From Oscillospiraceae bacterium (GTDB taxonomy: Bacteria; Bacillota; Clostridia; Oscillospirales; Oscillospiraceae), in contig CACYLY010000007.1 in NCBI GenBank assembly GCA_902775355.1, positions 48 through 64,047 on the forward strand: DNA of 64,000 nt. Reading direction: 5' to 3'. Below, one piece after another: positions 1 to 64,000 of this stretch. Made by a program: the position numbers and the translations under genes. Position 1 is the first letter of the stretch, and each line of letters opens with the position of its first letter. The notes under the pieces are model-generated. The model saw only the letters and a list, made by a program, of their open reading frames with translations. It had not been told where the DNA came from and searched no databases.

Positions 1-1
1 C

Positions 2-556
2 GCCGTGGGCAAAAACGGCACCCTGACCGTCAGCCGGGACATCGGCCTGAAAGAGCCCTACATCGGCTCCGTCGAGCTGGTCAGCGGCGAGATCGCCGAG
101 GATCTGACGGCCTACCTGCTCTCCAGCGAGCAGGTGCCCTCCGCCTGCGCCCTGGGCGTCCTGGTGGACAGAGACCGCAGCATCAAGGCCGCCGGCGGCT
201 TTCTGGTGCAGCTGATGCCCGGGGCGGACGAGGCCCTGATCGACCGGCTGGAAAACAACATCTTTCTTATGGACCAGCTTACCACGATCCTGGATGAGGA
301 CGGGCCGAAGGCGGTCTTCGCCCAGGTGCTCAAGGGCATGGAGTATCACCTGGTGGGCAGCGCCCCCGTGGGCTATCGCTGTCCCTGCAGCCGCAGCCGG
401 GTGGAAGAGGCCCTGGCCTGCCTGGATCGGCAGGAGCTGGACGAGATGGCCCAAGCCGGCGAGACTGTCCGGGTCTCCTGCCAGTTTTGCGGAGAGGAAT
501 ACGCCTTTACGCCGGAAGAGCTCCTCAAGCTCCGCCGGGGAGAAAAAGAAAACTGA
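2..556 (+). CDS. hslO: Hsp33-family redox-regulated chaperone, C-terminal part (5' end outside window)
   Basis: ORF is open to the window edge. C-terminal CPCSRSR...CQFCGEEY (CXC..CXXC zinc centre) is typical of Hsp33. Confidence 0.8.
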   Translation, partial: AVGKNGTLTVSRDIGLKEPYIGSVELVSGEIAEDLTAYLLSSEQVPSACALGVLVDRDRSIKAAGGFLVQLMPGADEALIDRLENNIFLMDQLTTILDEDGPKAVFAQVLKGMEYHLVGSAPVGYRCPCSRSRVEEALACLDRQELDEMAQAGETVRVSCQFCGEEYAFTPEELLKLRRGEKEN

Positions 557-574
557 AAAAACAAAAAAAGGCGC

Positions 575-603
575 TTGACAAACGGAAAAGGATTTAGTAA
601 TAT
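575..603 (+). promoter_or_regulatory. sigma-A type promoter of the tRNA cluster
   Basis: TTGACA (575-580), 17-nt spacer, TAATAT (598-603), about 18 nt upstream of the first tRNA. Confidence 0.5.
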
Positions 604-620
604 ATACAAGCTGTCAGCGC

Positions 621-697
621 GGGAGCATAGCTCAGCTGGTTAGAGCACCTGCCTTACAAGCAGGGGGTCACTGGTTCGAGTCCAGTTGTTCCCACCA
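621..697 (+). tRNA. tRNA-Val (anticodon TAC), CCA encoded
   Basis: Acceptor stem GGGAGCA/TGTTCCC, anticodon loop CTTACAA, GGTTCGAGTCC T-arm, 3' CCA. Confidence 0.85.
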
Positions 698-712
698 CAA
701 TCGTTTGTATAT

Positions 713-788
<76 letters not shown>

Positions 789-810
789 CCCCGCAATCTG
801 CGGGGCGTTT

Positions 811-886
811 GCGGGCATAGCTCATCCGGTAGAGCGCCACCTTGCCAAGGTGGAGGTAGCGAGTTCGAGCCTCGTTGCCCGCTCCA
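811..886 (+). tRNA. tRNA-Gly (anticodon GCC), CCA encoded
   Basis: Acceptor stem GCGGGCA/TGCCCGC, anticodon stem CCACC/GGTGG with loop TTGCCAA, GTTCGAGCC T-loop. Confidence 0.85.
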
Positions 887-926
887 CAAAATTCATATGC
901 GGGCCGTTCGCCCGCATATGTTATAT

Positions 927-1001
927 GGCGCCATAGCCAAGTGGTAAGGCAGAGGACTGCAAATCCTCGATTCCCCAGTTCAAATCTGGGTGGCGCCTCC
1001 A
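927..1001 (+). tRNA. tRNA-Cys (anticodon GCA), CCA encoded
   Basis: Acceptor stem GGCGCCA/TGGCGCC, anticodon stem GAGGA/TCCTC with loop CTGCAAA, 3' TCCA. Confidence 0.85.
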
Positions 1002-1007
1002 AGAAAA

Positions 1008-1043
1008 AAGCGTCTTTTGTCTTCCGACAAAAGGCGCTTTTTT
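1008..1043 (+). terminator. intrinsic terminator after the tRNA cluster
   Basis: 14-bp stem AAGCGTCTTTTGTC / GACAAAAGGCGCTT, loop TTCC, followed by a T-run. Confidence 0.7.
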
Positions 1044-1137
1044 CATCGACGTGTTCCTCTCGCGCGGAAAGTGATGCGTCCTTCCTGTTCTACCGGGCCG
1101 TCCAGGGGGCCGGGCCCTGCAAGGGCGCTTCTGTACG

Positions 1138-1170
1138 AAACCCTTTTGTCGGAAGACGAAAGGGTTTTTT
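1138..1170 (+). terminator. second terminator-like hairpin (related to 1008-1043 in inverted orientation)
   Basis: Stem AAACCCTTTTGTC / GACGAAAGGGTTT, loop GGAA, followed by TTTTTT. Confidence 0.5.
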
Positions 1171-1370
1171 CGCTGCGCGGAAACGCTTGTTTCCCGGGGT
1201 TTCGGCCCCCGCGTTTTTCCTGGAAGCATTTCCCATCCCCGCGGTCGTCATTCTTAAGACTTCTTATGTTTCTTTTTTGAGAAGTCTGTACTATAATGAG
1301 CCCAGAGACAAGGGAAACGCGGCTTTTCCCGAAGCTCGCATCCATATTCCCCCGGAAGGGAGGCTGTTGT

Positions 1371-2219
1371 TTGAAGAAAAGCATCTTTTACGTTTTAATC
1401 GTTGCAGCGGGGATCCTGCTGGGCGTTCTGGCTTTTTCCTCCTATATGCTCATCAGCGATCAGCTGGAGCACAAGGAATCCCGGGACAAGGACAGCGGCG
1501 CCTCCGACGTCTATCGGCTCCCGGGCGATCCGTCCCAGGCCGGGAACGGGGGCGGCGGTCAGGCGAACAGCCAGCCGGCGGGCTCCCCCGATCCCAGGAC
1601 TTATGACAGCGACGTCATCGGTCAGATCCAGCTGGACCCGGAAATCTCCCCCCTGAACGCCATGTATGACCTGGACAAGTTTTTCTCCGATTATCCCGAC
1701 GCCATCGGCTGGATCTACTGTCCCAACTCCAAGATCGACTACGGCGTGGTCGAGGCCGAGGAAAACGACTACTATCTCCACCACTTCTATGACGGAAGCT
1801 ACAGCGTGGGCGGCTCTTTATTTGCCGACTGCTGCAACGCCCGGGACTTTTCCGATGAGAACACCGTGATCTACGGCCACAACATGGGCGACAAAACCAA
1901 GTTCGGCCTGCTGATCTATTACAAGGAGCAGTACTATTACGACGAGCACCCCGTCATGTACATCAACACCCCCCGCATGAACTACCGCCTGGAACTCTTT
2001 ACCGCTTTTCTGACCGATGCGGACTCCGACGTCTACACCTTCAACTTTGAAAGCGAAGAGGCCTACGGGGCCTGGCTGAAAAAGGTGTGCGCCGAATCCG
2101 ACTTCAAGTGCGATGTGAACGTGACCACCAAGGACCGGGTGGTGACCCTTTCCACCTGTTCCTACGAATACTATGACGCCCGTTATGTTGTGATCGGGAA
2201 GCTGGTCCCCATCCACTGA
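1371..2219 (+). CDS. srtB: class B sortase (SrtB family), N-terminal membrane anchor
   Basis: Catalytic TLSTC motif, IYGHNM histidine motif, N-terminal TM segment. TTG start at 1371 preferred (GGGAGG 7 nt upstream); the track ORF starts at 1296. Confidence 0.8.
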   Translation: MKKSIFYVLIVAAGILLGVLAFSSYMLISDQLEHKESRDKDSGASDVYRLPGDPSQAGNGGGGQANSQPAGSPDPRTYDSDVIGQIQLDPEISPLNAMYDLDKFFSDYPDAIGWIYCPNSKIDYGVVEAEENDYYLHHFYDGSYSVGGSLFADCCNARDFSDENTVIYGHNMGDKTKFGLLIYYKEQYYYDEHPVMYINTPRMNYRLELFTAFLTDADSDVYTFNFESEEAYGAWLKKVCAESDFKCDVNVTTKDRVVTLSTCSYEYYDARYVVIGKLVPIH

Positions 2220-2305
2220 ACTTAGGAATTCTTCACAATTCCGCCCCTTGTCAAACCCAAACCCATCCGATTATAATCCCAACCAGACAATCTTTTCATT
2301 TTGAG

Positions 2306-5300
2306 GTGATTTCCATGAAGAAGAACATGCGCATGATGCTGAGCCTGCTGCTGACCCTGGTCCTCGTGTTCCAGCTTGCCGGCGGCCTGGCTCTGGCGGA
2401 CGATGTGGACGTTACGCTGACCGGCAAGGAATCGCTGGTCTACGAGCTCCGCATCCCCGACCCCGAGGATCCGAGCAAGACTATCCCCGTCAGCGCCGAG
2501 GAAGAGGCTGAGAAGCTGGGAGGCAAGACCTGCTCCGTCGCCATCGGCAAGGCGGACGCGGCTGCTTCCGATCCTGACAACACGGCGATGAGCCGCAGCG
2601 CCGGCGGCACCGTTCTGGAGGATCTGCTGAAGAAGAACCTCTTCATCACGCCGCCCGAGGGCTACTACGTCAAGAGCGCCTATATCCGGGGCGACGCGGT
2701 GGAGACCCAGAACCGCAAGGCCCTCCCCTTCACCGCCAACGCGGAGAGCACCCTGCTGACCCTGAAGGCCGGCGCCGTGGAAGGGGCCGAGAACAAGTTT
2801 GACAAGGGCTATATCACCACCGCCTCCACCGTGAATCCCCCTGTCTACACGCTGGTGATCGTATTGGCTCCTCTGGATAAAGAGAAGAACATCACCGTCA
2901 CGGAAGCTCTGGACAAGGACGCCTCCGGCGCGGAGAGCTCTCTGGCCCCGGGCAGCGCCTACACCGCGCCCATCGCCCCGGCCGACACCGAGACCCACAA
3001 GTTCGCCGGCTGGCGGCTGTCCTACAAAAACGGCGGCAGCCTGAAGCTTGATCCGGGTCAGAGCGCCAAGCCCTACGCCGACTGCCGGGTGGAAGCCCAG
3101 TGGACCGAGATCATCACCATCAGCGCCAACGCCCCTGTGCAGGACGGCGACAGCATGGTTTCCAACGGCTGGACCTATACCGGCAAGCTGGACTCCGGCG
3201 ACGTCATCGATTCCGTCACGCTGAATGTGGAGGAGCAGGCGGAGGGCTTTGTGGCCGTACCTTCCGGCGCGGTCATCCTGCGCAGCGGCAAAAACGTGAC
3301 CGATCGCTACGAGCTGCGCTATGAGAACAGCGTTCCCGTGCAGAAGGAAGACGGCCCCGCTCCCGGCGGCGACGACGACACGCCGCCCGCTCCCAAGGAG
3401 CCCGTCAAGCTCACCATCACCGCCAACGAGCCCGTGACCAGGGACGGCGGCAAGACCTATGAGCAGAACAGCGCCGTCCTCAGCGCCGGCGCCCTCAACG
3501 AGGGCGATTCCTTCGCCTCCATCGTCATTGACGTGCAGCAGAACGCCAACGGCAATTACGTGGCCGTTCCCCGAGACGCCGTCATCAAAAACGGCGACAT
3601 CGACCACACCGCCGATTACGAGATCACCTATCTGCCCAGCGCCGAGGTCGTTCCTCCCGCGCCGGAGAAGGTGAAGCTCACCGTCACCGCCAAGGAGCCC
3701 GTCACCAAGGACGGCGGCAAGACCTATGAGCAGGACGGCGCCGTCCTCAGCGCCGGCACCCTCAACGAGGGCGATTCCTTTACCTCTATCGTCATTGACG
3801 TTCAGAAGAACGAGGACGGCAGCTTCGTGGCCGTTCCCCGGGACGCCGTCATCAAAAACGGCGACATTGACAACACGGCCAATTACGAGATCACTTACGA
3901 GGCCAGCCAGCCCGTGACGCCTCCCGCGCCGGAGAAGGTGAAGATCACCATCACCGCCAAGGAGCCCGTCACCAAGGACGGCGGCAAGACCTACGAGCAG
4001 GACGGTGCCGTCCTCAGCGCCGGCGCCCTCAACGAGGGCGACACGGTGAGCGCCATCCAGATCGACGTCAAGCAGAACGAGGACGGCAGCTTTGTCGCCA
4101 CGCCCCGGGACGCGGTCATCAAGAACGGCGACATCGACAACACGGCCAATTACGAGATCACTTACGAGGCCAGCAAGCCCGTGACGCCTCCCGCACCGGA
4201 GAAGGTGAAGCTCACCGTCACCGCCAAGGAGCCCGTCACCAAGGACGGCGGCAAGACCTATGAGCATGACGGCGCCATCCTCAGCGCAGGCACCCTCAAC
4301 GAGGGCGACGCGTTTACCTCCATCGCCTTCGATGTCAAGCAGAACGAGGACGGCAGCTACATTTCCACCCCGCGGGACGCCGTCATCAAAAACGGCGATA
4401 TCGACAACACGGCCAATTACGAGATCACCTACGAATCCAGCAAGCCTGTGACGCCTCCGGCCCAGAAGATCCCCCTCACCATCCGTTCCAAGGACCGCAG
4501 CGCCGAGTACACCGGCAAGCTCATCACCGCCGACGCTTATGAGCTGGTCAGCGGCTCCCTTACCGAGGGCCACAGCATTGAGGTCACTTACGAGGGCGGC
4601 AGCACCAACGTCACCGCCAGCCCCGTGGCCAGCCCCATCGCCTCCGTGGTCATCAAGGACGCGCTGGGCCAGGATGTGACCGACCTGTACGAGATCACGC
4701 TCGACAATGAAAACGCCGGCAAGGTCACCGTCACCAAGCGCAGCATCACCGTCACCGCCATCACCGGCACCGTAGTGACCGACGGCACCAAGGTGATCTA
4801 CGCCAAGGACTGCAAGACCGAAAGCGGCAGCTTCAACCACGGCCACAAGGTGGAGGGTCTGCTGGAAGGCCACGCGCTCCGGGGCGACTTCGTCAAGGGC
4901 TATGGCAGCGAGACCTTCACCACCAGCATCGATCTCAGCGCGCTGCGCATCGTGGACACCGCCAATGTGGAGACCGATGTCACCGCCAACTACGACATCA
5001 AGACCGTGGACGGCAAGATGACCATCAAGGTCAGCGCCTCCACCGGCGTGCCCGTGGCCGTCACCGTCAGGGACCAGGCCTGGACCTATGACGGGACCGC
5101 CCGCAAGCCGGACCAGACCGGCTACAACATCAGCGGCCTGCTGGACGGCGACGTGGCCACCGTCACCCTGAAAGTCAAGCAGGGCGAGACCGAGTCCGAG
5201 ACCGCCACCAACGCCGGGACCTACACTATCGTCCCCGTGATCAGCATCCGCAGCAAGGACGGCGCCGCCGTGGCGGACAGCAAGTATAAGATCAACGCCG

Positions 5301-5812
5301 GCACCGGCACCCTCACCGTCAAGAAGCTGGACATCACCCTGGAGGCCGTGTCCGACTCCAAGTACTACGACGGCAAAGCTCTGGTCAACGACAAGGTCAA
5401 GGCCCCCGCCCTGGCCGCCGGTCACAAGTACTCCGGCGTGAAGCTGAACGTCTACGACGCCAAGGGCAACCTGATCCGCAACGGCGTCAAGGAGGTCGGC
5501 ACCTACACCAAGAAGATCACCGAGGTCCACATCCTGGACTCCCAGGGGGCGGAGGTCACCGACAACTACAACATCACCAAGATCGACGGCAAGCTGACCA
5601 TTCTCCCCAGCGACAAGAACGATTCCAACAAGGTCAAGACCGGCGACGACTCCCATGCGGGCTTCTTCATCGTGGTGATCGTTGTCTGCCTGCTGCTTCT
5701 GGCCGCCATCGCCGCGCTCCTGATCCTCCAGAAACGGAAGGCCCGTGCCGCCCGCGTGCCGGAAGAGGACTACGATTACTACGAGGACGACGGAGACCAG
5801 AATCAGCGCTGA
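2306..5812 (+). CDS. 1168-aa cell-surface repeat protein (adhesin-like) with signal peptide, 89-aa tandem repeats, MBG-type repeats and a C-terminal sorting-signal-like anchor
   Basis: GAGGTG RBS and signal peptide MKKNMRMMLSLLLTLVLVFQLAGGLALA. Four near-identical 89-aa repeats. Repeats ending ...NYDIKTVDGKMTI and ...NYNITKIDGKLTI resemble MBG domains. C-terminus is KVKTG + hydrophobic helix + QKRKARAAR. Confidence 0.8.
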   Translation: MISMKKNMRMMLSLLLTLVLVFQLAGGLALADDVDVTLTGKESLVYELRIPDPEDPSKTIPVSAEEEAEKLGGKTCSVAIGKADAAASDPDNTAMSRSAGGTVLEDLLKKNLFITPPEGYYVKSAYIRGDAVETQNRKALPFTANAESTLLTLKAGAVEGAENKFDKGYITTASTVNPPVYTLVIVLAPLDKEKNITVTEALDKDASGAESSLAPGSAYTAPIAPADTETHKFAGWRLSYKNGGSLKLDPGQSAKPYADCRVEAQWTEIITISANAPVQDGDSMVSNGWTYTGKLDSGDVIDSVTLNVEEQAEGFVAVPSGAVILRSGKNVTDRYELRYENSVPVQKEDGPAPGGDDDTPPAPKEPVKLTITANEPVTRDGGKTYEQNSAVLSAGALNEGDSFASIVIDVQQNANGNYVAVPRDAVIKNGDIDHTADYEITYLPSAEVVPPAPEKVKLTVTAKEPVTKDGGKTYEQDGAVLSAGTLNEGDSFTSIVIDVQKNEDGSFVAVPRDAVIKNGDIDNTANYEITYEASQPVTPPAPEKVKITITAKEPVTKDGGKTYEQDGAVLSAGALNEGDTVSAIQIDVKQNEDGSFVATPRDAVIKNGDIDNTANYEITYEASKPVTPPAPEKVKLTVTAKEPVTKDGGKTYEHDGAILSAGTLNEGDAFTSIAFDVKQNEDGSYISTPRDAVIKNGDIDNTANYEITYESSKPVTPPAQKIPLTIRSKDRSAEYTGKLITADAYELVSGSLTEGHSIEVTYEGGSTNVTASPVASPIASVVIKDALGQDVTDLYEITLDNENAGKVTVTKRSITVTAITGTVVTDGTKVIYAKDCKTESGSFNHGHKVEGLLEGHALRGDFVKGYGSETFTTSIDLSALRIVDTANVETDVTANYDIKTVDGKMTIKVSASTGVPVAVTVRDQAWTYDGTARKPDQTGYNISGLLDGDVATVTLKVKQGETESETATNAGTYTIVPVISIRSKDGAAVADSKYKINAGTGTLTVKKLDITLEAVSDSKYYDGKALVNDKVKAPALAAGHKYSGVKLNVYDAKGNLIRNGVKEVGTYTKKITEVHILDSQGAEVTDNYNITKIDGKLTILPSDKNDSNKVKTGDDSHAGFFIVVIVVCLLLLAAIAALLILQKRKARAARVPEEDYDYYEDDGDQNQR
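3383..4453 (+). repeat. coding tandem repeat, 4 copies (270+267+267+267 bp) inside the adhesin gene
   Basis: Units start at 3383, 3653, 3920 and 4187 and end at 4453. Each encodes PPAPEKVKLTVTAKEPVTKDGGKTYEQDGAVLSAG..NYEITYE. Diverged copies lie on both flanks. Confidence 0.9.
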
Positions 5813-5861
5813 GCCGAGCCGTGACCCGAGTTAAATTTTCCGATCCCAAGCATTCAATCGC

Positions 5862-5900
5862 AAAAAGCTCCTGCGTTCCGAGGAACGCAGGAGTTTTTTT
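5862..5900. terminator. bidirectional intrinsic terminator between the adhesin gene and the convergent GH25 gene
   Basis: CAAAAAG, stem CTCCTGCGTTCC/GGAACGCAGGAG, then TTTTTTT. Confidence 0.75.
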
Positions 5901-6922
5901 CAAAAGATCACATTCATATCCACGGCGCCGCCCACGCCGGGGACCCTCCCCCGATCGGTGAACTGCCAGAGATCGTAGCGCTTGTCAAAGCGGGGCAGCT
6001 GATCCTTGACGGTATAGCTGGCAAGCCAGATGGTGTAGCGGGAGATGGCGTAGTAGTCGATGGAGCCTTTCAGGTAGTTTTGGCCCGCGTAGACCCCGGG
6101 CTCGTAGCCGGCGTTGCGGACAGTCTCGCAAAAGGCCATGGCGATCTCCGCCCGCTCGCTGGGCGAAAGCCGGTCCGCCCGGCCCTTGGGATATTCGCCG
6201 GAAAACTCCATGTCGATGAACACCGGAAAATCCAGCGGGACGCCGCCCACCGCCTTCAGCGCCGCCCGGGCCTCCTCCACCGCCTCCCGGGGGTTCACGG
6301 CCGTGGAGTAGAAATACACGCCGATTTTAACGCCCGCCGTCCTGGCTCGGCGAAGATACTCCTGGGTGCGGCAGTCGTCATACAGCGCGCCGCTGGTCCA
6401 GCCCCGGCCGCCCACGCGAATGATGGCGAAGTCGACGCCGGCTTCCTTGACTAGCTCCCAGTCGATCCCGTTGTCGTAGTAGGACACGTCGATCCCCAAA
6501 GACCGGGCCTTGACGCCGTTCTGGTCGAAGTAACAGAGCTTGCCGCCGATCTTGTGCAGGCCGACAGCGCAGCTGCCGTCGGCCAGGAGATAGTATTCTT
6601 CTCCCTCCCGCGTCGTCCAGCCGCTTTGGGGCTCTTCGGGCTCAGGGCCTGTTTCGGGAGTCGGCTCCGGAAGGATCAGCTCCGCCGTATGCTCCCAGTC
6701 CTCCGGCTCCGCGGGCTCCTCCCGGGGCGGCAGCGCCTCGGTCACCAGGACCATCTCCGCCGGCGTGCCCGGAGGAGGGGCCGAAAAGCCCTGCGCCAGC
6801 ACCAGGCCCGCCAGCACCAGGGTCAGGAGCAGCACCGCCGCGGTCAGCGGCAGCTTAAGACCCGGGTCGCTCATTCTATCCCATAGTTTTAGAAAGAAAC
6901 TCTTCATGCATCCGTCTCGCAT
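5900..6922 (-). CDS. GH25 muramidase (lysozyme) with N-terminal TM anchor, Pro/Glu-rich linker and one cell-wall-binding-type repeat
   Basis: GIDVSYYDNGIDWELVKEAGVDFAIIRVG and DLWQFTDRGRVPG match GH25. GWTTREGEEYYLLADG..KLCYFDQNGV is a CW-binding-like repeat. The start could also be the ATG at 6907. Confidence 0.8.
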   Translation of the reverse strand: MRDGCMKSFFLKLWDRMSDPGLKLPLTAAVLLLTLVLAGLVLAQGFSAPPPGTPAEMVLVTEALPPREEPAEPEDWEHTAELILPEPTPETGPEPEEPQSGWTTREGEEYYLLADGSCAVGLHKIGGKLCYFDQNGVKARSLGIDVSYYDNGIDWELVKEAGVDFAIIRVGGRGWTSGALYDDCRTQEYLRRARTAGVKIGVYFYSTAVNPREAVEEARAALKAVGGVPLDFPVFIDMEFSGEYPKGRADRLSPSERAEIAMAFCETVRNAGYEPGVYAGQNYLKGSIDYYAISRYTIWLASYTVKDQLPRFDKRYDLWQFTDRGRVPGVGGAVDMNVIF

Positions 6923-7024
6923 TCTTTCGCCTTGCGGGGAATTGGGTCTATCATAGCGCAGAGCGGCTCTTTTTGCAATTCTTTTGTCAAAGGAAGCAGA
7001 ATTTGGACGTTACGGAATTGTTCC

Positions 7025-7053
7025 TTGTGTCCGGCGTCGCTTCGTGGTATAAT
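7025..7053 (+). promoter_or_regulatory. extended -10 promoter abutting the pcrA start codon
   Basis: TTGTGT (7025-7030), 17-nt spacer, TGgTATAAT (7045-7053). The ATG at 7061 lies 7 nt after the -10. Confidence 0.4.
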
Positions 7054-7060
7054 CGGCGCC

Positions 7061-9460
7061 ATGATGGACTTTACGAAACGTTACTGCGAAGCGCGGCGCA
7101 GTCTGATCCGCGCCAAATTCAAAAAGCTCAACGAGCGGCAGATCGAGGCGGTGCTGGCCACGGAAGGTCCCCTGCTGATCCTGGCGGGAGCCGGCAGCGG
7201 CAAGACCACCGTGCTCATCAACCGCATCGCCAATCTCCTCCGCTTCGGCCGCGCCAGCGACAGCGACGAGCTGCCTCCCGGGGCGGACGAGGAGTCCCTG
7301 CGCCTGTTGGAGGCAGGCGGGCCGGAGGCGGAGAAGCTGGCCGCCCTGGAGCCGGTGGCCCCCTGGCGGATCCTGGCCATCACCTTCACCAACAAGGCCG
7401 CGGACGAGCTGAAGGCCCGTCTGGAGCGGATGCTGGGCGAGAGCGCCAACGACATCTGGGCCTGCACCTTCCACTCCGCCTGCGTGCGCATCCTGCGCCG
7501 GGACGGGGAGAAGCTGGGCTACGGCGCCAACTTCACCATTTACGACACCGGGGACAGTCAAAGTCTCATGAAGCGCATCCTGAAGGACCTGGATTTCGAC
7601 GAGAAGAGCTTCCCGCCCCGCACGGTGCTGGGGGAGATCAGCCGGGCCAAGGACGCTCAGATCGGCCCGGTCGAGTACCTGCAGCAGGCGAAGAGGGCCA
7701 ACGACTTCCGCCGTGTCCGCATCGGCCAGGCCTACCAGGAGTACGCCCGCCGCCTCTTTGCCGCCAACGCCCTGGACTTTGACGATCTCATCGCCTGCAC
7801 GGTGAAGCTCCTGCAGGAGAATGAGGACGTGCGCAGCTACTGGCAGCGCCGCTTCCAGTACGTGCTGGTGGACGAGTATCAGGACACCAACCATCTGCAG
7901 TATCTGCTGGCCTCCACCCTGGCCGGCCACTGGGGCAACATCTGCGTGGTGGGCGATGACGACCAGAGCATCTACAAGTTCCGGGGCGCCACCATCGCCA
8001 ACATCCTGTCCTTTGAAAAGCAGTTCAAGGGCTGCCGCACCATCCGTCTGGAGCAGAACTACCGCAGCACCGGCCATATCCTGAACGCCGCCAACAGCGT
8101 GATCCGCAACAACCTGGGCCGCAAGGGCAAGGAGCTCTGGACCGACGCCGGTCCCGGCGAGCCTATCCAGCTCTACTGCGCGGACAACGAGAACGAGGAA
8201 GCCCAGTACGTGGCCTCCACCATTCTGTCCAGCTTCAGCCAGGGGGCCAACTGGCGGGACCACGCGGTGCTCTACCGGATGAACGCCCAGTCCAACCAGC
8301 TGGAATTCGCCTTCAAGCGCAGCGGCATCCCCTACCGGGTGGTAGGCGGCACCCGTTTCTTCGACCACACCGAGATCAAGGACATGCTGGCCTATCTGAA
8401 CGTCATCGCCACCCCGGCCGATGATCTGCGCCTGAGCCGCATCGTAAACAGTCCCCCCCGGGGCATCGGCGAACGGAGCATGGAGCTGGCTGGAGAGATT
8501 GCCCGGCAGGAGGGCTGCAGCCTCTACGAGATCCTGAGCCGGGCGGATCATTACCCGGATCTGAAGCGCGCCAGCGGCAAAATGCTGGCCTTCGTGGAGC
8601 TGATCGATGGCCTGCGGACCTTCTCCCAGTCCAACGCCCCCGACGCCCTGTATGACGAGCTGCTGGAAAAGACCGGCTACCTGCGCCTGCTGGAGAGCTC
8701 CGGGGACGACAAGGACCTCACCCGGGCCGAGAACGTGAAGGAGCTCAAGAGCAGCATCCTGGGCTTCATGAAGGAGTCCGGCGACCTGAGCCTGGACGGG
8801 TATCTGGCCGACGTGGCTCTCTACACGGATCTGGACGCCTACGACAAGGACGCGGACAACGTGGTGCTCATGACCATGCACAGCGCCAAGGGTCTGGAGT
8901 TCGGCACCGTGTTCATCGTGGGCATGGAGGAGAGCATCTTCCCCGGCATGCGGGCCATCGGCGAGCCGGAGGAGATGGAGGAGGAGCGCCGCCTCTGCTA
9001 CGTGGCCATCACCCGGGCCAAGCGGAAGCTCTACCTGCTCTGCGCCCGGCAGCGGATGCTCTTCGGCCGCACCAGCGCCAATCGGGCCTCCCGCTTTGTG
9101 GACGAGATCCCGGAGGAGGACATCCGCAAGCTGCTGCCCAAGGGCTACGGCTATCACGACCGGCGGGAGGAGCTGGGCTTTGTCAGCCGGTCCCGTCCGG
9201 GAGAGCCCAATTATCCCTACCGCCCGCCGGAGAGCCGCAGCAAGCCCTACACCCCCACGCCGTCCAAAAAGCCCGCCGCTCCCACGCCGCCTCAGAGCTT
9301 TTCCCTGGGGGAGCGGGTGCGTCACAAGGCCTTCGGGCCGGGCCGCATCGTGGAGATGACCCCCATGGGCAACGATTTTCTGGTGAAGATCGACTTCGAC
9401 GCCATCGGCCCCAAAAAGCTGATGCTCCGGGCCGCCGCCCTGCACATGACAAAAGAATAA
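7061..9460 (+). CDS. pcrA: ATP-dependent DNA helicase PcrA (UvrD/Rep family)
   Basis: LNERQIEAV..GPLLILAGAGSGKTT (motif I), DEYQDTN, TMHSAKGLEF, C-terminal Tudor-like FSLGERVRHKAFGPGRIVE. The homologous N-terminus starts at MMDFTK (7061). Confidence 0.9.
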   Translation: MMDFTKRYCEARRSLIRAKFKKLNERQIEAVLATEGPLLILAGAGSGKTTVLINRIANLLRFGRASDSDELPPGADEESLRLLEAGGPEAEKLAALEPVAPWRILAITFTNKAADELKARLERMLGESANDIWACTFHSACVRILRRDGEKLGYGANFTIYDTGDSQSLMKRILKDLDFDEKSFPPRTVLGEISRAKDAQIGPVEYLQQAKRANDFRRVRIGQAYQEYARRLFAANALDFDDLIACTVKLLQENEDVRSYWQRRFQYVLVDEYQDTNHLQYLLASTLAGHWGNICVVGDDDQSIYKFRGATIANILSFEKQFKGCRTIRLEQNYRSTGHILNAANSVIRNNLGRKGKELWTDAGPGEPIQLYCADNENEEAQYVASTILSSFSQGANWRDHAVLYRMNAQSNQLEFAFKRSGIPYRVVGGTRFFDHTEIKDMLAYLNVIATPADDLRLSRIVNSPPRGIGERSMELAGEIARQEGCSLYEILSRADHYPDLKRASGKMLAFVELIDGLRTFSQSNAPDALYDELLEKTGYLRLLESSGDDKDLTRAENVKELKSSILGFMKESGDLSLDGYLADVALYTDLDAYDKDADNVVLMTMHSAKGLEFGTVFIVGMEESIFPGMRAIGEPEEMEEERRLCYVAITRAKRKLYLLCARQRMLFGRTSANRASRFVDEIPEEDIRKLLPKGYGYHDRREELGFVSRSRPGEPNYPYRPPESRSKPYTPTPSKKPAAPTPPQSFSLGERVRHKAFGPGRIVEMTPMGNDFLVKIDFDAIGPKKLMLRAAALHMTKE

Positions 9461-9473
9461 ACGAACATAGAAA

Positions 9474-9527
9474 GCGCGCTCCCCTCGCTTCAACGGCGAG
9501 GGGAGCGCGGTTTCTGTTTTCTTTTTT
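9474..9527. terminator. intrinsic terminator between the convergent pcrA and DUF554 genes
   Basis: Stem GCGCGCTCCCCTCGC / GCGAGGGGAGCGCG followed by GTTTCTGTTTTCTTTTTT. Confidence 0.7.
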
Positions 9528-9528
9528 C

Positions 9529-10239
9529 TCACCCGAACAGGCCCGTGATCCAGGCGGCGACGGGGAAATAGGCGATAGGCACGAAGATGGCCGGCAGCAT
9601 GTTGGCCACCTTGATCCGCTCCTTCCCCAGGCCCAGCATGTTCACCGCCATGCCCACCAGGATGGTGCCGCCCACGGCGCTCATCTCCGTCACCACCTGG
9701 GTGCTGAGCGCCGGGCCCACCAGCGCCGCCAGCAGGGTCAGGCCTCCCTGGAAGACCAGGATGAACAGCACCGAGCAGGTGACGCCGAAGCCCATGGCCG
9801 CCGCAAAGGCCATGGAGGACACGAAGTCCAGGGCGCTCTTGGCGAAGATGATGCTGTAATTGTGGTTGATGCCCGCCTCCAGAGAGCCCACGATGGTCAT
9901 GGAGCCGATGCAGAAGAGGATGCAGGCGGAGACGAAGCCCTCGGTAAAGCGGCTGTTGCCGCCGCCGCGAACGAGCTTTTTCTTGATGGCGTCTCCCGCG
10001 TGCTCGATGCCGTCGTCGATGTGCAGCAGCTCTCCCAGAAGGGTCCCGATCACCATGGAGATGATGACGCACAGCAGTTCCTGGGTCTGGATGGCGCTGG
10101 AGACGCCGATGACCACCGTGCACAGGGCCAGGGCCTTCATCAGGGCGCTCTGCAGGCTCTCCTTCAGCCGGTTTTTCAGCAGGATGCCCAGGAGGCTCCC
10201 CACCAGCACCGTGCCCATATTGACAAAGGTCGCGATCAT
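9529..10239 (-). CDS. DUF554 (YqgA/YdfK-like) integral membrane protein, last gene of the aromatic operon
   Basis: Resembles E. coli YqgA along its whole length (GTVLVGSLLG..., FAKSALDFVSSMAFAAAMG, MSAVGGTILVGMAVNMLG). ATGA overlap with aroQ. Confidence 0.75.
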   Translation of the reverse strand: MIATFVNMGTVLVGSLLGILLKNRLKESLQSALMKALALCTVVIGVSSAIQTQELLCVIISMVIGTLLGELLHIDDGIEHAGDAIKKKLVRGGGNSRFTEGFVSACILFCIGSMTIVGSLEAGINHNYSIIFAKSALDFVSSMAFAAAMGFGVTCSVLFILVFQGGLTLLAALVGPALSTQVVTEMSAVGGTILVGMAVNMLGLGKERIKVANMLPAIFVPIAYFPVAAWITGLFG

Positions 10240-10682
10240 ACCTCTCTCTCCCCTCTCAGATATGCCGCCAGGAACAGCAGCGCCTGCCGGTAACTCTCAA
10301 AGCCCAGGCCCTTCACCGTCTTCAGACAGGCCGGGCGCACATAGGAGATCTTTCGGAAGTCCTCCCTCTTATCCGGGTCGGACAGGTGCACCTCCACCGT
10401 GGGGATCCCCACGGCCTTCAGCGCGTCCAGCAGGGCCACGCTGGTGTGCGTGTAAGCTGCGGGATTAAATACGATCCCGTCAAAAACCCCGTAGGCCTGC
10501 TGGATCCTGTCCACCAGCACGCCCTCGTGGTTGGACTGGAAGATCTCCAGCTCCGCGCCGATCTCCCCGGCGCAGTCGTTCAAAAAACGCTCCAGGTCCG
10601 CGTAGCTCCGCCTGCCGTAGATTTCCGGCTCCCGCAGCCCCAGCAGATTCAGGTTGGGTCCGTTCAAAACCAACAGTTTCAT
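10236..10682 (-). CDS. aroQ: type II 3-dehydroquinate dehydratase
   Basis: MKLLVLNGPNLNLLGLREPEIYG and FQSNHEG motifs. Confidence 0.9.
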   Translation of the reverse strand: MKLLVLNGPNLNLLGLREPEIYGRRSYADLERFLNDCAGEIGAELEIFQSNHEGVLVDRIQQAYGVFDGIVFNPAAYTHTSVALLDALKAVGIPTVEVHLSDPDKREDFRKISYVRPACLKTVKGLGFESYRQALLFLAAYLRGEREV

Positions 10683-12163
10683 TGCAGCGCCTCCAGGATC
10701 TTCTCTGCCGCTTCCTCCACGGTCTCCGTCTCCTCGATCACCAGATCTGCAAAGCGGGCGTAGAGCGGCGCACGCTCCGCGTAAAGCTCCTCCAGGTCCC
10801 TGCTCTGGGAAATCGGTCTGCCCTTTTTGCTCAACAGCCTGATGTCCCGCTTGCGCCAGACGATCAGGCCGTTCTGGTGCAGCAGGGGGTAGTTCTCCTC
10901 CCGGGTGACGCAGCCGCCGCCGGTGGAGAGGATGCAGCCGGAGCGCTTGCCCAGCTCCCGCAGCACCGCGGTCTCCCGCTCGCGGAAGCCCGCCTCCCCT
11001 TCCTTCTCAAAGATCTCGGGGATGCGCAGGCCCGCCGCTCGTTCGATCTCCGCGTCGGCTTCCAGCACCGGGCGGCTCAGGCGTCTTCCCAACAGCGCGG
11101 CGATCTTGCTTTTGCCGCAGCCGGGCATGCCGATGAGGACCAGATTCTCCATCTCCCGGGAGAGCTCCCGGGTGATCTCCTCGATGCGTCTGTCCGGGAT
11201 CTCCGCGCCGGTGAAGATCTCGCTGCTGCGCTTGGCCTGGGCCACCAGCATACCCAGGCCTCCCGCCCGGGGGATCCCCAGCTCCTCCGCCTGCAGCAGC
11301 AGGGCGGTGCGCGCCGGGTTATAGATCACGTCCACCACGCCCTCGCAGCGGGGGAAGCGGCGCAGATCCACCGGAGCCTGGCCGTTATTGGGGTACATGC
11401 CCACCGGGGTGGTGTTCACGATCAGCTCCGCGTCGGCGTGCCGATCCAGGTTTTCGTAGTTGTTCTCGCCGCTGCGGGAGATGACCGTGAGCTCCCGGGC
11501 GCCCTTTTGCCGCAGCACCCAGCAGGCCATCACGGAGGCACCGCCGCTTCCAAGCACCAGGGCCTTCTTCCCCTTGGGGTCGATGCCGCTGTGCTCCAGC
11601 AGCCAGGCGAAGCCGAAAGCGTCGGTATTGTCGCCGTAGATGCTGCCATCCGCGCGGCGCAGCAGGGTGTTGACGCTGCCGATCTCCCGGGCGCTGTCGG
11701 AGAGGGCGTCGCAGAGAGGCAGGACCGTTTTCTTGTAGGGGATGGTCACGTTCAGGCCCTGCCATGCCCCTTCCCGCACAAAGTCCTCCAGCTCCTCCGG
11801 CTCCCGCTCAAAGAGCTCATAGCCGTAATCCGCCAGCTTCCCGTGGATCTGGGGGGAATAGCTGTGGCCCAGCTTCCGGCCCAGGAGGCCGCAGCGCATG
11901 GCGGAAGAGCGGCGCTGCTGCAGCTCTCGGCTCTGCTCCAGGATCGCGCGGAAAACGACCCGCATCTCACCCCGAAAGGCTTCGGGGCAGCGTTTTTCCA
12001 CAGCATTCAGCTTTTTCTCTTCCCGGGCGGCGTCCAGAATGGGCCGGCCTCGAGCCTTTTTGTATTCTCCGATCAGCCCGGAGAGCGCCATCCGCTTTGC
12101 AAGAAGCTCCGTCAGCTCCCCGTCCAGGGCGTCCAGCGCGGCGCGGTAATCCTTCAATTCCAT
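10679..12163 (-). CDS. trifunctional fusion: AroQ-class chorismate mutase / shikimate dehydrogenase / shikimate kinase
   Basis: aa 1-90 are CM-like (LDALDGELTELLAKRMALSGLIGEYKKARGRPILDAAREE). aa ~97-335 are AroE-like (LGHSYSPQIHG, NVTIPYK, GDNTD, VLGSGGAS, NTTPVGM). aa ~338-494 are AroK-like (LIGMPGCGKS, STGGG). Confidence 0.85.
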   Translation of the reverse strand: MELKDYRAALDALDGELTELLAKRMALSGLIGEYKKARGRPILDAAREEKKLNAVEKRCPEAFRGEMRVVFRAILEQSRELQQRRSSAMRCGLLGRKLGHSYSPQIHGKLADYGYELFEREPEELEDFVREGAWQGLNVTIPYKKTVLPLCDALSDSAREIGSVNTLLRRADGSIYGDNTDAFGFAWLLEHSGIDPKGKKALVLGSGGASVMACWVLRQKGARELTVISRSGENNYENLDRHADAELIVNTTPVGMYPNNGQAPVDLRRFPRCEGVVDVIYNPARTALLLQAEELGIPRAGGLGMLVAQAKRSSEIFTGAEIPDRRIEEITRELSREMENLVLIGMPGCGKSKIAALLGRRLSRPVLEADAEIERAAGLRIPEIFEKEGEAGFRERETAVLRELGKRSGCILSTGGGCVTREENYPLLHQNGLIVWRKRDIRLLSKKGRPISQSRDLEELYAERAPLYARFADLVIEETETVEEAAEKILEALQ

Positions 12164-13230
12164 GGGGACCGCTCCTTTCTCCCTTCCAGCAGGGCGTCAC
12201 AGACCGCGAGGTCCGCCGCAGCCTCCACCACCGGTACCGCCCGGGGCACCACGCAGGGGTCATGCCGGCCGCCGATGCGCAGCTCCGTCTCCTCCATGCG
12301 CTCCAGATCCACGCTCCGCTGGGGCAGGGCGATGGAGGGCGTGGGTTTGAAAGCGACATGAAAGATCAGAGGCATCCCGTCGCTCATGCCGCCCAGGATC
12401 CCGCCGCAGCGGTTGCTTTCGGTGACCACGCGGCCCTCCCGCACAAGGAAGGAATCGTTGTTCTCGCTGCCCCGGAGCCGGGCTGCCTCGAAGCCCGCGC
12501 CGAAATCCAGACCCTTCACGGCGGGGATGCCGAAAACCAGGGCGGCAATGCGGCTCTCCAGCCCGTCAAACAGCGGTCCGCCCAGGCCCACAGGCAGGCC
12601 CAGCACCTGACATTCCACAATGCCGCCCAGGGAGTCCCCGGCGGCTTTTGCCTCCACGATCGCGGCGATCATCCGCTCTCCTGCAGTGTCATCCACCACC
12701 GGGGAGCTCTTTTCCGCTGTTGATTCATTCAGTTCCCCCACATCACAGATCCCGCCGATTTCGGAGATCCGGGAGATGACCTGGATCCCCTCCCGCCGTA
12801 GCAGCTGCAGGCAGAGGCCGCCGGCGATGCAGAGCGGCGCGGTCATCCGGCCGGAGAAGGCGCCGCCGCCGGCATTGTCCCAGGCCGGGCCGTACTTCAC
12901 CGATGCGGGATAGTCCGCGTGACCGGGCCGGGGCGTCCGGGCAAAGGCGGCGTAATCCCCGCTGCGCCGGTCCCTGTTGCGGATGACGGCGGTAATTTCC
13001 TCTCCGGTGGTACAGTCCCCTTCCAGCCCGGCGGTGAATTCCGGAACGTCCGGCTCCTTCCGGGCGGTGGACCAGGGGGTCCTGCCCGGGGCGCGCCGGT
13101 CCAGAAAGCGCTGCAGCTCCTCCCGGTCGATCTGTTCCCCGGCCGGGATACCGGCAAGGGTCATACCGATGCTCTCGCTGTGAGACTGGCCGAAAACGGA
13201 CAGCTTCAGCGTTTTCCCGTTCCAGTTCAT
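12154..13230 (-). CDS. aroC: chorismate synthase
   Basis: FGQSHSESIGMTLAGIPAG and GGRHDPCVVPRAVPV motifs. Start MNWNGK at 13230 chosen by homology and the ATGA overlap with the aroA stop. Confidence 0.88.
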   Translation of the reverse strand: MNWNGKTLKLSVFGQSHSESIGMTLAGIPAGEQIDREELQRFLDRRAPGRTPWSTARKEPDVPEFTAGLEGDCTTGEEITAVIRNRDRRSGDYAAFARTPRPGHADYPASVKYGPAWDNAGGGAFSGRMTAPLCIAGGLCLQLLRREGIQVISRISEIGGICDVGELNESTAEKSSPVVDDTAGERMIAAIVEAKAAGDSLGGIVECQVLGLPVGLGGPLFDGLESRIAALVFGIPAVKGLDFGAGFEAARLRGSENNDSFLVREGRVVTESNRCGGILGGMSDGMPLIFHVAFKPTPSIALPQRSVDLERMEETELRIGGRHDPCVVPRAVPVVEAAADLAVCDALLEGRKERSPWN

Positions 13231-14483
13231 CGCTCTCTCACCTCCAGCGCCTGCCAATCCTCCCAGAAGCGAGGATAGGACTTCTCCACAGATTCCGCCC
13301 CCTCCAGCGTGACCGGCTTCCTGCACAGGCAGGCGGCCATGGCGGCGGACATGGCGATGCGGTGATCCCCGGCGCTCTTGGCAGGGCCGCCCCGCAGGGA
13401 GCCGCTTCCGTGGACCACCAGGCCGTCCTCCAGCTCCTCCGCGCTGCCGCCCAGGTCCCGCAGCAGGGCCGCGGTGGTCCTGAGCCGGTCGGACTCCTTG
13501 AGCCGCAGCCGCGATGCGTTACGGATCCGGGTATCCCCCCGGGCGCCAGCGGCCAGTACGCTCAGCACCGGGATCAGGTCCGGGATGGGTCCGGCGTCGA
13601 TCTCCTGGCCCCGGAGCTCGCCCCGGCGGCAGAGAACGCCGTCTTCCGTCTCGCTGACTTCCGCGCCGAAGCTGCGCAGCAGCTCCAGCACCGCCCGGTC
13701 GCCCTGCGTCGAGTGCAGATCCAGGCCTTTCACCAGCACCCCCTCCTCGCTCAGCGCGCCGGCGCAGAGGAAGAAGGCGGCGCTGGACCAGTCCCCCTCC
13801 ACGGCGAGCGTGCCGGAGAGACCGGGACGCTGGCCGCCGGGGACAAAATAGCTCTTGTGTTCTTTCGTAAAGCGCAGCCCGGCCAGGTCCAGGACCTCCT
13901 CCGTCATGCGGATATAGGCTTCGGACTCCACCGGCTCGGTGACCCGCAGGCGGCTCTCCCCCTCCAAGAGGGGCAGGGCCAGCAGCAGGCCGGAAATGTA
14001 CTGGGAAGATACGTTCCCGGGCAGCCGGTACTCCCCGGCACGCAGTTTCCCCGACGCGTACAGCAGTGCGCCCTGTTCCTCCAGGTGCATACCGTGCTCT
14101 GTCAGCTCCCGGTCCAGCGGGGCCAGGGGCCGCTGGGGCAGCCGTCCCTCTCTCGGGAAGCAGGCTCTCAGGCCCAGGGCGCCGATCACCGGCAGCAGCA
14201 GGCGCAGGGTGGCGCCGCTCTCCCCGCAGGGCAGCAGGCATTCTCCCGCCGACGCTTCCTGAATGGGCCGCACACGCAGGAGGCCCCTCTCCTCTTCGAT
14301 CTCCGCCCCCAGGGAGTGCAGGCAGCGGACCGTGGCCTCGATGTCCCGGGAGATCCCCTCGCAGTGCAGCAGCGTCTCCTCCCGGGAAAGGGCCGCGCAG
14401 ATCAGCAGCCGGTGAGCCCGGGACTTGGAGGCCGGGATCCGGACCGAGCCGGAACGGGGCCCGCTTGGGATCAGAAGCTTCAT
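13227..14483 (-). CDS. aroA: 3-phosphoshikimate 1-carboxyvinyltransferase (EPSP synthase)
   Basis: IPASKSRAHRLLICAAL and LRLKESDRL motifs. Start MKLLIP at 14483 overlaps the aroB stop (ATGA). Confidence 0.88.
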   Translation of the reverse strand: MKLLIPSGPRSGSVRIPASKSRAHRLLICAALSREETLLHCEGISRDIEATVRCLHSLGAEIEEERGLLRVRPIQEASAGECLLPCGESGATLRLLLPVIGALGLRACFPREGRLPQRPLAPLDRELTEHGMHLEEQGALLYASGKLRAGEYRLPGNVSSQYISGLLLALPLLEGESRLRVTEPVESEAYIRMTEEVLDLAGLRFTKEHKSYFVPGGQRPGLSGTLAVEGDWSSAAFFLCAGALSEEGVLVKGLDLHSTQGDRAVLELLRSFGAEVSETEDGVLCRRGELRGQEIDAGPIPDLIPVLSVLAAGARGDTRIRNASRLRLKESDRLRTTAALLRDLGGSAEELEDGLVVHGSGSLRGGPAKSAGDHRIAMSAAMAACLCRKPVTLEGAESVEKSYPRFWEDWQALEVRER

Positions 14484-15544
14484 TTCGCGCCTCCCAGCCG
14501 CAGCCATTCCTCCAGCGCCGAGGCCGGCACACGCTCCACCCGGCAGCGGCCGATGGCCTCCGGCAGGACCAGGTCCATGCTGTCCCCGCTGCGCTTCTTG
14601 TCCCGCAGCAGCGCGGCCAAAAGTGCTTTGCCCGGGATCTCCGGCTCTGTGGGCAGGCCCAGCTTCTCCAGCAGCGCCCGGAGCCTTTCGGCGGTCTCCC
14701 TGCTGCAGATCCCCTTTTCGGCAGACGCCAGGGCGATCATGGTCATCCCCACGGCCACGGCCTGACCGTGGCCCAGGGCGTAGCCGCTGCAGAGCTCCAG
14801 GGCGTGACCGAAGCTGTGCCCCAGGTTCAGAAGCTTGCGGCTGCCCCGGTCAAATTCGTCCTCCTCCACCAGGTCCCGCTTAATCCGGACACAGCGGGCG
14901 ATGGCGTCCTCCGTGAAGGCGGCGGGAAGACCGGCCTTTTCCAGCTCCCGAAACAGGGCCTCGTCCCGCAGGACGGCGGTTTTCACCACCTCCGCCGCGC
15001 CGCAGCGCAGCTCCTCCTCCGGCAGGGTTTGCAGCAGCGCCGGGTCGCAGAGGACGGCCAGGGGCTGCCAGAAGCAGCCGGCCAGGTTCTTCCCCTCCGG
15101 CAGGTCCACCGCGGTTTTCCCGCCCACGGAGGAATCCACCATGGCGAGCAGGCTGGTGGGGATCTGGACATAATCCAGGCCCCGCATATAGGTGGCCGCG
15201 GCAAAGCCGGTGAGGTCGCCGGTGACGCCGCCGCCCAGGGAGACCAGCAGATCGCTCCGGCTCAGGCCTTGCCCGGCCAGAAAGCCCAGCAGCTTCCCGT
15301 AGGTCTCCAGATTCTTGTGTTCCTCTCCCGAGGGGTGGACAAAGCGCAGCGCCCGAAAGCCCGCCGCCTCCAGGGAGCGGACAAGCCGATCGCCATAGAA
15401 GGCGTCCACCTGCGCGCCGGAGACGACGCAGGCCGTCCCCGCGGCGGTTTTCTCCCGCAGCAGAGCCCCGGCGGCGTCCAGCAGGCCCTCGCCGATCTGC
15501 ACCGTATAATGCCGGGAGGCCTTGACTTCCACCTGAATGCTCAT
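14480..15544 (-). CDS. aroB: 3-dehydroquinate synthase
   Basis: GGGVTGDLTGFAAATYMRG, PTSLLAMVDSSVGGKT, LNLGHSFGHA. Start MSIQVEV at 15544 overlaps the tyrA stop (ATGA). Confidence 0.88.
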   Translation of the reverse strand: MSIQVEVKASRHYTVQIGEGLLDAAGALLREKTAAGTACVVSGAQVDAFYGDRLVRSLEAAGFRALRFVHPSGEEHKNLETYGKLLGFLAGQGLSRSDLLVSLGGGVTGDLTGFAAATYMRGLDYVQIPTSLLAMVDSSVGGKTAVDLPEGKNLAGCFWQPLAVLCDPALLQTLPEEELRCGAAEVVKTAVLRDEALFRELEKAGLPAAFTEDAIARCVRIKRDLVEEDEFDRGSRKLLNLGHSFGHALELCSGYALGHGQAVAVGMTMIALASAEKGICSRETAERLRALLEKLGLPTEPEIPGKALLAALLRDKKRSGDSMDLVLPEAIGRCRVERVPASALEEWLRLGGAK

Positions 15545-16371
15545 CCGTCCACCTCTTCCTTGCGCCGCCTGCCTTCCTCCAGAAGGCGCTCCAGCTCCGC
15601 TCCGTCCCGCCGGTCCAGCGCGTCCCGGTATTCGCCGAGACTGGCGATGATCTGGTCCAGCTCCTGCAGGAGATAATCCCGGTTTTCCAGAAACAGCTCT
15701 GTCCACATGGCGGGATTCAGCCAGGCCACCCGGGTCATGTCCCTGTAGCTGCCCGCGGAAAAGCCCTTTTGGCCGAGAGCCGTGGGGCTCTTGATGTATG
15801 CGTTGGACACCACATGGGCCAACTGGGAGCTAAAGGCGATGCTCTTGTCGTGCCTCTCCGCCGTGGTGACGGAAAAGTGCCCGAAGCCAGCCGGAGCCAG
15901 CAGCTCCTTGGCCCGGCTCAGCAGCTCGATATCGTCAAAGCGCGGGGGCACCAGCACCATGGGCGCGCCCCGGTACAGATCGGCCCGGGCGTGTTTGTAG
16001 CCGGAAAACTGGCTGCCCGCCATGGGGTGGCTGCCCAGAAACGTAAAGCCGTATTCCTCCGCCAGAGGAAAGCCGGCGGCGCAGACCGCCCGCTTGATGC
16101 CGCAGCAATCCATCACCAGGGGCTTGGGGCCGATGCAGGGCGCCATCTCCCGGAGCCAGGCGACGGCCGCCTCCGGAAAGAGGCACAGCAGGATCAGATC
16201 GCAGTCCTTCGCCGTGTCCCGGTCCAGTCTCCCGTCCGCCTCGCCGCTGAGTATGGCGTAATCCTGGATGGTGGGGCTCCGGTTCCAGGTCAGGACCCGG
16301 TGGCCCGCCTCGTGATAGGCCTTGACGAAGGAGCCGCCGATCAGGCCCAGTCCAACCACACCCAGCGTCAT
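15541..16371 (-). CDS. tyrA: prephenate dehydrogenase
   Basis: N-terminal Rossmann motif VVGLGLIGGSF, then GSHPMAGS and FSSQLAHVVS. Confidence 0.85.
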   Translation of the reverse strand: MTLGVVGLGLIGGSFVKAYHEAGHRVLTWNRSPTIQDYAILSGEADGRLDRDTAKDCDLILLCLFPEAAVAWLREMAPCIGPKPLVMDCCGIKRAVCAAGFPLAEEYGFTFLGSHPMAGSQFSGYKHARADLYRGAPMVLVPPRFDDIELLSRAKELLAPAGFGHFSVTTAERHDKSIAFSSQLAHVVSNAYIKSPTALGQKGFSAGSYRDMTRVAWLNPAMWTELFLENRDYLLQELDQIIASLGEYRDALDRRDGAELERLLEEGRRRKEEVDG

Positions 16372-17372
16372 GCCGTCACGACCTTTCGGATCTCTCTCAC
16401 CTTGGCGGCCAGCTTCTCATACTCCTCCGGCCGCAGGGCCTGGGCCCCGTCGCACAGCGCGTTCAGCGGATCGTTGTGCACCTCCACCATCACGCCGTCG
16501 GCCCCGGCGGCCACAGCGGCCAGGGCCATGGGCGGCACCAGTCTCGCAAGGCCCGTGGCGTGGCTGGGATCCACGATCACCGGCAGATGGCTCAGCTCGT
16601 GCAGCATGGGCACGGCGGAGAGGTCCAGGGTATTGCGGGTATAGTCCGCAAAGCTCCGGATGCCCCGCTCGCAGAGGATCACCTGCTCGTTGCCGCCGGA
16701 CATGACGTATTCCGCGCTCATCAGCAGCTCCCGCAGGGTATTGGCCAGGCCCCGCTTCAGGAGAACAGGCTTGTCGCAATGGCCCAGCTCCCGCAGCAGG
16801 TCAAAGTTCTGCATGTTCCGGGCGCCCACCTGGATCACGTCCACATCGGCGAAGAGCTCCAGATCCCGGATATCCATCAGCTCGGTAACAAAGGGCAGCC
16901 CCGTCTCCGCCCGGGCGACGCGCAGCAGCTCCAGCCCTTCCGCCTTCAGCCCGGAAAAATCATAGGGCGAGGTGCGGGGCTTGAAGGCGCCGCCCCGCAG
17001 CAGATCCGCGCCGGCGGCCTTCACCGCCTTCGCCACGCCGACGATCTGCTCCTCCGTCTCCACGGAGCAGGGGCCGGCGATCATGGCAAAGTGCCCGCCG
17101 CCCACCGGAACGCCTCCGGCGGAGACCACCAGGTCCTCCGGATGGAACTTCCGGTTGCAGCACTTGAAGGGCTCTGTCACCCGGCTGACCTTGTCCACGA
17201 TCTCCAGGCTGCCCACCAGGTCCATATCCACATGGGCGGCGTCTCCGATGAGCCCCAGCACGGTCTGGAACTGCCCGTCGGACACATGCACCTGCAGGCC
17301 CTGGCGCTCCAGCCACTGGATCAGCCCCTCTTTTTTCTCCCGGGCCACGCCCGGCTTCAACACAACGATCAT
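16368..17372 (-). CDS. aroF: 3-deoxy-7-phosphoheptulonate (DAHP) synthase, type I-beta with N-terminal ferredoxin-like regulatory domain
   Basis: N-terminal MIVVLKPG..., IAGPCSVE, GAFKPRTSPY, VIVDPSHA. Confidence 0.88.
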   Translation of the reverse strand: MIVVLKPGVAREKKEGLIQWLERQGLQVHVSDGQFQTVLGLIGDAAHVDMDLVGSLEIVDKVSRVTEPFKCCNRKFHPEDLVVSAGGVPVGGGHFAMIAGPCSVETEEQIVGVAKAVKAAGADLLRGGAFKPRTSPYDFSGLKAEGLELLRVARAETGLPFVTELMDIRDLELFADVDVIQVGARNMQNFDLLRELGHCDKPVLLKRGLANTLRELLMSAEYVMSGGNEQVILCERGIRSFADYTRNTLDLSAVPMLHELSHLPVIVDPSHATGLARLVPPMALAAVAAGADGVMVEVHNDPLNALCDGAQALRPEEYEKLAAKVREIRKVVTA

Positions 17373-17393
17373 CGCATTATCCTCTTATTCCGA

Positions 17394-17424
17394 CAAAAAA
17401 TCCGCCCAGGATGCACCTGTGCGG
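17394..17424 (-). terminator. intrinsic terminator in the aroF leader (attenuator)
   Basis: Minus strand CCGCACAGG-tgcat-CCTGGGCGG followed by ATTTTTTG, 20 nt upstream of the aroF RBS AGAGG. Confidence 0.65.
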
Positions 17425-17461
17425 AAACAGCATGTTTATGAGCCCTTTTCTGCGCCACAAA

Positions 17462-17521
17462 TCAGCCCTTCCGCACGCGAACAGGAAGAGCATAGCAATA
17501 CTCGTACGCAAAAAGGTCCAT
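17462..17521 (-). CDS. candidate 19-aa leader peptide MDLFAYEYCYALPVRVRKG
   Basis: AGGAG, 8 nt, ATG (17521), stop TGA 17464-17462. Codons 4, 6, 8 and 10 are F/Y/Y/Y. Lies between the promoter and the leader terminator of an aromatic amino acid operon. Confidence 0.55.
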   Translation of the reverse strand: MDLFAYEYCYALPVRVRKG

Positions 17522-17559
17522 GTTTTCTTCTCCTTGTCTCTTTCTCTGGAGATACTCAT

Positions 17560-17588
17560 ACTATAGACGGAACCCGGGCCAAAGTCAA
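17560..17588 (-). promoter_or_regulatory. sigma-A type promoter of the aromatic operon
   Basis: Minus strand TTGACT (17588-17583), 17-nt spacer, TATAGT (17565-17560). Confidence 0.55.
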
Positions 17589-17637
17589 GACGCGATTTCG
17601 ACAAAAAACGGCAGGATCCGCGGGAAAAAGTCCACGA

Positions 17638-18345
17638 TTATTCCATTTTCAGCCGCAGCGCGTCCACCGCCCGGCGCTCCAGCCGGGAGACCTGCACCTG
17701 GGAGACGCCCAGCACCCTGGCGCAGTTCTGCTGGGTCAGCCCGTGGTAATAGCGCAGGCCGATGACCTTCCGCTCCCGCTCCGGCAGCTGCTCCACCAGG
17801 GCGCGCAGACTCACCCGCTCCAGCATCCGCTCCTCCGCCTCGAAGTCCCCCAGTACCAGCTCCAGGTTGAAGCCGTCCTCCCCGCAGGGGCTGTGGATGC
17901 TCTCGGCGGGGCCGGTGGCCAACTGAGCGAAGGCGATCTCCTCCCCGGAATAGCCCGTTGCCTCCGCAAGCTCCGACACGCTGGGCTCCCGGCCCAGCCG
18001 CTGCTCCAGAGCGAGCCTTGCCTGGTGGATCTTCGCCGCCTGCTCCTTCACGCCCCGGCTGACCTTCAGCATCCCGTCGTCCCGGAGAAAGCGCCGGATC
18101 TCCCCGGCGATCTTGGGCACGGCGTAGGTGGAAAAGCGGGTGCCGAATTCCTCGTCGAAGCCCTCGATGGCCTTGAGAAAGCCCAGGCAGCCCAGCTGAT
18201 ACAGGTCCTCCGCCTCCGCTCCCCGTCCGAAATAGCGCCGGGCCACGCTCCAGATGAGGCCGCTGTTTTCCTCCAGCAGCCGCCCCGCCGCCTCCCGGTC
18301 CCCCTGCCGGGCGGCCTGGAGCTCAGACAGCGAGAGCTCCTTCAT
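17638..18345 (-). CDS. sigF: sporulation sigma factor F
   Basis: 235 aa. Regions 2-4 present (DLYQLGCLGFLKAIEGFD, FSTYAVPKIAGEIRRFLRDDG, GLTQQNCARVLGVSQVQVSRLERRA). Follows spoIIAA-spoIIAB. ATGA overlap with the spoIIAB stop. Confidence 0.85.
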   Translation of the reverse strand: MKELSLSELQAARQGDREAAGRLLEENSGLIWSVARRYFGRGAEAEDLYQLGCLGFLKAIEGFDEEFGTRFSTYAVPKIAGEIRRFLRDDGMLKVSRGVKEQAAKIHQARLALEQRLGREPSVSELAEATGYSGEEIAFAQLATGPAESIHSPCGEDGFNLELVLGDFEAEERMLERVSLRALVEQLPERERKVIGLRYYHGLTQQNCARVLGVSQVQVSRLERRAVDALRLKME

Positions 18346-18782
18346 GTTCGTCTCGCGCGGGAGCGGATCTGCCGCTGCATGATGACGGCGGTGCCCCGCC
18401 CCGGCCGGGAGCGGACCCGGAGCTTGTCCGTGAAGCTCTCCATGATGGTGAAGCCCATGCCGCCCCGTTCCTCGCCGCCGGTGGTGAAGAGGGGCTCCCG
18501 GGCCTTCTCCACGTCCTCGATGCCCTTGCCCCAGTCCTGCACCGCGATCTCCAGGAGCCCGCCCTCCAGGAAGCGCATTTTCAGTCGGATCCGGCCCACG
18601 CTCTCCGGATAGGCGTGGACGATGCAGTTGGTCACCGCCTCGGACACCGCGGTCTTCACATCCTCCAGCTCCTCCAGGGTAGGGTCCAGCTGGGCCGCGA
18701 AGGCGGCCGCCGCCACCCGGGCAAAGGCCTCGTTGCTGCTTCTGCTGGGAAACTCCAGCCGACATTCATTCGTGACTTGCAT
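18342..18782 (-). CDS. spoIIAB: anti-sigma F factor (serine kinase) SpoIIAB
   Basis: EAVTNCIVHAY (N-box) and GGMGFTIM (G-box) HATPase motifs; operon context. Confidence 0.88.
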   Translation of the reverse strand: MQVTNECRLEFPSRSSNEAFARVAAAAFAAQLDPTLEELEDVKTAVSEAVTNCIVHAYPESVGRIRLKMRFLEGGLLEIAVQDWGKGIEDVEKAREPLFTTGGEERGGMGFTIMESFTDKLRVRSRPGRGTAVIMQRQIRSRARRT

Positions 18783-18794
18783 ATGTATCCCTCC

Positions 18795-19112
18795 TCAAAT
18801 ACTGCCGGCCGCCACAGGGATCAGCCGGTCGATGCCCGAAGCGTCGATGACCCGCTTGGGCTGGCGGGCCGGGTTTTCGATCCACATGCGCCCGCCGGTT
18901 GCCTTCATGCGGCGGCTCAGTCGGATCATCAGGGCGATGCCGGAGGAATCCATGAACTTCAGCTCGCTCAGGTCCAGCACCAGGTCCCGGGGCAGATAGG
19001 CGTCCAGCAGCTCGTCCAGCCTGCGCATGGCGCTGCGGGCCTCGTGCTGATCCAGCTCGCCGCTGAGATAGGCGGTCAGGCGGCCGCCGGCAAATTCGGA
19101 TTGGATATTCAT
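18795..19112 (-). CDS. spoIIAA: anti-sigma F factor antagonist SpoIIAA (STAS domain)
   Basis: LDLSELKFMDSSGIALM contains the phosphorylatable Ser motif. ATG at 19112 preferred (AGGAGG 7 nt upstream). Confidence 0.85.
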   Translation of the reverse strand: MNIQSEFAGGRLTAYLSGELDQHEARSAMRRLDELLDAYLPRDLVLDLSELKFMDSSGIALMIRLSRRMKATGGRMWIENPARQPKRVIDASGIDRLIPVAAGSI

Positions 19113-19133
19113 GCTCCCGCCTCCTTCATACAT

Positions 19134-19165
19134 AATAACGCCGCATCCTTCGATGCGGCGTTATT
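19134..19165. other. perfect 14-bp hairpin immediately upstream of the spoIIAA RBS
   Basis: AATAACGCCGCATC-cttc-GATGCGGCGTTATT. No adjacent U-tract on either strand. Confidence 0.8.
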
Positions 19166-19191
19166 GTATCAAGTTTTGGGCGCGAATCCTG

Positions 19192-19899
19192 TCAATTCCC
19201 GGCTTTTCTCAGCCAAATCACAGACCCCTCCGCCAGCTGCAGGCCCAGCTTTCGCTGCAGGGCCAGGGAGGCGGTGTTATCGACAAACACCTGGCAGTAG
19301 GGCCGGTTCCCTGCCTGCAGCTCCCTCTCGATCAGAAAGCTCTCCAGGGTCGAGGCGATCCCCTGCCGGCGGTATTCCGGCAGCACCTCCAGCAGGCCCA
19401 TGGAGCCCTCTGCGTGCTTGCCGATGAAGCCCGCCAGCCGTCCCTCCCGGACGAGGCCGAAGAGGGCACGGCGCTCCAGGAGCCAGGCCAGATACTCGCT
19501 GTCCTCCTTGCGATAGTTTGCCAGCAGGAAATCCAGATGCTCCTCCGTCAGCAGCCGGATATCCGCGCTCTCGAAGGCCGGGGGCCGCTCCCCGGGATAC
19601 ACCGCCTGGCGGCAGCGCATCCAGGGCTCCATCCCCAGGGCTTCACAGAGCGCCCGCTCCTGCCCGGCCTGGTGGATGGCCAGCAGCGGGAAGTCCTGCC
19701 CCTTCAGAAGGCACAGGGCCGTGTCCGCATCGGCGCAGGACAGCATCCCGCAGTAGCCCTCGTCCACGGAGAGGAGGACGCCCCTCTCGTCGGCGGCGGC
19801 CACGAAGCCCAGGCCCCGGCGCAGCGCCTCCGTCATGTCCGTGTGCAGATGCGCGTCCCTGCTCAGCCATGCCAGGGCCCGTTCCTCGGCCGGGCTCAT
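19192..19899 (-). CDS. GNAT-family N-acetyltransferase (two-domain, 235 aa)
   Basis: C-terminal acetyl-CoA motif [23 protein letters not shown] overlap with the valS stop. Confidence 0.7.
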
Positions 19900-22520
19900 T
19901 TGCCCAGGTTCTCCAGGCTCAGCTTCAGGTTTTCGATCAGGGCCTCCAGCTTGGTCTTCTTCTCCCGCTCCGCGTTGACCACGGCCTCGGGGGCGCGGGT
20001 GACGAAGTTCTGGTTGGAGAGCTTGCCGATCTGGGCCTGCAGCATCTTCCGGGCGTTGGCCAGCTCCTTCTCGATGCGGGCCCTCTCCTTCTCCAGATCC
20101 ACCAGCTCCGCCATGGGCATGAACATGCGGGCGTTGTCGGTGACCACGGAGACCATGCCAGCCGTGCTCTCGGGGGCGGCGTCCAGCACCGTGACCTCGC
20201 TGGCGTAGGCCAGCTTGCAGATATAGTCCCTGCCGGCCTCGAAGGCGGCCTTCTTGTCGGTGGCGATCAGCAGATGGGCCTTGCGGGAGGGTGGCACGTT
20301 CATGTCGCTGCGGCGGGCGCGGACGGCCTTGATGGCGTTCATCACCATTTCAAAGCTCTGCTCGTCCTCGGGGAAGGAGAGTTCCGCCTTGTATTCGGGG
20401 TAGCGCGCCACCATCAGGGCCTCGCCCTCGTGGGGCAGGGCCTGCCAGATCTCCTCGGAGATGAAGGGCATGAAGGGGTGCACCAGCTTCAGGATCTCGG
20501 TGAGCACGTAGAGCAGCACCTTCTGGGCGCCGATCCTGGATTCCTCGTCTTCTCCGTTGAGCCGGGGCTTGGTCAGCTCGATATACCAGTCGCAGAAGCT
20601 GTCCCAGATGAAGTCGTAGATCTTGCCCGCGGCCACGCCCAGCTCAAAGCTGTCCATGTTCTCGCAGACCTCTTTGACGGTGTCGTTGAGCTTGGAGAGG
20701 ATCCACTTGTCCTCTATCTCCAGCTTTGCGGGCAGCTCGTTCTTGTCGATGGTCAGGTACATCATCACGAAGCGGCTGGCGTTCCAGAGCTTGTTGCAGA
20801 AGTTGCGCATGGCCTCGCACTTCTCCACGTAGAAGCGCATGTCGTTACCGGGGCTGTTGCCGGTGACCAGGTTGAAGCGCAGAGCGTCGGCCCCGTACTT
20901 GTCCACGATCTCCAGGGGGTCGATGCCGTTGCCGAGAGACTTGGACATCTTGCGGCCCAGGCTGTCCCGGATCAGGCCGTGAATGAACACGGTGTGGAAG
21001 GGCTCCTTGTCCAGCTGCTCCATGGCGGAGAAGATCATCCGGGCCACCCAGAAGAAGATGATGTCGTAGCCGGTGACCATCACCGTAGTGGGATACCAGT
21101 AGTCCAGCTCCGGGGTCTTTTCCGGCCAGCCCATGGTGGAGAAGGGCCAGAGAGCGCTGGAGAACCAGGTGTCCAGCACGTCCTCCTCCCGGCGAATGCG
21201 CTCGCTGCCGCATTTCTCGCACTTGCAGGGATCCTGGCGGGAGACGGTGACATGGCCGCAGTCCTCGCAGGTCCAGGCGGGGATCTGGTGGCCCCACCAG
21301 AGCTGACGGGAGATGCACCAATCGTGCACGTTCTCCATCCAGTTCATATAGGTCTTGGAGAAGCGCTCGGGCACGAACTTGATGCGCCCGTCCTTCACCA
21401 CCTCGATGGCCTTCCTGGCCAGGGGCGCCATCTTCACGAACCACTGGGGGCTGGTGAGAGGCTCCACCACGGTGCCGCAGCGGTAGCAGCAGCCCACGTT
21501 GTGGCTGTAGGGCTCGGTCTTCACCAGATAGCCCTGCTCCTCCAAGTCGGCCACGATGGCCTTGCGGGCTTCGTAGCGGTCCATGCCGTCGTACTTGTAG
21601 CCGCCGCAGATCTTCGCGTCCTCGTCGATGACCTGGATCTGCTCCAGGTTGTGGCGCAGGCCCACCTCGAAGTCGTTGGGGTCGTGGCAGGGGGTCATCT
21701 TCACGGCGCCGGTGCCGAAGCCCAGCTCCACGTATTCGTCCGCCACGATGGGCAGCTTCCGTCCCACCAGGGGCAGGATGGCGTTCTTGCCCACCAGGTG
21801 GGCGTAGCGCTCGTCCTCCGGGTGCACGGCCACGCCGGAGTCGCCCAGCATGGTCTCTGGCCGGGTGGTGGCGATGGTCAAAAACTCCTCAGAGTCCTCG
21901 ATGGGATAGCGGATATGCCAGAAGTGGCCCGGGATGTCCTTGTATTCCACCTCGGCGTCACTGAGGGCGGTGCGGCAGTGGGGGCACCAGTTGATGATGC
22001 GCCGGCCCTTGTAGATGAGGCCCTTCTCGTACAGGTCGCAGAAGGTCTCGCGGACGGCCTTGGCGCAGGTCTCGTCCATGGTGAAGCGGCTGCGGTCCCA
22101 GTCGCAGGAGACACCCATGCTCTTCTGCTGCTCCACGATCCGATCGCCGTACTGCTCCTTCCAGGCCCAGACCCGCTCCAGGAACTTGTCCCGGCCCAGG
22201 TCGTAGCGGGTCTTGCCCTCTTCCTTGCGCAGGGTCTCCTCCACCTTGATCTGGGTGGCGATGCCCGCGTGGTCCACACCGGGGAGCCACAGGGCGGCAT
22301 AGCCCTGCATGCGCTTATAGCGGGTGATGATGTCCTGCAGGGCGGAGTCCATGGCGTGGCCCATGTGCAGCTGCCCCGTCACGTTGGGGGGCGGCATCAC
22401 GATGGAGAAGGGCTTCTTCCCGGGGGCGATGACGCCCTTGAACCAGCCGCCCTGCATCCAGAAGTCGTAGATCTTCTTTTCCACCTTCTGGGGTTCATAC
22501 ACTTTCGGTAGTTCTTTCAT
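19896..22520 (-). CDS. valS: valyl-tRNA synthetase
   Basis: [14 protein letters not shown] (HIGH), KMSKSLGN (KMSKS), C-terminal coiled coil. ATG at 22520 preferred (GGAGGA upstream); the track start 22532 is a TTG. Confidence 0.92.
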
Positions 22521-22538
22521 ATTGTCCTCCAAATATTC

Positions 22539-23057
22539 TCACTTGATTTCTTTGATTTCCAGCCCCGTTTTTTCGGTCAGAAAAGGGCCGAAGGCGGCGG
22601 GGTCGCCCTGGGTAAAGCAGCGCTCGGGAAGGATCATGGCTCTGCGCTTTTGCGTGTATAGATAATAGGCGTTTTTCTCATGGTAGAGCTCAATGAACAC
22701 ATTGTACTGTATTTCTTCCCGAATGTTTTTCGACTCGGTCCGAACCAGGTCCTCCTCAAAGGACAGGGTCACCGGGCCTGCCTCCTTCTGCATTTTCCAG
22801 GCTCCTGTCAATTTGGCGCGGTTCAGCAGCGCCCACGCTGCGAGCAAGGCCACTACCAGCAACCAGCGCACAAGGATCTCTCCGCTCCAGGCGCGGAGAA
22901 CGGCAAGCCGGATGCCCAGATAGATCATAACGCCAAGGAGCAGTACGATCGAGGCATTCATGATCGCGTACAGCAGCCGATAACGCAGGCGGCGGTGGAA
23001 GGAATAGAATTGCACGAAGTCCTTTCGCTCATAATCCAGCACGATCTGAAAATGCAT
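22539..23057 (-). CDS. YcxB-like membrane protein (hypothetical), first gene after the Val T-box
   Basis: 172 aa. Two central TM helices followed by a soluble C-terminal domain. GAGGGGG RBS. Family call is from recollection only. Confidence 0.45.
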   Translation of the reverse strand: MHFQIVLDYERKDFVQFYSFHRRLRYRLLYAIMNASIVLLLGVMIYLGIRLAVLRAWSGEILVRWLLVVALLAAWALLNRAKLTGAWKMQKEAGPVTLSFEEDLVRTESKNIREEIQYNVFIELYHEKNAYYLYTQKRRAMILPERCFTQGDPAAFGPFLTEKTGLEIKEIK

Positions 23058-23076
23058 CTTGGTTCACCCCCTCATC

Positions 23077-23393
23077 AAAAAACGCCCCGAGACTTTCGTC
23101 TCAGGGCGATGCAATACCGCGGTACCACCTGAATTCCGCTTTTCTCTGTCATCCTGAGCGAGCGAAGCGAGCCGAAGGATCTTCCCGATCCGTCGCTTCC
23201 CTCCAAATGACAGCGCAGCGGCGCTCTTCCTGCCCTTAACGCGGGCCAGACGCCGGGACTACGCAGTTTCCCTTCCCCCCGGGCGCTCGGGATCGACCTT
23301 CCGCGTCGCTTCACAGGGACTTGCACCGACCGTCCCCTCTCTGCGATCCGCAATCCGCGTACTCCTATCCGTCACAGCGCACAAATATTCGAT
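23077..23393 (-). promoter_or_regulatory. T-box riboswitch leader, valine specifier GUC
   Basis: Minus strand: Stem I with AGGAGTA and AGAGAG. Specifier loop GAAG-GUC-G (codon at 23297-23295). T-box AGGTGGTACCGCGG (23130-23117). Terminator CGCCCTGAGAC-gaaa-GTCTCGGGGCG + TTTTTT (23108-23077). Confidence 0.85.
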
Positions 23394-23399
23394 GCCGAG

Positions 23400-23428
23400 A
23401 TTATACAATGTGCCGAATGAATTGTCAA
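23400..23428 (-). promoter_or_regulatory. consensus sigma-A promoter of the Val T-box operon
   Basis: Minus strand TTGACA (23428-23423), 17-nt spacer, TATAAT (23405-23400). Confidence 0.65.
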
Positions 23429-23432
23429 CAGC

Positions 23433-24590
23433 TCAGCGGAAAAATTCGAACATGTTCAGGTTGTTGTCCTCCAGGGCGCCGGGGTTGTAGAGGATCAGCA
23501 CCGCATCGGGCCGCGTCTCGTCGATATAGCCCAGCAAATCTCCGTCCCAGAGCCGCAGGTCCAGGTAATCCACCTGCGCATAGGCCAGGGAGAAGAAGGG
23601 CACCACCACCAGGGAGAAGGAGTCGTCCAGCACCAGGAGGCGTTTGCCGTTGCCGCCCTGCAGGTTTTCGATGAACAGATGATCGTACACGCTGCCGCAG
23701 TAGACGTCGTAGCTGTCGCTGTTCATCCAGTCCCGCTGCTCCAGCATTTCCGGGAAGAGCATGGTCTCGGCAAAGCTCCCCTCCCGCAGCAGATCCTCCG
23801 AGGGCACGGAGAAGCGGAGCCGGGTCTCGAATTTCGGCGTCAGCACGTCCAGATCGTCCGGAGCGATGTACCAGGTCCCCACCCGACGGCCGCAGCTGCC
23901 CACCAGCACCTTCTCATGGCGCTGGCAGTCATAGCTCTCCGGGTCGAAGACTGCCGGGTCGAAGGCGAAGGAGGGGTCCCGCTCCTGGAGCGCCGCCGCC
24001 GTTTCTCCCGCGGCCCAGAGGCCGGTCTCCGGCTTCCAGTGGTGGTCGCTGGGGAAAAAGCGGCTGTAGTGGTCCAGGCCCTCCGCCTTCTCCCGCTCCC
24101 GCAGATCCAGGCAGTCCACGCCCTTCTCCCGCAGGATGGCCAGGAAGCGGTCCGCGTTCTCGTTGGAATAGTCCTCCACCCCTGCGGGCAGCTGCTTGTC
24201 CGTCCCGTCGATCTTGAACAGGAGATTCACATAGAGGAAGGGGATGTCCCGCTCCTCCAGGGCCCGGGCCAGATCCGCGGTATTGCCCGCGATGCCGCTC
24301 ATGTCCAGCTCCGGGATGATGTAGGTCATCTGCCCGTTATCCAAGAGATAGCGCGCGTTGACCTCCCGCTTGCCCAGCAGCTTCTGGACGCCGCCGTTGA
24401 GAGTGACCCACTGTTCCTTGCCCGGCAGGAACTCGTCGAAGCGCTCCTCCGCCTGCTCCGCACCGTTCCCCCAGCGGAGGGCATAATACGTCTCACGCAG
24501 GAAGGGCTTCAGGCCCAGCGCGAAGAAAACCAGCAGAAAGAGCAGGAAGCACAGGGCAGTCAGATTTCGGAAAGAAAAGAATCTCTTCAT
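23433..24590 (-). CDS. DHHW-motif protein (AlgX/AlgJ/PatB-like extracytoplasmic O-acyltransferase partner)
   Basis: N-terminal TM anchor and the FFPSDHHWKPETG motif. Immediately downstream of an MBOAT gene. Confidence 0.65.
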   Translation of the reverse strand: MKRFFSFRNLTALCFLLFLLVFFALGLKPFLRETYYALRWGNGAEQAEERFDEFLPGKEQWVTLNGGVQKLLGKREVNARYLLDNGQMTYIIPELDMSGIAGNTADLARALEERDIPFLYVNLLFKIDGTDKQLPAGVEDYSNENADRFLAILREKGVDCLDLREREKAEGLDHYSRFFPSDHHWKPETGLWAAGETAAALQERDPSFAFDPAVFDPESYDCQRHEKVLVGSCGRRVGTWYIAPDDLDVLTPKFETRLRFSVPSEDLLREGSFAETMLFPEMLEQRDWMNSDSYDVYCGSVYDHLFIENLQGGNGKRLLVLDDSFSLVVVPFFSLAYAQVDYLDLRLWDGDLLGYIDETRPDAVLILYNPGALEDNNLNMFEFFR

Positions 24591-24602
24591 GTCCCCGCCC
24601 CC

Positions 24603-26018
24603 TCAGAAATTGAAGTAGATGAAGGGATTGTGGGATCCCATGGCCAGGTACGACACGCAGAGAACCAGCAGCAGCAGATAGAGCGCCGTCTCCCCCAGGA
24701 TCAGCAGGGGCTTGTCCTCCCGTCCGGCCTGGAGCTTTGCCAGGCCGCGGGATGCCAGGGGCGTGGAGAAGAGGACGCCGGCCGCCAGAAAGACCCAGCT
24801 CTCCCGGAGCAGGAAGCCCGCCAGAGCCGAGGGCGCGGCGGCACGGATGCCAAGCATGGCGCCCAGCTGGGTCAGAGCCCCGGCGAAGGACTCCGCGCCG
24901 AAGAGCACCCAGCCGGCGTTCACGATCAGCAGGGTCAAAAGGGTGTAGAGACCCTTCCCCGCCCGGGTGCGGAGCCTGCCGGGAAGGCCGGAGAGCTTTT
25001 CAAAGGCCACCAGCACGCCGTAGCCCAGGCCCCAGACGATGAACTGCCAGGCGGCCCCGTGCCAGATGCCGGTGAAGAGCCAGACGGCGAAGAGGTTGCG
25101 CAGGAGCTTTGCCCTGCTCACCCGGGAGCCGCCCAGGGGAAAGTAGATGTAATCCCGGAACCAGCGGCCCAGGGAGATGTGCCAGCGCTTCCAGAACTCG
25201 GACACGGAGCGGGAGATGTAGGGATAGTTGAAGTTTTCCTCAAAGCGGAAGCCGAACATCCGCCCCAGGCCGATGGCCATGTCCGAATAGCCGGAGAAGT
25301 CGAAGTAGATCTGCAGGGTATAGCTTATAGAGCCCAGCCAGGCCAGTGCGGTGCTGATCTCCCCCGCCCCGGCCAGGGCGAAGGCCCGCTCCGCCGCGAT
25401 GGAGAGATTGTTGGCCAGCAGGATCTTCTTGGCTAAACCGATGATGAAGCGCTTGACCCCCTGCTGGAAGCCCTCTGCGTCCACGGTCCGCTGCCGGATC
25501 TGCTGAGCTACGGTGTTGTAGCGCACGATGGGGCCGGCGATCAGCTGGGGGAAGAAGGAGATGTAGAGCCCCAGGTCCAGGATGTTCCGCTGGACCTCCG
25601 CCGCGCCGCGGTACACGTCGATGCAGTAGCTCAGTGCCTGGAAGGTGAAAAAGGAGATGCCGATGGGCAGGCTCAGACGCACCGGAGCGATCCGCAGCCC
25701 CAGCAGGGCGTTCAGGTTCTCGATGGTGAAATCCAGGTATTTGAACACGAAAAGGATCCCCAGATCCACCGCCACAGCCAGGACCAGCAGAGCTTTTCTC
25801 CCCCGGCCCTGCTTCGCGTCGATCCCCCGGCCCAGCACATAGTTTGCGCAGATGGAAAAGAGCATCAAAAAGACGTAGACCGGCTCCCCCCAGGCATAGA
25901 AAAACAGGCTCGCCGCCAGCAAAAGCAGGTTGCGCGCCCTCTGCCCCCGCAGCAGGAAGTGCCCGAGCAGCACCGCCGGGAGGAAGATGAAGAGAAAGAC
26001 AGAGCTTGAAAACAGCAT
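24603..26018 (-). CDS. MBOAT-family membrane O-acyltransferase (AlgI/DltB/PatA-like)
   Basis: Polytopic, 471 aa. AlgI-like N-terminus MLFSSSVFLFIFLP and conserved WKRWHISLGRWFRDYIYFPLGG histidine region. Confidence 0.85.
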   Translation of the reverse strand: MLFSSSVFLFIFLPAVLLGHFLLRGQRARNLLLLAASLFFYAWGEPVYVFLMLFSICANYVLGRGIDAKQGRGRKALLVLAVAVDLGILFVFKYLDFTIENLNALLGLRIAPVRLSLPIGISFFTFQALSYCIDVYRGAAEVQRNILDLGLYISFFPQLIAGPIVRYNTVAQQIRQRTVDAEGFQQGVKRFIIGLAKKILLANNLSIAAERAFALAGAGEISTALAWLGSISYTLQIYFDFSGYSDMAIGLGRMFGFRFEENFNYPYISRSVSEFWKRWHISLGRWFRDYIYFPLGGSRVSRAKLLRNLFAVWLFTGIWHGAAWQFIVWGLGYGVLVAFEKLSGLPGRLRTRAGKGLYTLLTLLIVNAGWVLFGAESFAGALTQLGAMLGIRAAAPSALAGFLLRESWVFLAAGVLFSTPLASRGLAKLQAGREDKPLLILGETALYLLLLVLCVSYLAMGSHNPFIYFNF

Positions 26019-26051
26019 CGGTCAAACGATCCTTTTCCAAAATTCTGATAT

Positions 26052-26080
26052 ATTATAGCAAGTTTCCCTCCTGCTGTAAA
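26052..26080 (-). promoter_or_regulatory. sigma-A type promoter of the MBOAT/DHHW operon
   Basis: Minus strand TTTACA (26080-26075), 17-nt spacer, TATAAT (26057-26052). Confidence 0.5.
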
Positions 26081-26083
26081 GCG

Positions 26084-26118
26084 CAAAACGGCTCCGCGGC
26101 ACGAATGCCGCAGAGCCG
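26084..26118 (-). terminator. intrinsic terminator after the TrxR-like gene
   Basis: Minus strand CGGCTCTGCGGCA-ttc-GTGCCGCGGAGCCG followed by TTTTG. Confidence 0.6.
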
Positions 26119-26134
26119 CTGATATGCGGAGGCT

Positions 26135-26953
26135 TTACTTTTTCAGCCCCGCGATATAGTCCACCGCCGAGAGGGCGGCCACGTTGCCCTCACCCACGGC
26201 CTTGGCCAGCTGGAAGGGCTTGCCGGTGCAGTCCCCCGCGGCAAAGACCCCGGGGACGCTGGTGGCCATGCGCCGGTCCACGGCCACGGCCCCATTTTCA
26301 TACACGAGGCCAGGCACCAGCTTGGTAACGGAGACCGTGTCCTTGATGATGAAGATCCCGTCCACCTTGTGCTCCTGGCCGGCAAACACCAGGGTGTCCG
26401 CCTTGATGCCGCCGCGGATCTCGTACTTCCCGTTCTGCTCGAAGCGCAGCACCCTGCAGCCGATGCCCTCCAAAAAATCCGCGTCGTGCCGGGCCTCCTC
26501 GCCGGAACCCACCACGGCCACGGTCTTGCCCCGGTAGAGCATCCCGTCGCAGGTGGCGCAGTAGCTCACGCCCATGCCCAGGTACTCCCCCTCGCCGGGA
26601 TAGAGCTTCTCCCGGGTGATGCCCGCCGCCAGGATCAGCGCCGTGCACATATAGTACTCGCTGCCCACGGCCACGCCGAAGCTCGTCCCCATAGGCATGA
26701 CGGACAGCGCCCGCCCGGTAATGATCTTCGCGCCGCTCTCCTCCAGCTGGCGGCGGAACAGCGCCGTCAGCTCCGCCCCGCTCATGGGCGGCAGGCCCGG
26801 GTAATTGGTGACCCACTCCGCCTTGTAGAGGCTGGAGGTCTCCGCCCGGTTGCACACCGCGGCCACGGTCTTGCCCCGGTTCTTGAGCGTCATCACGGCT
26901 GAAGCCGCCGCGGCGCCGCCGCCGATCACGATCACGTCAAACATGGTGTCCAT
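26135..26953 (-). CDS. short (272-aa) thioredoxin-reductase-like flavoprotein with CATC redox centre
   Basis: VIVIGGGAAAASA FAD motif, VSYCATCDG active site, GVFAAGDC. The second dinucleotide motif is degenerate (VVGSGEEARHDA) and no HRR motif is present. Confidence 0.7.
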   Translation of the reverse strand: MDTMFDVIVIGGGAAAASAVMTLKNRGKTVAAVCNRAETSSLYKAEWVTNYPGLPPMSGAELTALFRRQLEESGAKIITGRALSVMPMGTSFGVAVGSEYYMCTALILAAGITREKLYPGEGEYLGMGVSYCATCDGMLYRGKTVAVVGSGEEARHDADFLEGIGCRVLRFEQNGKYEIRGGIKADTLVFAGQEHKVDGIFIIKDTVSVTKLVPGLVYENGAVAVDRRMATSVPGVFAAGDCTGKPFQLAKAVGEGNVAALSAVDYIAGLKK

Positions 26954-27057
26954 ATCTTTTTCCTTTCTCGCAGCACGGAAGCATTCTCTCCCTCGGCGCT
27001 TTTTCGCGTACGGGGTATGGAAACGCCCCGGTCAATGCCGCCGGGGCACTTTGCCGT

Positions 27058-27618
27058 TCACTTTTCGATCCGGAAGCGGGCGATGAGGTTTTCCACGCTG
27101 TTGTCCATCAGGGTCAAGATCCGCTCGGTGGTGATTTCCGGCGGCAGCTGCATGCCCAGGTCCATCCACTGGGCGATGAAGCCGATGGCGCACTTGGCGT
27201 AAAACTTCACCACGAACTCAAAGTCCTGCCGGTCGATATTCTGCCCCTGGGAGACGATGACGGCGAAGCTGCGGATGCAGGACTCCATCTTCCCCTCCAG
27301 ATAGCGCAGCATATACAGCCGGCTGTTGGAGTTGTACACATTCAGGGTAAAGGCGCTGTTCTCCTTCAGGTACTCCATGAAGACCATCACGTCTTCCCGC
27401 CAACGCTCATACACCACTTTGTGGGGCAGCACCCGGTTGGCGTCCTCCTCAAAGACCCACTCCAGCAGGTCGTACACATCGTCGAAGTGGTAGTAGAAGG
27501 TCTGCCGGTTCACGCCGCAGATCTCCACCAGATCCTTCACGGTGATTTTTCCGATGGGCTTTACATTCATCATCTGCTTCAGCGCCGCAGCCAGGGATTC
27601 CTTCGTCGTCGTGGACAT
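27058..27618 (-). CDS. TetR/AcrR-family transcriptional regulator (DhaS-like)
   Basis: HTH region ITVKDLVEICGVNRQTFYYHFDDVYDLLEW. Start MSTTTKE at 27618 has a GGAGG RBS. Confidence 0.75.
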   Translation of the reverse strand: MSTTTKESLAAALKQMMNVKPIGKITVKDLVEICGVNRQTFYYHFDDVYDLLEWVFEEDANRVLPHKVVYERWREDVMVFMEYLKENSAFTLNVYNSNSRLYMLRYLEGKMESCIRSFAVIVSQGQNIDRQDFEFVVKFYAKCAIGFIAQWMDLGMQLPPEITTERILTLMDNSVENLIARFRIEK

Positions 27619-27779
27619 AGGACAGACTCCTCCGTTTCTCTTTACATTTTTTATGATTATAGCATTATTATCCCCCGAATGCAAAGGGTTTTTCCCGGAA
27701 AAGGCTTTTTTCGGCAAAACCGCTTGCAAAGCGGCTCCCGCTCGGGTAAAATAGAGAAAAACGGAGGGAGGGACCCGGA

Positions 27780-28556
27780 ATGCGAAGCTGTGCGATTTGC
27801 GGCGCGCCTGTGGAAAGAGGCGATACCGTCTGCGCCCACTGCGGCTGCCCGCTGCCGGAGGAGGAACGGCGCGGCGGCCGGGACAGGGGGCTGAAGATCG
27901 CCATCGCGGCGGTAGCCTTTCTGTGGCTGCTCACCGCGGGACTCTGGATGCTCTGGCCCCGTCTCTCCCAGGCCGCGCCGGACCGGGAGCAGGCCAAGGG
28001 CGCTCTCTCCGGCGGGCTCGCTCCGTCGCCCATCGTCAGCGCCGAGCCTACGCCCGAGCCCACGCCCGAGCCGACCCCCGAGCCCACCGTGGAGGCGGCG
28101 CCCTCGCTGCCGCCCAGCCCGGCCGCGGCTCCCTCTTCCGCGCCGGAGCCCGACTCCCCCAAGACTGTGGAAAAGCTGGAGCTCTTCAGCTGGTGGTGGG
28201 GCTATCTGTTCCTGAACGATTTTCAGGGCGAAAACCCCGTGGGCAAGGACGTGGTCCAGGTCTGGGGCTATATCGGCTACACGACCGACCAGCGGGCCTT
28301 CTTTGAGATCTACGACCAGCGGGACGTGAACGACGACACCATTCCCCTGATCTCCTTCTACGCCGAACTGTACGACGATCACCTTGTGCCGGTCATCGGC
28401 AGCCGGGACGCCTGGGTGCTGGATCGCTTCCTGGATCAGAGCGACGTAGAGCCGCTGACCCTGTATCTGCGGGAGGGGAACCTGAAGCTGAGCTATCACT
28501 ATGAGGCGGAGGGCCAGTCCTGCGATCTCTTCTGCATGCTGGTGCCGGAGGACTGA
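27780..28556 (+). CDS. zinc-ribbon / single-TM / (EPTP)n-linker protein with unknown extracytoplasmic domain
   Basis: CAICGAP..CAHCGCP zinc ribbon, TM segment IAIAAVAFLWLLTAGLWMLW, EPTPEPTPEPTPEPT linker (about 28043-28090). Confidence 0.6.
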   Translation: MRSCAICGAPVERGDTVCAHCGCPLPEEERRGGRDRGLKIAIAAVAFLWLLTAGLWMLWPRLSQAAPDREQAKGALSGGLAPSPIVSAEPTPEPTPEPTPEPTVEAAPSLPPSPAAAPSSAPEPDSPKTVEKLELFSWWWGYLFLNDFQGENPVGKDVVQVWGYIGYTTDQRAFFEIYDQRDVNDDTIPLISFYAELYDDHLVPVIGSRDAWVLDRFLDQSDVEPLTLYLREGNLKLSYHYEAEGQSCDLFCMLVPED

Positions 28557-28583
28557 AAAGTTTTTAAAAAGCGAAAAAAAGTC

Positions 28584-28612
28584 TTGAATTGCCGGGATGC
28601 TTGTGTTATACT
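28584..28612 (+). promoter_or_regulatory. sigma-A type promoter of secG
   Basis: TTGAAT (28584-28589), 17-nt spacer, TGtTATACT (28604-28612). Confidence 0.5.
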
Positions 28613-28657
28613 CGCAAGGCTGATAAAATTTGTATATCGTCGAAAGGATTGAAATAC

Positions 28658-28996
28658 ATGAGCTTATTCTTCACCATTCTTCAGGTTCTGGCCGGTCTGG
28701 CCGTCACCGCCATCGTGCTGATGCAGAGCGGCAAGAGCGCCGGTCTGTCCGGTACCATTTCCGGCGGCGCCGAGACCTTTATGTCCAAGGGCAAAGCCAA
28801 GTCCTGGGACGCCAAGCTCGCCAAGATGACCAAGTGGTTCGCCCTTGGCTTCGTGGTGCTGACCCTGGTGCTGAACCTGATGGCCAAGTCCGGCGTGGGT
28901 GCGGAGGAAGTTGCCGCCGAGGATCCCGCCGCCGCCACCGAGACTGTGGACGACGCCGAAGGCCAGGACCAGGCCGAGACTGAGCCCGCCGCCTGA
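28658..28996 (+). CDS. secG: preprotein translocase subunit SecG with acidic C-terminal extension
   Basis: MSLFFTILQVLAGLAVTAIVLMQSGKSAGLSG..G is typical SecG. About 35 additional acidic residues at the C-terminus. Confidence 0.8.
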   Translation: MSLFFTILQVLAGLAVTAIVLMQSGKSAGLSGTISGGAETFMSKGKAKSWDAKLAKMTKWFALGFVVLTLVLNLMAKSGVGAEEVAAEDPAAATETVDDAEGQDQAETEPAA

Positions 28997-29018
28997 AGCC
29001 ATTCCTCTCGCGATCAGC

Positions 29019-29051
29019 AAAACCGGATGCGTTTTCGCATCCGGTTTTTTC
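29019..29051 (+). terminator. intrinsic terminator of secG
   Basis: AAAACCGGATGCG-tttt-CGCATCCGGTTTTTT. Confidence 0.8.
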
Positions 29052-29108
29052 TTTGCCCGCTCGTCTCATACGATCAAACCCAGGCCAAACACCCAGCCTC
29101 TAACCCCC

Positions 29109-29157
29109 TACGAACTACGAACTACGAACTCCTAACTCCTAACCCCTCACTAACCAC
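29109..29157. repeat. heptamer tandem array (TACGAAC x3, TCCTAAC x2, then degenerate units)
   Basis: Read directly: 7-nt period with a conserved T...AAC frame, in an intergenic region. Confidence 0.8.
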
Positions 29158-29165
29158 TCATTACG

Positions 29166-29204
29166 AAAAAGCAGCGAGAAAACCACGTTTCCTCGCTGCT
29201 TTTT
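29166..29204. terminator. bidirectional terminator downstream of the ArsC-family gene
   Basis: AAAAA-GCAGCGAG...CTCGCTGC-TTTTT. Confidence 0.65.
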
Positions 29205-29207
29205 GCG

Positions 29208-29540
29208 TTATTCCCAGGTTTTCCAGACCTCGGGGCAGTAGCCCACGGTGGCCTGTCTGCCGTTTCGCACCACGGGGCTGCGGATCAGCTCCGGGATCTC
29301 GAAGAGCTTTTCCATCCTGGCCTCGTCGGAGGCCAGGTACTGGAAAAGCGGATAGTCCTGATCGTCCTTGTTCACCAGATTCTCCAGGCCCACGGCGTTT
29401 TTCACCGCGTTCAGCTCTCCCCTGCTCATGCCGTAGCGCAGCAGGTCGATATACTGATATTTGATCCGGCGCTCCTTGAACCAGCGCTCGGCCTTCTTTG
29501 TATCGAAGCATTTGCTCTTGCCAAAAATCTGGATATTCAT
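29208..29540 (-). CDS. ArsC/Spx/YffB-family thioredoxin-fold protein
   Basis: MNIQIFGKSKCFDTKKAERWFKERRIKYQYIDL is a typical N-terminus for this family; 110 aa. Confidence 0.7.
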   Translation of the reverse strand: MNIQIFGKSKCFDTKKAERWFKERRIKYQYIDLLRYGMSRGELNAVKNAVGLENLVNKDDQDYPLFQYLASDEARMEKLFEIPELIRSPVVRNGRQATVGYCPEVWKTWE

Positions 29541-29550
29541 GTCTCTGTCC

Positions 29551-31212
<1,662 letters not shown>

Positions 31213-31288
31213 TATAACTCCAATCTAAATTGCTGTTGCTATGTAAAAGATGAGATACGAAAGCATACCCGCAATCGGGCCGCTTTAT

Positions 31289-31888
31289 TCACATCTCGGT
31301 GCGGCCTTCCAGGGCCCGGTTCAGGGTGGCGTCGTCCGCGAACTCCAGGTTGGAGCCCACGGGGATGCCGTAGGCCAGCCGCGTCACCTTCACAGAGAAG
31401 GGTTTGAGCAGGCGGGAGATGTACATGGCCGTGGCCTCCCCCTCGGTGTCGGGGTTGGTGGCCATGATGACCTCCTCCACGTCCTCCTCCGCCACGCGCT
31501 TGATCAGCTCCTTGATGCGGATATCCTCCGGTCCCACGTGGCTCATGGGCGAGAGGGCCCCATGGAGCACGTGATAGCTGCCGTTGTATTCGTGGCCGCG
31601 CTCGATGCTCAGCACGTCCCTGGGCTCGGACACCACGCAGATGGTGCTGTGATCCCGCCTGTCGCTGGCGCAGATGGGGCAGATATCCCCCTCCGTCAGG
31701 TTCTGGCAGATGCGGCAGCAGTGGACGGTCCTGCGGGCCGCGGTGATGGCGTCGGCAAAGGCCAGAGCCTCGCTCTCCGGCAGGGAAAGCACGTGAAAGG
31801 CCAGGCGCTGGGCGCTCTTGCGGCCGATGCCGGGCAGAGCGGCAAATTGATCGATCAAGGTTTCCAAAGTGGCAGGAAAGAAAGACAT
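31289..31888 (-). CDS. recR: recombination protein RecR
   Basis: LPGIGRKSAQRLAFHVL helix-hairpin-helix, CRICQNLTEGDICPIC zinc finger, Toprim domain. Confidence 0.9.
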   Translation of the reverse strand: MSFFPATLETLIDQFAALPGIGRKSAQRLAFHVLSLPESEALAFADAITAARRTVHCCRICQNLTEGDICPICASDRRDHSTICVVSEPRDVLSIERGHEYNGSYHVLHGALSPMSHVGPEDIRIKELIKRVAEEDVEEVIMATNPDTEGEATAMYISRLLKPFSVKVTRLAYGIPVGSNLEFADDATLNRALEGRTEM

Positions 31889-31905
31889 ATCGGTCCTCCT
31901 AAAGC

Positions 31906-32562
31906 TTATTCGCCCCGAATGGCGCGGATGGCGGCCGCCCGGTCGGCCAGGCCGAACACGGCGCTGCCGGCCACCAGCACGTCTGCCCCGGCTTCGATGC
32001 AGAGGGGGGCGGTTTCCGCGTCCACGCCGCCGTCCACCTCCAGTTCGCAGGCCAGGCCCCGCTCTTCGATCCAGCCCCGGAGGGTGCGGATCTTGGGCAG
32101 CATATCCGCCATGAAGCGCTGGCCGCCGAAGCCCGGCTCCACGGTCATCACCAGCACCAGATCCACCGAATCCAGCCAGGGCAGGGCCGCCTCGGCAGGG
32201 GTGCCCGGCTTGAGGGTGATGCCGGTCTTCACACCCTTCGCCCGGATCTTCTCCAGAGCGGCGCTGATATTCTCGGCGCTGTCAGCCTCCACGTGGACGT
32301 TCACCAGGTCCGCGCCGGCCTTGCAGAACTGCTCCACATAGCGGACGGGCCGGTCCACCATCAGGTGCGCGTCCAGGAACATATCCGTCGCCTTTCGCAG
32401 AGAGGCAAGCACCGGGACGCCCATGGAGATATTGGGAACAAAAGCGCCGTCCATCACGTCAAAATGGACATAATCCGCACCGCCTGCGCGGATCTCTTCC
32501 ACTTCCCGGCCCAGGCGGGCCAGGTCCGCGGCCAGGATCGAGGGAGCGACTTTGATCATCAT
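31906..32562 (-). CDS. rpe: ribulose-phosphate 3-epimerase
   Basis: MMIKVAPSILAADLARLG, HFDVMDGAFVPN, VMTVEPGFGGQ. AGGAGG RBS before the ATG at 32562. Confidence 0.9.
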   Translation of the reverse strand: MMIKVAPSILAADLARLGREVEEIRAGGADYVHFDVMDGAFVPNISMGVPVLASLRKATDMFLDAHLMVDRPVRYVEQFCKAGADLVNVHVEADSAENISAALEKIRAKGVKTGITLKPGTPAEAALPWLDSVDLVLVMTVEPGFGGQRFMADMLPKIRTLRGWIEERGLACELEVDGGVDAETAPLCIEAGADVLVAGSAVFGLADRAAAIRAIRGE

Positions 32563-32700
32563 CCATGCCTCCTTTATGAGATGCGGTACGCCGCGCCGCT
32601 TTGGCGACATGTTATTATACACCATCTCACAATTAAATTGCAATACTCTTGACGATAAGAACATTTCGAGCTAAAATAGTATGATAAAACTTGGAGGAGT

Positions 32701-33609
32701 ATGACCATGGCGAGAAGCAGAAAGCCCCGTGCCGGCGTCCGGCCGATTTATACCTTTGCCCTGTCCTGGCTGTTTTTGTCTGCCTTTATGCCCATGTTCC
32801 GCCCAGCGACCTTTCTGCTGAGTCTGGGCCTCTGCGGTCTTGTTTCCTATTTCATGGGCCGCAGCAGCGCGAAGAAGGAGCAGCAGAAGGCGGAGGAGGC
32901 GCTGCGCAAGGCCCGGGTGGAAGCCGCCCAGGTCAAGCCCCAGTACACTTCGCAGCGTACCGGCCAGCAGGCCGGGCCTCAGTACACCTCGGATCGGGTC
33001 ACCCAGCAGTCCAAGCCCCAGAAGAAGAGCTACGGGCCGGAGATCGACCCCATCGTGGAGGAGGGCAACCGGGCGCTCAGCGAGATGGGCCGGCTCTACA
33101 TGTCCATCAAGGACAATGACGTGAAGCTCAAGATCAACGAGCTGATGCGCGTGACGGACAAGATCACCCAGGACGCCATTGCCGACCCCTCGGACATCCC
33201 GCAGATCAAGAAGTTCATGAACTACTATCTGCCCACCACCATCAAGCTTCTCAACGCCTACGACCGCATGAGCTCCCAGGGCATCGAGGGGGAGAATCTG
33301 GACAAGACCATGAAGAGCATCAACGACATGCTGGACGACGCCATCGCCGCCTACAAGAAGATGCTGGACTCTCTCTTTGCCAACCAGGCTCTGGATATCG
33401 AGACCGATATCGCCGTGATGAACACCATGCTGGCCCGGGAGGGCCTCACCGGCGGCAAGGACTTTGACATCAAGCCTGTGGAAGCTCCCGCCGGGAAGCC
33501 CGAGGAGAAGCCCGCCGAGGGTCAGGTCGCCGCAGCCCAGGGCGGCGGAAACAGCGCTGCCGAGGGCGGCGTCGCCGTAGGCTCCACCGGGATCACCCTC
33601 CATCTCTGA
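32701..33609 (+). CDS. XpaC-like (5-bromo-4-chloroindolyl phosphate hydrolysis protein family) membrane protein
   Basis: Two N-terminal TM segments and a helical domain with IPQIKKFMNYYLPTTIKLLNAYDRM. Located upstream of a TelA/YaaN-like gene, as in Bacillus. Family call from recollection. Confidence 0.55.
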   Translation: MTMARSRKPRAGVRPIYTFALSWLFLSAFMPMFRPATFLLSLGLCGLVSYFMGRSSAKKEQQKAEEALRKARVEAAQVKPQYTSQRTGQQAGPQYTSDRVTQQSKPQKKSYGPEIDPIVEEGNRALSEMGRLYMSIKDNDVKLKINELMRVTDKITQDAIADPSDIPQIKKFMNYYLPTTIKLLNAYDRMSSQGIEGENLDKTMKSINDMLDDAIAAYKKMLDSLFANQALDIETDIAVMNTMLAREGLTGGKDFDIKPVEAPAGKPEEKPAEGQVAAAQGGGNSAAEGGVAVGSTGITLHL

Positions 33610-33676
33610 TCCCCCTTATCCCTGTTCGAAAACCGTTTGCCATACCAAGAATCTGTAACAGAAAGGAACATGCGAC

Positions 33677-34831
33677 ATGAGTGAAGAAAGCAAGATCCCC
33701 TTCCTGACCCTGGATCCCAACGCCGCTGCAGCCGCGGTGCAGGAAGCCCCCGCCGAAGAGGAAGAGAAGAAGGAAGAGCAGGCCCCCGTTGAGAAGCTGG
33801 ATCTCAGCAGCCTCTCCGAGGCGGAGCAGGCCGCTGTCCGCGAGTTCTCCGAGAAGATCGACGTGATGAACAGCGAGCAGATCATGAACTACGGCGGCAG
33901 CGCCCAGAAGAACATCTCCGAGTTCTCCGACGCCGCTCTGGCCACCGTCCGCACCAAGGACCTGGGCGAGGTCGGCGGTATGCTGGGCGATCTGGTGGTG
34001 GAGCTGAAGGGTCTGAATTTCGACGCGGACGAAAAGAAGGGTTTCCTGGGTCTGTTCAAGAAGAGCCAGCAGAGCCTGGCCGCCCTCAAGGCCCAGTATG
34101 ACAAGGCCGAGGTCAATGTGGACAAGATCGTGGAAGCGCTCCAGCGGCACGAGGTCGTTCTGCTCAAAGACATCACCATGATGGACAAGATGTACGACCG
34201 GAACGAGGAGTACATGAAGGAGCTGACCATGTATATCCTGGCCGGCAAGCTGAAGATCGAGCATCTGCGCAATGTGGAGCTGCCCGAGCTTGTGAAGAAG
34301 GCCAACGATTCGGGCCTGCCCGAGGATGCCCAGGCTGCCAACGACTTTGCCAACATGATCGGCCGCTTTGAGAAGAAGATCTATGATCTGGAGCTGACCC
34401 GCATGATCTCCGTGCAGATGGCCCCCCAGATCCGCATGGTCCAGAACAACGACAGCTTGATGGTGGAGAAGATCCGCACCTCCATCGTCAACACCATTCC
34501 CCTGTGGAAGAACCAGATGGTCATGGCCATGTCCCTGTACCACTCCGAGCAGGCCATGAAGGCCCAGCGGGAGGTCACCGACGTGACCAACGCCCTGCTC
34601 CAGAAGAACGCCCAGACCCTGCACCAGGGCAGCGTCGCCATCGCCAAGGAGTCCGAGCGGGGCATCGTGGACATGGAGACCCTGCGCAAGACCAACGAGG
34701 AGCTGATCGCCACCCTGAACGAGGTCCGCGACATTCAGGATCAGGGCCGCGCCGCCCGCGCCGCCGCCGAGGAGGAGCTGGGCCGCATCGAGGGCGCTCT
34801 GCGCCAGAAGCTGCTGGAGATGAAGGGCTGA
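33677..34831 (+). CDS. TelA/YaaN-family toxic anion resistance protein
   Basis: All-helical, 384 aa, with GGSAQKNISEFSD...VRTKDLGEVG typical of TelA. Confidence 0.75.
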   Translation: MSEESKIPFLTLDPNAAAAAVQEAPAEEEEKKEEQAPVEKLDLSSLSEAEQAAVREFSEKIDVMNSEQIMNYGGSAQKNISEFSDAALATVRTKDLGEVGGMLGDLVVELKGLNFDADEKKGFLGLFKKSQQSLAALKAQYDKAEVNVDKIVEALQRHEVVLLKDITMMDKMYDRNEEYMKELTMYILAGKLKIEHLRNVELPELVKKANDSGLPEDAQAANDFANMIGRFEKKIYDLELTRMISVQMAPQIRMVQNNDSLMVEKIRTSIVNTIPLWKNQMVMAMSLYHSEQAMKAQREVTDVTNALLQKNAQTLHQGSVAIAKESERGIVDMETLRKTNEELIATLNEVRDIQDQGRAARAAAEEELGRIEGALRQKLLEMKG

Positions 34832-34863
34832 GTCCCCCTCTCCCGCGCTCTTAGGAGAATGCC

Positions 34864-35385
34864 ATGAAGTTTTTTAAAAAGCGCAGCGTCGCTCTGGTGA
34901 TCTGTCTGATCCTCGTCATCGCCTCAACGCTGCTGAACACCCGGATAAAGCTGGGCGCTCAGTGCCGGGAGCTGAACGAGAGCCTCTATACCGTCGAGGG
35001 CATTGCCGGGAAACTGGAGGCCCTGCATGTGGAGGCTGACGCGCTGGCCGCCCTGGCCGAGACCAACGGCCTCAAGGCCGACGACCTGCGGCAGGCTTCC
35101 GCGGACCTGCAGGACCTGCTCAGCCAGCGCTCCGTCAACGCCGGGCAGCTCTACCGCTGTTACGACGCGCTGCGCGCCCAGATGTGCGCCACCGCCGCCC
35201 AGCTCAGTGAAAAGAACGTCCCCGGGGCTGACACGATCCTCGCCCGTGCGCAGGATCTCCAGGACGCTATCGCCTCAAGCGACTACAACACGGAGGTGCA
35301 CAGCTTCCGCCAGCGCAACGGCAGCCTTCTGACCAGATTTCTGGCCTCCCTTTCCGGCGTGAGCATCCCGGAGGAGTTCGCCTGA
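34864..35385 (+). CDS. hypothetical membrane-anchored coiled-coil protein
   Basis: N-terminal TM segment (VALVICLILVIASTLL). Coding-like composition. No motif recognised. Confidence 0.5.
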   Translation: MKFFKKRSVALVICLILVIASTLLNTRIKLGAQCRELNESLYTVEGIAGKLEALHVEADALAALAETNGLKADDLRQASADLQDLLSQRSVNAGQLYRCYDALRAQMCATAAQLSEKNVPGADTILARAQDLQDAIASSDYNTEVHSFRQRNGSLLTRFLASLSGVSIPEEFA

Positions 35386-35858
35386 TGTCCATTGAGAAAG
35401 GCCGCGCGTACTTCCGTGCCCTGGGCATGGAGGATCGGGTCCGGGAGTTTGCGGTCTCCTCCGCCACGGTGGACCTGGCCGCCCAGGCCCTGGGCGTGGA
35501 GGGCGCGCGGATCGCCAAGACCCTCTCCTTCAAGACCGAGGAAGGCTGCATGCTGATCCTCGCCGCGGGAGACGCCCGGATCGACAACAAGAAGTTCCGG
35601 GAGCGCTTCCACTTCAAGGCCCGGATGCTCTCCGCCGAAGAGGTGCCGGAGCTGGTGGGCCACCCGGTGGGCGGCGTCTGCCCTTTCGGCTGTAAGGATG
35701 GGATCCCCGTGTATCTGGATGAGAGCCTGCAGCGCTTTGAAACCGTTTTCCCCGCCGTGGGCAGTCCCAGCAGCGCCATCGAACTGAACCTGGAAGAGCT
35801 CTTCCGCACGTCCCGGGCCCTGGCCTGGGTGGACGTGTGCAGGATCCCGGAAGCGTAA
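35385..35858 (+). CDS. YbaK/EbsC-family aminoacyl-tRNA trans-editing domain protein
   Basis: IAKTLSFKTEEG..LILAAGDARIDNKKF...GHPVGGVCPFG pattern. Its start overlaps the upstream stop (TGATG). Confidence 0.7.
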   Translation: MSIEKGRAYFRALGMEDRVREFAVSSATVDLAAQALGVEGARIAKTLSFKTEEGCMLILAAGDARIDNKKFRERFHFKARMLSAEEVPELVGHPVGGVCPFGCKDGIPVYLDESLQRFETVFPAVGSPSSAIELNLEELFRTSRALAWVDVCRIPEA

Positions 35859-35921
35859 AACCAATAAATGAACGTGAGTTTGCCTTTTGGCAGATGCCTT
35901 TTGGCAGACCCACGTTCTTTT

Positions 35922-36362
35922 TTATTCTCTTGCCCGCCGGATCCCCAGCCGCCAGAGCAGCCAGCCCAGGATCGCGCCCGGCAGGTTCAGCAGCAGATCG
36001 TCCACATCCAGAGCGCCCCGCCGGGTGAGCAGCTGCAGCAGCTCAACGAAAGCGATGCAGAGAGCCGCTGTCAGCAAAAAGAGCCAAAACCGCCTCTGCC
36101 GCCGAAACAGCAGGGGCAGGAAGAGCCCCAGAGGGAGGAAGGCCAGCAGATTGCCCAGGAAATTGGTCACCGCATAGGGGCGGAAGGCCTCGGCGGCCGC
36201 GTCTTCGCGTCCCAAGATCAGGAAGTAACCCCGAATGGTGCGCAGGGGGATCAGGTTGAAGCTCTGCTCCGGCTGCAGCCGCCGCTGAAACAGCAGCAGC
36301 GCCAGGCACAGGACGTAGAGCGCGAAGAGGCCCCAAAGGAGCGCTTTCCCGTGTTTCTTCAT
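35922..36362 (-). CDS. VanZ-family membrane protein
   Basis: NLIPLRTI and NFLGNLLAFLPLGLFLPLL motifs; 4 TM segments. Confidence 0.75.
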   Translation of the reverse strand: MKKHGKALLWGLFALYVLCLALLLFQRRLQPEQSFNLIPLRTIRGYFLILGREDAAAEAFRPYAVTNFLGNLLAFLPLGLFLPLLFRRQRRFWLFLLTAALCIAFVELLQLLTRRGALDVDDLLLNLPGAILGWLLWRLGIRRARE

Positions 36363-36368
36363 CGGCGC

Positions 36369-38090
36369 TCACCTTCTCAGCCGCCGGACCAGGTCCTCGT
36401 CTCCCCGGGCCAGCATGGTCCGATACTCCGTGTAGATCACCTTTCCCGGCATGGCGCCGGAGGGCTTGCGCACATTGCGCACCATAGTGTAATCCACCGG
36501 GATCTTGCCGCCGTCTCTCCCCTGGGAATAGGTCACGGCCAGGGAAGCCGCCTGCTCCAGAGCCAGGGCGGAGGGCTCCTGCCCCTCGCAGCGCAGGATC
36601 ACATGGCTGCCGTGGACCTTCTGGGTGTGGAGCCAGAAGTCGGTCCGGCGGGCGATCTTCGTGCTCAGCTCGTCGTTCTGCACGTTGCTGCGGCCCACCA
36701 GCACCTCAAAGCCGTCGTCGGTGACAAAGCGCAGGGGCGCCTGGGGCTTGCTCCGGTCCTTCTCCCGGGTCCTGGCCTTCTTCAGATATCCGGTCTCCGC
36801 CAGCTCCCGGCGGATGTCCGCCAGGTCCCGCTCGGTTTCAGCTTGTTCCAGCTCCGCCAGCACGCTGTTGAGATAGTCCAGCTGCTGCTCCCCTTTCGCC
36901 ACCAGCTCCGTCAGGTGAAGCTCGGCGCCCTTGAGCTTGTTGTACTCCTTGAACAGCGCCGCGGCGTTCTGCTGGGGCGTTTTCAGGGGATCCAGGGGGA
37001 TGGAGATCTGCGGACAGTCCGGCTCGTAGTAATTCTCGCAGTCCAGGCTCCGCTGACCTTTTTTCATTCGGTAGAGGTTTGCGGTGATGAGCTCCGCGTT
37101 CCGGCGTACCTCTTCCCGGCTCTCGGTCCGCCTCAGCTCCTCCCGCTGCAGGCCCAGCTTTTTGGCCAGCCGGTCCCGGGCGGTACGGATGCTTTTGAGC
37201 AGTTCGTGGCTCCTGCGTCGGCGGAGCTCCGCCTGGTCCCGCCGGGTGTAAAAGGCGTCCAGCAGGGCGGAAAAGCTGTCATAGCTCTCGTTTACGATCT
37301 CCCGGCCGTACTGGGTGACAGGAAGGAAGCTGAAGTCCTGCGGCTTTCCCTCCCGGGTCAGCAGCGTGGGGACGAAATCTCCCGCCGCCACGGTCTCCTG
37401 CAATGCCTCCATCTGCAGCGGCAGCATCTCATAGTCCCCGCCGCAGCGGGCGGCCAGCTCCCGGCACAGCAGCGGCGACAGGCCCGAGAAGCTGTCCAGC
37501 AGCCACTTTTCGATGGGCGTGTCCCGGTCCGCGCACCTTGCCAGCTCCCGCAGCCGCTCCGGCTCCGTTTCAAAGAAGGGCAGCTTCTCCTGCCTGGGCG
37601 GCATGCGGTAGAAACAGCCCGGCAGCATCCGCCGCAGGGCGTCCCCGCCGAAGTCCGCCCGGCGGATGCAGTCGATGATGCGCCCGTCCTCCCCTACCAG
37701 GATCAGATTGGCGCTGCGGCCGATCAGCTCCGCCGCCAGCTGCTTCCGGGAGCTGACGCCCAGCTCGTCCCGGGCCTCCAGCTCCAGGATCAGCATCCGC
37801 TCCCAATCCGGCTGGCGCACGGAGAGGATCCGCGCGCCCACCAGGTGCTTGCGCAGCAGCATGCAGAACATGGGGGCTTCCTGGGGATTCTCATAGGAGG
37901 CCTGGGTCACGTGGACCCGGGCACTGCCCACGCCGGCGGAGAGCAGCAGGCGCAGGTTCTCCCCTTTTGCCCGCACGGAAAGCAGCAGCATGTCCCGCTC
38001 GGGCTGCTGCACCTTGTCGATTCGCCCGCCGGCGAGCCGGTCCTCCAGCTCCGCGGCCAGGGCGTGTATGCATACGGCGTCCAGGGGCAT
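36369..38090 (-). CDS. rqcH: ribosome quality control protein RqcH (NFACT / FbpA family)
   Basis: NFACT-N (IDKVQQPERDMLLL), coiled-coil middle region, NFACT-R (FWLHTQKVHGSHVIL). Alternative TTG start at 38096. Confidence 0.8.
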   Translation of the reverse strand: MPLDAVCIHALAAELEDRLAGGRIDKVQQPERDMLLLSVRAKGENLRLLLSAGVGSARVHVTQASYENPQEAPMFCMLLRKHLVGARILSVRQPDWERMLILELEARDELGVSSRKQLAAELIGRSANLILVGEDGRIIDCIRRADFGGDALRRMLPGCFYRMPPRQEKLPFFETEPERLRELARCADRDTPIEKWLLDSFSGLSPLLCRELAARCGGDYEMLPLQMEALQETVAAGDFVPTLLTREGKPQDFSFLPVTQYGREIVNESYDSFSALLDAFYTRRDQAELRRRRSHELLKSIRTARDRLAKKLGLQREELRRTESREEVRRNAELITANLYRMKKGQRSLDCENYYEPDCPQISIPLDPLKTPQQNAAALFKEYNKLKGAELHLTELVAKGEQQLDYLNSVLAELEQAETERDLADIRRELAETGYLKKARTREKDRSKPQAPLRFVTDDGFEVLVGRSNVQNDELSTKIARRTDFWLHTQKVHGSHVILRCEGQEPSALALEQAASLAVTYSQGRDGGKIPVDYTMVRNVRKPSGAMPGKVIYTEYRTMLARGDEDLVRRLRR

Positions 38091-38092
38091 GG

Positions 38093-38515
38093 TCAATCCT
38101 CCGCAGCGGCGGCAAACAGGGCTTCGATCCGATCCAGCCGGCCCTGGAGAAAGAGCCAGCCGAAGAGGGCCTCCAGCCCGGTGGCCGCGTGATAGTCCTT
38201 CAGCTCCGCGTTATGGGGCACGGAGTTCACATGGGTGTTCCGGCCCCGACGGTACAGGGCCAGCTCCTCCTCGGTGAGCAGGGGCAGCAGCTTCTCCGCC
38301 GTCCTGGCCTGAGCCTCCGCCCGGACCCGGGCCACGGTAAGCCGGTGTAGCTCCTGCACGCCGGTGTGGCCCTGCTGGCACAGAAGGCTGCGGGTCAGCA
38401 GCTCGTAGACGGCGTCGCCCACGTGGGCCAGGCCCAGCATGCTGATTCGATTGACTTCCTGCCCGCTCATCTGGGGAGATAATCCGTTCATGGCAATCAC
38501 CGGAAAAGGGCGCAC
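38093..38515 (-). CDS. mrnC: Mini-ribonuclease 3
   Basis: LGLAHVGDAVYEL, RGRN, YHAATGLEALFGWL RNase III-like motifs; 140 aa. Confidence 0.85.
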   Translation of the reverse strand: MRPFPVIAMNGLSPQMSGQEVNRISMLGLAHVGDAVYELLTRSLLCQQGHTGVQELHRLTVARVRAEAQARTAEKLLPLLTEEELALYRRGRNTHVNSVPHNAELKDYHAATGLEALFGWLFLQGRLDRIEALFAAAAED

Positions 38516-38539
38516 GACGGCGCCCTTTTCATTCCTTTT

Positions 38540-41269
38540 TTATTCGTCGTAGTCGGGGATCTCGTCTCCCTGGCTCATTTGGGCCGCCAGGGCCATTTCG
38601 CTCTCGTCCGCCATCCCCAGGCGGACCTGCAGGGCCTTCCAGCCCTCTCGGTCGATGACCACGGACCGGGGCTTGGCCCCCTCGTAGGGACCGACCACAC
38701 CCAGCTCCTCCATCTGGTCCACGATGCGGGCGGCCCGGGAATAGCCCAGCTTCACCCGCCGCTGCAGCATGGATACCGAGCAGGAACCGGCCTCCAGCAC
38801 CGCTTCCACGGCCTGGGGCAGCATCTCGTCGTATCCGCTGTCGGATGCGGCCTCGTCCTTGCCGCCCTTGGAGCCCTCAGCCGCGGTCTTCTCCGCCGCG
38901 GACTGCTCCATGGCCGCCAGGATCTCGTCGTTGGCGCTGACTTCCCCGGCGCTCTCCTTGATGAACTGGATGACCTCCTCCCGCTCCTCGTCGGACACGA
39001 AGGCGCCCTGGATGCGGGTAGGCTTGCCGCTGCCCACGGGAGAGAAGAGCATGTCGCCCATGCCCACCAGCTTCTCCGCGCCGCCCTGGTCCAGAATGAT
39101 GCGGCTCTCCATGGCGGAGGAGACCGCAAAGGCGATGCGGCTGGGGATATTGGCCTTCATGAGGCCGGTGATCACGTCGGCGGAGGGCCGCTGGGTGGCA
39201 ATGACCAGGTGCATGCCGGCGGCACGGCCCATCTGGGCCACGCGGACGATGCTGTCCTCCACTTCCTTGGAGGCCACCATCATCAGGTCGGCCAGCTCGT
39301 CGATCACGATGACCACCCGGGGCAGGGTCTGTTCCCCGGCCACCTCGGCGTGCTTGTTGTAGCTGTCCACATCCCGCACACCGATCTCGGAGAAGAGACG
39401 GTAGCGCTTGAGCATTTCCACCACGGACCACTGCAGGGCGCCGGCGGCCTTTTTGGGATCGGTGACCACGGGGACGTAGAGATGGGGAATGCCGTTGTAA
39501 ACGCCCAACTCCACCATCTTCGGGTCGATCATGATGAGGCGGAGCTCGTCGGGCTTGGCCTTGTAGAGCAGGCTCAGGATCAGGGAGTTCATACACACGG
39601 ATTTGCCGGAGCCGGTGGTGCCGGCGATGAGCATGTGGGGGAGCTTGGCGATGTTGCCGACGATGCAGTCGCCGGCGATGTCCTTGCCCAGGGCGAAGCT
39701 CAGCTTGCTCTTGGCGCTCTGGAAGCGGGCGGATTCGATGATATCCCGCAGATACACGGTGCTGACGATCTTGTTGGGCACCTCGATGCCCACGGTGGAG
39801 ATCTTGTCGGGAATGGGGGCGATGCGCACGTTCACCACGCCTAAGGCCAGGGCCAGGTCCCCCGCCAGGTTGGTCACCCGGGACAGCTTCACGCCCTGCT
39901 CCAGCTCAATATCGTAGCGGGTCACGGTGGGGCCGTGGATCACGCCCACGATGGCGGCATTGATGCCGAAGCTGTTCAGCGCCGTCTGCAGCCGCTCGCC
40001 GTTGAGCTGGATCTCTTCTCTGGCGTCAACTACGCCGCCGTCGCTGCTGCGCAGCAGCTCCACAGGCGGGAACTCGTAGGCGGGCTTCTCCTCGGCATTG
40101 GCCACGGCCTCTTCAACCGCCCTGGTCTCCCGCTCCAGCTCTTCCTTCTTCACCTTGGGCTTGGGCGGCTCCTCGATCACCGTGGCGGCCACCGGCGTCT
40201 TCTTCGTCGGGCGGGGCTGCACCGGTGTTTTGGGCTTGCCCAGCACCGGGTATTCCCTCTCCTGCTGCTCGCTGATCAGCTCCGGCTCCCGGGGGATCTG
40301 GAAGGTCTCCACCTTGGGGCTCGGCTTATCCTCGCCCTTGCGGCGCACAGGGGTCCGCTTGGGGCCGCTGTCCTTCCCGCTGTCGTAGGGAGAGGGTCCT
40401 CTCAGGCTCAGCTCTTCCTCTTCCTCCTCGCCCAGGGGCACGTCCACCGCGTAGCTGGGACGCCGGGGCTTGCGCGTGTTCTGCCCGCCCCGCGTATCCT
40501 GGACTGGGCGTTTCTCCGGCCGCCGCGCCGGCTCGTCTATGATTTCGGGTTCTTCTTCCTCGTCCTCCTGCTCCCGGGCGTCCCGATAAGTCTGACGCCG
40601 CTTTGCCATGGATTCCCTCATGCCGCTGAAGAGCCCCCGGAGAGTGCCTCGAAGGGCGACGATCAGCAGCACCAGAAACAGGGCCAGCAGGAAGGGAAAG
40701 GCGCCATAGACGCTGAAAGCGCCGTTGAGCAATCTGCCCAGGTAGCCACCCAGTACGCCGGGGGACTTCATCAGCTTGCCGGTGGAATAGAGGGCGGTAA
40801 AGGAGTTCTGCAGACTGAAGGGACTAGTGATCTGACTGTACTGCTTCAGAGATTCCAGGTTCTCCGTGAGCACCTCCGCCATACCGGCGAAGACTGCCGG
40901 CAGCAGCAGGGCGCAGACGGCCCGGTGGCCCATCGGCTCCTCCTTCCGATAAAGCAGGAGGATGCCGGAGAAGAGAAACGCGGGCACCGTCAGCCAGAAG
41001 CCCCAGCCTACCAGGCCCTTGATCAGATCCGCAAAGAAGGCGACAAATTTCCCCTCCGTGCTGAAATAGCTGATGATCATGAAGATCCCCAGGGCCAGCA
41101 GGATCACGCCCCAGAGCCCGTTGTGGGAACGGGGCGGCTCCTGGATCTCCTCCTGGGCCGCTTTGGACCGGGTGTTCTCCTTGGCCGCGGAGCTCTTGCG
41201 GGAGGCCGCGCCGCTCCGGGCAGTGGTCTTTCCGGAGCCGGTTTTTGTACTTTTCTTTCTTTCAGCCAT
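38540..41269 (-). CDS. ftsK: DNA translocase FtsK/SpoIIIE
   Basis: N-terminal TM segments, Pro/Glu-rich linker, motor domain LIAGTTGSGKSV, VIDELADLM, C-terminal gamma domain SVSMLQRRVKLGYSRAARIVDQME. Confidence 0.92.
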   Translation of the reverse strand: MAERKKSTKTGSGKTTARSGAASRKSSAAKENTRSKAAQEEIQEPPRSHNGLWGVILLALGIFMIISYFSTEGKFVAFFADLIKGLVGWGFWLTVPAFLFSGILLLYRKEEPMGHRAVCALLLPAVFAGMAEVLTENLESLKQYSQITSPFSLQNSFTALYSTGKLMKSPGVLGGYLGRLLNGAFSVYGAFPFLLALFLVLLIVALRGTLRGLFSGMRESMAKRRQTYRDAREQEDEEEEPEIIDEPARRPEKRPVQDTRGGQNTRKPRRPSYAVDVPLGEEEEEELSLRGPSPYDSGKDSGPKRTPVRRKGEDKPSPKVETFQIPREPELISEQQEREYPVLGKPKTPVQPRPTKKTPVAATVIEEPPKPKVKKEELERETRAVEEAVANAEEKPAYEFPPVELLRSSDGGVVDAREEIQLNGERLQTALNSFGINAAIVGVIHGPTVTRYDIELEQGVKLSRVTNLAGDLALALGVVNVRIAPIPDKISTVGIEVPNKIVSTVYLRDIIESARFQSAKSKLSFALGKDIAGDCIVGNIAKLPHMLIAGTTGSGKSVCMNSLILSLLYKAKPDELRLIMIDPKMVELGVYNGIPHLYVPVVTDPKKAAGALQWSVVEMLKRYRLFSEIGVRDVDSYNKHAEVAGEQTLPRVVIVIDELADLMMVASKEVEDSIVRVAQMGRAAGMHLVIATQRPSADVITGLMKANIPSRIAFAVSSAMESRIILDQGGAEKLVGMGDMLFSPVGSGKPTRIQGAFVSDEEREEVIQFIKESAGEVSANDEILAAMEQSAAEKTAAEGSKGGKDEAASDSGYDEMLPQAVEAVLEAGSCSVSMLQRRVKLGYSRAARIVDQMEELGVVGPYEGAKPRSVVIDREGWKALQVRLGMADESEMALAAQMSQGDEIPDYDE

Positions 41270-41282
41270 AGTTCTTTACCCT

Positions 41283-42116
41283 TTAAAATATCATCGTCAG
41301 AATGATCGCCAGCACGCCCATCACCCAGCAGTAATAGGCGAAGCCGCCGAAACGTCCCCGATTGGCCAGCAGCTTGAGCAGGCGGATCGAAAGGATGCCC
41401 GCCGCGGAGGCCGCCAGCATGCCCGCCAGATACGCGGGCATCATGGACCAGTCGATCCCGTCCTTCGCCGCGTCCACCAGGCTCAGGAGATTGGCGCCCA
41501 GCACCGCGGGGATGGACATGAGAAAGGCAAACTTCACGGCATAATCCCGCCGCAGCCCGGTGGCCAGGCCCGCGGTAATGGTGGTGCCGGAGCGGGAGAG
41601 CCCCGGGATCACGGCGGCGCACTGGCACAGGCCGATGATCAGCGAGTCCCACACGGTCATGCTGGTCTCGGTCTTCTTGCCCTGCACCATCTTATCGGCA
41701 ACATAGAGCATGCAGCCGGTGAGGATCAGGGCCACGCCGATGAAAATGCTGTTGTAATACAGCGTCTCCAGTTGATCCTTGATGGGCAGGACCAGGGCCA
41801 GGGGCAGGGTCGCCAGAATGATCATGAGAAACATTCTGGCCGCGGGGTAGCGGCTTTTTCGGTCACCGGCGGCCGGCCCGATCCCCGCAAAGCCCAGCAC
41901 ATCAAAGAACATGGCGACGATGTCCTTCCAGTAGACCACGCAGATGGAGACCAGGGTGCCCAGATGCAGCAGCACGTCAAAGAACAGGTGACCGTCTTCG
42001 GGGGTGCTCATACCGAACAGGTTATTCAAAATGGAAAGATGCCCGGAGCTGGAGATGGGCAAAAACTCCGTGATCCCCTGGACCAGACCCAGGAAGACCG
42101 CTTGCCAGAAACTCAT
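41283..42116 (-). CDS. uppP: undecaprenyl-diphosphate phosphatase
   Basis: GLVQGITEFLPISSSGH and PGLSRSGTTI motifs. Confidence 0.9.
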   Translation of the reverse strand: MSFWQAVFLGLVQGITEFLPISSSGHLSILNNLFGMSTPEDGHLFFDVLLHLGTLVSICVVYWKDIVAMFFDVLGFAGIGPAAGDRKSRYPAARMFLMIILATLPLALVLPIKDQLETLYYNSIFIGVALILTGCMLYVADKMVQGKKTETSMTVWDSLIIGLCQCAAVIPGLSRSGTTITAGLATGLRRDYAVKFAFLMSIPAVLGANLLSLVDAAKDGIDWSMMPAYLAGMLAASAAGILSIRLLKLLANRGRFGGFAYYCWVMGVLAIILTMIF

Positions 42117-42264
42117 GACCTTACCCCCATTTGAATCGTAAGAATTATTCTAACATAATTTTATGGCAAAAACAAGTGCAGCAATTCCGGAAAAAGCCGT
42201 CGTTTTCCGCGTCGTTTCCCGCGCCGCCCGCAGGGGGGTATCCCCCGGCGGGAGCGGAAAGGCG

Positions 42265-42304
42265 CAAGAAAGGAAGCACCGCCTGTCCCCGAGGGCAGGC
42301 GGTG
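42265..42304 (-). terminator. terminator-like hairpin after the gtrA-family gene
   Basis: Minus strand CACCGCCTG...CAGGCGGTG followed by CTTCCTTTCTTG. Confidence 0.4.
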
Positions 42305-42370
42305 AGAACTTATTCCGTGTGTCTGCGCTGCGCCGGAGCGAAGGGAGGCCCCGGCCCATGGGCTGCAGGA

Positions 42371-42853
42371 TTATTCCGATTCCGCCCTGTCCCCTTCCGG
42401 CTTCTCCGGAAGCGGAGTCCCCGGTTTTTTCCGGGCAAAGACCCAGAATTTCTGCACCAGAAAATTGATCGTCATCATCAGGATATCAACGGGGGCGTTG
42501 AGCAGTGTGTGCAGCACGGCCGCCTTTGTCCTGCCATAGCCGGCCGTGAGCTGGTCGATCCGGCTCCACTGGGCCACAAGTTCCAGCAGCTTGGCTGAAA
42601 TGAACATCACCGGAATAGCCAGGCAATAGTACTTCACCAGGGACTTGCCGTAGTGTTCGTCCTTGGGGAAAACCAGGAAGAAGTTCAGGTGGAAGTTCAG
42701 CAGAGACGACAGCGCGCGGGCGATCAGCTTCTCCGCATACTCCCCCATCCAGGTGCCGAAGAAGAACTCCAGCAGAAAAAGCAGCAGATATTCAAACAGA
42801 AACGAGGAAAAGGAACACAGCAGAAAAACGAAGGCTTGCTTTGCTTTCTTCAT
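42371..42853 (-). CDS. GtrA-family membrane protein
   Basis: 160 aa, 4 TM segments, C-terminal NFLVQKFWVF motif. Confidence 0.7.
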   Translation of the reverse strand: MKKAKQAFVFLLCSFSSFLFEYLLLFLLEFFFGTWMGEYAEKLIARALSSLLNFHLNFFLVFPKDEHYGKSLVKYYCLAIPVMFISAKLLELVAQWSRIDQLTAGYGRTKAAVLHTLLNAPVDILMMTINFLVQKFWVFARKKPGTPLPEKPEGDRAESE

Positions 42854-42862
42854 GGCATCGCC

Positions 42863-43579
42863 TCAGTGGAACAGGCCCTTGAACATGACCTTGAAGATCC
42901 GCCAGGAATCCTTCAGGGCGTTGTAATGGGAGCTGTAATCCTCCGGATCGTAGACCGTGGTGATGGGCTGCTCCAGGAAGAGGATGCCCTGCTTTTTCAT
43001 CTGCAGCAGCATATTGGTCTCGTACTCGAAGCGCTCGCCCTCCACCCGGGTAAAACGCTCCAGATAATCCCGGGGAATGGCCCGCAGGCCCGTCTGGGTG
43101 TCCGACAGGGTGATCCCGTAGAAGAGCCGGAACATGCGGGAGGTGGTCTTGTTCCCCGCCACGCTCCGGGGCGGCACGTTGGACTGGTCAAAGTCCCGGC
43201 AGCCCAGGACGACTCTCCCCTTTTCCCGCAGCATCCGCTGCCCGCAGGCCAGGATGTCCTCGGTGAGATGCTGCCCGTCCCCGTCAATGGTGATCACGCC
43301 CAGGGTCTCGGGAAGCTGGTCCAGCACGTAGCGGAAGGCCGTTTTCAGCGCCCGGCCCTTCCCCTTGTTGCCCTCGTGATGTAGCACGGTGCAGCCGGGC
43401 AGGGCGGCGGCCTTTTCAAAATGCCCCTGCCCCTCCGGTCCGGTGCCGTCGTCCACGATGACGATGTGGGAAAAGCCGGTTTTCACCAGCTTTTCCACAA
43501 CTCTGTCAAATTTGTCGTCCGGGTCCAGGGAGGGCAGAACGATCGCCAGAGCTTCCTGGCAAGATGTCTTATCCTCCAA
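42863..43579 (-). CDS. family 2 glycosyltransferase (polyprenyl-phosphate sugar synthase-like); start uncertain
   Basis: AIVLPSLDPD, VIVDDGTG, ITIDGDGQH (DXD). No in-frame ATG, so the TTG at 43579 is proposed. It overlaps the upstream gene end by 11 nt. Confidence 0.7.
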   Translation of the reverse strand: MEDKTSCQEALAIVLPSLDPDDKFDRVVEKLVKTGFSHIVIVDDGTGPEGQGHFEKAAALPGCTVLHHEGNKGKGRALKTAFRYVLDQLPETLGVITIDGDGQHLTEDILACGQRMLREKGRVVLGCRDFDQSNVPPRSVAGNKTTSRMFRLFYGITLSDTQTGLRAIPRDYLERFTRVEGERFEYETNMLLQMKKQGILFLEQPITTVYDPEDYSSHYNALKDSWRIFKVMFKGLFH

Positions 43580-44759
43580 TGTAATCGCTCTCTTCCGTAT
43601 TGTAGTCCACCACGGAGAAGGCAAAGGCCTCGTCCTTGTCCGCAAAGTACTTGACGTAGATCTTCATATCCCGGTGGACCTTCACATAGCCCGCGGGCAT
43701 CTGGGAACCTGCGTCCGCCGACACGTCCAGCACATAGATGCCGTTGCCCAGGGCTGTGACGCTGTTGAGGGTGCTGCCGTTGAAATTGTAGTTGTAGTTG
43801 TGCTGCCAGCCCATGTAGCTGTCGATCATCCGGTACAGCCGGCTGGCCAGGTCGCTGTCCTTCAGCACGAAATGCTGCAGGATATTGTACTCATACCACA
43901 TTTCGCCGGTGCCGGCGCAGAACTCCAGGTAGCGCTTGGTGAACTGGGTGTTGAAGCCGTCGAAGCGATCAAAGAGCTCCTGGGAAACGGGCTCGATGAA
44001 CTGGGAATCGTCCTGCTCGGGGTCGATCTCGGTGGGGTTGCCGTTGGCGTCCAGCAGCTGATAGTCCACGTGGCCGAAGATCTGCTCCACGTGATATCTG
44101 GTCTTGGTGGGCAGGCCCTCGAATTCCTCGTAGTACTCCTCCAGCACATTGTAGTGGATGCCGCTTTCCACCACGTTATCCATCGTCAGCGGGTGGCCGT
44201 TGACCAGAACGGTGTAGTTTTCCGGCACGGTAATGTCAAAGGAGGTGTACAGGCCGTCCAGGAAGAACTGCACGCTGTCCTCCTCCACTTCCCAGGGGTA
44301 GGCGGACATCTTCTCAATGGCCAGGTTGACCAGGGGATTTTCATCGGGCTCAAAGGCCCTCTGGACCACGAATACCTGGCCGAACTTGCTGTGCCCGGAG
44401 AAAAGATCATAGGTCCTCTTCTGATCATCGACCCGGACGCCCGGCAGGCAGCGCAGATCCTCCGCCATGATCTCCTTCAGGACCTGGACGCATTCCTCGT
44501 CCGTCTGATAGGGGTGCTCCATCTCGGAGATGGTCTTGATCACGCCCTTGTCCCCGCTCTCCCAGATCTGTTCGTTCAGCTTATCCTTATAGGCTTCCAC
44601 CTTGGGAGCCACCTGCGCGTCCTCCCAATACTGGGCAAAGGTTCTCACGCTGGACCAGAGATAGTATGTACCGAAGCACAGAACGGCGGCCCAAACCACC
44701 ATAAAGACGATGTAGACCAGCTTGCCGATCTTGACTTTCCTTTTCTTTGTTTTCTCCAT
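43569..44759 (-). CDS. hypothetical 396-aa single-pass extracytoplasmic protein
   Basis: N-terminal KKRK + TM anchor (LVYIVFMVVWAAVLCFGTYYLW). Coding-like composition. No motif recognised. Confidence 0.55.
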   Translation of the reverse strand: MEKTKKRKVKIGKLVYIVFMVVWAAVLCFGTYYLWSSVRTFAQYWEDAQVAPKVEAYKDKLNEQIWESGDKGVIKTISEMEHPYQTDEECVQVLKEIMAEDLRCLPGVRVDDQKRTYDLFSGHSKFGQVFVVQRAFEPDENPLVNLAIEKMSAYPWEVEEDSVQFFLDGLYTSFDITVPENYTVLVNGHPLTMDNVVESGIHYNVLEEYYEEFEGLPTKTRYHVEQIFGHVDYQLLDANGNPTEIDPEQDDSQFIEPVSQELFDRFDGFNTQFTKRYLEFCAGTGEMWYEYNILQHFVLKDSDLASRLYRMIDSYMGWQHNYNYNFNGSTLNSVTALGNGIYVLDVSADAGSQMPAGYVKVHRDMKIYVKYFADKDEAFAFSVVDYNTEESDYIGG

Positions 44760-44776
44760 CGTTATTTACCTCAATC

Positions 44777-45898
44777 TTAACGGAACATAAAGGCGTCGGG
44801 CAGGCCGCGGGAATAACCGCTCTCGGAGGAGGGGGTATTGACCAGCTCGCCGTTCAGGTACATGACCGTGGAAGAGCCGCCGTCCAGGTTCATGGCGTTC
44901 ACCGCGCCGAACTGGAGCATCACGTCGATGACGTCGTCATAGGTCGCGCCGGCGCTGGAGAGCTGGCGGCCGTTGATGACCAGCATAAGGACCGCGCCGT
45001 CAGCCCGCTGGCCGATGGCGGTGCGGGGGTTCACGCCGCTGGGGATATAGCTGGTATCCTGGGGCACGCCGTTGATGATCAGCGGAGGCGAGAAGGAAAC
45101 GCCGCCCACGATGTCCATATCCAGGCAGTCGGCATAGGTGAAGTAGCCCACGTGGAGGATGCCCTGGGAGTCGAAGCCAGCGAAAGACTCCTGCCCCCAG
45201 CGGGCCGCCTCGATCATCTGCCCGTCGATAATAGTCAGCCCCTCGGGGTACTCGCCAGTGCCGCCGCCCTTCTCGTCCCGGAAAGCGCCGCCGTTGATGC
45301 CGCCGATGGCGCCGGTGCGCTGGGCGATCAGGTTGATGGTCTGGCCGTTGCCGCCCTTGGCCACGAAGCAGCGGGTGGGATCCAGCACGATGAGCATGTA
45401 TCCGTTAAAGCCCCGGCCGCTGACCGGAACCAGGATGTAGCCGTCCCCATCCTCGTCCACCAGACCGTAATTGTCTGTCTTCGGGGTGCTGGGCTGGCTG
45501 GGATCCGCAGTCTCGGACTGGGGATCCTGGGCCGCCACATGGATCAGGGTGGGGTCCATCACCTCATCCATGGTCGCGTCCCTTCTGGCCATGATCTCGT
45601 CGGTCTCCGTCTGGGTCAGGAAGATCCTGGGCACGAAGCGGAAACGGCGGGTCTCCTCCATCGTCATCACCACGGTCTCCCGCGTGTTGGGATATTCTTC
45701 CCGGGTGGCGATGTAGCCCGCGCCCAAGGCGGCGATGCCGACGATCACAGCGGTGAGGAACAGAAAGCCGAACAGCCTGTTCAGCACCAGCATGGTCGTG
45801 TGTTTTACTTTTTTATTCTTCACGAAGATCTGAAACAGGATAAGAAGAATGGCGAAAACGGCGCAGGCCGCCATTGCAAGCATGAGTAACGTCTTCAT
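44777..45898 (-). CDS. phosphodiester glycosidase (NAGPA-like) family protein, membrane anchored
   Basis: IGGINGGAF, PRTAIGQRADGAVLMLVINGR, AMNLDGGSSTVMY motifs. Start MKTLLML at 45898. Confidence 0.7.
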   Translation of the reverse strand: MKTLLMLAMAACAVFAILLILFQIFVKNKKVKHTTMLVLNRLFGFLFLTAVIVGIAALGAGYIATREEYPNTRETVVMTMEETRRFRFVPRIFLTQTETDEIMARRDATMDEVMDPTLIHVAAQDPQSETADPSQPSTPKTDNYGLVDEDGDGYILVPVSGRGFNGYMLIVLDPTRCFVAKGGNGQTINLIAQRTGAIGGINGGAFRDEKGGGTGEYPEGLTIIDGQMIEAARWGQESFAGFDSQGILHVGYFTYADCLDMDIVGGVSFSPPLIINGVPQDTSYIPSGVNPRTAIGQRADGAVLMLVINGRQLSSAGATYDDVIDVMLQFGAVNAMNLDGGSSTVMYLNGELVNTPSSESGYSRGLPDAFMFR

Positions 45899-46133
45899 TG
45901 ATAACAAGATCCCTCCGTATTGTCCTTCAGACAGAGAACTGCTGCGCTGTGCCGGACGGACGTCCCCCGCAGACGCAAAAAGAGTGCTCAATCTCAGTTA
46001 TTTTATCATAGACCTTTTCCCTTGACAAGCTTTTCTTACACATTTTAAAAATTCCCCCGGCCCAGGCCCTCCGCTCCCGGCTCTTCCGACAAAAGAACGT
46101 CTCAGCGCGGCAAAAGGTTTCACCGCCGGCGGA

Positions 46134-46165
46134 GGAAAAGAAAAATCCCCCGAAAGATCGGGGGA
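46134..46165 (-). terminator. intrinsic terminator of ireB
   Basis: Minus strand TCCCCCGA-tctt-TCGGGGGA followed by TTTTTCTTTTCC. Confidence 0.7.
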
Positions 46166-46181
46166 TCGTTCTTGTTGTGCC

Positions 46182-46424
46182 TTACTTCTCCAGATAATTG
46201 CGCAGCAGCTCCTGGAGCACTTCGTCCCGGTCGATCCGGCAGATCAGGGTCCGGGCGTTGTTGTAGTTGGTGATATAAGTCGGATCCTCGGACAGGATAT
46301 ATCCCACCAACTGGTTGATCGGATTATAGCCTTTGACCTTGAGGGATTTATATACGGTCGTTAAAATCTCCCGCATTTCCGCCTTGCTGTCCATCGCGGC
46401 GAATTTTCTGGTGGCGTCCTCCAT
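46182..46424 (-). CDS. ireB: IreB-family regulatory phosphoprotein (UPF0297/YrzL)
   Basis: [31 protein letters not shown] signature; 80 aa. Confidence 0.8.
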
Positions 46425-46514
46425 GAAGGTTCCCCCTTTGCCTCTTTTTTCTGGCTATATTATAACATGTTTTTTCGTCAAGTAAAGTCGAAAAAGAGCA
46501 TCTCTTCCATTTTT

Positions 46515-49199
46515 TTACCGGATGACGGCGTTGAATTTCTCCTTCAGCAGCCTCAGCACCCGGCTGACCGTCTCCTCGGCGTGCTCGTCGGTGAGGGTCT
46601 GGTCATCGGCGCGCATGGTCAGGGAGAAGGCCACGGACTTCATGCCCTCGGCGATGTGGTGGCCGGTGTAGACGTCGAAGAGGCTGCAGCCCTTCAGATA
46701 CTGGCCGCCGCCGGCGAGGATGGCCTCGGTCATGTCGCCCACGGGGACAGACGCGTCGCACACCACGGCGATATCCCTCGTAACCGCCGGGAAGCGGGGC
46801 AGGGGTTTGAACACGGGCAGCTCGCCCTTCACCTGCAGCAGCGCCTCGAAGGACAGCTCCGCGCAGTAGAGCTCCGCGTCCACGCCGTAGTTGGCGGCGG
46901 TCTGGGGATGGATCTGGCCCAGGACGCCGATCTCGGTCTCGCCCACGAAGACCCTGGCGCAGCGGCCGGGGTGGTAGGCTTGGTTGCCGCTCTCCCGCAC
47001 GAAGTGGGGCGCGGCCGCTCCCAGGTCCGCCAGCAGGTTCTCCACCCAGCCCTTGAGGACGAAGAAGCTCATCTTGGGTCCGTAGGCGCCCAGGGAGACG
47101 ATCCTGGGCTCGTCCGCCAGGCCGTCGGGCCGCTTGCGGTAGACGCGGCCGATCTCGTAGAGGGCGGCCTCCCGGTTGCGGTAGTTGTAGTTTCTGGTCA
47201 GGATCTCCAGCATGGAGGGCAGGATGGTGGTGCGCATGATGGAGCTGTCCTCGCCCAGGGGGTTCAGGATCTTCAGGCTGTCCCGCCGGGGATCGTCCTT
47301 GGGCATGCGGATCTTGTCATAATAGGCGGGGCTGATGAAGGAATAGGTGATGATCTCGTCCAGGCCCATGCTGCGGCAGACCTCGCCAATGCGCCGCTCC
47401 GTCTGCTGCAGGGGGCTGTAGCCGCCGGCAGTGCTGATGCCGCCGGAGAAGGCGATGGGGATCTCGTTGTAGCCGTAGAAGCGGGCCACTTCCTCCGCAA
47501 TGTCGGAGTAGTGCTCCACGTCGCCGCGCCAGGAAGGAACCAGGATGGTGTCTCCGTCGAAGCCGAAGCCCAGGTCGCTCAGGATCTTCCGCATGGTCCC
47601 CTCGTCGATGGCGGTGCCGAGCAGGGCGTTGATCTTCTCCGGCTCCAGCTTCACCGTGGTCTGGGGCTTCTTGCCGGGGTAGACGTCGATCACGCCCTCC
47701 ACCACCTCGCCGGCGCCCAGCAGCTCCACCAGCTCGCAGGCCCGGTTCACGGCCTTCAGGGTGCCCTCGGCGTCCAGACCCTTCTCGAAACGGGAGGAGG
47801 CGTCTGTGCGCATGCCCAGGGCGGTGGCGGTGCGGCGGACGGAGGGGCCGTTGAAGCAGGCGCTCTCGAAGAGCACCATGGCGGTGTCCCCCACGATCTC
47901 ACTGTTCTCGCCGCCCATGACGCCGGCCACGGCCACGGGCCGCTTCGTATCGCAGATGCAGAGCATGCCGGGGGTCAGGGGCCGGTCGTTGCCGTCCAGG
48001 GTGCGGATGCTCTCCCCTTCCCGGGCCACGCGGACCCGGATCTCCCCGTCCTGCACGCAGCTGAAATCAAAGGCGTGCATGGGCTGGCCGTACTCCAGCA
48101 TCACGTAGTTGGTGATGTCCACCAGGTTGTTGATGGGGCGCATGCCCGCGTTGCGGATCCGCTCCCGCATCCATTCCGGCGAGGGAGCGATCTTCACGTT
48201 CTTCACCATCCGGGCGGTGTAGCGGGGGCAGAGCACCGGATCCTCGATGACGATCTTCGCCAGATCGGCAATATTGCCGCCGGCCCTGGCCTGCACCGCC
48301 GGCTCGTGGAGCTTGAGCTCCTTGCCGAAGGTGACGGCCACTTCCCTTGCCAGGCCGATCATGCACAGGCAGTCCGGCCGGTTGGGGGTGATCTCGTACT
48401 CCACCACATGGTCGTCCCGGCCCAGGAGCTTCGCCATGTCGTCGCCGGGCCTGCAGTCCTCATGGAGGATCAGGATGCCGTCCTCGATGCAGTTGGGAAA
48501 CTCCCTCTGCTCGGCGTGGAGATCCGCCAGGGTGCAGATGGCGTCCTTTTCGGTGTTGTAGGCCACCAGGTCGCCCGCGTGGACGTTCTGGCAGGCTGTG
48601 ACGGTCTCGGCCCCGGTGGCCAGGCTGCACTTCCACAGGTTCACGCCGGCGTTCTCCACCGCGGTGACCTCCGCCGCCACGACCTTGCCGAAGATCCGAT
48701 CCCCGCTCTTGATGTCCGGGGAGACGGAGGGCTTGGCCGGGTCGATGGGGTGGTAGTTGTTCAGCAGGGCCGCGGCCCGGATCTGCCCGTAGGGGAAGTC
48801 ATGGACGTCGGTGGCCAGCTCTTTCAGCGAGCAGAGCATGCCGAAGGACTCCACGCCCCGGAGCTTGCCCTTCTCGATCTTCACCCCGTTGGGGAGCAGG
48901 GACTTGTGCAGCGCCACGGGCACCAGGTCCCCCACGTGGACGTTCCAGGCGCCGGTGACGATCTGAACGGGAGCTTCCTCGCCCACGTCGATCCGGGTCA
49001 CCAGCATGTGGTCGGAATTGGGGTGCTTCTCCAGAGACAGGATGCGCCCCACCTTTACGTTATGGATAGTCTGGCTCAGATCCTCGGTGACCTCCACCTT
49101 GGAACCGGAGACGCTCATGGCCTCGGCAAAGGCCTTGTCCCCTACCTCCTCCAGAGGCAGATCCACAAACTCATTGAGCCATTTTCTCGGCATTTTCAT
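46515..49199 (-). CDS. pheT: phenylalanyl-tRNA synthetase beta subunit, unusually long (894 aa)
   Basis: MKMPRKWLNEF N-terminus, tRNA-binding OB fold, B3/4, B5 and FDX-ACB domains. Extra ~110 aa after the OB fold. Confidence 0.9.
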   Translation of the reverse strand: MKMPRKWLNEFVDLPLEEVGDKAFAEAMSVSGSKVEVTEDLSQTIHNVKVGRILSLEKHPNSDHMLVTRIDVGEEAPVQIVTGAWNVHVGDLVPVALHKSLLPNGVKIEKGKLRGVESFGMLCSLKELATDVHDFPYGQIRAAALLNNYHPIDPAKPSVSPDIKSGDRIFGKVVAAEVTAVENAGVNLWKCSLATGAETVTACQNVHAGDLVAYNTEKDAICTLADLHAEQREFPNCIEDGILILHEDCRPGDDMAKLLGRDDHVVEYEITPNRPDCLCMIGLAREVAVTFGKELKLHEPAVQARAGGNIADLAKIVIEDPVLCPRYTARMVKNVKIAPSPEWMRERIRNAGMRPINNLVDITNYVMLEYGQPMHAFDFSCVQDGEIRVRVAREGESIRTLDGNDRPLTPGMLCICDTKRPVAVAGVMGGENSEIVGDTAMVLFESACFNGPSVRRTATALGMRTDASSRFEKGLDAEGTLKAVNRACELVELLGAGEVVEGVIDVYPGKKPQTTVKLEPEKINALLGTAIDEGTMRKILSDLGFGFDGDTILVPSWRGDVEHYSDIAEEVARFYGYNEIPIAFSGGISTAGGYSPLQQTERRIGEVCRSMGLDEIITYSFISPAYYDKIRMPKDDPRRDSLKILNPLGEDSSIMRTTILPSMLEILTRNYNYRNREAALYEIGRVYRKRPDGLADEPRIVSLGAYGPKMSFFVLKGWVENLLADLGAAAPHFVRESGNQAYHPGRCARVFVGETEIGVLGQIHPQTAANYGVDAELYCAELSFEALLQVKGELPVFKPLPRFPAVTRDIAVVCDASVPVGDMTEAILAGGGQYLKGCSLFDVYTGHHIAEGMKSVAFSLTMRADDQTLTDEHAEETVSRVLRLLKEKFNAVIR

Positions 49200-49234
49200 A
49201 TCAATAAATCCTCCTTTTTGGCTTCCTCGTCTTG

Positions 49235-49265
49235 CGGGGGAGCTGTCGCGAAGCGACTGAGGGGG
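49235..49265 (+). repeat. GC-rich structured repeat unit, copy A (GGGGAGCT-hairpin-TGAGGGG)
   Basis: GGGGGAGCTGTCGCGAAGCGACTGAGGGGG. Further hairpins lie at 49283-49318. Confidence 0.7.
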
Positions 49266-49322
49266 CTGCAGAAGTCCCCCTATCGCCCCTGACGGGGCAC
49301 TTCCCCCCTTGGGGGAAGCAAG

Positions 49323-50244
<922 letters not shown>

Positions 50245-50277
50245 TTCTATCTCCTTTCCTTATAGGCTCCCCCGAAA

Positions 50278-50309
50278 GGGGAGCTGTCCGGCGAAGCCGG
50301 ACTGAGGGG
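50278..50309 (+). repeat. GC-rich structured repeat unit, copy B
   Basis: GGGGAGCTGTCCGGCGAAGCCGGACTGAGGGG, flanked by the direct repeats GGAGCCTATAAGGAAAGGA / GGAGGCTATAAGGAAGGA (minus strand). Confidence 0.7.
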
Positions 50310-50358
50310 TATTCCTTCCTTATAGCCTCCCCTTACACAGGGGTGCTTAAGCGGAAAA

Positions 50359-50590
50359 ACAAAAAAATAAAGCCTCCGTCCCGCACTGGGACGAAAGCCG
50401 ACGCTTCCGTGGTACCACCCACATTCGATTCCGCAGAATCGCACTCTCGGTGCCGTAACGCGCACCACACGCCGGGGATTGGCCGGAGCTCCCGGGCGAA
50501 CCAAGCGCGGATGACGTTGAGGGTTCACAGCCGCCGACCCTCATTCTCTGTCCGTCACGGAAAGCGCTATTTTCCCGATCACAGCAGGCA
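50359..50590 (-). promoter_or_regulatory. T-box riboswitch leader, phenylalanine specifier UUC
   Basis: Minus strand: AGAGA box. Specifier loop UUGG-UUC-G (codon at 50500-50498). T-box GGGTGGTACCACGG (50420-50407). Terminator stem 50400-50371 + TTATTTTTTT. Confidence 0.8.
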
Positions 50591-50673
50591 TAGACTATCA
50601 CAGTTCGCACAATTTTTCAAGAGGATTTTTGTACTTTTTGCCTGATTCACCCTGCGGAATCCGAAAGAATCGA

Positions 50674-50702
50674 TTGACGGGGCAATCGGCAGGCATTATA
50701 AT
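50674..50702 (+). promoter_or_regulatory. sigma-A type promoter of the lipoprotein-alr unit
   Basis: TTGACG (50674-50679), 17-nt spacer, TATAAT (50697-50702). Confidence 0.55.
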
Positions 50703-50750
50703 GTTCCCATGCGCATAGGCATAGGGTACTACGATCACTCGGAGGTACCC

Positions 50751-51299
50751 ATGAAAAAGCGCCTTGTCCTGCTCCCCCTGCTGTTCTGCCTGCTGCTCAG
50801 CGCCTGCGGCAACGCCGCGCTGGACCGCTTCCAGGCCTTCTCCGCCCGGCTGAATCAAAGCGAGGCTCTGACTTTCACGGCGGAGCTCACCGCCTCTTAT
50901 CCGGACCGTCAGGCCCGATTCACCCTGCGCTACTCCCTGGAGGACGGGGTGCAGCGGGTCACGATTCTGGCGCCGGACAGCATTTCCGGCATTTCCGCCC
51001 GGCTGGAGGCGGGAAAAAGCACCCTGGAGTACGACGGTCTGATCCTGGACACCGGGGATCTGGACGCCTTTGGGCTCACGCCCATGTCCGCCCTCCCCCT
51101 GCTGACGGACGCCCTGAAGCGGGGCCACGCGGACGCGTTCTGGACGGAAGAGGGCATGGACGGCGTGGAGCTCCTGTATGACGACGCGGTCCGGGCCCGG
51201 GTCTGGTTTGATGCCGAGGGTCTCCCCTGCCGGTGTGAGATCCAGTGCGGCGAGACCGTGCCCGTAAGCTGCGAGATCAAAAACTGGCAAATGCACTGA
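50751..51299 (+). CDS. lipoprotein of unknown function
   Basis: GGAGG RBS. Signal peptide with lipobox MKKRLVLLPLLFCLLLSAC. Confidence 0.7.
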   Translation: MKKRLVLLPLLFCLLLSACGNAALDRFQAFSARLNQSEALTFTAELTASYPDRQARFTLRYSLEDGVQRVTILAPDSISGISARLEAGKSTLEYDGLILDTGDLDAFGLTPMSALPLLTDALKRGHADAFWTEEGMDGVELLYDDAVRARVWFDAEGLPCRCEIQCGETVPVSCEIKNWQMH

Positions 51300-51319
51300 T
51301 TCTTAGAGGATAAAAAGAG

Positions 51320-52447
51320 ATGAACGATTTACAGAAGAGGACCTGGGCGGAGATCTCCCTGCCCAACATCCGCCATAATTACGAGGCCATCCGCGCCGCG
51401 CTGCCGACCGGCTGCCGCTTTCTGGGCGTGGTGAAGGCCGACGCCTACGGCCACGGCGCCCTGCCCGTCTCCCGCCTGCTGCAGGAGGCGGGGGCGGAGT
51501 ATCTGGCCGTCTCCTGCCTGGACGAGGCTCTGGAGCTGCGCCGGGGCGGCATCACCATGCCGGTGCTGATCCTGGGCCACACCCCGCCGGAATATACGGG
51601 CATGCTCATCGACCAGGGCTTTACCCAGACCGTCAGCGCCCTGGCCAAGGCTCGGGAGTATTCCGCCGCGGCTCAGGCCCTGGGGAAGACGCTGCGGGTC
51701 CATATCAAGCTGGACACGGGCATGTCCCGCCTTGGCTTCCTCTGCGCCGGGGACTACTTTGACCTGGGCGTGGGGAACGTCATCGCCTCCTGTCAGCTGC
51801 CGAATCTGGAGCCGGAGGGGATCTACACTCACTTCGCCGTGTCGGACGAGCCGGGAGCGGACAACGAGGCCTATACCCGGGAGCAGTTTCGACTGTTTAT
51901 GGCGGTGATCGAGGCGGTGGAGAGCCGCTGCGGCTTTCGCTTCGCCATCCGCCACTGCGCCAACTCCGGCGCCGTGGTCCACTATCCGGAGATGGCCCTG
52001 GACATGGTGCGCCCCGGTCTGCTGCTCTACGGCTACGGGGACGACACGGGCCGCCTGGGCCTGAAGCCCTGCATGCGCCTGGTCACCACGGTCAGCACCA
52101 TCAAGCACTACGAGGCCGGCACCAGCGTGAGCTACGGCAGGCACTTCGTGACGGAGCGGCACACCCGCATGGGTGTCCTGGCCATCGGCTACGCGGACGG
52201 GCTGCCCCGGATCCTCTCCAACAAATGCAGCTTCGCCGTGGCCGGGGGCTTCGCTCCCCAGCGGGGCAACATCTGCATGGACATGTGCATGGCGGACCTG
52301 ACGGATCTGCCGGAGGCCCATGTGGGCAGCGAGGCGGAGATTTTCGGCGAGCGCAACGACCTGGACGCTCTGGCCGCCGCCGCCGGCACCATCTCCTACG
52401 AGCTGCTCTGCGCGGTGTCCAAGCGAGTGCCGAGAGTGTATGCGTGA
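51320..52447 (+). CDS. alr: alanine racemase
   Basis: GVVKADAYGHG PLP-lysine motif; 375 aa full-length pattern. Confidence 0.9.
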   Translation: MNDLQKRTWAEISLPNIRHNYEAIRAALPTGCRFLGVVKADAYGHGALPVSRLLQEAGAEYLAVSCLDEALELRRGGITMPVLILGHTPPEYTGMLIDQGFTQTVSALAKAREYSAAAQALGKTLRVHIKLDTGMSRLGFLCAGDYFDLGVGNVIASCQLPNLEPEGIYTHFAVSDEPGADNEAYTREQFRLFMAVIEAVESRCGFRFAIRHCANSGAVVHYPEMALDMVRPGLLLYGYGDDTGRLGLKPCMRLVTTVSTIKHYEAGTSVSYGRHFVTERHTRMGVLAIGYADGLPRILSNKCSFAVAGGFAPQRGNICMDMCMADLTDLPEAHVGSEAEIFGERNDLDALAAAAGTISYELLCAVSKRVPRVYA

Positions 52448-52448
52448 T

Positions 52449-52475
52449 GTAGGAGCCGACGCCCTCGGCGGCCCG
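52449..52475 (+). repeat. 27-bp inverted repeat, left copy (GTAG-headed hairpin element)
   Basis: GTAGGAGCCGACGCCCTCGGCGGCCCG. Its reverse complement matches 53351-53377 at 26/27 positions. Confidence 0.85.
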
Positions 52476-52503
52476 TGCACGAGCTGTTCCAACAATCAAA
52501 AAC

Positions 52504-52541
52504 GTGAGGCGAATTCGTACACAGGTACGGATTCGCCTCAC
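52504..52541. terminator. strong hairpin, likely bidirectional terminator (alr / 212-aa gene)
   Basis: GTGAGGCGAAT...ATTCGCCTCAC 11-bp stem. GTTTTTG follows on the minus strand. Confidence 0.55.
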
Positions 52542-52570
52542 TTGATTCTATGAGATCTGTTATTTTGCGC

Positions 52571-52594
52571 GGGCGATTCGTGAATCGCCCCTAC
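52571..52594 (-). repeat. GTAG-headed hairpin element
   Basis: Minus strand GTAG-GGGCGATTC-ac-GAATCGCCC. Confidence 0.7.
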
Positions 52595-52622
52595 GTTGAT
52601 ACTGACGGCATTCCCTGCCTTC

Positions 52623-53261
52623 TCACCCGCCGAAATCCTCATCCCACCAGAAGAAGCCATCGACCAGCTTTCCCTTTTTGTCGTACAGTCTGCCGTTTTC
52701 GGAGTAAAAGTCCCGATTGGCGGGATCGCAGTTGACGTATACCCGGACCACATGGACTTCTCCCCTGTCGCTTCCTTTTTCTACATATAGGCCGTCCTGA
52801 CGGGCGTAGATCTCCTTGATATTGGCGCCCAGGTTCAAAGTAACATCATAATAGATGAGGTCCACCTTTTTCCCGTTGACTTTTCCGAAGGTCCCGTAGG
52901 ACGGGGATACCCCCATCGTAGAGTGGATGCCCTTCACTTCTATGTCAAACGGGCATGGCGCGCCCTTGCCCACATAGCCGCCCAGTTCTACCACCGGGTA
53001 GTCACCATACGCTTCCGGGATGACGATCAAAGAACTGCCGGACGCCGGATCATACGTAACAGAGCTCACGCCTGCTTTCTTTTTCCCGTCTCGAAGCAAA
53101 TAAACGAAACCGTCGTCAGCATCTTCCCACTTCTGATAATTGTGAGATGTGGCATAGAACATGCCGAAATAGAACATCCCCCACCATAGGATCGGCAGCA
53201 TCACGATACAGATCAGAAGGATCAGGCCAAGCGTTTTCAGGGTTTTCCCCAACGTTTTCAT
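52623..53261 (-). CDS. hypothetical 212-aa membrane-anchored protein, low-GC (possibly BspA-type LRR-like)
   Basis: N-terminal TM segment. LIVIPEAYGDYPVVELGGY and FYSENGRLYDKKGKLV are reminiscent of LRR_5-type surface proteins. Hand counts of two 60-nt lines give 47% and 43% GC. Confidence 0.55.
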   Translation of the reverse strand: MKTLGKTLKTLGLILLICIVMLPILWWGMFYFGMFYATSHNYQKWEDADDGFVYLLRDGKKKAGVSSVTYDPASGSSLIVIPEAYGDYPVVELGGYVGKGAPCPFDIEVKGIHSTMGVSPSYGTFGKVNGKKVDLIYYDVTLNLGANIKEIYARQDGLYVEKGSDRGEVHVVRVYVNCDPANRDFYSENGRLYDKKGKLVDGFFWWDEDFGG

Positions 53262-53350
53262 CGCTATCCCCTCCTCTCTGCCTGTTTAACGGATGAGAAG
53301 GCCAAAAGGTTTCAGAGAAAATGTGAGACATGGATCTTTTCTTTTCATCT

Positions 53351-53377
53351 CGGGCCGCCGAGGGCGTCGGCCCCTAC
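53351..53377 (-). repeat. 27-bp inverted repeat, right copy
   Basis: Plus strand CGGGCCGCCGAGGGCGTCGGCCCCTAC, which reads GTAGGGGCCGACGCCCTCGGCGGCCCG on the minus strand. Confidence 0.85.
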
Positions 53378-53380
53378 AAA

Positions 53381-53938
53381 TCACTCCTCCACCACCCAGG
53401 GGAGCTCCACAAAGGTGGGCTCGTGCTCCAGGGCGGGGAGGATCCTGTCGAAAAGATCCGCCGTCCGAAAGCGCAGGCTGGAGGTGTTGATGCAGGGGTG
53501 GCAGCCGAAGTTTTCTTCCTGCAGCAAATCCCGGTCCACCAGGAGGCGGACCTTTTTCTCCCTGTCGTTCATCAGGCCCAGAACGCTGACGGAGCCGGGG
53601 GTAATGTCCAGATACCGCTCCATATGCTCCGGCCCCGCAAAGCTCAGCCGGGCGGAGCCGATCTGCTTGGAAAGGAGCTTGGTCTTGAAGGGCTTCTCTC
53701 CGGGCATGATGAGCAGATAGAAATCCGTCTGCTGGCGGTTCGTCAAAAACAGGTTCTTGCAGATCTTACAGCCCAGCAGACCCTCCACCAGCTCGCAGTC
53801 CGGAATGGTGTCGGCGTGCTCGTGGTCCACCCGGAAGTATTCGACGCCCAGGCGGTCCAGAAAATCATAGCAGCGCTTCTCCTTGAGGATGCGCTCCCCT
53901 TCCGGGCGTCCCCGGTACAGATGTTCGTCAATATTCAT
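53381..53938 (-). CDS. prolyl-tRNA-synthetase-associated (YbaK/ProX-type) domain protein
   Basis: CKNLFLTNRQQTDFYLLIMPGEKPFKTKLLSKQIG...ITPGSVSVLGLMND pattern; start MNIDEH at 53938. Confidence 0.65.
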   Translation of the reverse strand: MNIDEHLYRGRPEGERILKEKRCYDFLDRLGVEYFRVDHEHADTIPDCELVEGLLGCKICKNLFLTNRQQTDFYLLIMPGEKPFKTKLLSKQIGSARLSFAGPEHMERYLDITPGSVSVLGLMNDREKKVRLLVDRDLLQEENFGCHPCINTSSLRFRTADLFDRILPALEHEPTFVELPWVVEE

Positions 53939-53957
53939 CGCATTTCCTATCATCGGC

Positions 53958-53981
53958 GGGAGGGGCAAGCCCCTCCCCTAC
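53958..53981 (-). repeat. GTAG-headed hairpin element
   Basis: Minus strand GTAG-GGGAGGGGC-tt-GCCCCTCCC. Confidence 0.7.
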
Positions 53982-53986
53982 TGTTC

Positions 53987-54091
53987 ATCTCTTGTTGGCC
54001 GCCCGTAGCGCCGAGCATTGCTCGGCGACGTCCCCGGCTGTTCGCCGGGCAATGCCCGGCGCTGCGGGGGGAGGTTTTTATCTCTTGTTGG
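53987..54091. repeat. 81-bp hairpin-rich insert bracketed by 12-bp direct repeats ATCTCTTGTTGG
   Basis: Direct-repeat copies at 53987-53998 and 54080-54091. The second copy is the last codons plus stop of the CoA-transferase gene. The insert carries GTAG (54005-54008) + CGCCGAGC-attg-CTCGGCG and CCCGGC-tgttc-GCCGGG. Confidence 0.7.
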
Positions 54092-55415
54092 ACGGCAGCC
54101 AGATGTGCTGCTCCTCGGCCTTGCGGATCAGCTCCTCCCGGAAATCCGGGTGGGCGATGTCGATGAGCCGGGCGGCACGCTCCCAGGTGCTGCGGCCGGT
54201 GAGCTCCGCCGCGCCGAACTCGGTGACGATGGTGGGCGCCTGGCTGCGGGGCGTGGTGATGATGTCCCCGCCCATCTGGGGCAGGATCCGGGAGTGGAGC
54301 TGGCCCTTTTTGTCCGTGAATGTGGAGGTCAGGCACAGGAAGCCCCGGCCGCCTTTGGACATGGCCGCGCCGGTGACAAAGTCCAGCTGACCGCCGGTGC
54401 CGCTGATCTGGCGGGTGCCGGCGCTCTCGGAGGCCACCTGGCCGTAGAGATCCACGTTCAGGCAGCCGTTGATGGAGATCATCTTCTCGTTCTGGGCGAT
54501 CACCCAGGGATTGTTCACATAGCTCAACGGCGCGCCCATGATGCCCTCGTTCTCGTTGATCCAGTCGAAGAGCTCCTGGGAGCCGATGGCCAGGCCCAGT
54601 ACCCCTTTCCCGGGGTGCAGGGTCTTTTTTGCGTTGGTGAGCTTGCCCGCCTTGAAGAGGGCCAGGTAGCCGTCGGAGCAGAGCTCGGTGTGCATGCCCA
54701 GGTCCTTCAGGTCGGACTCCGCCAGCAGCTCGCCCAGGGCGTTGGGCATGCCGCCGATGCCCAGCTGGATCACCGCCCCGTCGGGGATCAGGGGCAGCAC
54801 ATGGCCGGCGATCTGCCGGTCCAGTTCCGTGGGCTCGGGAGACTTCATCTCCCAGAGCGGCAGAGCCCCCGCCTCCACGATGGCATCCACCCGGCTCAGG
54901 GGGATGGAGGTCCCCGCGGGGTCGCCCTTCACCCGGGGCATGTTCTCGTTGACCTCCACGATGATCTTCTTCGCCGTGTCGGCGATGCCCCGCTCCGCGC
55001 CCAGGGCGCCGGAGAGATTGAAGTTGCCCTTCTCGTCCATGGGGGCCACGGAGAGCATGGCCACGTCCACCGTCAGGAACTGGTGATAGTAACGGTCCAG
55101 ATCCCGGAAGAGCATGGGGGTAAAGAAGGCCCGCCCCTGGTCGCAGAGCTTGCGCTCATAGCCGGAGCAGTGCCAGGTGTTGTAAACGAAGTGCTCCTGG
55201 CTGGGGTCGCACTCCGCCACGGCCACGGGGCCCCGCAGCAGATTGCCGCGGACCTTCACGTGGTGAAGCTCGTCCCGTCTTGCGGCCAGGGCCGCGTCCA
55301 GCGTGGGAGGATAGCCGTTGTTGGAGCCATAGTCTACCCAGTCGCCGTCTTTGACGAGGCGCACAGCCTCTTCGGCGGAGCAGAGCTTGCTGCGATATTC
55401 AGACATGATATCCAT
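54078..55415 (-). CDS. acetyl-CoA hydrolase/transferase family enzyme, butyryl-CoA:acetate CoA-transferase-like
   Basis: The N-terminus ..YRSKLCSAEEAVRLVKDGDWVDYG.. and overall pattern resemble But/4-hydroxybutyrate CoA-transferases. AGGTGA RBS. Confidence 0.75.
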   Translation of the reverse strand: MDIMSEYRSKLCSAEEAVRLVKDGDWVDYGSNNGYPPTLDAALAARRDELHHVKVRGNLLRGPVAVAECDPSQEHFVYNTWHCSGYERKLCDQGRAFFTPMLFRDLDRYYHQFLTVDVAMLSVAPMDEKGNFNLSGALGAERGIADTAKKIIVEVNENMPRVKGDPAGTSIPLSRVDAIVEAGALPLWEMKSPEPTELDRQIAGHVLPLIPDGAVIQLGIGGMPNALGELLAESDLKDLGMHTELCSDGYLALFKAGKLTNAKKTLHPGKGVLGLAIGSQELFDWINENEGIMGAPLSYVNNPWVIAQNEKMISINGCLNVDLYGQVASESAGTRQISGTGGQLDFVTGAAMSKGGRGFLCLTSTFTDKKGQLHSRILPQMGGDIITTPRSQAPTIVTEFGAAELTGRSTWERAARLIDIAHPDFREELIRKAEEQHIWLPSNKR

Positions 55416-55434
55416 GTTTCATCACCTCTGGAAG

Positions 55435-55463
55435 ATTATAGCATAGTCCCCTGTTTCCGGCAA
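55435..55463 (-). promoter_or_regulatory. sigma-A type promoter of the CoA-transferase gene
   Basis: Minus strand TTGCCG (55463-55458), 17-nt spacer, TATAAT (55440-55435). Confidence 0.45.
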
Positions 55464-55479
55464 GGGGGGATACGCCATA

Positions 55480-55507
55480 CAAAAAGGGCTGCCCGAAAGC
55501 AGCCCTT
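55480..55507 (-). terminator. intrinsic terminator of cstA
   Basis: Minus strand AAGGGCTGC-tttcgg-GCAGCCCTT followed by TTTGT. Confidence 0.7.
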
Positions 55508-55547
55508 CTTGTAGAGGAATCTTTAAGTTTTAGGGAAAAGCAGGCGA

Positions 55548-57293
55548 TCAAGCCTTCTTCTCCTTGCCGAGGGTCTTGATGCCGGTGATGACCAGGATCA
55601 CAGCCAGAACGATCAGGCCCAGAGACCAGATCACGGTGTACCAGTCGCCCCAGTTGGCGGTGTAGTCGGGAACCATGCCGGCGATCTTCTTGAAGTTGGC
55701 GATAACGGTCAGGACCAGAGAGGTCAGGGTGGCGCAGAGCATGAAGATCATCGGGAAGAAGAACATCTTGTTGTTCTTGCCGATCTGACCCAGCCAAGCG
55801 GCAACAGCCAGCATGGCAAGGCCGGCCAGCAGCTGGTTGGCAGCGCCGAACACGCCCCAGATGGCCTTCAGGTCGGGGTTCAGGCCCAGGCCGCAGCCGA
55901 TGATGACCAGGATCAGGGTGCCGACGATCGGGGTGGCAAAGAACTTGCGCACGCCGGTCAGATCCTCATAGGTCTTTCCTTCCGGAGTGAAGAGCTCGCC
56001 GAACATGTAACGGGCAAGACGGCAGCCGGAGTCCAGAGAGGTCAGAGCGAAGACGGAGACAGCCAGGGTCAGCAGGTTGTACACAACACCGCTGGTGACC
56101 AGGGAGCCGTCCTTGCCGGTGACGATGCTGAACATGGTGGCAAGACCGGCAGCGAACTTGGCGGCAGGAGCAGCGGGCAGGCCGTCCTTCTTGGCGATGA
56201 CGGCGATGGCCAGCAGGGCCATGATGGCCAGAGCGGACTCAACGATCATGGCGCCGTAGCCGATGACCTTGGCGTCCTTCTCAGAGTTCAGCTGCTTGGA
56301 GGTGGTGCCGGAACCGATCAGGGAGTGGAAGCCGGACACAGCGCCGCAGGCCACGGTGATGAACAGGGTCGGGAACAGGTAGTTGGCGCCGTTCTTCCAC
56401 ACGAAGACAGGCAGCTCAACATTGACCTTGCCGGTGAAGGCGGAGCCGACGATGCTGAACAGAGCCAGGATCATCATGGCGTAGAGCAGGAAGGAGCTCA
56501 GGTAGTCGCGGGGCTGCAGCAGCATCCAGACAGGCAGCATGGAAGCCAGGGTGACATAGATGGCGATGAAGAACACCCAGAACTTGTAGCTCATGTTGAT
56601 GCCCAGGTTCAGGCCGGCGAACACGATGACGATGATGCCGATGATGCCGACGATGGTGGCGGGGCCGATCTTGGCGTTCTTGCGGTACACAAAGAAGCCG
56701 AAGATGAAGGCGATCAGGATGAACAGCAGGGACGTGGTGGCGGTGGAAGCGGTACCGGACACGTTCTCAACACCGGTGGTGATCACGGGAGCGGTACGGG
56801 CCCCGTCAGTGAAGCCGGAGGCGAAGGTGCTGGCCACGACGTTGGTGAAGGAGGCGATGACCAGAATCAGCACCAGCAGGGCGAAGATGGTGAACAGACG
56901 CTGAGCCTTGACGCCCATGGAGTCACGAATAACCTCGCCGATGGAGCCGCCGTTGTGACGGATGGAGGAGAACAGGGCGCCAAAGTCGTGCATGGCACCG
57001 AAGAAAATGCCGCCCAGGACGATCCACAGGAAAACAGGCAGCCAGCCGAAGGGGGAAGCCAGGATCGGTCCGTTGATGGGGCCGGCACCGGCGATGGAGG
57101 AGAAGTGGTGGCCCATCAGCACGGCGGGATTGGCGGGAACGAAGTCCTTGCCGTCGTAGCTGGTGTGAGCCGGGGTTTCGCGGTTGGGGTCAACACCCCA
57201 CTGCTTGGCGAGCCAGCCACCGTAGAAGACATAGCCCAGAGCAAGCAGAACGAGGCCGACAACGAGGATCAGTAATGCGCTCATACTTTTCAC
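55548..57293 (-). CDS. cstA: carbon starvation protein A family transporter
   Basis: VLMGHHFSSIAGAGPINGPI and polytopic 581-aa architecture. Confidence 0.88.
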   Translation of the reverse strand: MKSMSALLILVVGLVLLALGYVFYGGWLAKQWGVDPNRETPAHTSYDGKDFVPANPAVLMGHHFSSIAGAGPINGPILASPFGWLPVFLWIVLGGIFFGAMHDFGALFSSIRHNGGSIGEVIRDSMGVKAQRLFTIFALLVLILVIASFTNVVASTFASGFTDGARTAPVITTGVENVSGTASTATTSLLFILIAFIFGFFVYRKNAKIGPATIVGIIGIIVIVFAGLNLGINMSYKFWVFFIAIYVTLASMLPVWMLLQPRDYLSSFLLYAMMILALFSIVGSAFTGKVNVELPVFVWKNGANYLFPTLFITVACGAVSGFHSLIGSGTTSKQLNSEKDAKVIGYGAMIVESALAIMALLAIAVIAKKDGLPAAPAAKFAAGLATMFSIVTGKDGSLVTSGVVYNLLTLAVSVFALTSLDSGCRLARYMFGELFTPEGKTYEDLTGVRKFFATPIVGTLILVIIGCGLGLNPDLKAIWGVFGAANQLLAGLAMLAVAAWLGQIGKNNKMFFFPMIFMLCATLTSLVLTVIANFKKIAGMVPDYTANWGDWYTVIWSLGLIVLAVILVITGIKTLGKEKKA

Positions 57294-57328
57294 TCCTTAA
57301 ATGAAAAAGTTTTTATGACCATTTGACC

Positions 57329-57850
57329 TCAGCCTTCCTCTTTTCTGACGTCAAACAGTTTACGAAAATATTTTTCCAAGGCGTAGCCCGCCTTGTTGGG
57401 ATAGGTCTTTTTCTCCTGCAGGTCCACGATGGCCGCCAGGAGATTGGAAAAGCCCCAGAACGAATGATGATAGTTCTTGGTGAAGCTGGACTTCTGAACC
57501 AGCCTGCGGGTTTCCTCCTGGGCGGAGTCCGCGATGAGCAGGACCTTGATATCCGTATGCTGATGGTCCTTATGGGGCTTGACCCGGGGCAGCCCGTCCT
57601 CCAGAGCGAAGTCGATGCAGGCCTTGGCCAGTTCCGGACTGAATTGTTCCGCGGAGAAGATGTAGGCAAATTCGCCCGTCTCGCTGGCCCAGATGGGGAT
57701 GCTCTTCATGAGCCAGTAGCGCTCGTCCCGCTTCAGGTAATCTCCGCGAAAGACCAGCGGCAGCGTCGGGTGCTCCTGAGGGACGATATCATAATAGGCG
57801 CTGAAGGAATCCTCCAGGATGGTGAGAAAGCTCTGACGCTCGATCGGCAT
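57329..57850 (-). CDS. hypothetical 173-aa cytoplasmic protein upstream of cstA
   Basis: Coding-like composition with its own promoter (TTGAAT-17-TATAGT, 57921-57893). 35-nt gap to cstA. No motif recognised. Confidence 0.5.
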   Translation of the reverse strand: MPIERQSFLTILEDSFSAYYDIVPQEHPTLPLVFRGDYLKRDERYWLMKSIPIWASETGEFAYIFSAEQFSPELAKACIDFALEDGLPRVKPHKDHQHTDIKVLLIADSAQEETRRLVQKSSFTKNYHHSFWGFSNLLAAIVDLQEKKTYPNKAGYALEKYFRKLFDVRKEEG

Positions 57851-57994
57851 TGGGATACCCCTTCAAAAATGAACAATTTATGACCACGCCCTACTATACC
57901 GCTAAATACATAAAAATTCAATAGTTTTTTTCCTCTTTTTTTACATAACTCGCTAAATGTAGCGGTTTGCGGCCTCGGCAAACGCAATTTTTCG

Positions 57995-58023
57995 TTTACA
58001 GTCCGTTTCTTTTGTTGTATATT
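57995..58023 (+). promoter_or_regulatory. sigma-A type promoter of the methyltransferase-dagK unit
   Basis: TTTACA (57995-58000), 17-nt spacer, TATATT (58018-58023). Confidence 0.45.
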
Positions 58024-58060
58024 GTAGACAACAAGCACAAAACGTCAGAAAGAGGTGCCT

Positions 58061-59173
58061 ATGAGCCTGCATTTTGTTGTCCCCTGCCTGTTTGGGCTGG
58101 AGGGTCTGGCGGCAGAAGAGCTGCGCCGCATGGAGCTGCCGGAGGTGGCCGCCGAGAACGGCCGGGTCTGTTTTTCCGGGGACGAGAACGCCCTGGCCCG
58201 GGCCAATCTCCGCCTGCGCACCGGCGAGCGGGTGCTGCTGGAGCTGGGCCGCTTTGAAGCCCGGAGCTTCGACGCGCTGTTTGAGCAGACCAGGGCCCTG
58301 CCCTGGGAGCGCTGGATCCCCAAAAACGCCGCCTTTCCCGTGACGGGGCACAGCCTGAACTCCAAGCTCTTCTCCGTGCCGGACTGCCAGAAGATCATCA
58401 AAAAGGCCGTGGTGGAGCGGCTGAAAGCCCGCTATCACCTCTCCTGGTTTGAAGAGAGCGCCGAGACCGTGCAGATCCGCTTTTCCATCATGAAGGACCA
58501 GGTCACGCTGTGTCTGGACACCAGCGGCGAGGGCCTGCACAAGCGGGGCTACCGGCCGGCAGCCAACGCCGCTCCCCTGCGGGAGACCCTGGCCGCCGCC
58601 ATGGTGAATCTGGCCCGTTATCGTGGGCGGGACGAGTTTGTGGACCCCTTCTGCGGCAGCGGCACCATCCCCATCGAGGCCGCCCTCATTGCCCGCAATA
58701 TCGCCCCCGGCAAAAACCGGCACTTCGCCGCCATGGACTGGCGAAGCCTGGATCAGCGCGTCTGGGCGCAGGAAAAGGAGCTGGCCGCCGGGTTGGAATA
58801 TCACGGGGACTATCGGATCCTGGGCACGGACCTGGACCCCAAGGCCGTGGCCATAGCCAGGGCTAACGCCGAGCGGGCCGGGGTGGCGGACATTGTTCGC
58901 TTTGAGGTGGCCGACGCCCGGGATTTCGACCGGCAGACCGAGCGGGGCGTGATCGTCACCAACCCGCCCTACGGGGAGCGCATCGGCGAGAAGGCAGAGG
59001 CGGAAGATCTCTACCGGGCCTTCGGCGAGGCCTGGCGGAAGAGCGAAAACTGGGCGCTCTATCTGCTGTCCTCCCACACGGAATTCGAGCGCTGCTTCGG
59101 CCGGGAGGCGGATAAAAAGCGCAAGCTCTACAACGGCATGATCAAGTGCGATCTGTTTATGTATTATAAATGA
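58061..59173 (+). CDS. THUMP-domain class I SAM-dependent RNA methyltransferase (RlmL/YpsC-like)
   Basis: DPFCGSGTIPIEAAL SAM motif and NPPYGERIG catalytic motif. ATG at 58061 has an AGAGG RBS. Confidence 0.8.
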   Translation: MSLHFVVPCLFGLEGLAAEELRRMELPEVAAENGRVCFSGDENALARANLRLRTGERVLLELGRFEARSFDALFEQTRALPWERWIPKNAAFPVTGHSLNSKLFSVPDCQKIIKKAVVERLKARYHLSWFEESAETVQIRFSIMKDQVTLCLDTSGEGLHKRGYRPAANAAPLRETLAAAMVNLARYRGRDEFVDPFCGSGTIPIEAALIARNIAPGKNRHFAAMDWRSLDQRVWAQEKELAAGLEYHGDYRILGTDLDPKAVAIARANAERAGVADIVRFEVADARDFDRQTERGVIVTNPPYGERIGEKAEAEDLYRAFGEAWRKSENWALYLLSSHTEFERCFGREADKKRKLYNGMIKCDLFMYYK

Positions 59174-59187
59174 GAGAGGCGACCGCT

Positions 59188-60105
59188 ATGAAACATCTGT
59201 TCATCGTCAACCCCACCGCCGGCGGCAAGGACAAGACCGAGGAGGTCCGCGCGAAGGTGCAGGCAGCTTTTGCCAAACGGGAGGGAAGCTATGAGATCTA
59301 CGTGACCAAGGCCCCCATGGACGCCGCCCGGAAGATCGAAGAGGAAGCGGCCTCCGGGGAAGCGCTGCGCATCTACGCCTGCGGCGGAGACGGCACCTTC
59401 AACGAGTGTGTCTGCGGCGCGGCGCAAAAGCCCAATGTGGCCCTCTGCCCCTTCCCCACCGGCACCGGCAACGACTTCTGCCGTATGTTCGGCGAGGAGA
59501 AGGAGTCCTTCCGGGATCTGGACGCCCTGCTGGAGGGCACAGTGCGCCCCATCGACCTGATCGACTGCAACGGCCGCTGGAGCGCCAACATCTGCTCCGT
59601 GGGCGTGGACGCCCGCATCGGCACCGACGTGCACAAGTACAGCGGCATCCCCCTCATCGGCGGCGCCACCGGCTATGTGGTCTCGGCGGTGGTGAACATG
59701 TTCAAGGGCATCGCCACCCCGATGACGGTCACCTGCGGCGATTTCACCGAAGGCGGCATGCACACCCTGATCTGCGCCTGCAACGGGCGCTATTACGGCG
59801 GCGGCTTCAACCCCAGTCTGGACGCCATGCCAGACGATGGGATCATGGACGTGTTCATTGCCCAGAAGGTGAATCTGATCCAGTTCGCCGCCTTGATCGG
59901 CAAGTACTCCAAGGGCCGGGCAGACGAGATGGCCCCCATCATCAAGCATATTCGCACTTCCGGGGAACTTGTCATCCGCTGTGAAAAAGAAGACGTGGCC
60001 CAGCTGGACGGCGAAGCCCTGCGGGCGACGGAGTTCCGCATCCGCATGGTCCCCAAGGCCCTGAACCTGATCGTCCCCAAGGGGATGCAGTTCTTCGAGA
60101 AATGA
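59188..60105 (+). CDS. diacylglycerol/lipid kinase family protein (YegS/DagK-like)
   Basis: MKHLFIVNPTAGG, ACGGDGTFNE, PTGTGNDF motifs. Confidence 0.8.
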   Translation: MKHLFIVNPTAGGKDKTEEVRAKVQAAFAKREGSYEIYVTKAPMDAARKIEEEAASGEALRIYACGGDGTFNECVCGAAQKPNVALCPFPTGTGNDFCRMFGEEKESFRDLDALLEGTVRPIDLIDCNGRWSANICSVGVDARIGTDVHKYSGIPLIGGATGYVVSAVVNMFKGIATPMTVTCGDFTEGGMHTLICACNGRYYGGGFNPSLDAMPDDGIMDVFIAQKVNLIQFAALIGKYSKGRADEMAPIIKHIRTSGELVIRCEKEDVAQLDGEALRATEFRIRMVPKALNLIVPKGMQFFEK

Positions 60106-60387
60106 AGACGCGTTGCGAATGAAGAAATGAAGACGCTGCGCGAATGAAGTCGCGTCGCTAATGAAGAAATGAAGAAATTGTGGTGTCGCTGCGCGACGGA
60201 TTGAAAATCCCCCTATTCCCCAGTGTGCGCACTGGGGACTTCCCCCGAAGGGGGAAGCAAGGCCGCCTCATGGCTCCCCCTCGCAGGAAGCAACGCCGTC
60301 TCTTGCCTCCCCCTCTGGGGGAGGTGGCCGAGCCGCCTGCGGCGAGGCCGGAAGGGGTCTTCATTCCTTCATTCCGAATTCCGAATT
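60101..60387. repeat. composite intergenic repeat: AATGAAG heptamer array, GC-rich hairpin cluster, inverted CTTCATT/CCGAATT heptamers
   Basis: Six AATGAAG copies in 60101-60174. Hairpins at 60218-60237, 60239-60257 and 60306-60324. CTTCATT-CCTTCATT-CCGAATT-CCGAATT at 60359-60387. Confidence 0.8.
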
Positions 60388-60428
60388 ATCTTGTCACAAA
60401 AAGTTTATAACTTCTTTTCCGCGGGGGC

Positions 60429-60456
60429 TTGCAAAAATAGAAATTTGTGGTATAGT
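60429..60456 (+). promoter_or_regulatory. sigma-A type promoter of groESL
   Basis: TTGCAA (60429-60434), 16-nt spacer, TGgTATAGT (60448-60456). Confidence 0.6.
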
Positions 60457-60464
60457 ATGCATCG

Positions 60465-60491
60465 TTAGCACTCATAGGTTTTGAGTGCTAA
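60465..60491 (+). promoter_or_regulatory. CIRCE operator (HrcA binding site)
   Basis: Perfect TTAGCACTC-N9-GAGTGCTAA between the promoter and the groES RBS. Confidence 0.92.
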
Positions 60492-60534
60492 CGATGCTGA
60501 TTTTTGTATTATACAAATTGGAGGTATAGAAGCA

Positions 60535-60819
60535 ATGAAACTCAAACCCTTGGCTGACCGTGTGGTCCTGAAGCAGCGTGCCGCCGAAGAGCGCACCGCT
60601 TCCGGTCTTTTCCTGGCCTCTTCCGCCCAGGAGAAGCCCGAGATCTACGATGTGATCGAAGTCGGTCCCGGCGGACTGGTGGACGGCAATCCGGTCGAAA
60701 TGATCGTGAAGGCCGGTCAGCAGGTCCTGGTGGGCAAGTACAGCGGCAGCAAGGTCAAGCTGGAGGACGTGGAGTACACCATCGTGCGCCAGTCCGACAT
60801 CTTGGCCATCATCGAGTAA
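60535..60819 (+). CDS. groES: co-chaperonin GroES
   Basis: MKLKPLADRVVLK..., 94 aa, GGAGG RBS. Confidence 0.92.
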   Translation: MKLKPLADRVVLKQRAAEERTASGLFLASSAQEKPEIYDVIEVGPGGLVDGNPVEMIVKAGQQVLVGKYSGSKVKLEDVEYTIVRQSDILAIIE

Positions 60820-62463
<1,644 letters not shown>

Positions 62464-62560
62464 TCAAGGCGAAAAAGCCTTGATAGATCGGCGCTTTTCG
62501 GCTTAAGGCTGCCCTTACCTACACCAGCTTTACACCAAAAGCGTTCAGTATGAAATGAGA

Positions 62561-62602
62561 TCCCCCAGGGAATGAGCTTTCGCTCGTCCCCTGGGGGATT
62601 TT
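62561..62602. terminator. hairpin terminator between the convergent groEL and hppA genes
   Basis: TCCCCCAGGG...CCCCTGGGGGA followed by TTTTCG. Confidence 0.5.
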
Positions 62603-62672
62603 CGATCAAAGCGTATTGCTCAAGAGCAGCAGCTTCTTCCCTTCTCTCGATCCATAGTCAGCGTTTCCAGCA

Positions 62673-64000
62673 TCAGAGCAACCCTACCAGGTTGAAAGCC
62701 AGGATCAGGCCGGAAAACACGATTGAGACCGTGGAGCAGAGCTTGATCAGAATGTTCAGGCTTGGGCCGGCGGTGTCCTTCAGCGGGTCGCCTACCGTGT
62801 CGCCCACAACAGCTGCCCTGTGCTGCTCGCTGCCCTTGCCTCCGTGGTGCCCCGCTTCGATATACTTTTTGGCGTTATCCCAGGCGCCGCCGGCGTTGGA
62901 CATAAACACCGCCATGGCAAAGCCGGATACGGAGACGCCGCCCAGCATCCCCACCACGCCGACCGGGCCCAGCAGCAGGCCTGTCACGATGGGCACGATC
63001 ACTGCCACCAGAGCGGGAGCGATCATCTCATGCAGTGCCCCCTTGGTGCACAGCGCAACACACTTGGCGTATTCCGGATCCGCCTGATAGTCCATAATTC
63101 CCTGGATCTCCTTGAATTGGCGGCGGACCTCCAGAACAATGGACTGGGCCGCCCGTTCCACGCCGTCCATGGTGAGGGAGGAGAAGAGGAAGGCCAGCAG
63201 CGTACCAATAAACAGCCCCACCAGCATCAGGGGATTGGTAAGGGACAGGTCCAGCACCTCCTCGGTTTTGGCCTGTACTATGTCCACATAGCTCACCAGC
63301 AGCGCCAGCGCGGTAAGAGAGGCGGAGCCGATGGCAAAGCCTTTGCCGGTGGCGGCAGTGGTGTTCCCCAGGGAGTCCAGCGCGTCGGTGCGCTCCCGCA
63401 CTTCTCCGGGCAGCTCCGCCATCTGGGCGATGCCTCCGGCGTTGTCGGCAACAGGGCCATAGGCGTCGGTTGCCAGCGTAATGCCCAGGGTAGAGAGCAT
63501 GCCCACGCCTGCGATGCCGATGCCATAGAGCCCCTGGTCAAAGGATTTTGCCCCGCCGGCCGCAAAAAAGCTCAGCAGCACCGCCGCCGCCACCACCAGG
63601 ATCGACACCATGGTGGAGCGCATGCCCAGGGACAGGCCCCCGATGATGATGGTAGCGCTGCCGGTCTCGCTCTCCTGGGCCAGCTCCCGGGTGGGCCTGT
63701 AGGTATCCGAGGTGTAGTACTCGGTAAAATAGCCGATCACGCAGCCCCCCACCAGGCCGCTGAGGATGGCGATGTACACGCCCCAACTGCCGATCAGGAG
63801 CTTGGTCAGCGGAGCTGCCAGCACCGCCGCCAGGATGGCCGCGGAATAGGTGCCGGTGCGCAGGCTGCGCAGAAGCGCCTCCTGGCTGGCATTTTCCTTG
63901 GTTCGGATCAGAAAGGACCCCAGGATCGAGCACAGTATGCCGCACACCGCAAGCAGCAGCGGCAGCAGCATTCCCCGAAAGCCATAGCCAGCGATTCCGC
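62673..64000 (-). CDS. hppA: membrane-bound H+/Na+-translocating pyrophosphatase, C-terminal ~440 aa (5' end outside window)
   Basis: GDTVGDPLKDTAGPSLNILIKL, DNAGGIAQMA and AGGAWDNAKKYIE motifs. The reading frame stays open upstream of Met 63971 to the window end. Confidence 0.9.
   Translation of the reverse strand, partial: GIAGYGFRGMLLPLLLAVCGILCSILGSFLIRTKENASQEALLRSLRTGTYSAAILAAVLAAPLTKLLIGSWGVYIAILSGLVGGCVIGYFTEYYTSDTYRPTRELAQESETGSATIIIGGLSLGMRSTMVSILVVAAAVLLSFFAAGGAKSFDQGLYGIGIAGVGMLSTLGITLATDAYGPVADNAGGIAQMAELPGEVRERTDALDSLGNTTAATGKGFAIGSASLTALALLVSYVDIVQAKTEEVLDLSLTNPLMLVGLFIGTLLAFLFSSLTMDGVERAAQSIVLEVRRQFKEIQGIMDYQADPEYAKCVALCTKGALHEMIAPALVAVIVPIVTGLLLGPVGVVGMLGGVSVSGFAMAVFMSNAGGAWDNAKKYIEAGHHGGKGSEQHRAAVVGDTVGDPLKDTAGPSLNILIKLCSTVSIVFSGLILAFNLVGLL

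Follow-up and report, generated by a model that had tools for sequence, protein, structure and literature searches.

Classical leader peptides of ribosome-mediated attenuators sense Trp, Phe, His, Leu, Thr or Ile/Val, and to our knowledge there is no classical Tyr leader. The Leu/Phe leader of Lactococcus (Rfam) is another leader-peptide attenuator of the Bacillota. In the same phylum, His leaders are on record in the Bacillus cereus group, Peptostreptococcaceae/Lutispora and Erysipelotrichales (PMC2965389, PMC9413887), as is the Leu-rich attenuator peptide of S. aureus ilv-leu (PMC5794164), and ribosome-mediated attenuation is therefore not unprecedented there. All of these leaders serve other amino acids and other operons, have unrelated sequences and occur in small clades, whereas the aroF leader family described here spans most of the sampled aroF orthologues. 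The proteobacterial trpL, pheL/pheA, pheM/pheST and hisL leaders (RF00513, RF01859, RF00514) share with the predicted architecture of this family the four-segment logic of alternative 1:2, 2:3 and 3:4 pairings, regulatory codons in segment 1, a stop codon just 5' of segment 2, a 3:4 terminator and comparable helix energies. However, there is no sequence or covariance-model similarity between them, Tyr is a main residue that the present family would sense, and its hosts belong to a phylum in which transcription is regarded as uncoupled from translation. Bacillota are placed among the organisms with 'runaway' transcription, whose RNA polymerase runs ahead of the ribosomes (PMC13323073), and an attenuator of this type would therefore need a dedicated pause. 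T-boxes (RF00230) resemble the aroF leader in relaying aminoacyl-tRNA status to readthrough of a leader terminator; the aroF leader differs in having no T-box match, specifier loop or T-box sequence, in its length of ~180 nt and in its predicted translated ORF.

In C. glutamicum the aroR leader peptide (Phe-Tyr-Phe) lies upstream of aroF, and experimental tests indicated that ribosome stalling raises readthrough in response to Phe and, reportedly, not to Tyr, according to the account of Neshat et al. (2014) given in PMC11802643. As portrayed in that account, aroR resembles the present family in its short Phe/Tyr leader ORF, an operon opening with aroF and the same physiological logic. It differs in belonging to the Actinomycetota, in having three regulatory codons compared with ~4 Tyr and 4 Phe in the Oscillospirales-type family, and in sensing Phe, whereas Tyr is the commonest residue in the present family and predominates in the peptide studied here. 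We assume that the relationship is one of analogy and not of homology. The predicted uORF attenuator uORFC-13-1 is found exclusively upstream of aroF, with 24 representatives from Acholeplasma and environmental DNA, and comprises a promoter, RBS, start codon, Phe-encoding U-run, an adjacent intrinsic terminator and an additional conserved stem (Brewer et al. 2021, PMC8632094). It is likewise an aroF-linked uORF attenuator, from the broad Bacillota/Mycoplasmatota neighbourhood, but its description specifies 'at least one phenylalanine' and leaves Tyr codons unmentioned, whereas the present family has conspicuous UAU/UAC runs. The lack of Clostridia matches reported by its authors suggests that uORFC-13-1 and the Oscillospirales-type family may be distinct; the 160 aroF loci that we retrieved included no Acholeplasma locus.

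In this study we analyzed the leader upstream of aroF on the minus strand (17588-17373) of the window, that is, the whole 64,000-nt stretch of DNA under analysis. Its sequence features, their conservation and geometry in a family of related leaders and their thermodynamic plausibility make it likely that this is a ribosome-mediated leader-peptide transcription attenuator of the aroF operon, in the textbook style of trp and pheA. The promoter, AGGAG-8 nt-ATG, mini-ORF, Phe4/Tyr6/Tyr8/Tyr10 codons and terminator described in an initial annotation of this DNA are all present on the minus strand (Table 1).

Table 1. Coordinates of the aroF leader elements and operon genes in the window.
Feature	Coordinates	Strand	Details and basis
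Sigma-70-type promoter	17560..17588	-	TTGACT 17588-17583, 17 nt, TATAGT 17565-17560
Shine-Dalgarno AGGAG of leader ORF	17530..17534	-	8 nt spacing to ATG
Leader ORF MDLFAYEYCYALPVRVRKG-TGA, 19 codons	17462..17521	-	ATG at 17521
Regulatory codons	17492..17512	-	Phe4 17512-17510, Tyr6 17506-17504, Tyr8 17500-17498, Tyr10 17494-17492
Segment 1, outer 'protector' helix 5' arm CCUUUUUGCGUACGAGU, within ORF	17500..17516	-	MFE structures
Segment 2, outer helix 3' arm AUUUGUGGCGCAGAAAAGG	17444..17462	-	MFE structures
Inner anti-antiterminator hairpin (putative)	17465..17491	-	GCUCUUCCUGU 17491-17481 : GCGGAAGGGC 17474-17465 (folds)
Antiterminator 5' strand GUGCGGAA	17469..17476	-	Codons 16-18 (Val-Arg-Lys)
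Antiterminator 3' strand UUCCGCAC	17419..17426	-	Overlaps terminator 5' arm
Intrinsic terminator UCCGCACAGG-ugcau-CCUGGGCGGA + U6	17395..17425	-	Hairpin 17425-17401, U6 17400-17395 (folding)
aroF RBS and aroF	16368..17386	-	RBS AAGAGGA 17386-17380, ATG at 17372 (sequence, Pfam)
tyrA (prephenate dehydrogenase)	16371-15541	-	Pfam
aroB	15544-14480	-	Pfam
aroA	14507-13227	-	Pfam
aroC	to 12154	-	Pfam
CM-aroE-aroK fusion	12163-10679	-	Pfam
aroQ	10682-10236	-	Pfam
DUF554	10239-9529	-	Pfam

The promoter is a 10/12 match; 9 kb contain just two promoter-like sites, this one included, where 0.6 would be expected. Transcription is predicted to start near 17553, ~7 nt past TATAGT. In the folds, the outer helix has 17 pairs (17516-17500 with 17462-17444) and the core of the inner helix is CUCUUCC:GGAAGGG. 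Segment 2 holds the family-wide conserved motif ATTTGTGnnGCA directly past the stop codon. In DNA letters the terminator hairpin reads CCGCACAGG-tgcat-CCTGGGCGG (17424-17402), followed by A and T6 (17400-17395); it contains one internal A.G mismatch and has an energy of -13.9 kcal/mol when the flanking U-A pair is counted. The upstream GTGCGGAA (17476-17469) is reverse-complementary to TTCCGCAC (17426-17419) at every position, which confirms the antiterminator complementarity of the initial annotation, which had however assigned the 5' strand to codons 15-17 instead of 16-18.

The two closest relatives of the window leader, L001 and L081, retain both promoter hexamers, the GGAG core of the leader Shine-Dalgarno sequence and an invariant GTGCGG antiterminator core, and their terminators are identical to that of the window, A.G mismatch included. 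The eighth antiterminator pair is A-U in the window and U-A in L001, and pair 7 is a U.U mismatch in L081; the close relatives that bear on this 8-bp helix, which is specific to the window subclade, amount to three sequences (window, L001 and L081). In these two relatives the conserved blocks are the GTGCGG core, Shine-Dalgarno sequence, ATG, promoter, GGCTGATTTGTGGCGC and terminator.

Our model is that the attenuator would tune the aroF-tyrA-aroB-aroA-aroC-(CM-aroE-aroK)-aroQ genes of this genome to charged tRNA-Tyr and, less so, to charged tRNA-Phe. The 19-codon ORF would be translated as RNA polymerase traverses the leader. If it is not translated, or once the ribosome has left, the outer and inner helices would form and hide GUGCGGAA, leaving the terminator to form and transcription to end before aroF. 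A ribosome at the TGA would cover GUGCGGAA with its footprint and again favor the terminator. When charged tRNA-Tyr is scarce, the ribosome would wait at Tyr8 or Tyr10, both upstream helices would melt, and the exposed GUGCGGAA could pair with UUCCGCAC in the 5' arm of the terminator, so that the operon would be transcribed. Without a ribosome over codons 11-13, the inner hairpin is predicted to hide half of the antiterminator strand.

Constrained folding of the window leader is consistent with this sequence of events. The probability of the terminator was 0.94 with no ribosome, 0.75 with a ribosome at Phe4/Tyr6, 0.02 at Tyr8, 0.013 at Tyr10 and 0.94 at the stop codon, and that of the GUGCGGAA:UUCCGCAC antiterminator was 0.40-0.45 at Tyr8/Tyr10, 0.004 without a ribosome and 0 at the stop codon. 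The earlier expectation that a ribosome at the stop codon masks the antiterminator and lets the terminator fold was borne out in the model, whereas the idea that the antiterminator forms only while the ribosome is held at the Tyr codons holds for Tyr8 and Tyr10, the only stalls that flip the modelled fold, and not for Phe4 and Tyr6, which barely switch it. The annotated antiterminator strand GUGCGGAA is indeed the best partner in the window for the terminator 5' arm, but the two upstream helices that would hide it in the untranslated leader had been overlooked.

The strongest evidence for the attenuator comes from its conservation. Among 153 orthologous aroF loci, 81 from genomes and 72 from metagenomes (Oscillospiraceae, Faecousia, Acutalibacteraceae and others), a short ORF with Shine-Dalgarno sequence, ATG and Tyr/Phe run was found together with a terminator before aroF in 135 (69/81 genome and 66/72 metagenome loci), a result that, with the controls below, strongly supports the initial reading of a leader-peptide attenuator. 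Across the sampled sequences the element is the rule for aroF in Oscillospirales-type Clostridia. Since it is common there, and leader attenuators of Bacillota are on record, the mechanism was overstated as unusual for the lineage. The typical member lies ~150-250 nt upstream of aroF. Its sigma-70-type promoter, Shine-Dalgarno sequence and ATG introduce an ORF of 15-41 codons in which Tyr and Phe are densely clustered (e.g., MQNLFAANFYYYYYFFTRKK), and the arrangement is completed by a long hairpin and a strong intrinsic terminator. The leader of Hominicoprocola fusiformis CLA-AA-H269 (L004), for instance, is MKSIFVFAYYYYFTMDS. A typical run has 4 Tyr and 4 Phe, Tyr being the commonest residue, and the 104 distinct family peptides, to which the window ORF is homologous in position, are 17.8% Tyr, 16.5% Phe and 0.2% Trp. 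At least five F/Y per eight residues were found in 64/81 loci, compared with 26/1620 shuffles (1.6%) and 1/81 reverse complements. In addition, a promoter scoring 10/12 or better, with its end ~32 nt ahead of the leader ATG, is seen in 70% of members, compared with 1.1% of shuffles. Terminators (-17 to -26 kcal/mol, 20-60 nt before aroF) are present in 67/68 genome and 65/66 metagenome loci with a leader ORF. None of the 12 genome loci that lack a leader has a T-box in front of aroF, and two of them retain the terminator alone. An nhmmer profile from which the window and L001 had been left out matched the window at 17465-17395 (E = 5.9e-5) and nowhere else in it.

The family segments show the classical 1:2 / 2:3 / 3:4 geometry, with helix energies of about -8 to -15 kcal/mol for 2:3 and about -14 to -26 kcal/mol for 3:4. 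In most relatives the same logic would apply with a denser Tyr/Phe run, and segment 2 past the stop codon, AUUUGUGnUGCA, would be the shared partner of segment 1 in the ORF and of the terminator 5' arm GCnGCACAG (segment 3). In the subclade of the window, L001 and L081, a GUGCGG copy in the 3' end of the ORF would have taken over the antiterminator role. The usual best partner of the terminator 5' arm is a conserved segment at +7 to +25 past the stop codon, ~25 nt past the last F/Y codon. From the ORF to segment 2, the leaders fold more stably than their shuffles (median z = -2.9; 72% of leaders below -2). RNAalifold recovered the terminator alone from a 40-sequence MAFFT alignment, in which segment 1 is shifted by ~3 columns between subtypes; because of this misalignment, helix 1:2 was tested by an alignment-free swap. 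Cognate segments paired better than swapped ones in 70/79 leaders (mean -10.5 compared with -7.9 kcal/mol), indicating that segments 1 and 2 co-vary between subtypes. The family terminator has compensatory changes at 6/9 pairs. Standard pairs fill 87% of segment 2:segment 3 cells, compared with 11-67% in slid registers, but there is no two-sided covariation in this helix and its cognate pairs are no better than swapped ones. Counts of 2:3 and 1:2 covariation in the Faecousia-type subgroup are compatible with the model and lack convincing two-sided covariation. The comparison of orthologous leaders recommended in the initial annotation has yielded conserved Tyr/Phe runs, compensatory changes in the terminator and co-variation of 1:2 by the swap test, and none of 2:3.

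The antiterminator helix is the weakest link of the attenuator reading across the family. Its duplexes have a median energy of -11.6 kcal/mol and a median z of -0.44, no better than shuffled controls, and full-length equilibrium folding under ribosome masks leaves most relatives unswitched, their very stable terminators winning in nearly every state. Therefore, the switch would have to be kinetic. In transcripts truncated before the terminator 3' arm, a proxy used in place of the full-length equilibrium, the terminator 5' arm was paired at 0.76, 0.75 and 0.70 with the ribosome at the first, middle and last F/Y codon. The value fell to 0.54 for a ribosome at the stop codon and was 0.58 for the ribosome-free leader (paired Wilcoxon p ~1e-10, n = 68, on sequences that are not independent).

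That this antiterminator is statistically no stronger than chance would also be expected if the hairpins and terminator were read by a trans-acting factor, such as a protein of the TRAP/PyrR kind, an uncharged tRNA or a small molecule bound by a riboswitch, and the Tyr/Phe ORF were a by-product of a U/A-rich stem arm. In the largest subgroup the Tyr/Phe codons form one arm of an inner hairpin, CUAUUACUUUU:AAAAGUAAUAG, that is invariant in 22 species, and its nucleotide sequence is therefore constrained beyond coding needs; with no variation, this hairpin is neither confirmed nor refuted by covariation. However, the features of a translated ORF are conserved as well, the Shine-Dalgarno sequence and ATG standing at the right spacing. 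A Shine-Dalgarno sequence precedes 85/108 distinct leader ATGs (79%) and only 42/456 other ATGs of the same regions (9%), and an ORF with Shine-Dalgarno sequence and ATG spans the F/Y run in the Tyr/Phe frame in 94/121 leaders, compared with 2 and 0 for the other two frames. The F/Y codons reach past the hairpin arm, both synonymous codons are in use (TAT 198, TAC 218, TTT 313, TTC 72) and the stop codon keeps a fixed distance 5' of segment 2. Among four strains, 17541-17373 contains a single SNP, TAC>TAT, which retains Tyr6, compared with 2-5 SNPs per strain in 17542-17624. In addition, Rfam searches matched neither a T-box nor any other family in the window leader at E up to 10 or in ten related aroF leaders at E up to 0.01, and at gathering score over the whole window placed no family on the aroF leader. 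The identity of the leader with a T-box or a known Rfam leader (Phe_leader, Trp_leader, His_leader or the Leu/Phe leader) was rejected, as no covariance model matched. Overall, we consider control by a trans-acting factor unlikely.

Possibly, the ORF is translated but serves to make a small hydrophobic peptide that is itself functional, or acts on translation of aroF or on mRNA stability instead of on termination. The ORF is clearly under selection, and some attenuators act through access to the RBS and not through termination, as stated in general terms in PMC9413887. However, the peptides vary outside the F/Y run and in length from 15 to 41 residues, a pattern usual for leader peptides and not for peptides with a function of their own. 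In nearly all loci a GC-rich hairpin and U-run separate the ORF from aroF, and the aroF RBS, 3' of the hairpin, stays unsequestered in the folds predicted here. We regard this explanation as quite improbable and retain transcription attenuation by the leader peptide as the preferred reading.

Taken by itself, the window is suggestive only, and it is the comparison with the family that confers significance. The window peptide has 3 Tyr and 1 Phe among its 19 codons, none adjacent, and its density of four Phe/Tyr per eight residues was reached by 119/1620 dinucleotide shuffles (7%). The antiterminator duplex has an energy of -15.0 kcal/mol (z = -1.7, p = 0.06 against shuffles), the fold of the whole leader is unremarkable (z = -0.9), and a simple terminator scan found as many sites in shuffles as in the window, the leader terminator escaping it on account of the mismatch. 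These marginal values could point to a chance ORF beside the terminator of the upstream sporulation sigma-factor operon, an explanation that comparative data effectively refute, given the conserved promoter between the stop of the sigma gene (17638) and the leader, the presence of ORF and terminator in the great majority of aroF loci, the fact that the element tracks aroF while the upstream gene is common to only 1/80 related loci, and the stop codons that interrupt relatives' versions of a 75-codon ORF across the leader (17604-17377), which is not conserved. The window leader is best described as a somewhat degenerate member of the conserved aroF leader family.

The mechanism proposed here is textbook, and the value lies in the aroF leader family, which comprises >100 distinct sequences and lacks an Rfam match; our literature searches turned up analogues and no earlier description of it. 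The family could enter annotation pipelines for the abundant and poorly studied Clostridia of the gut and rumen, for which it offers an explanation of shikimate/tyrosine operon control, and Tyr as a principal sensed residue would extend the range of the classical leader-peptide amino acids. Ribosome-mediated attenuation needs a ribosome that keeps pace with RNA polymerase, and a conserved family of this kind is therefore a test of coupling or pausing in Clostridia. We see about even chances for the broader proposal that this leader is the first to be recognised from a hitherto undescribed family of Tyr/Phe-sensing attenuators, near-universal in its order, that controls the whole shikimate/tyrosine operon. 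If so, ribosome-coupled attenuation would be a mainstream regulator in a phylum classed as runaway and uncoupled, a dedicated pausing or synchronisation element would be implied, possibly the invariant AUUUGUG hairpin foot, and the leader would represent a natural Tyr-tRNA sensor.

The genes under the control of the putative attenuator are consistent with such a role. Pfam agrees with the initial annotation that the operon encodes DAHP synthase, chorismate mutase and prephenate dehydrogenase, and its products cover chorismate, prephenate and the Tyr branch. The DAHP synthase, aroF, has an N-terminal ferredoxin-like domain, and the genes that follow it (9529..16371, minus strand) each overlap or abut their neighbours. 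In related loci tyrA is 3' of aroF in 74/80 and aroB in 65/80. A scan of the window for other amino-acid-biased mini-ORFs with Shine-Dalgarno sequence and ATG found none that was convincing as a leader peptide. The two T-boxes previously noted in the window are real, although their scores, 89.6 bits at 23099-23384 and 66.9 bits at 50384-50591 (both on the minus strand), are just under the Rfam gathering cut-off of 93. They lie upstream of valS and pheST, and Phe status in this genome would thus be read both by the pheST T-box and by the leader peptide of the aro operon, two tRNA-charging sensors side by side.

Comparison of the window's aroF leader with those of related operons supports its reading as a real leader-peptide attenuator, for which we infer translation, ribosome stalling, termination and a response to Tyr/Phe. 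Species-representative genomes, mostly MAGs labelled Oscillospiraceae, Ruminococcaceae, Faecousia or Acutalibacteraceae along with the isolate Hominicoprocola fusiformis, supplied 80 aroF loci for the comparison (60-88% AroF identity), and metagenomes supplied 80 more, 72 of which were usable. A short ORF with a Shine-Dalgarno (SD) site, an ATG and a Tyr/Phe run was identified in 69/81 genome loci (the window counted) and 66/72 usable metagenome loci. These ORFs lie 150-250 nt upstream of aroF (e.g., MSNFFFASFYYYFTDRLR, MKSIFVFAYYYYFTMDS, MQNLFAANFYYYYYFFTRKK and MTTMSSAAQFYFYYYYFFTQKK), and a strong terminator (-17 to -26 kcal/mol) follows almost all of them, at 20-60 nt before aroF. At least five Phe/Tyr in eight residues were found in 64/81 loci, versus 26/1620 shuffles and 1/81 reverse complements. 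The 104 distinct leader peptides consist of 17.8% Tyr and 16.5% Phe, each encoded by both synonymous codons, and 0.2% Trp.

An attenuator governed by a trans-acting factor or riboswitch, with the ORF incidental, is unlikely based on the SD, ATG and frame statistics: the SD motif precedes 85/108 leader ATGs versus 42/456 other ATGs in the same regions, and of 121 leaders, 94 have an SD+ATG ORF spanning the run in the Tyr/Phe frame, versus 2 and 0 in the other frames. In addition, no Rfam model matched the leader in the window or in ten related loci. That the leader encodes a functional peptide, or exerts purely translational control, is also improbable, as the peptides are variable outside the Phe/Tyr run, the family terminator is ubiquitous and predicted folds do not sequester the aroF RBS. 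A chance ORF next to the terminator of the upstream sigma operon is excluded by synteny, with the window's sigma gene upstream in only 1/80 loci and tyrA after aroF in 74/80, and by the conserved promoter between that operon and the leader. A promoter match of at least 10/12 ending ~32 nt before the leader ATG was found in 70% of leaders versus 1.1% of shuffles. Across loci, the attenuator element is found with the operon and not with the gene upstream of it. A 75-codon ORF spanning the leader was rejected, having no conservation.

Alignment revealed a family core composed of segment 1 (...tTTGCnGCACAg...) within the ORF, the Tyr/Phe codons TAYTAYTTT(TTT)AC, a stop-codon region (A)AAGTAA(TAG/GGG) pairing back to those codons, segment 2 (ATTTGTGnTGCA) right after the stop codon and, beyond a spacer, segments 3 and 4 (GCnGCACAG-loop-CTGTGCnGC plus a U-run). 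Segment 3 nearly duplicates segment 1, each is complementary to segment 2, and the layout appears to be the classical design of protector (1:2), antiterminator (2:3) and terminator (3:4) helices. The stretch from the ORF to segment 2 folds more stably than shuffles (median z = -2.9; below -2 in 72% of leaders). Of the compensatory changes proposed as a check in the initial annotation, the terminator has them in 6/9 pairs, around an invariant GCACAG core, and segments 1 and 2 co-vary between subtypes (on average -10.5 kcal/mol for the cognate duplex versus -7.9 with another subtype's segment 2; cognate better in 70/79 leaders), but the 2:3 helix has no two-sided covariation. Nor did the latter have a cognate advantage in the swap comparison or an energy gain over shuffled controls (median z = -0.44). 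Segments 2 and 3 form standard pairs in 87% of cells versus 11-67% in slid registers, and where terminator positions vary, pairing with segment 2 is kept via U.A/U.G or was mismatched anyway.

Segment 2 is the best partner of the terminator 5' arm in most loci, located at +7 to +25 relative to the stop codon; it lies ~25 nt beyond the last Phe/Tyr codon and would therefore be free of a ribosome stalled on the run and partly covered by one at the stop codon. In 68 transcripts truncated before segment 4, pairing of the terminator 5' arm was 0.76, 0.75 and 0.70 with the ribosome on the first, middle and last codon of the run, versus 0.54 at the stop codon and 0.58 without a ribosome (paired p about 1e-10, the sequences being related). 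Terminators prevail in full-length equilibrium folding almost whatever the ribosome position, and therefore the switching decision must be kinetic, as in trp. In the largest subgroup (alignment A3 columns 45-75, e.g., L043:2257-2287), the Tyr-Tyr-Phe-Phe codons CUAUUACUUUU pair with AAAAGUAAUAG, a segment that includes tandem in-frame stops (UAA UAG) and does not vary across 22 species; one helix would thus unite regulatory and stop codons. The inner hairpin shows zero variation in this subgroup. The AUUUGUG after the stop codon hardly varies throughout the family, and candidate roles for it beyond pairing include a pause signal.

All features listed for the window leader in the initial annotation were recovered by direct reading of the minus strand.

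Features of the aroF leader and neighbouring genes in the window
Feature	Position	Strand	Details
Promoter TTGACT-17-TATAGT	17588-17560	-	10/12 match
SD AGGAG of leader ORF	17534-17530	-	8 nt, then ATG at 17521
Leader ORF MDLFAYEYCYALPVRVRKG-TGA	17521-17462	-	Phe4, Tyr6, Tyr8, Tyr10
Outer helix	17516-17500 : 17462-17444	-	17 pairs; constrained folding
Inner helix	17491-17481 : 17474-17465	-	Constrained folding
Terminator hairpin CCGCACAGG-tgcat-CCTGGGCGG, then A + T6	17424-17395	-	
aroF RBS	17386-17380	-	
aroF ATG	17372	-	
spoIIAA (STAS)	19133-18795	-	
spoIIAB-like kinase	18782-18342	-	
T-box	23099-23384	-	89.6 bits, E = 3.7e-18; upstream of YcxB-like ORF + valS
YcxB-like ORF	23057-22539	-	
valS	22532-19896	-	
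T-box	50384-50591	-	66.9 bits, E = 2.5e-12; upstream of pheST
pheS	50244-49333	-	
pheT	49199-46515	-	

GTGCGGAA (17476-17469), the proposed antiterminator strand, and TTCCGCAC (17426-17419) are perfect reverse complements; the former occupies codons 16-18 rather than 15-17. The terminator stem (-13.9 kcal/mol) holds one A.G mismatch, because of which a simple terminator scan did not list it, and the promoter is one of two promoter-like sites within 9 kb versus 0.6 expected. Taken alone, the window leader is only marginally above chance: 7% of dinucleotide-shuffled upstream regions of this kind reach its density of four Phe/Tyr in eight residues, and z is -1.7 (p = 0.06) for the antiterminator duplex and -0.9 for the whole-leader fold.

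Folding was constrained by a ribosome footprint extending from -15 to +12 relative to the A-site codon. Without a ribosome, GUGCGGAA is concealed in a long hairpin and P(terminator) is 0.94; it is 0.75 with the ribosome at Phe4 or Tyr6, 0.02 at Tyr8 and 0.013 at Tyr10, where the antiterminator reaches 0.40-0.45 (Tyr8 or Tyr10), and again 0.94 at the stop codon, with the antiterminator masked. In an untranslated leader, the outer and inner helices would hide the antiterminator strand and let the terminator form; a ribosome stalled at Tyr8/Tyr10 would allow the antiterminator to pair and block the terminator; and one at the stop codon would mask the antiterminator, restoring termination. The switch envisaged in the initial annotation was thus reproduced in the constrained folds at Tyr8/Tyr10 and the stop codon, but two anti-antiterminator helices had to be added, with which the mechanism is thermodynamically coherent. 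In this model the window leader would essentially be a Tyr sensor.

The window forms a subclade with its closest relatives, L001 (88% AroF identity; MTFSANYYYACPAAVVRVG) and L081 (87%; MALSLCRRYYYRFTVVVR). Where L003, of the common type, has CGGTAAGGGTAA, the window has CGGAAGGGCTGA; it lacks the usual stop codon, its ORF is two codons longer and its Phe/Tyr run is diluted (Y-E-Y-C-Y). Even with the window and L001 excluded from its construction, a family profile matches 17465-17395 (E = 5.9e-5) and nothing else within the 64 kb window. In the subclade, pairing between the canonical segment 2 and CCGCACAGG is poor, and a GUGCGG copy in the ORF's 3' end would serve as antiterminator strand instead, forming the 8-bp helix of the initial annotation. 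GTGCGG is invariant in all three loci, at pair 8 of the helix the window's A-U is replaced by U-A in L001, and pair 7 is a U.U mismatch in L081; the three loci share one terminator sequence, with the weakening A.G mismatch included. Four metagenome strains (L161-L164) with AroF identical to the window's have 2-5 SNPs each in 17542-17624 (5'UTR, promoter and spacer), including SNPs beside the -10 box at 17558 and 17555, and a single SNP in total in 17541-17373 (C>T at 17504, TAC>TAT, synonymous at Tyr6).

Two Faecousia loci (L040:2341-2500 and L050:2341-2500) retain a family-type terminator, GCTGCACG...CGTGCAGC plus a T-run, before aroF despite having no Tyr/Phe ORF, and their leaders look decayed or lost. 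In L042 the ORF is present and the U-run of its terminator is poor. Oscillospiraceae-like aroF also occurs in MAGs labelled Alloprevotella, Thermoguttaceae, Lentisphaerae or Lachnospiraceae (L008, L017, L026, L032; also L009, L010, L012, L015), most with a Tyr/Phe leader (L010 and L012 without), which suggests mis-binned contigs or horizontal transfer of operon and attenuator together.

The family's predicted mechanism is of the trp/pheA leader-peptide type. The system nearest to it in function is aroR-aroF of C. glutamicum, an experimentally supported case with Phe-Tyr-Phe codons (PMC11802643). Among predicted elements, the nearest is the uORFC-13-1 motif, which lies upstream of aroF in Acholeplasma (PMC8632094) and whose description, restricted to Acholeplasma and mentioning Phe only, argues that the two are distinct. 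The initial annotation considered such a mechanism unusual for Firmicutes; this is partly true, but leader peptides for His (PMC2965389; PMC9413887, Peptostreptococcaceae among them) and Leu (PMC5794164) have been reported in Bacillota, and the element is the norm in this lineage. Literature searches found no description of this aroF leader family, which is apparently a whole new, large, Tyr-centred and undescribed family of a known mechanism type; it is of limited surprise, since precedents exist for the mechanism and even for the combination of aroF with Phe/Tyr codons. As Bacillota are classed as having runaway transcription (PMC13323073), the family represents a natural system for studying ribosome-RNA polymerase synchrony there.

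Pfam bore out the proposed operon content of DAHP synthase (here with a ferredoxin-like domain), chorismate mutase and prephenate dehydrogenase: the leader is followed by aroF, tyrA, aroB, aroA, aroC, a chorismate mutase-aroE-aroK fusion, aroQ and a DUF554 membrane protein gene, each overlapping or abutting its neighbours. No pheA (prephenate dehydratase) was identified by Pfam among the operon genes, though Phe codons are prominent in family leaders. At the operon's end (9529-12163, minus strand), the chorismate mutase-shikimate dehydrogenase-shikimate kinase fusion has three domains and 494 aa, and is followed by type II dehydroquinase and the DUF554 protein, which may be an aromatic-compound transporter. 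Directly upstream of the leader is a spoIIAA-spoIIAB-sigF-like operon (17638-19133, minus strand), and therefore the organism is probably a spore-former; in identical metagenome contigs the sigF-like gene is annotated with 235 aa, versus a 375-aa maximal ORF. The two T-boxes noted initially are present with strong E-values, but both fall just under the Rfam gathering cut-off of 93 bits. With one upstream of pheST, the genome would have two predicted Phe-tRNA readers, the other being the aro leader peptide. One related MAG has an FMN riboswitch (L002:1340-1454, 119.9 bits) ~1 kb upstream of its aroF leader, and four tRNA genes are clustered at 621-998 (plus strand) of the window.
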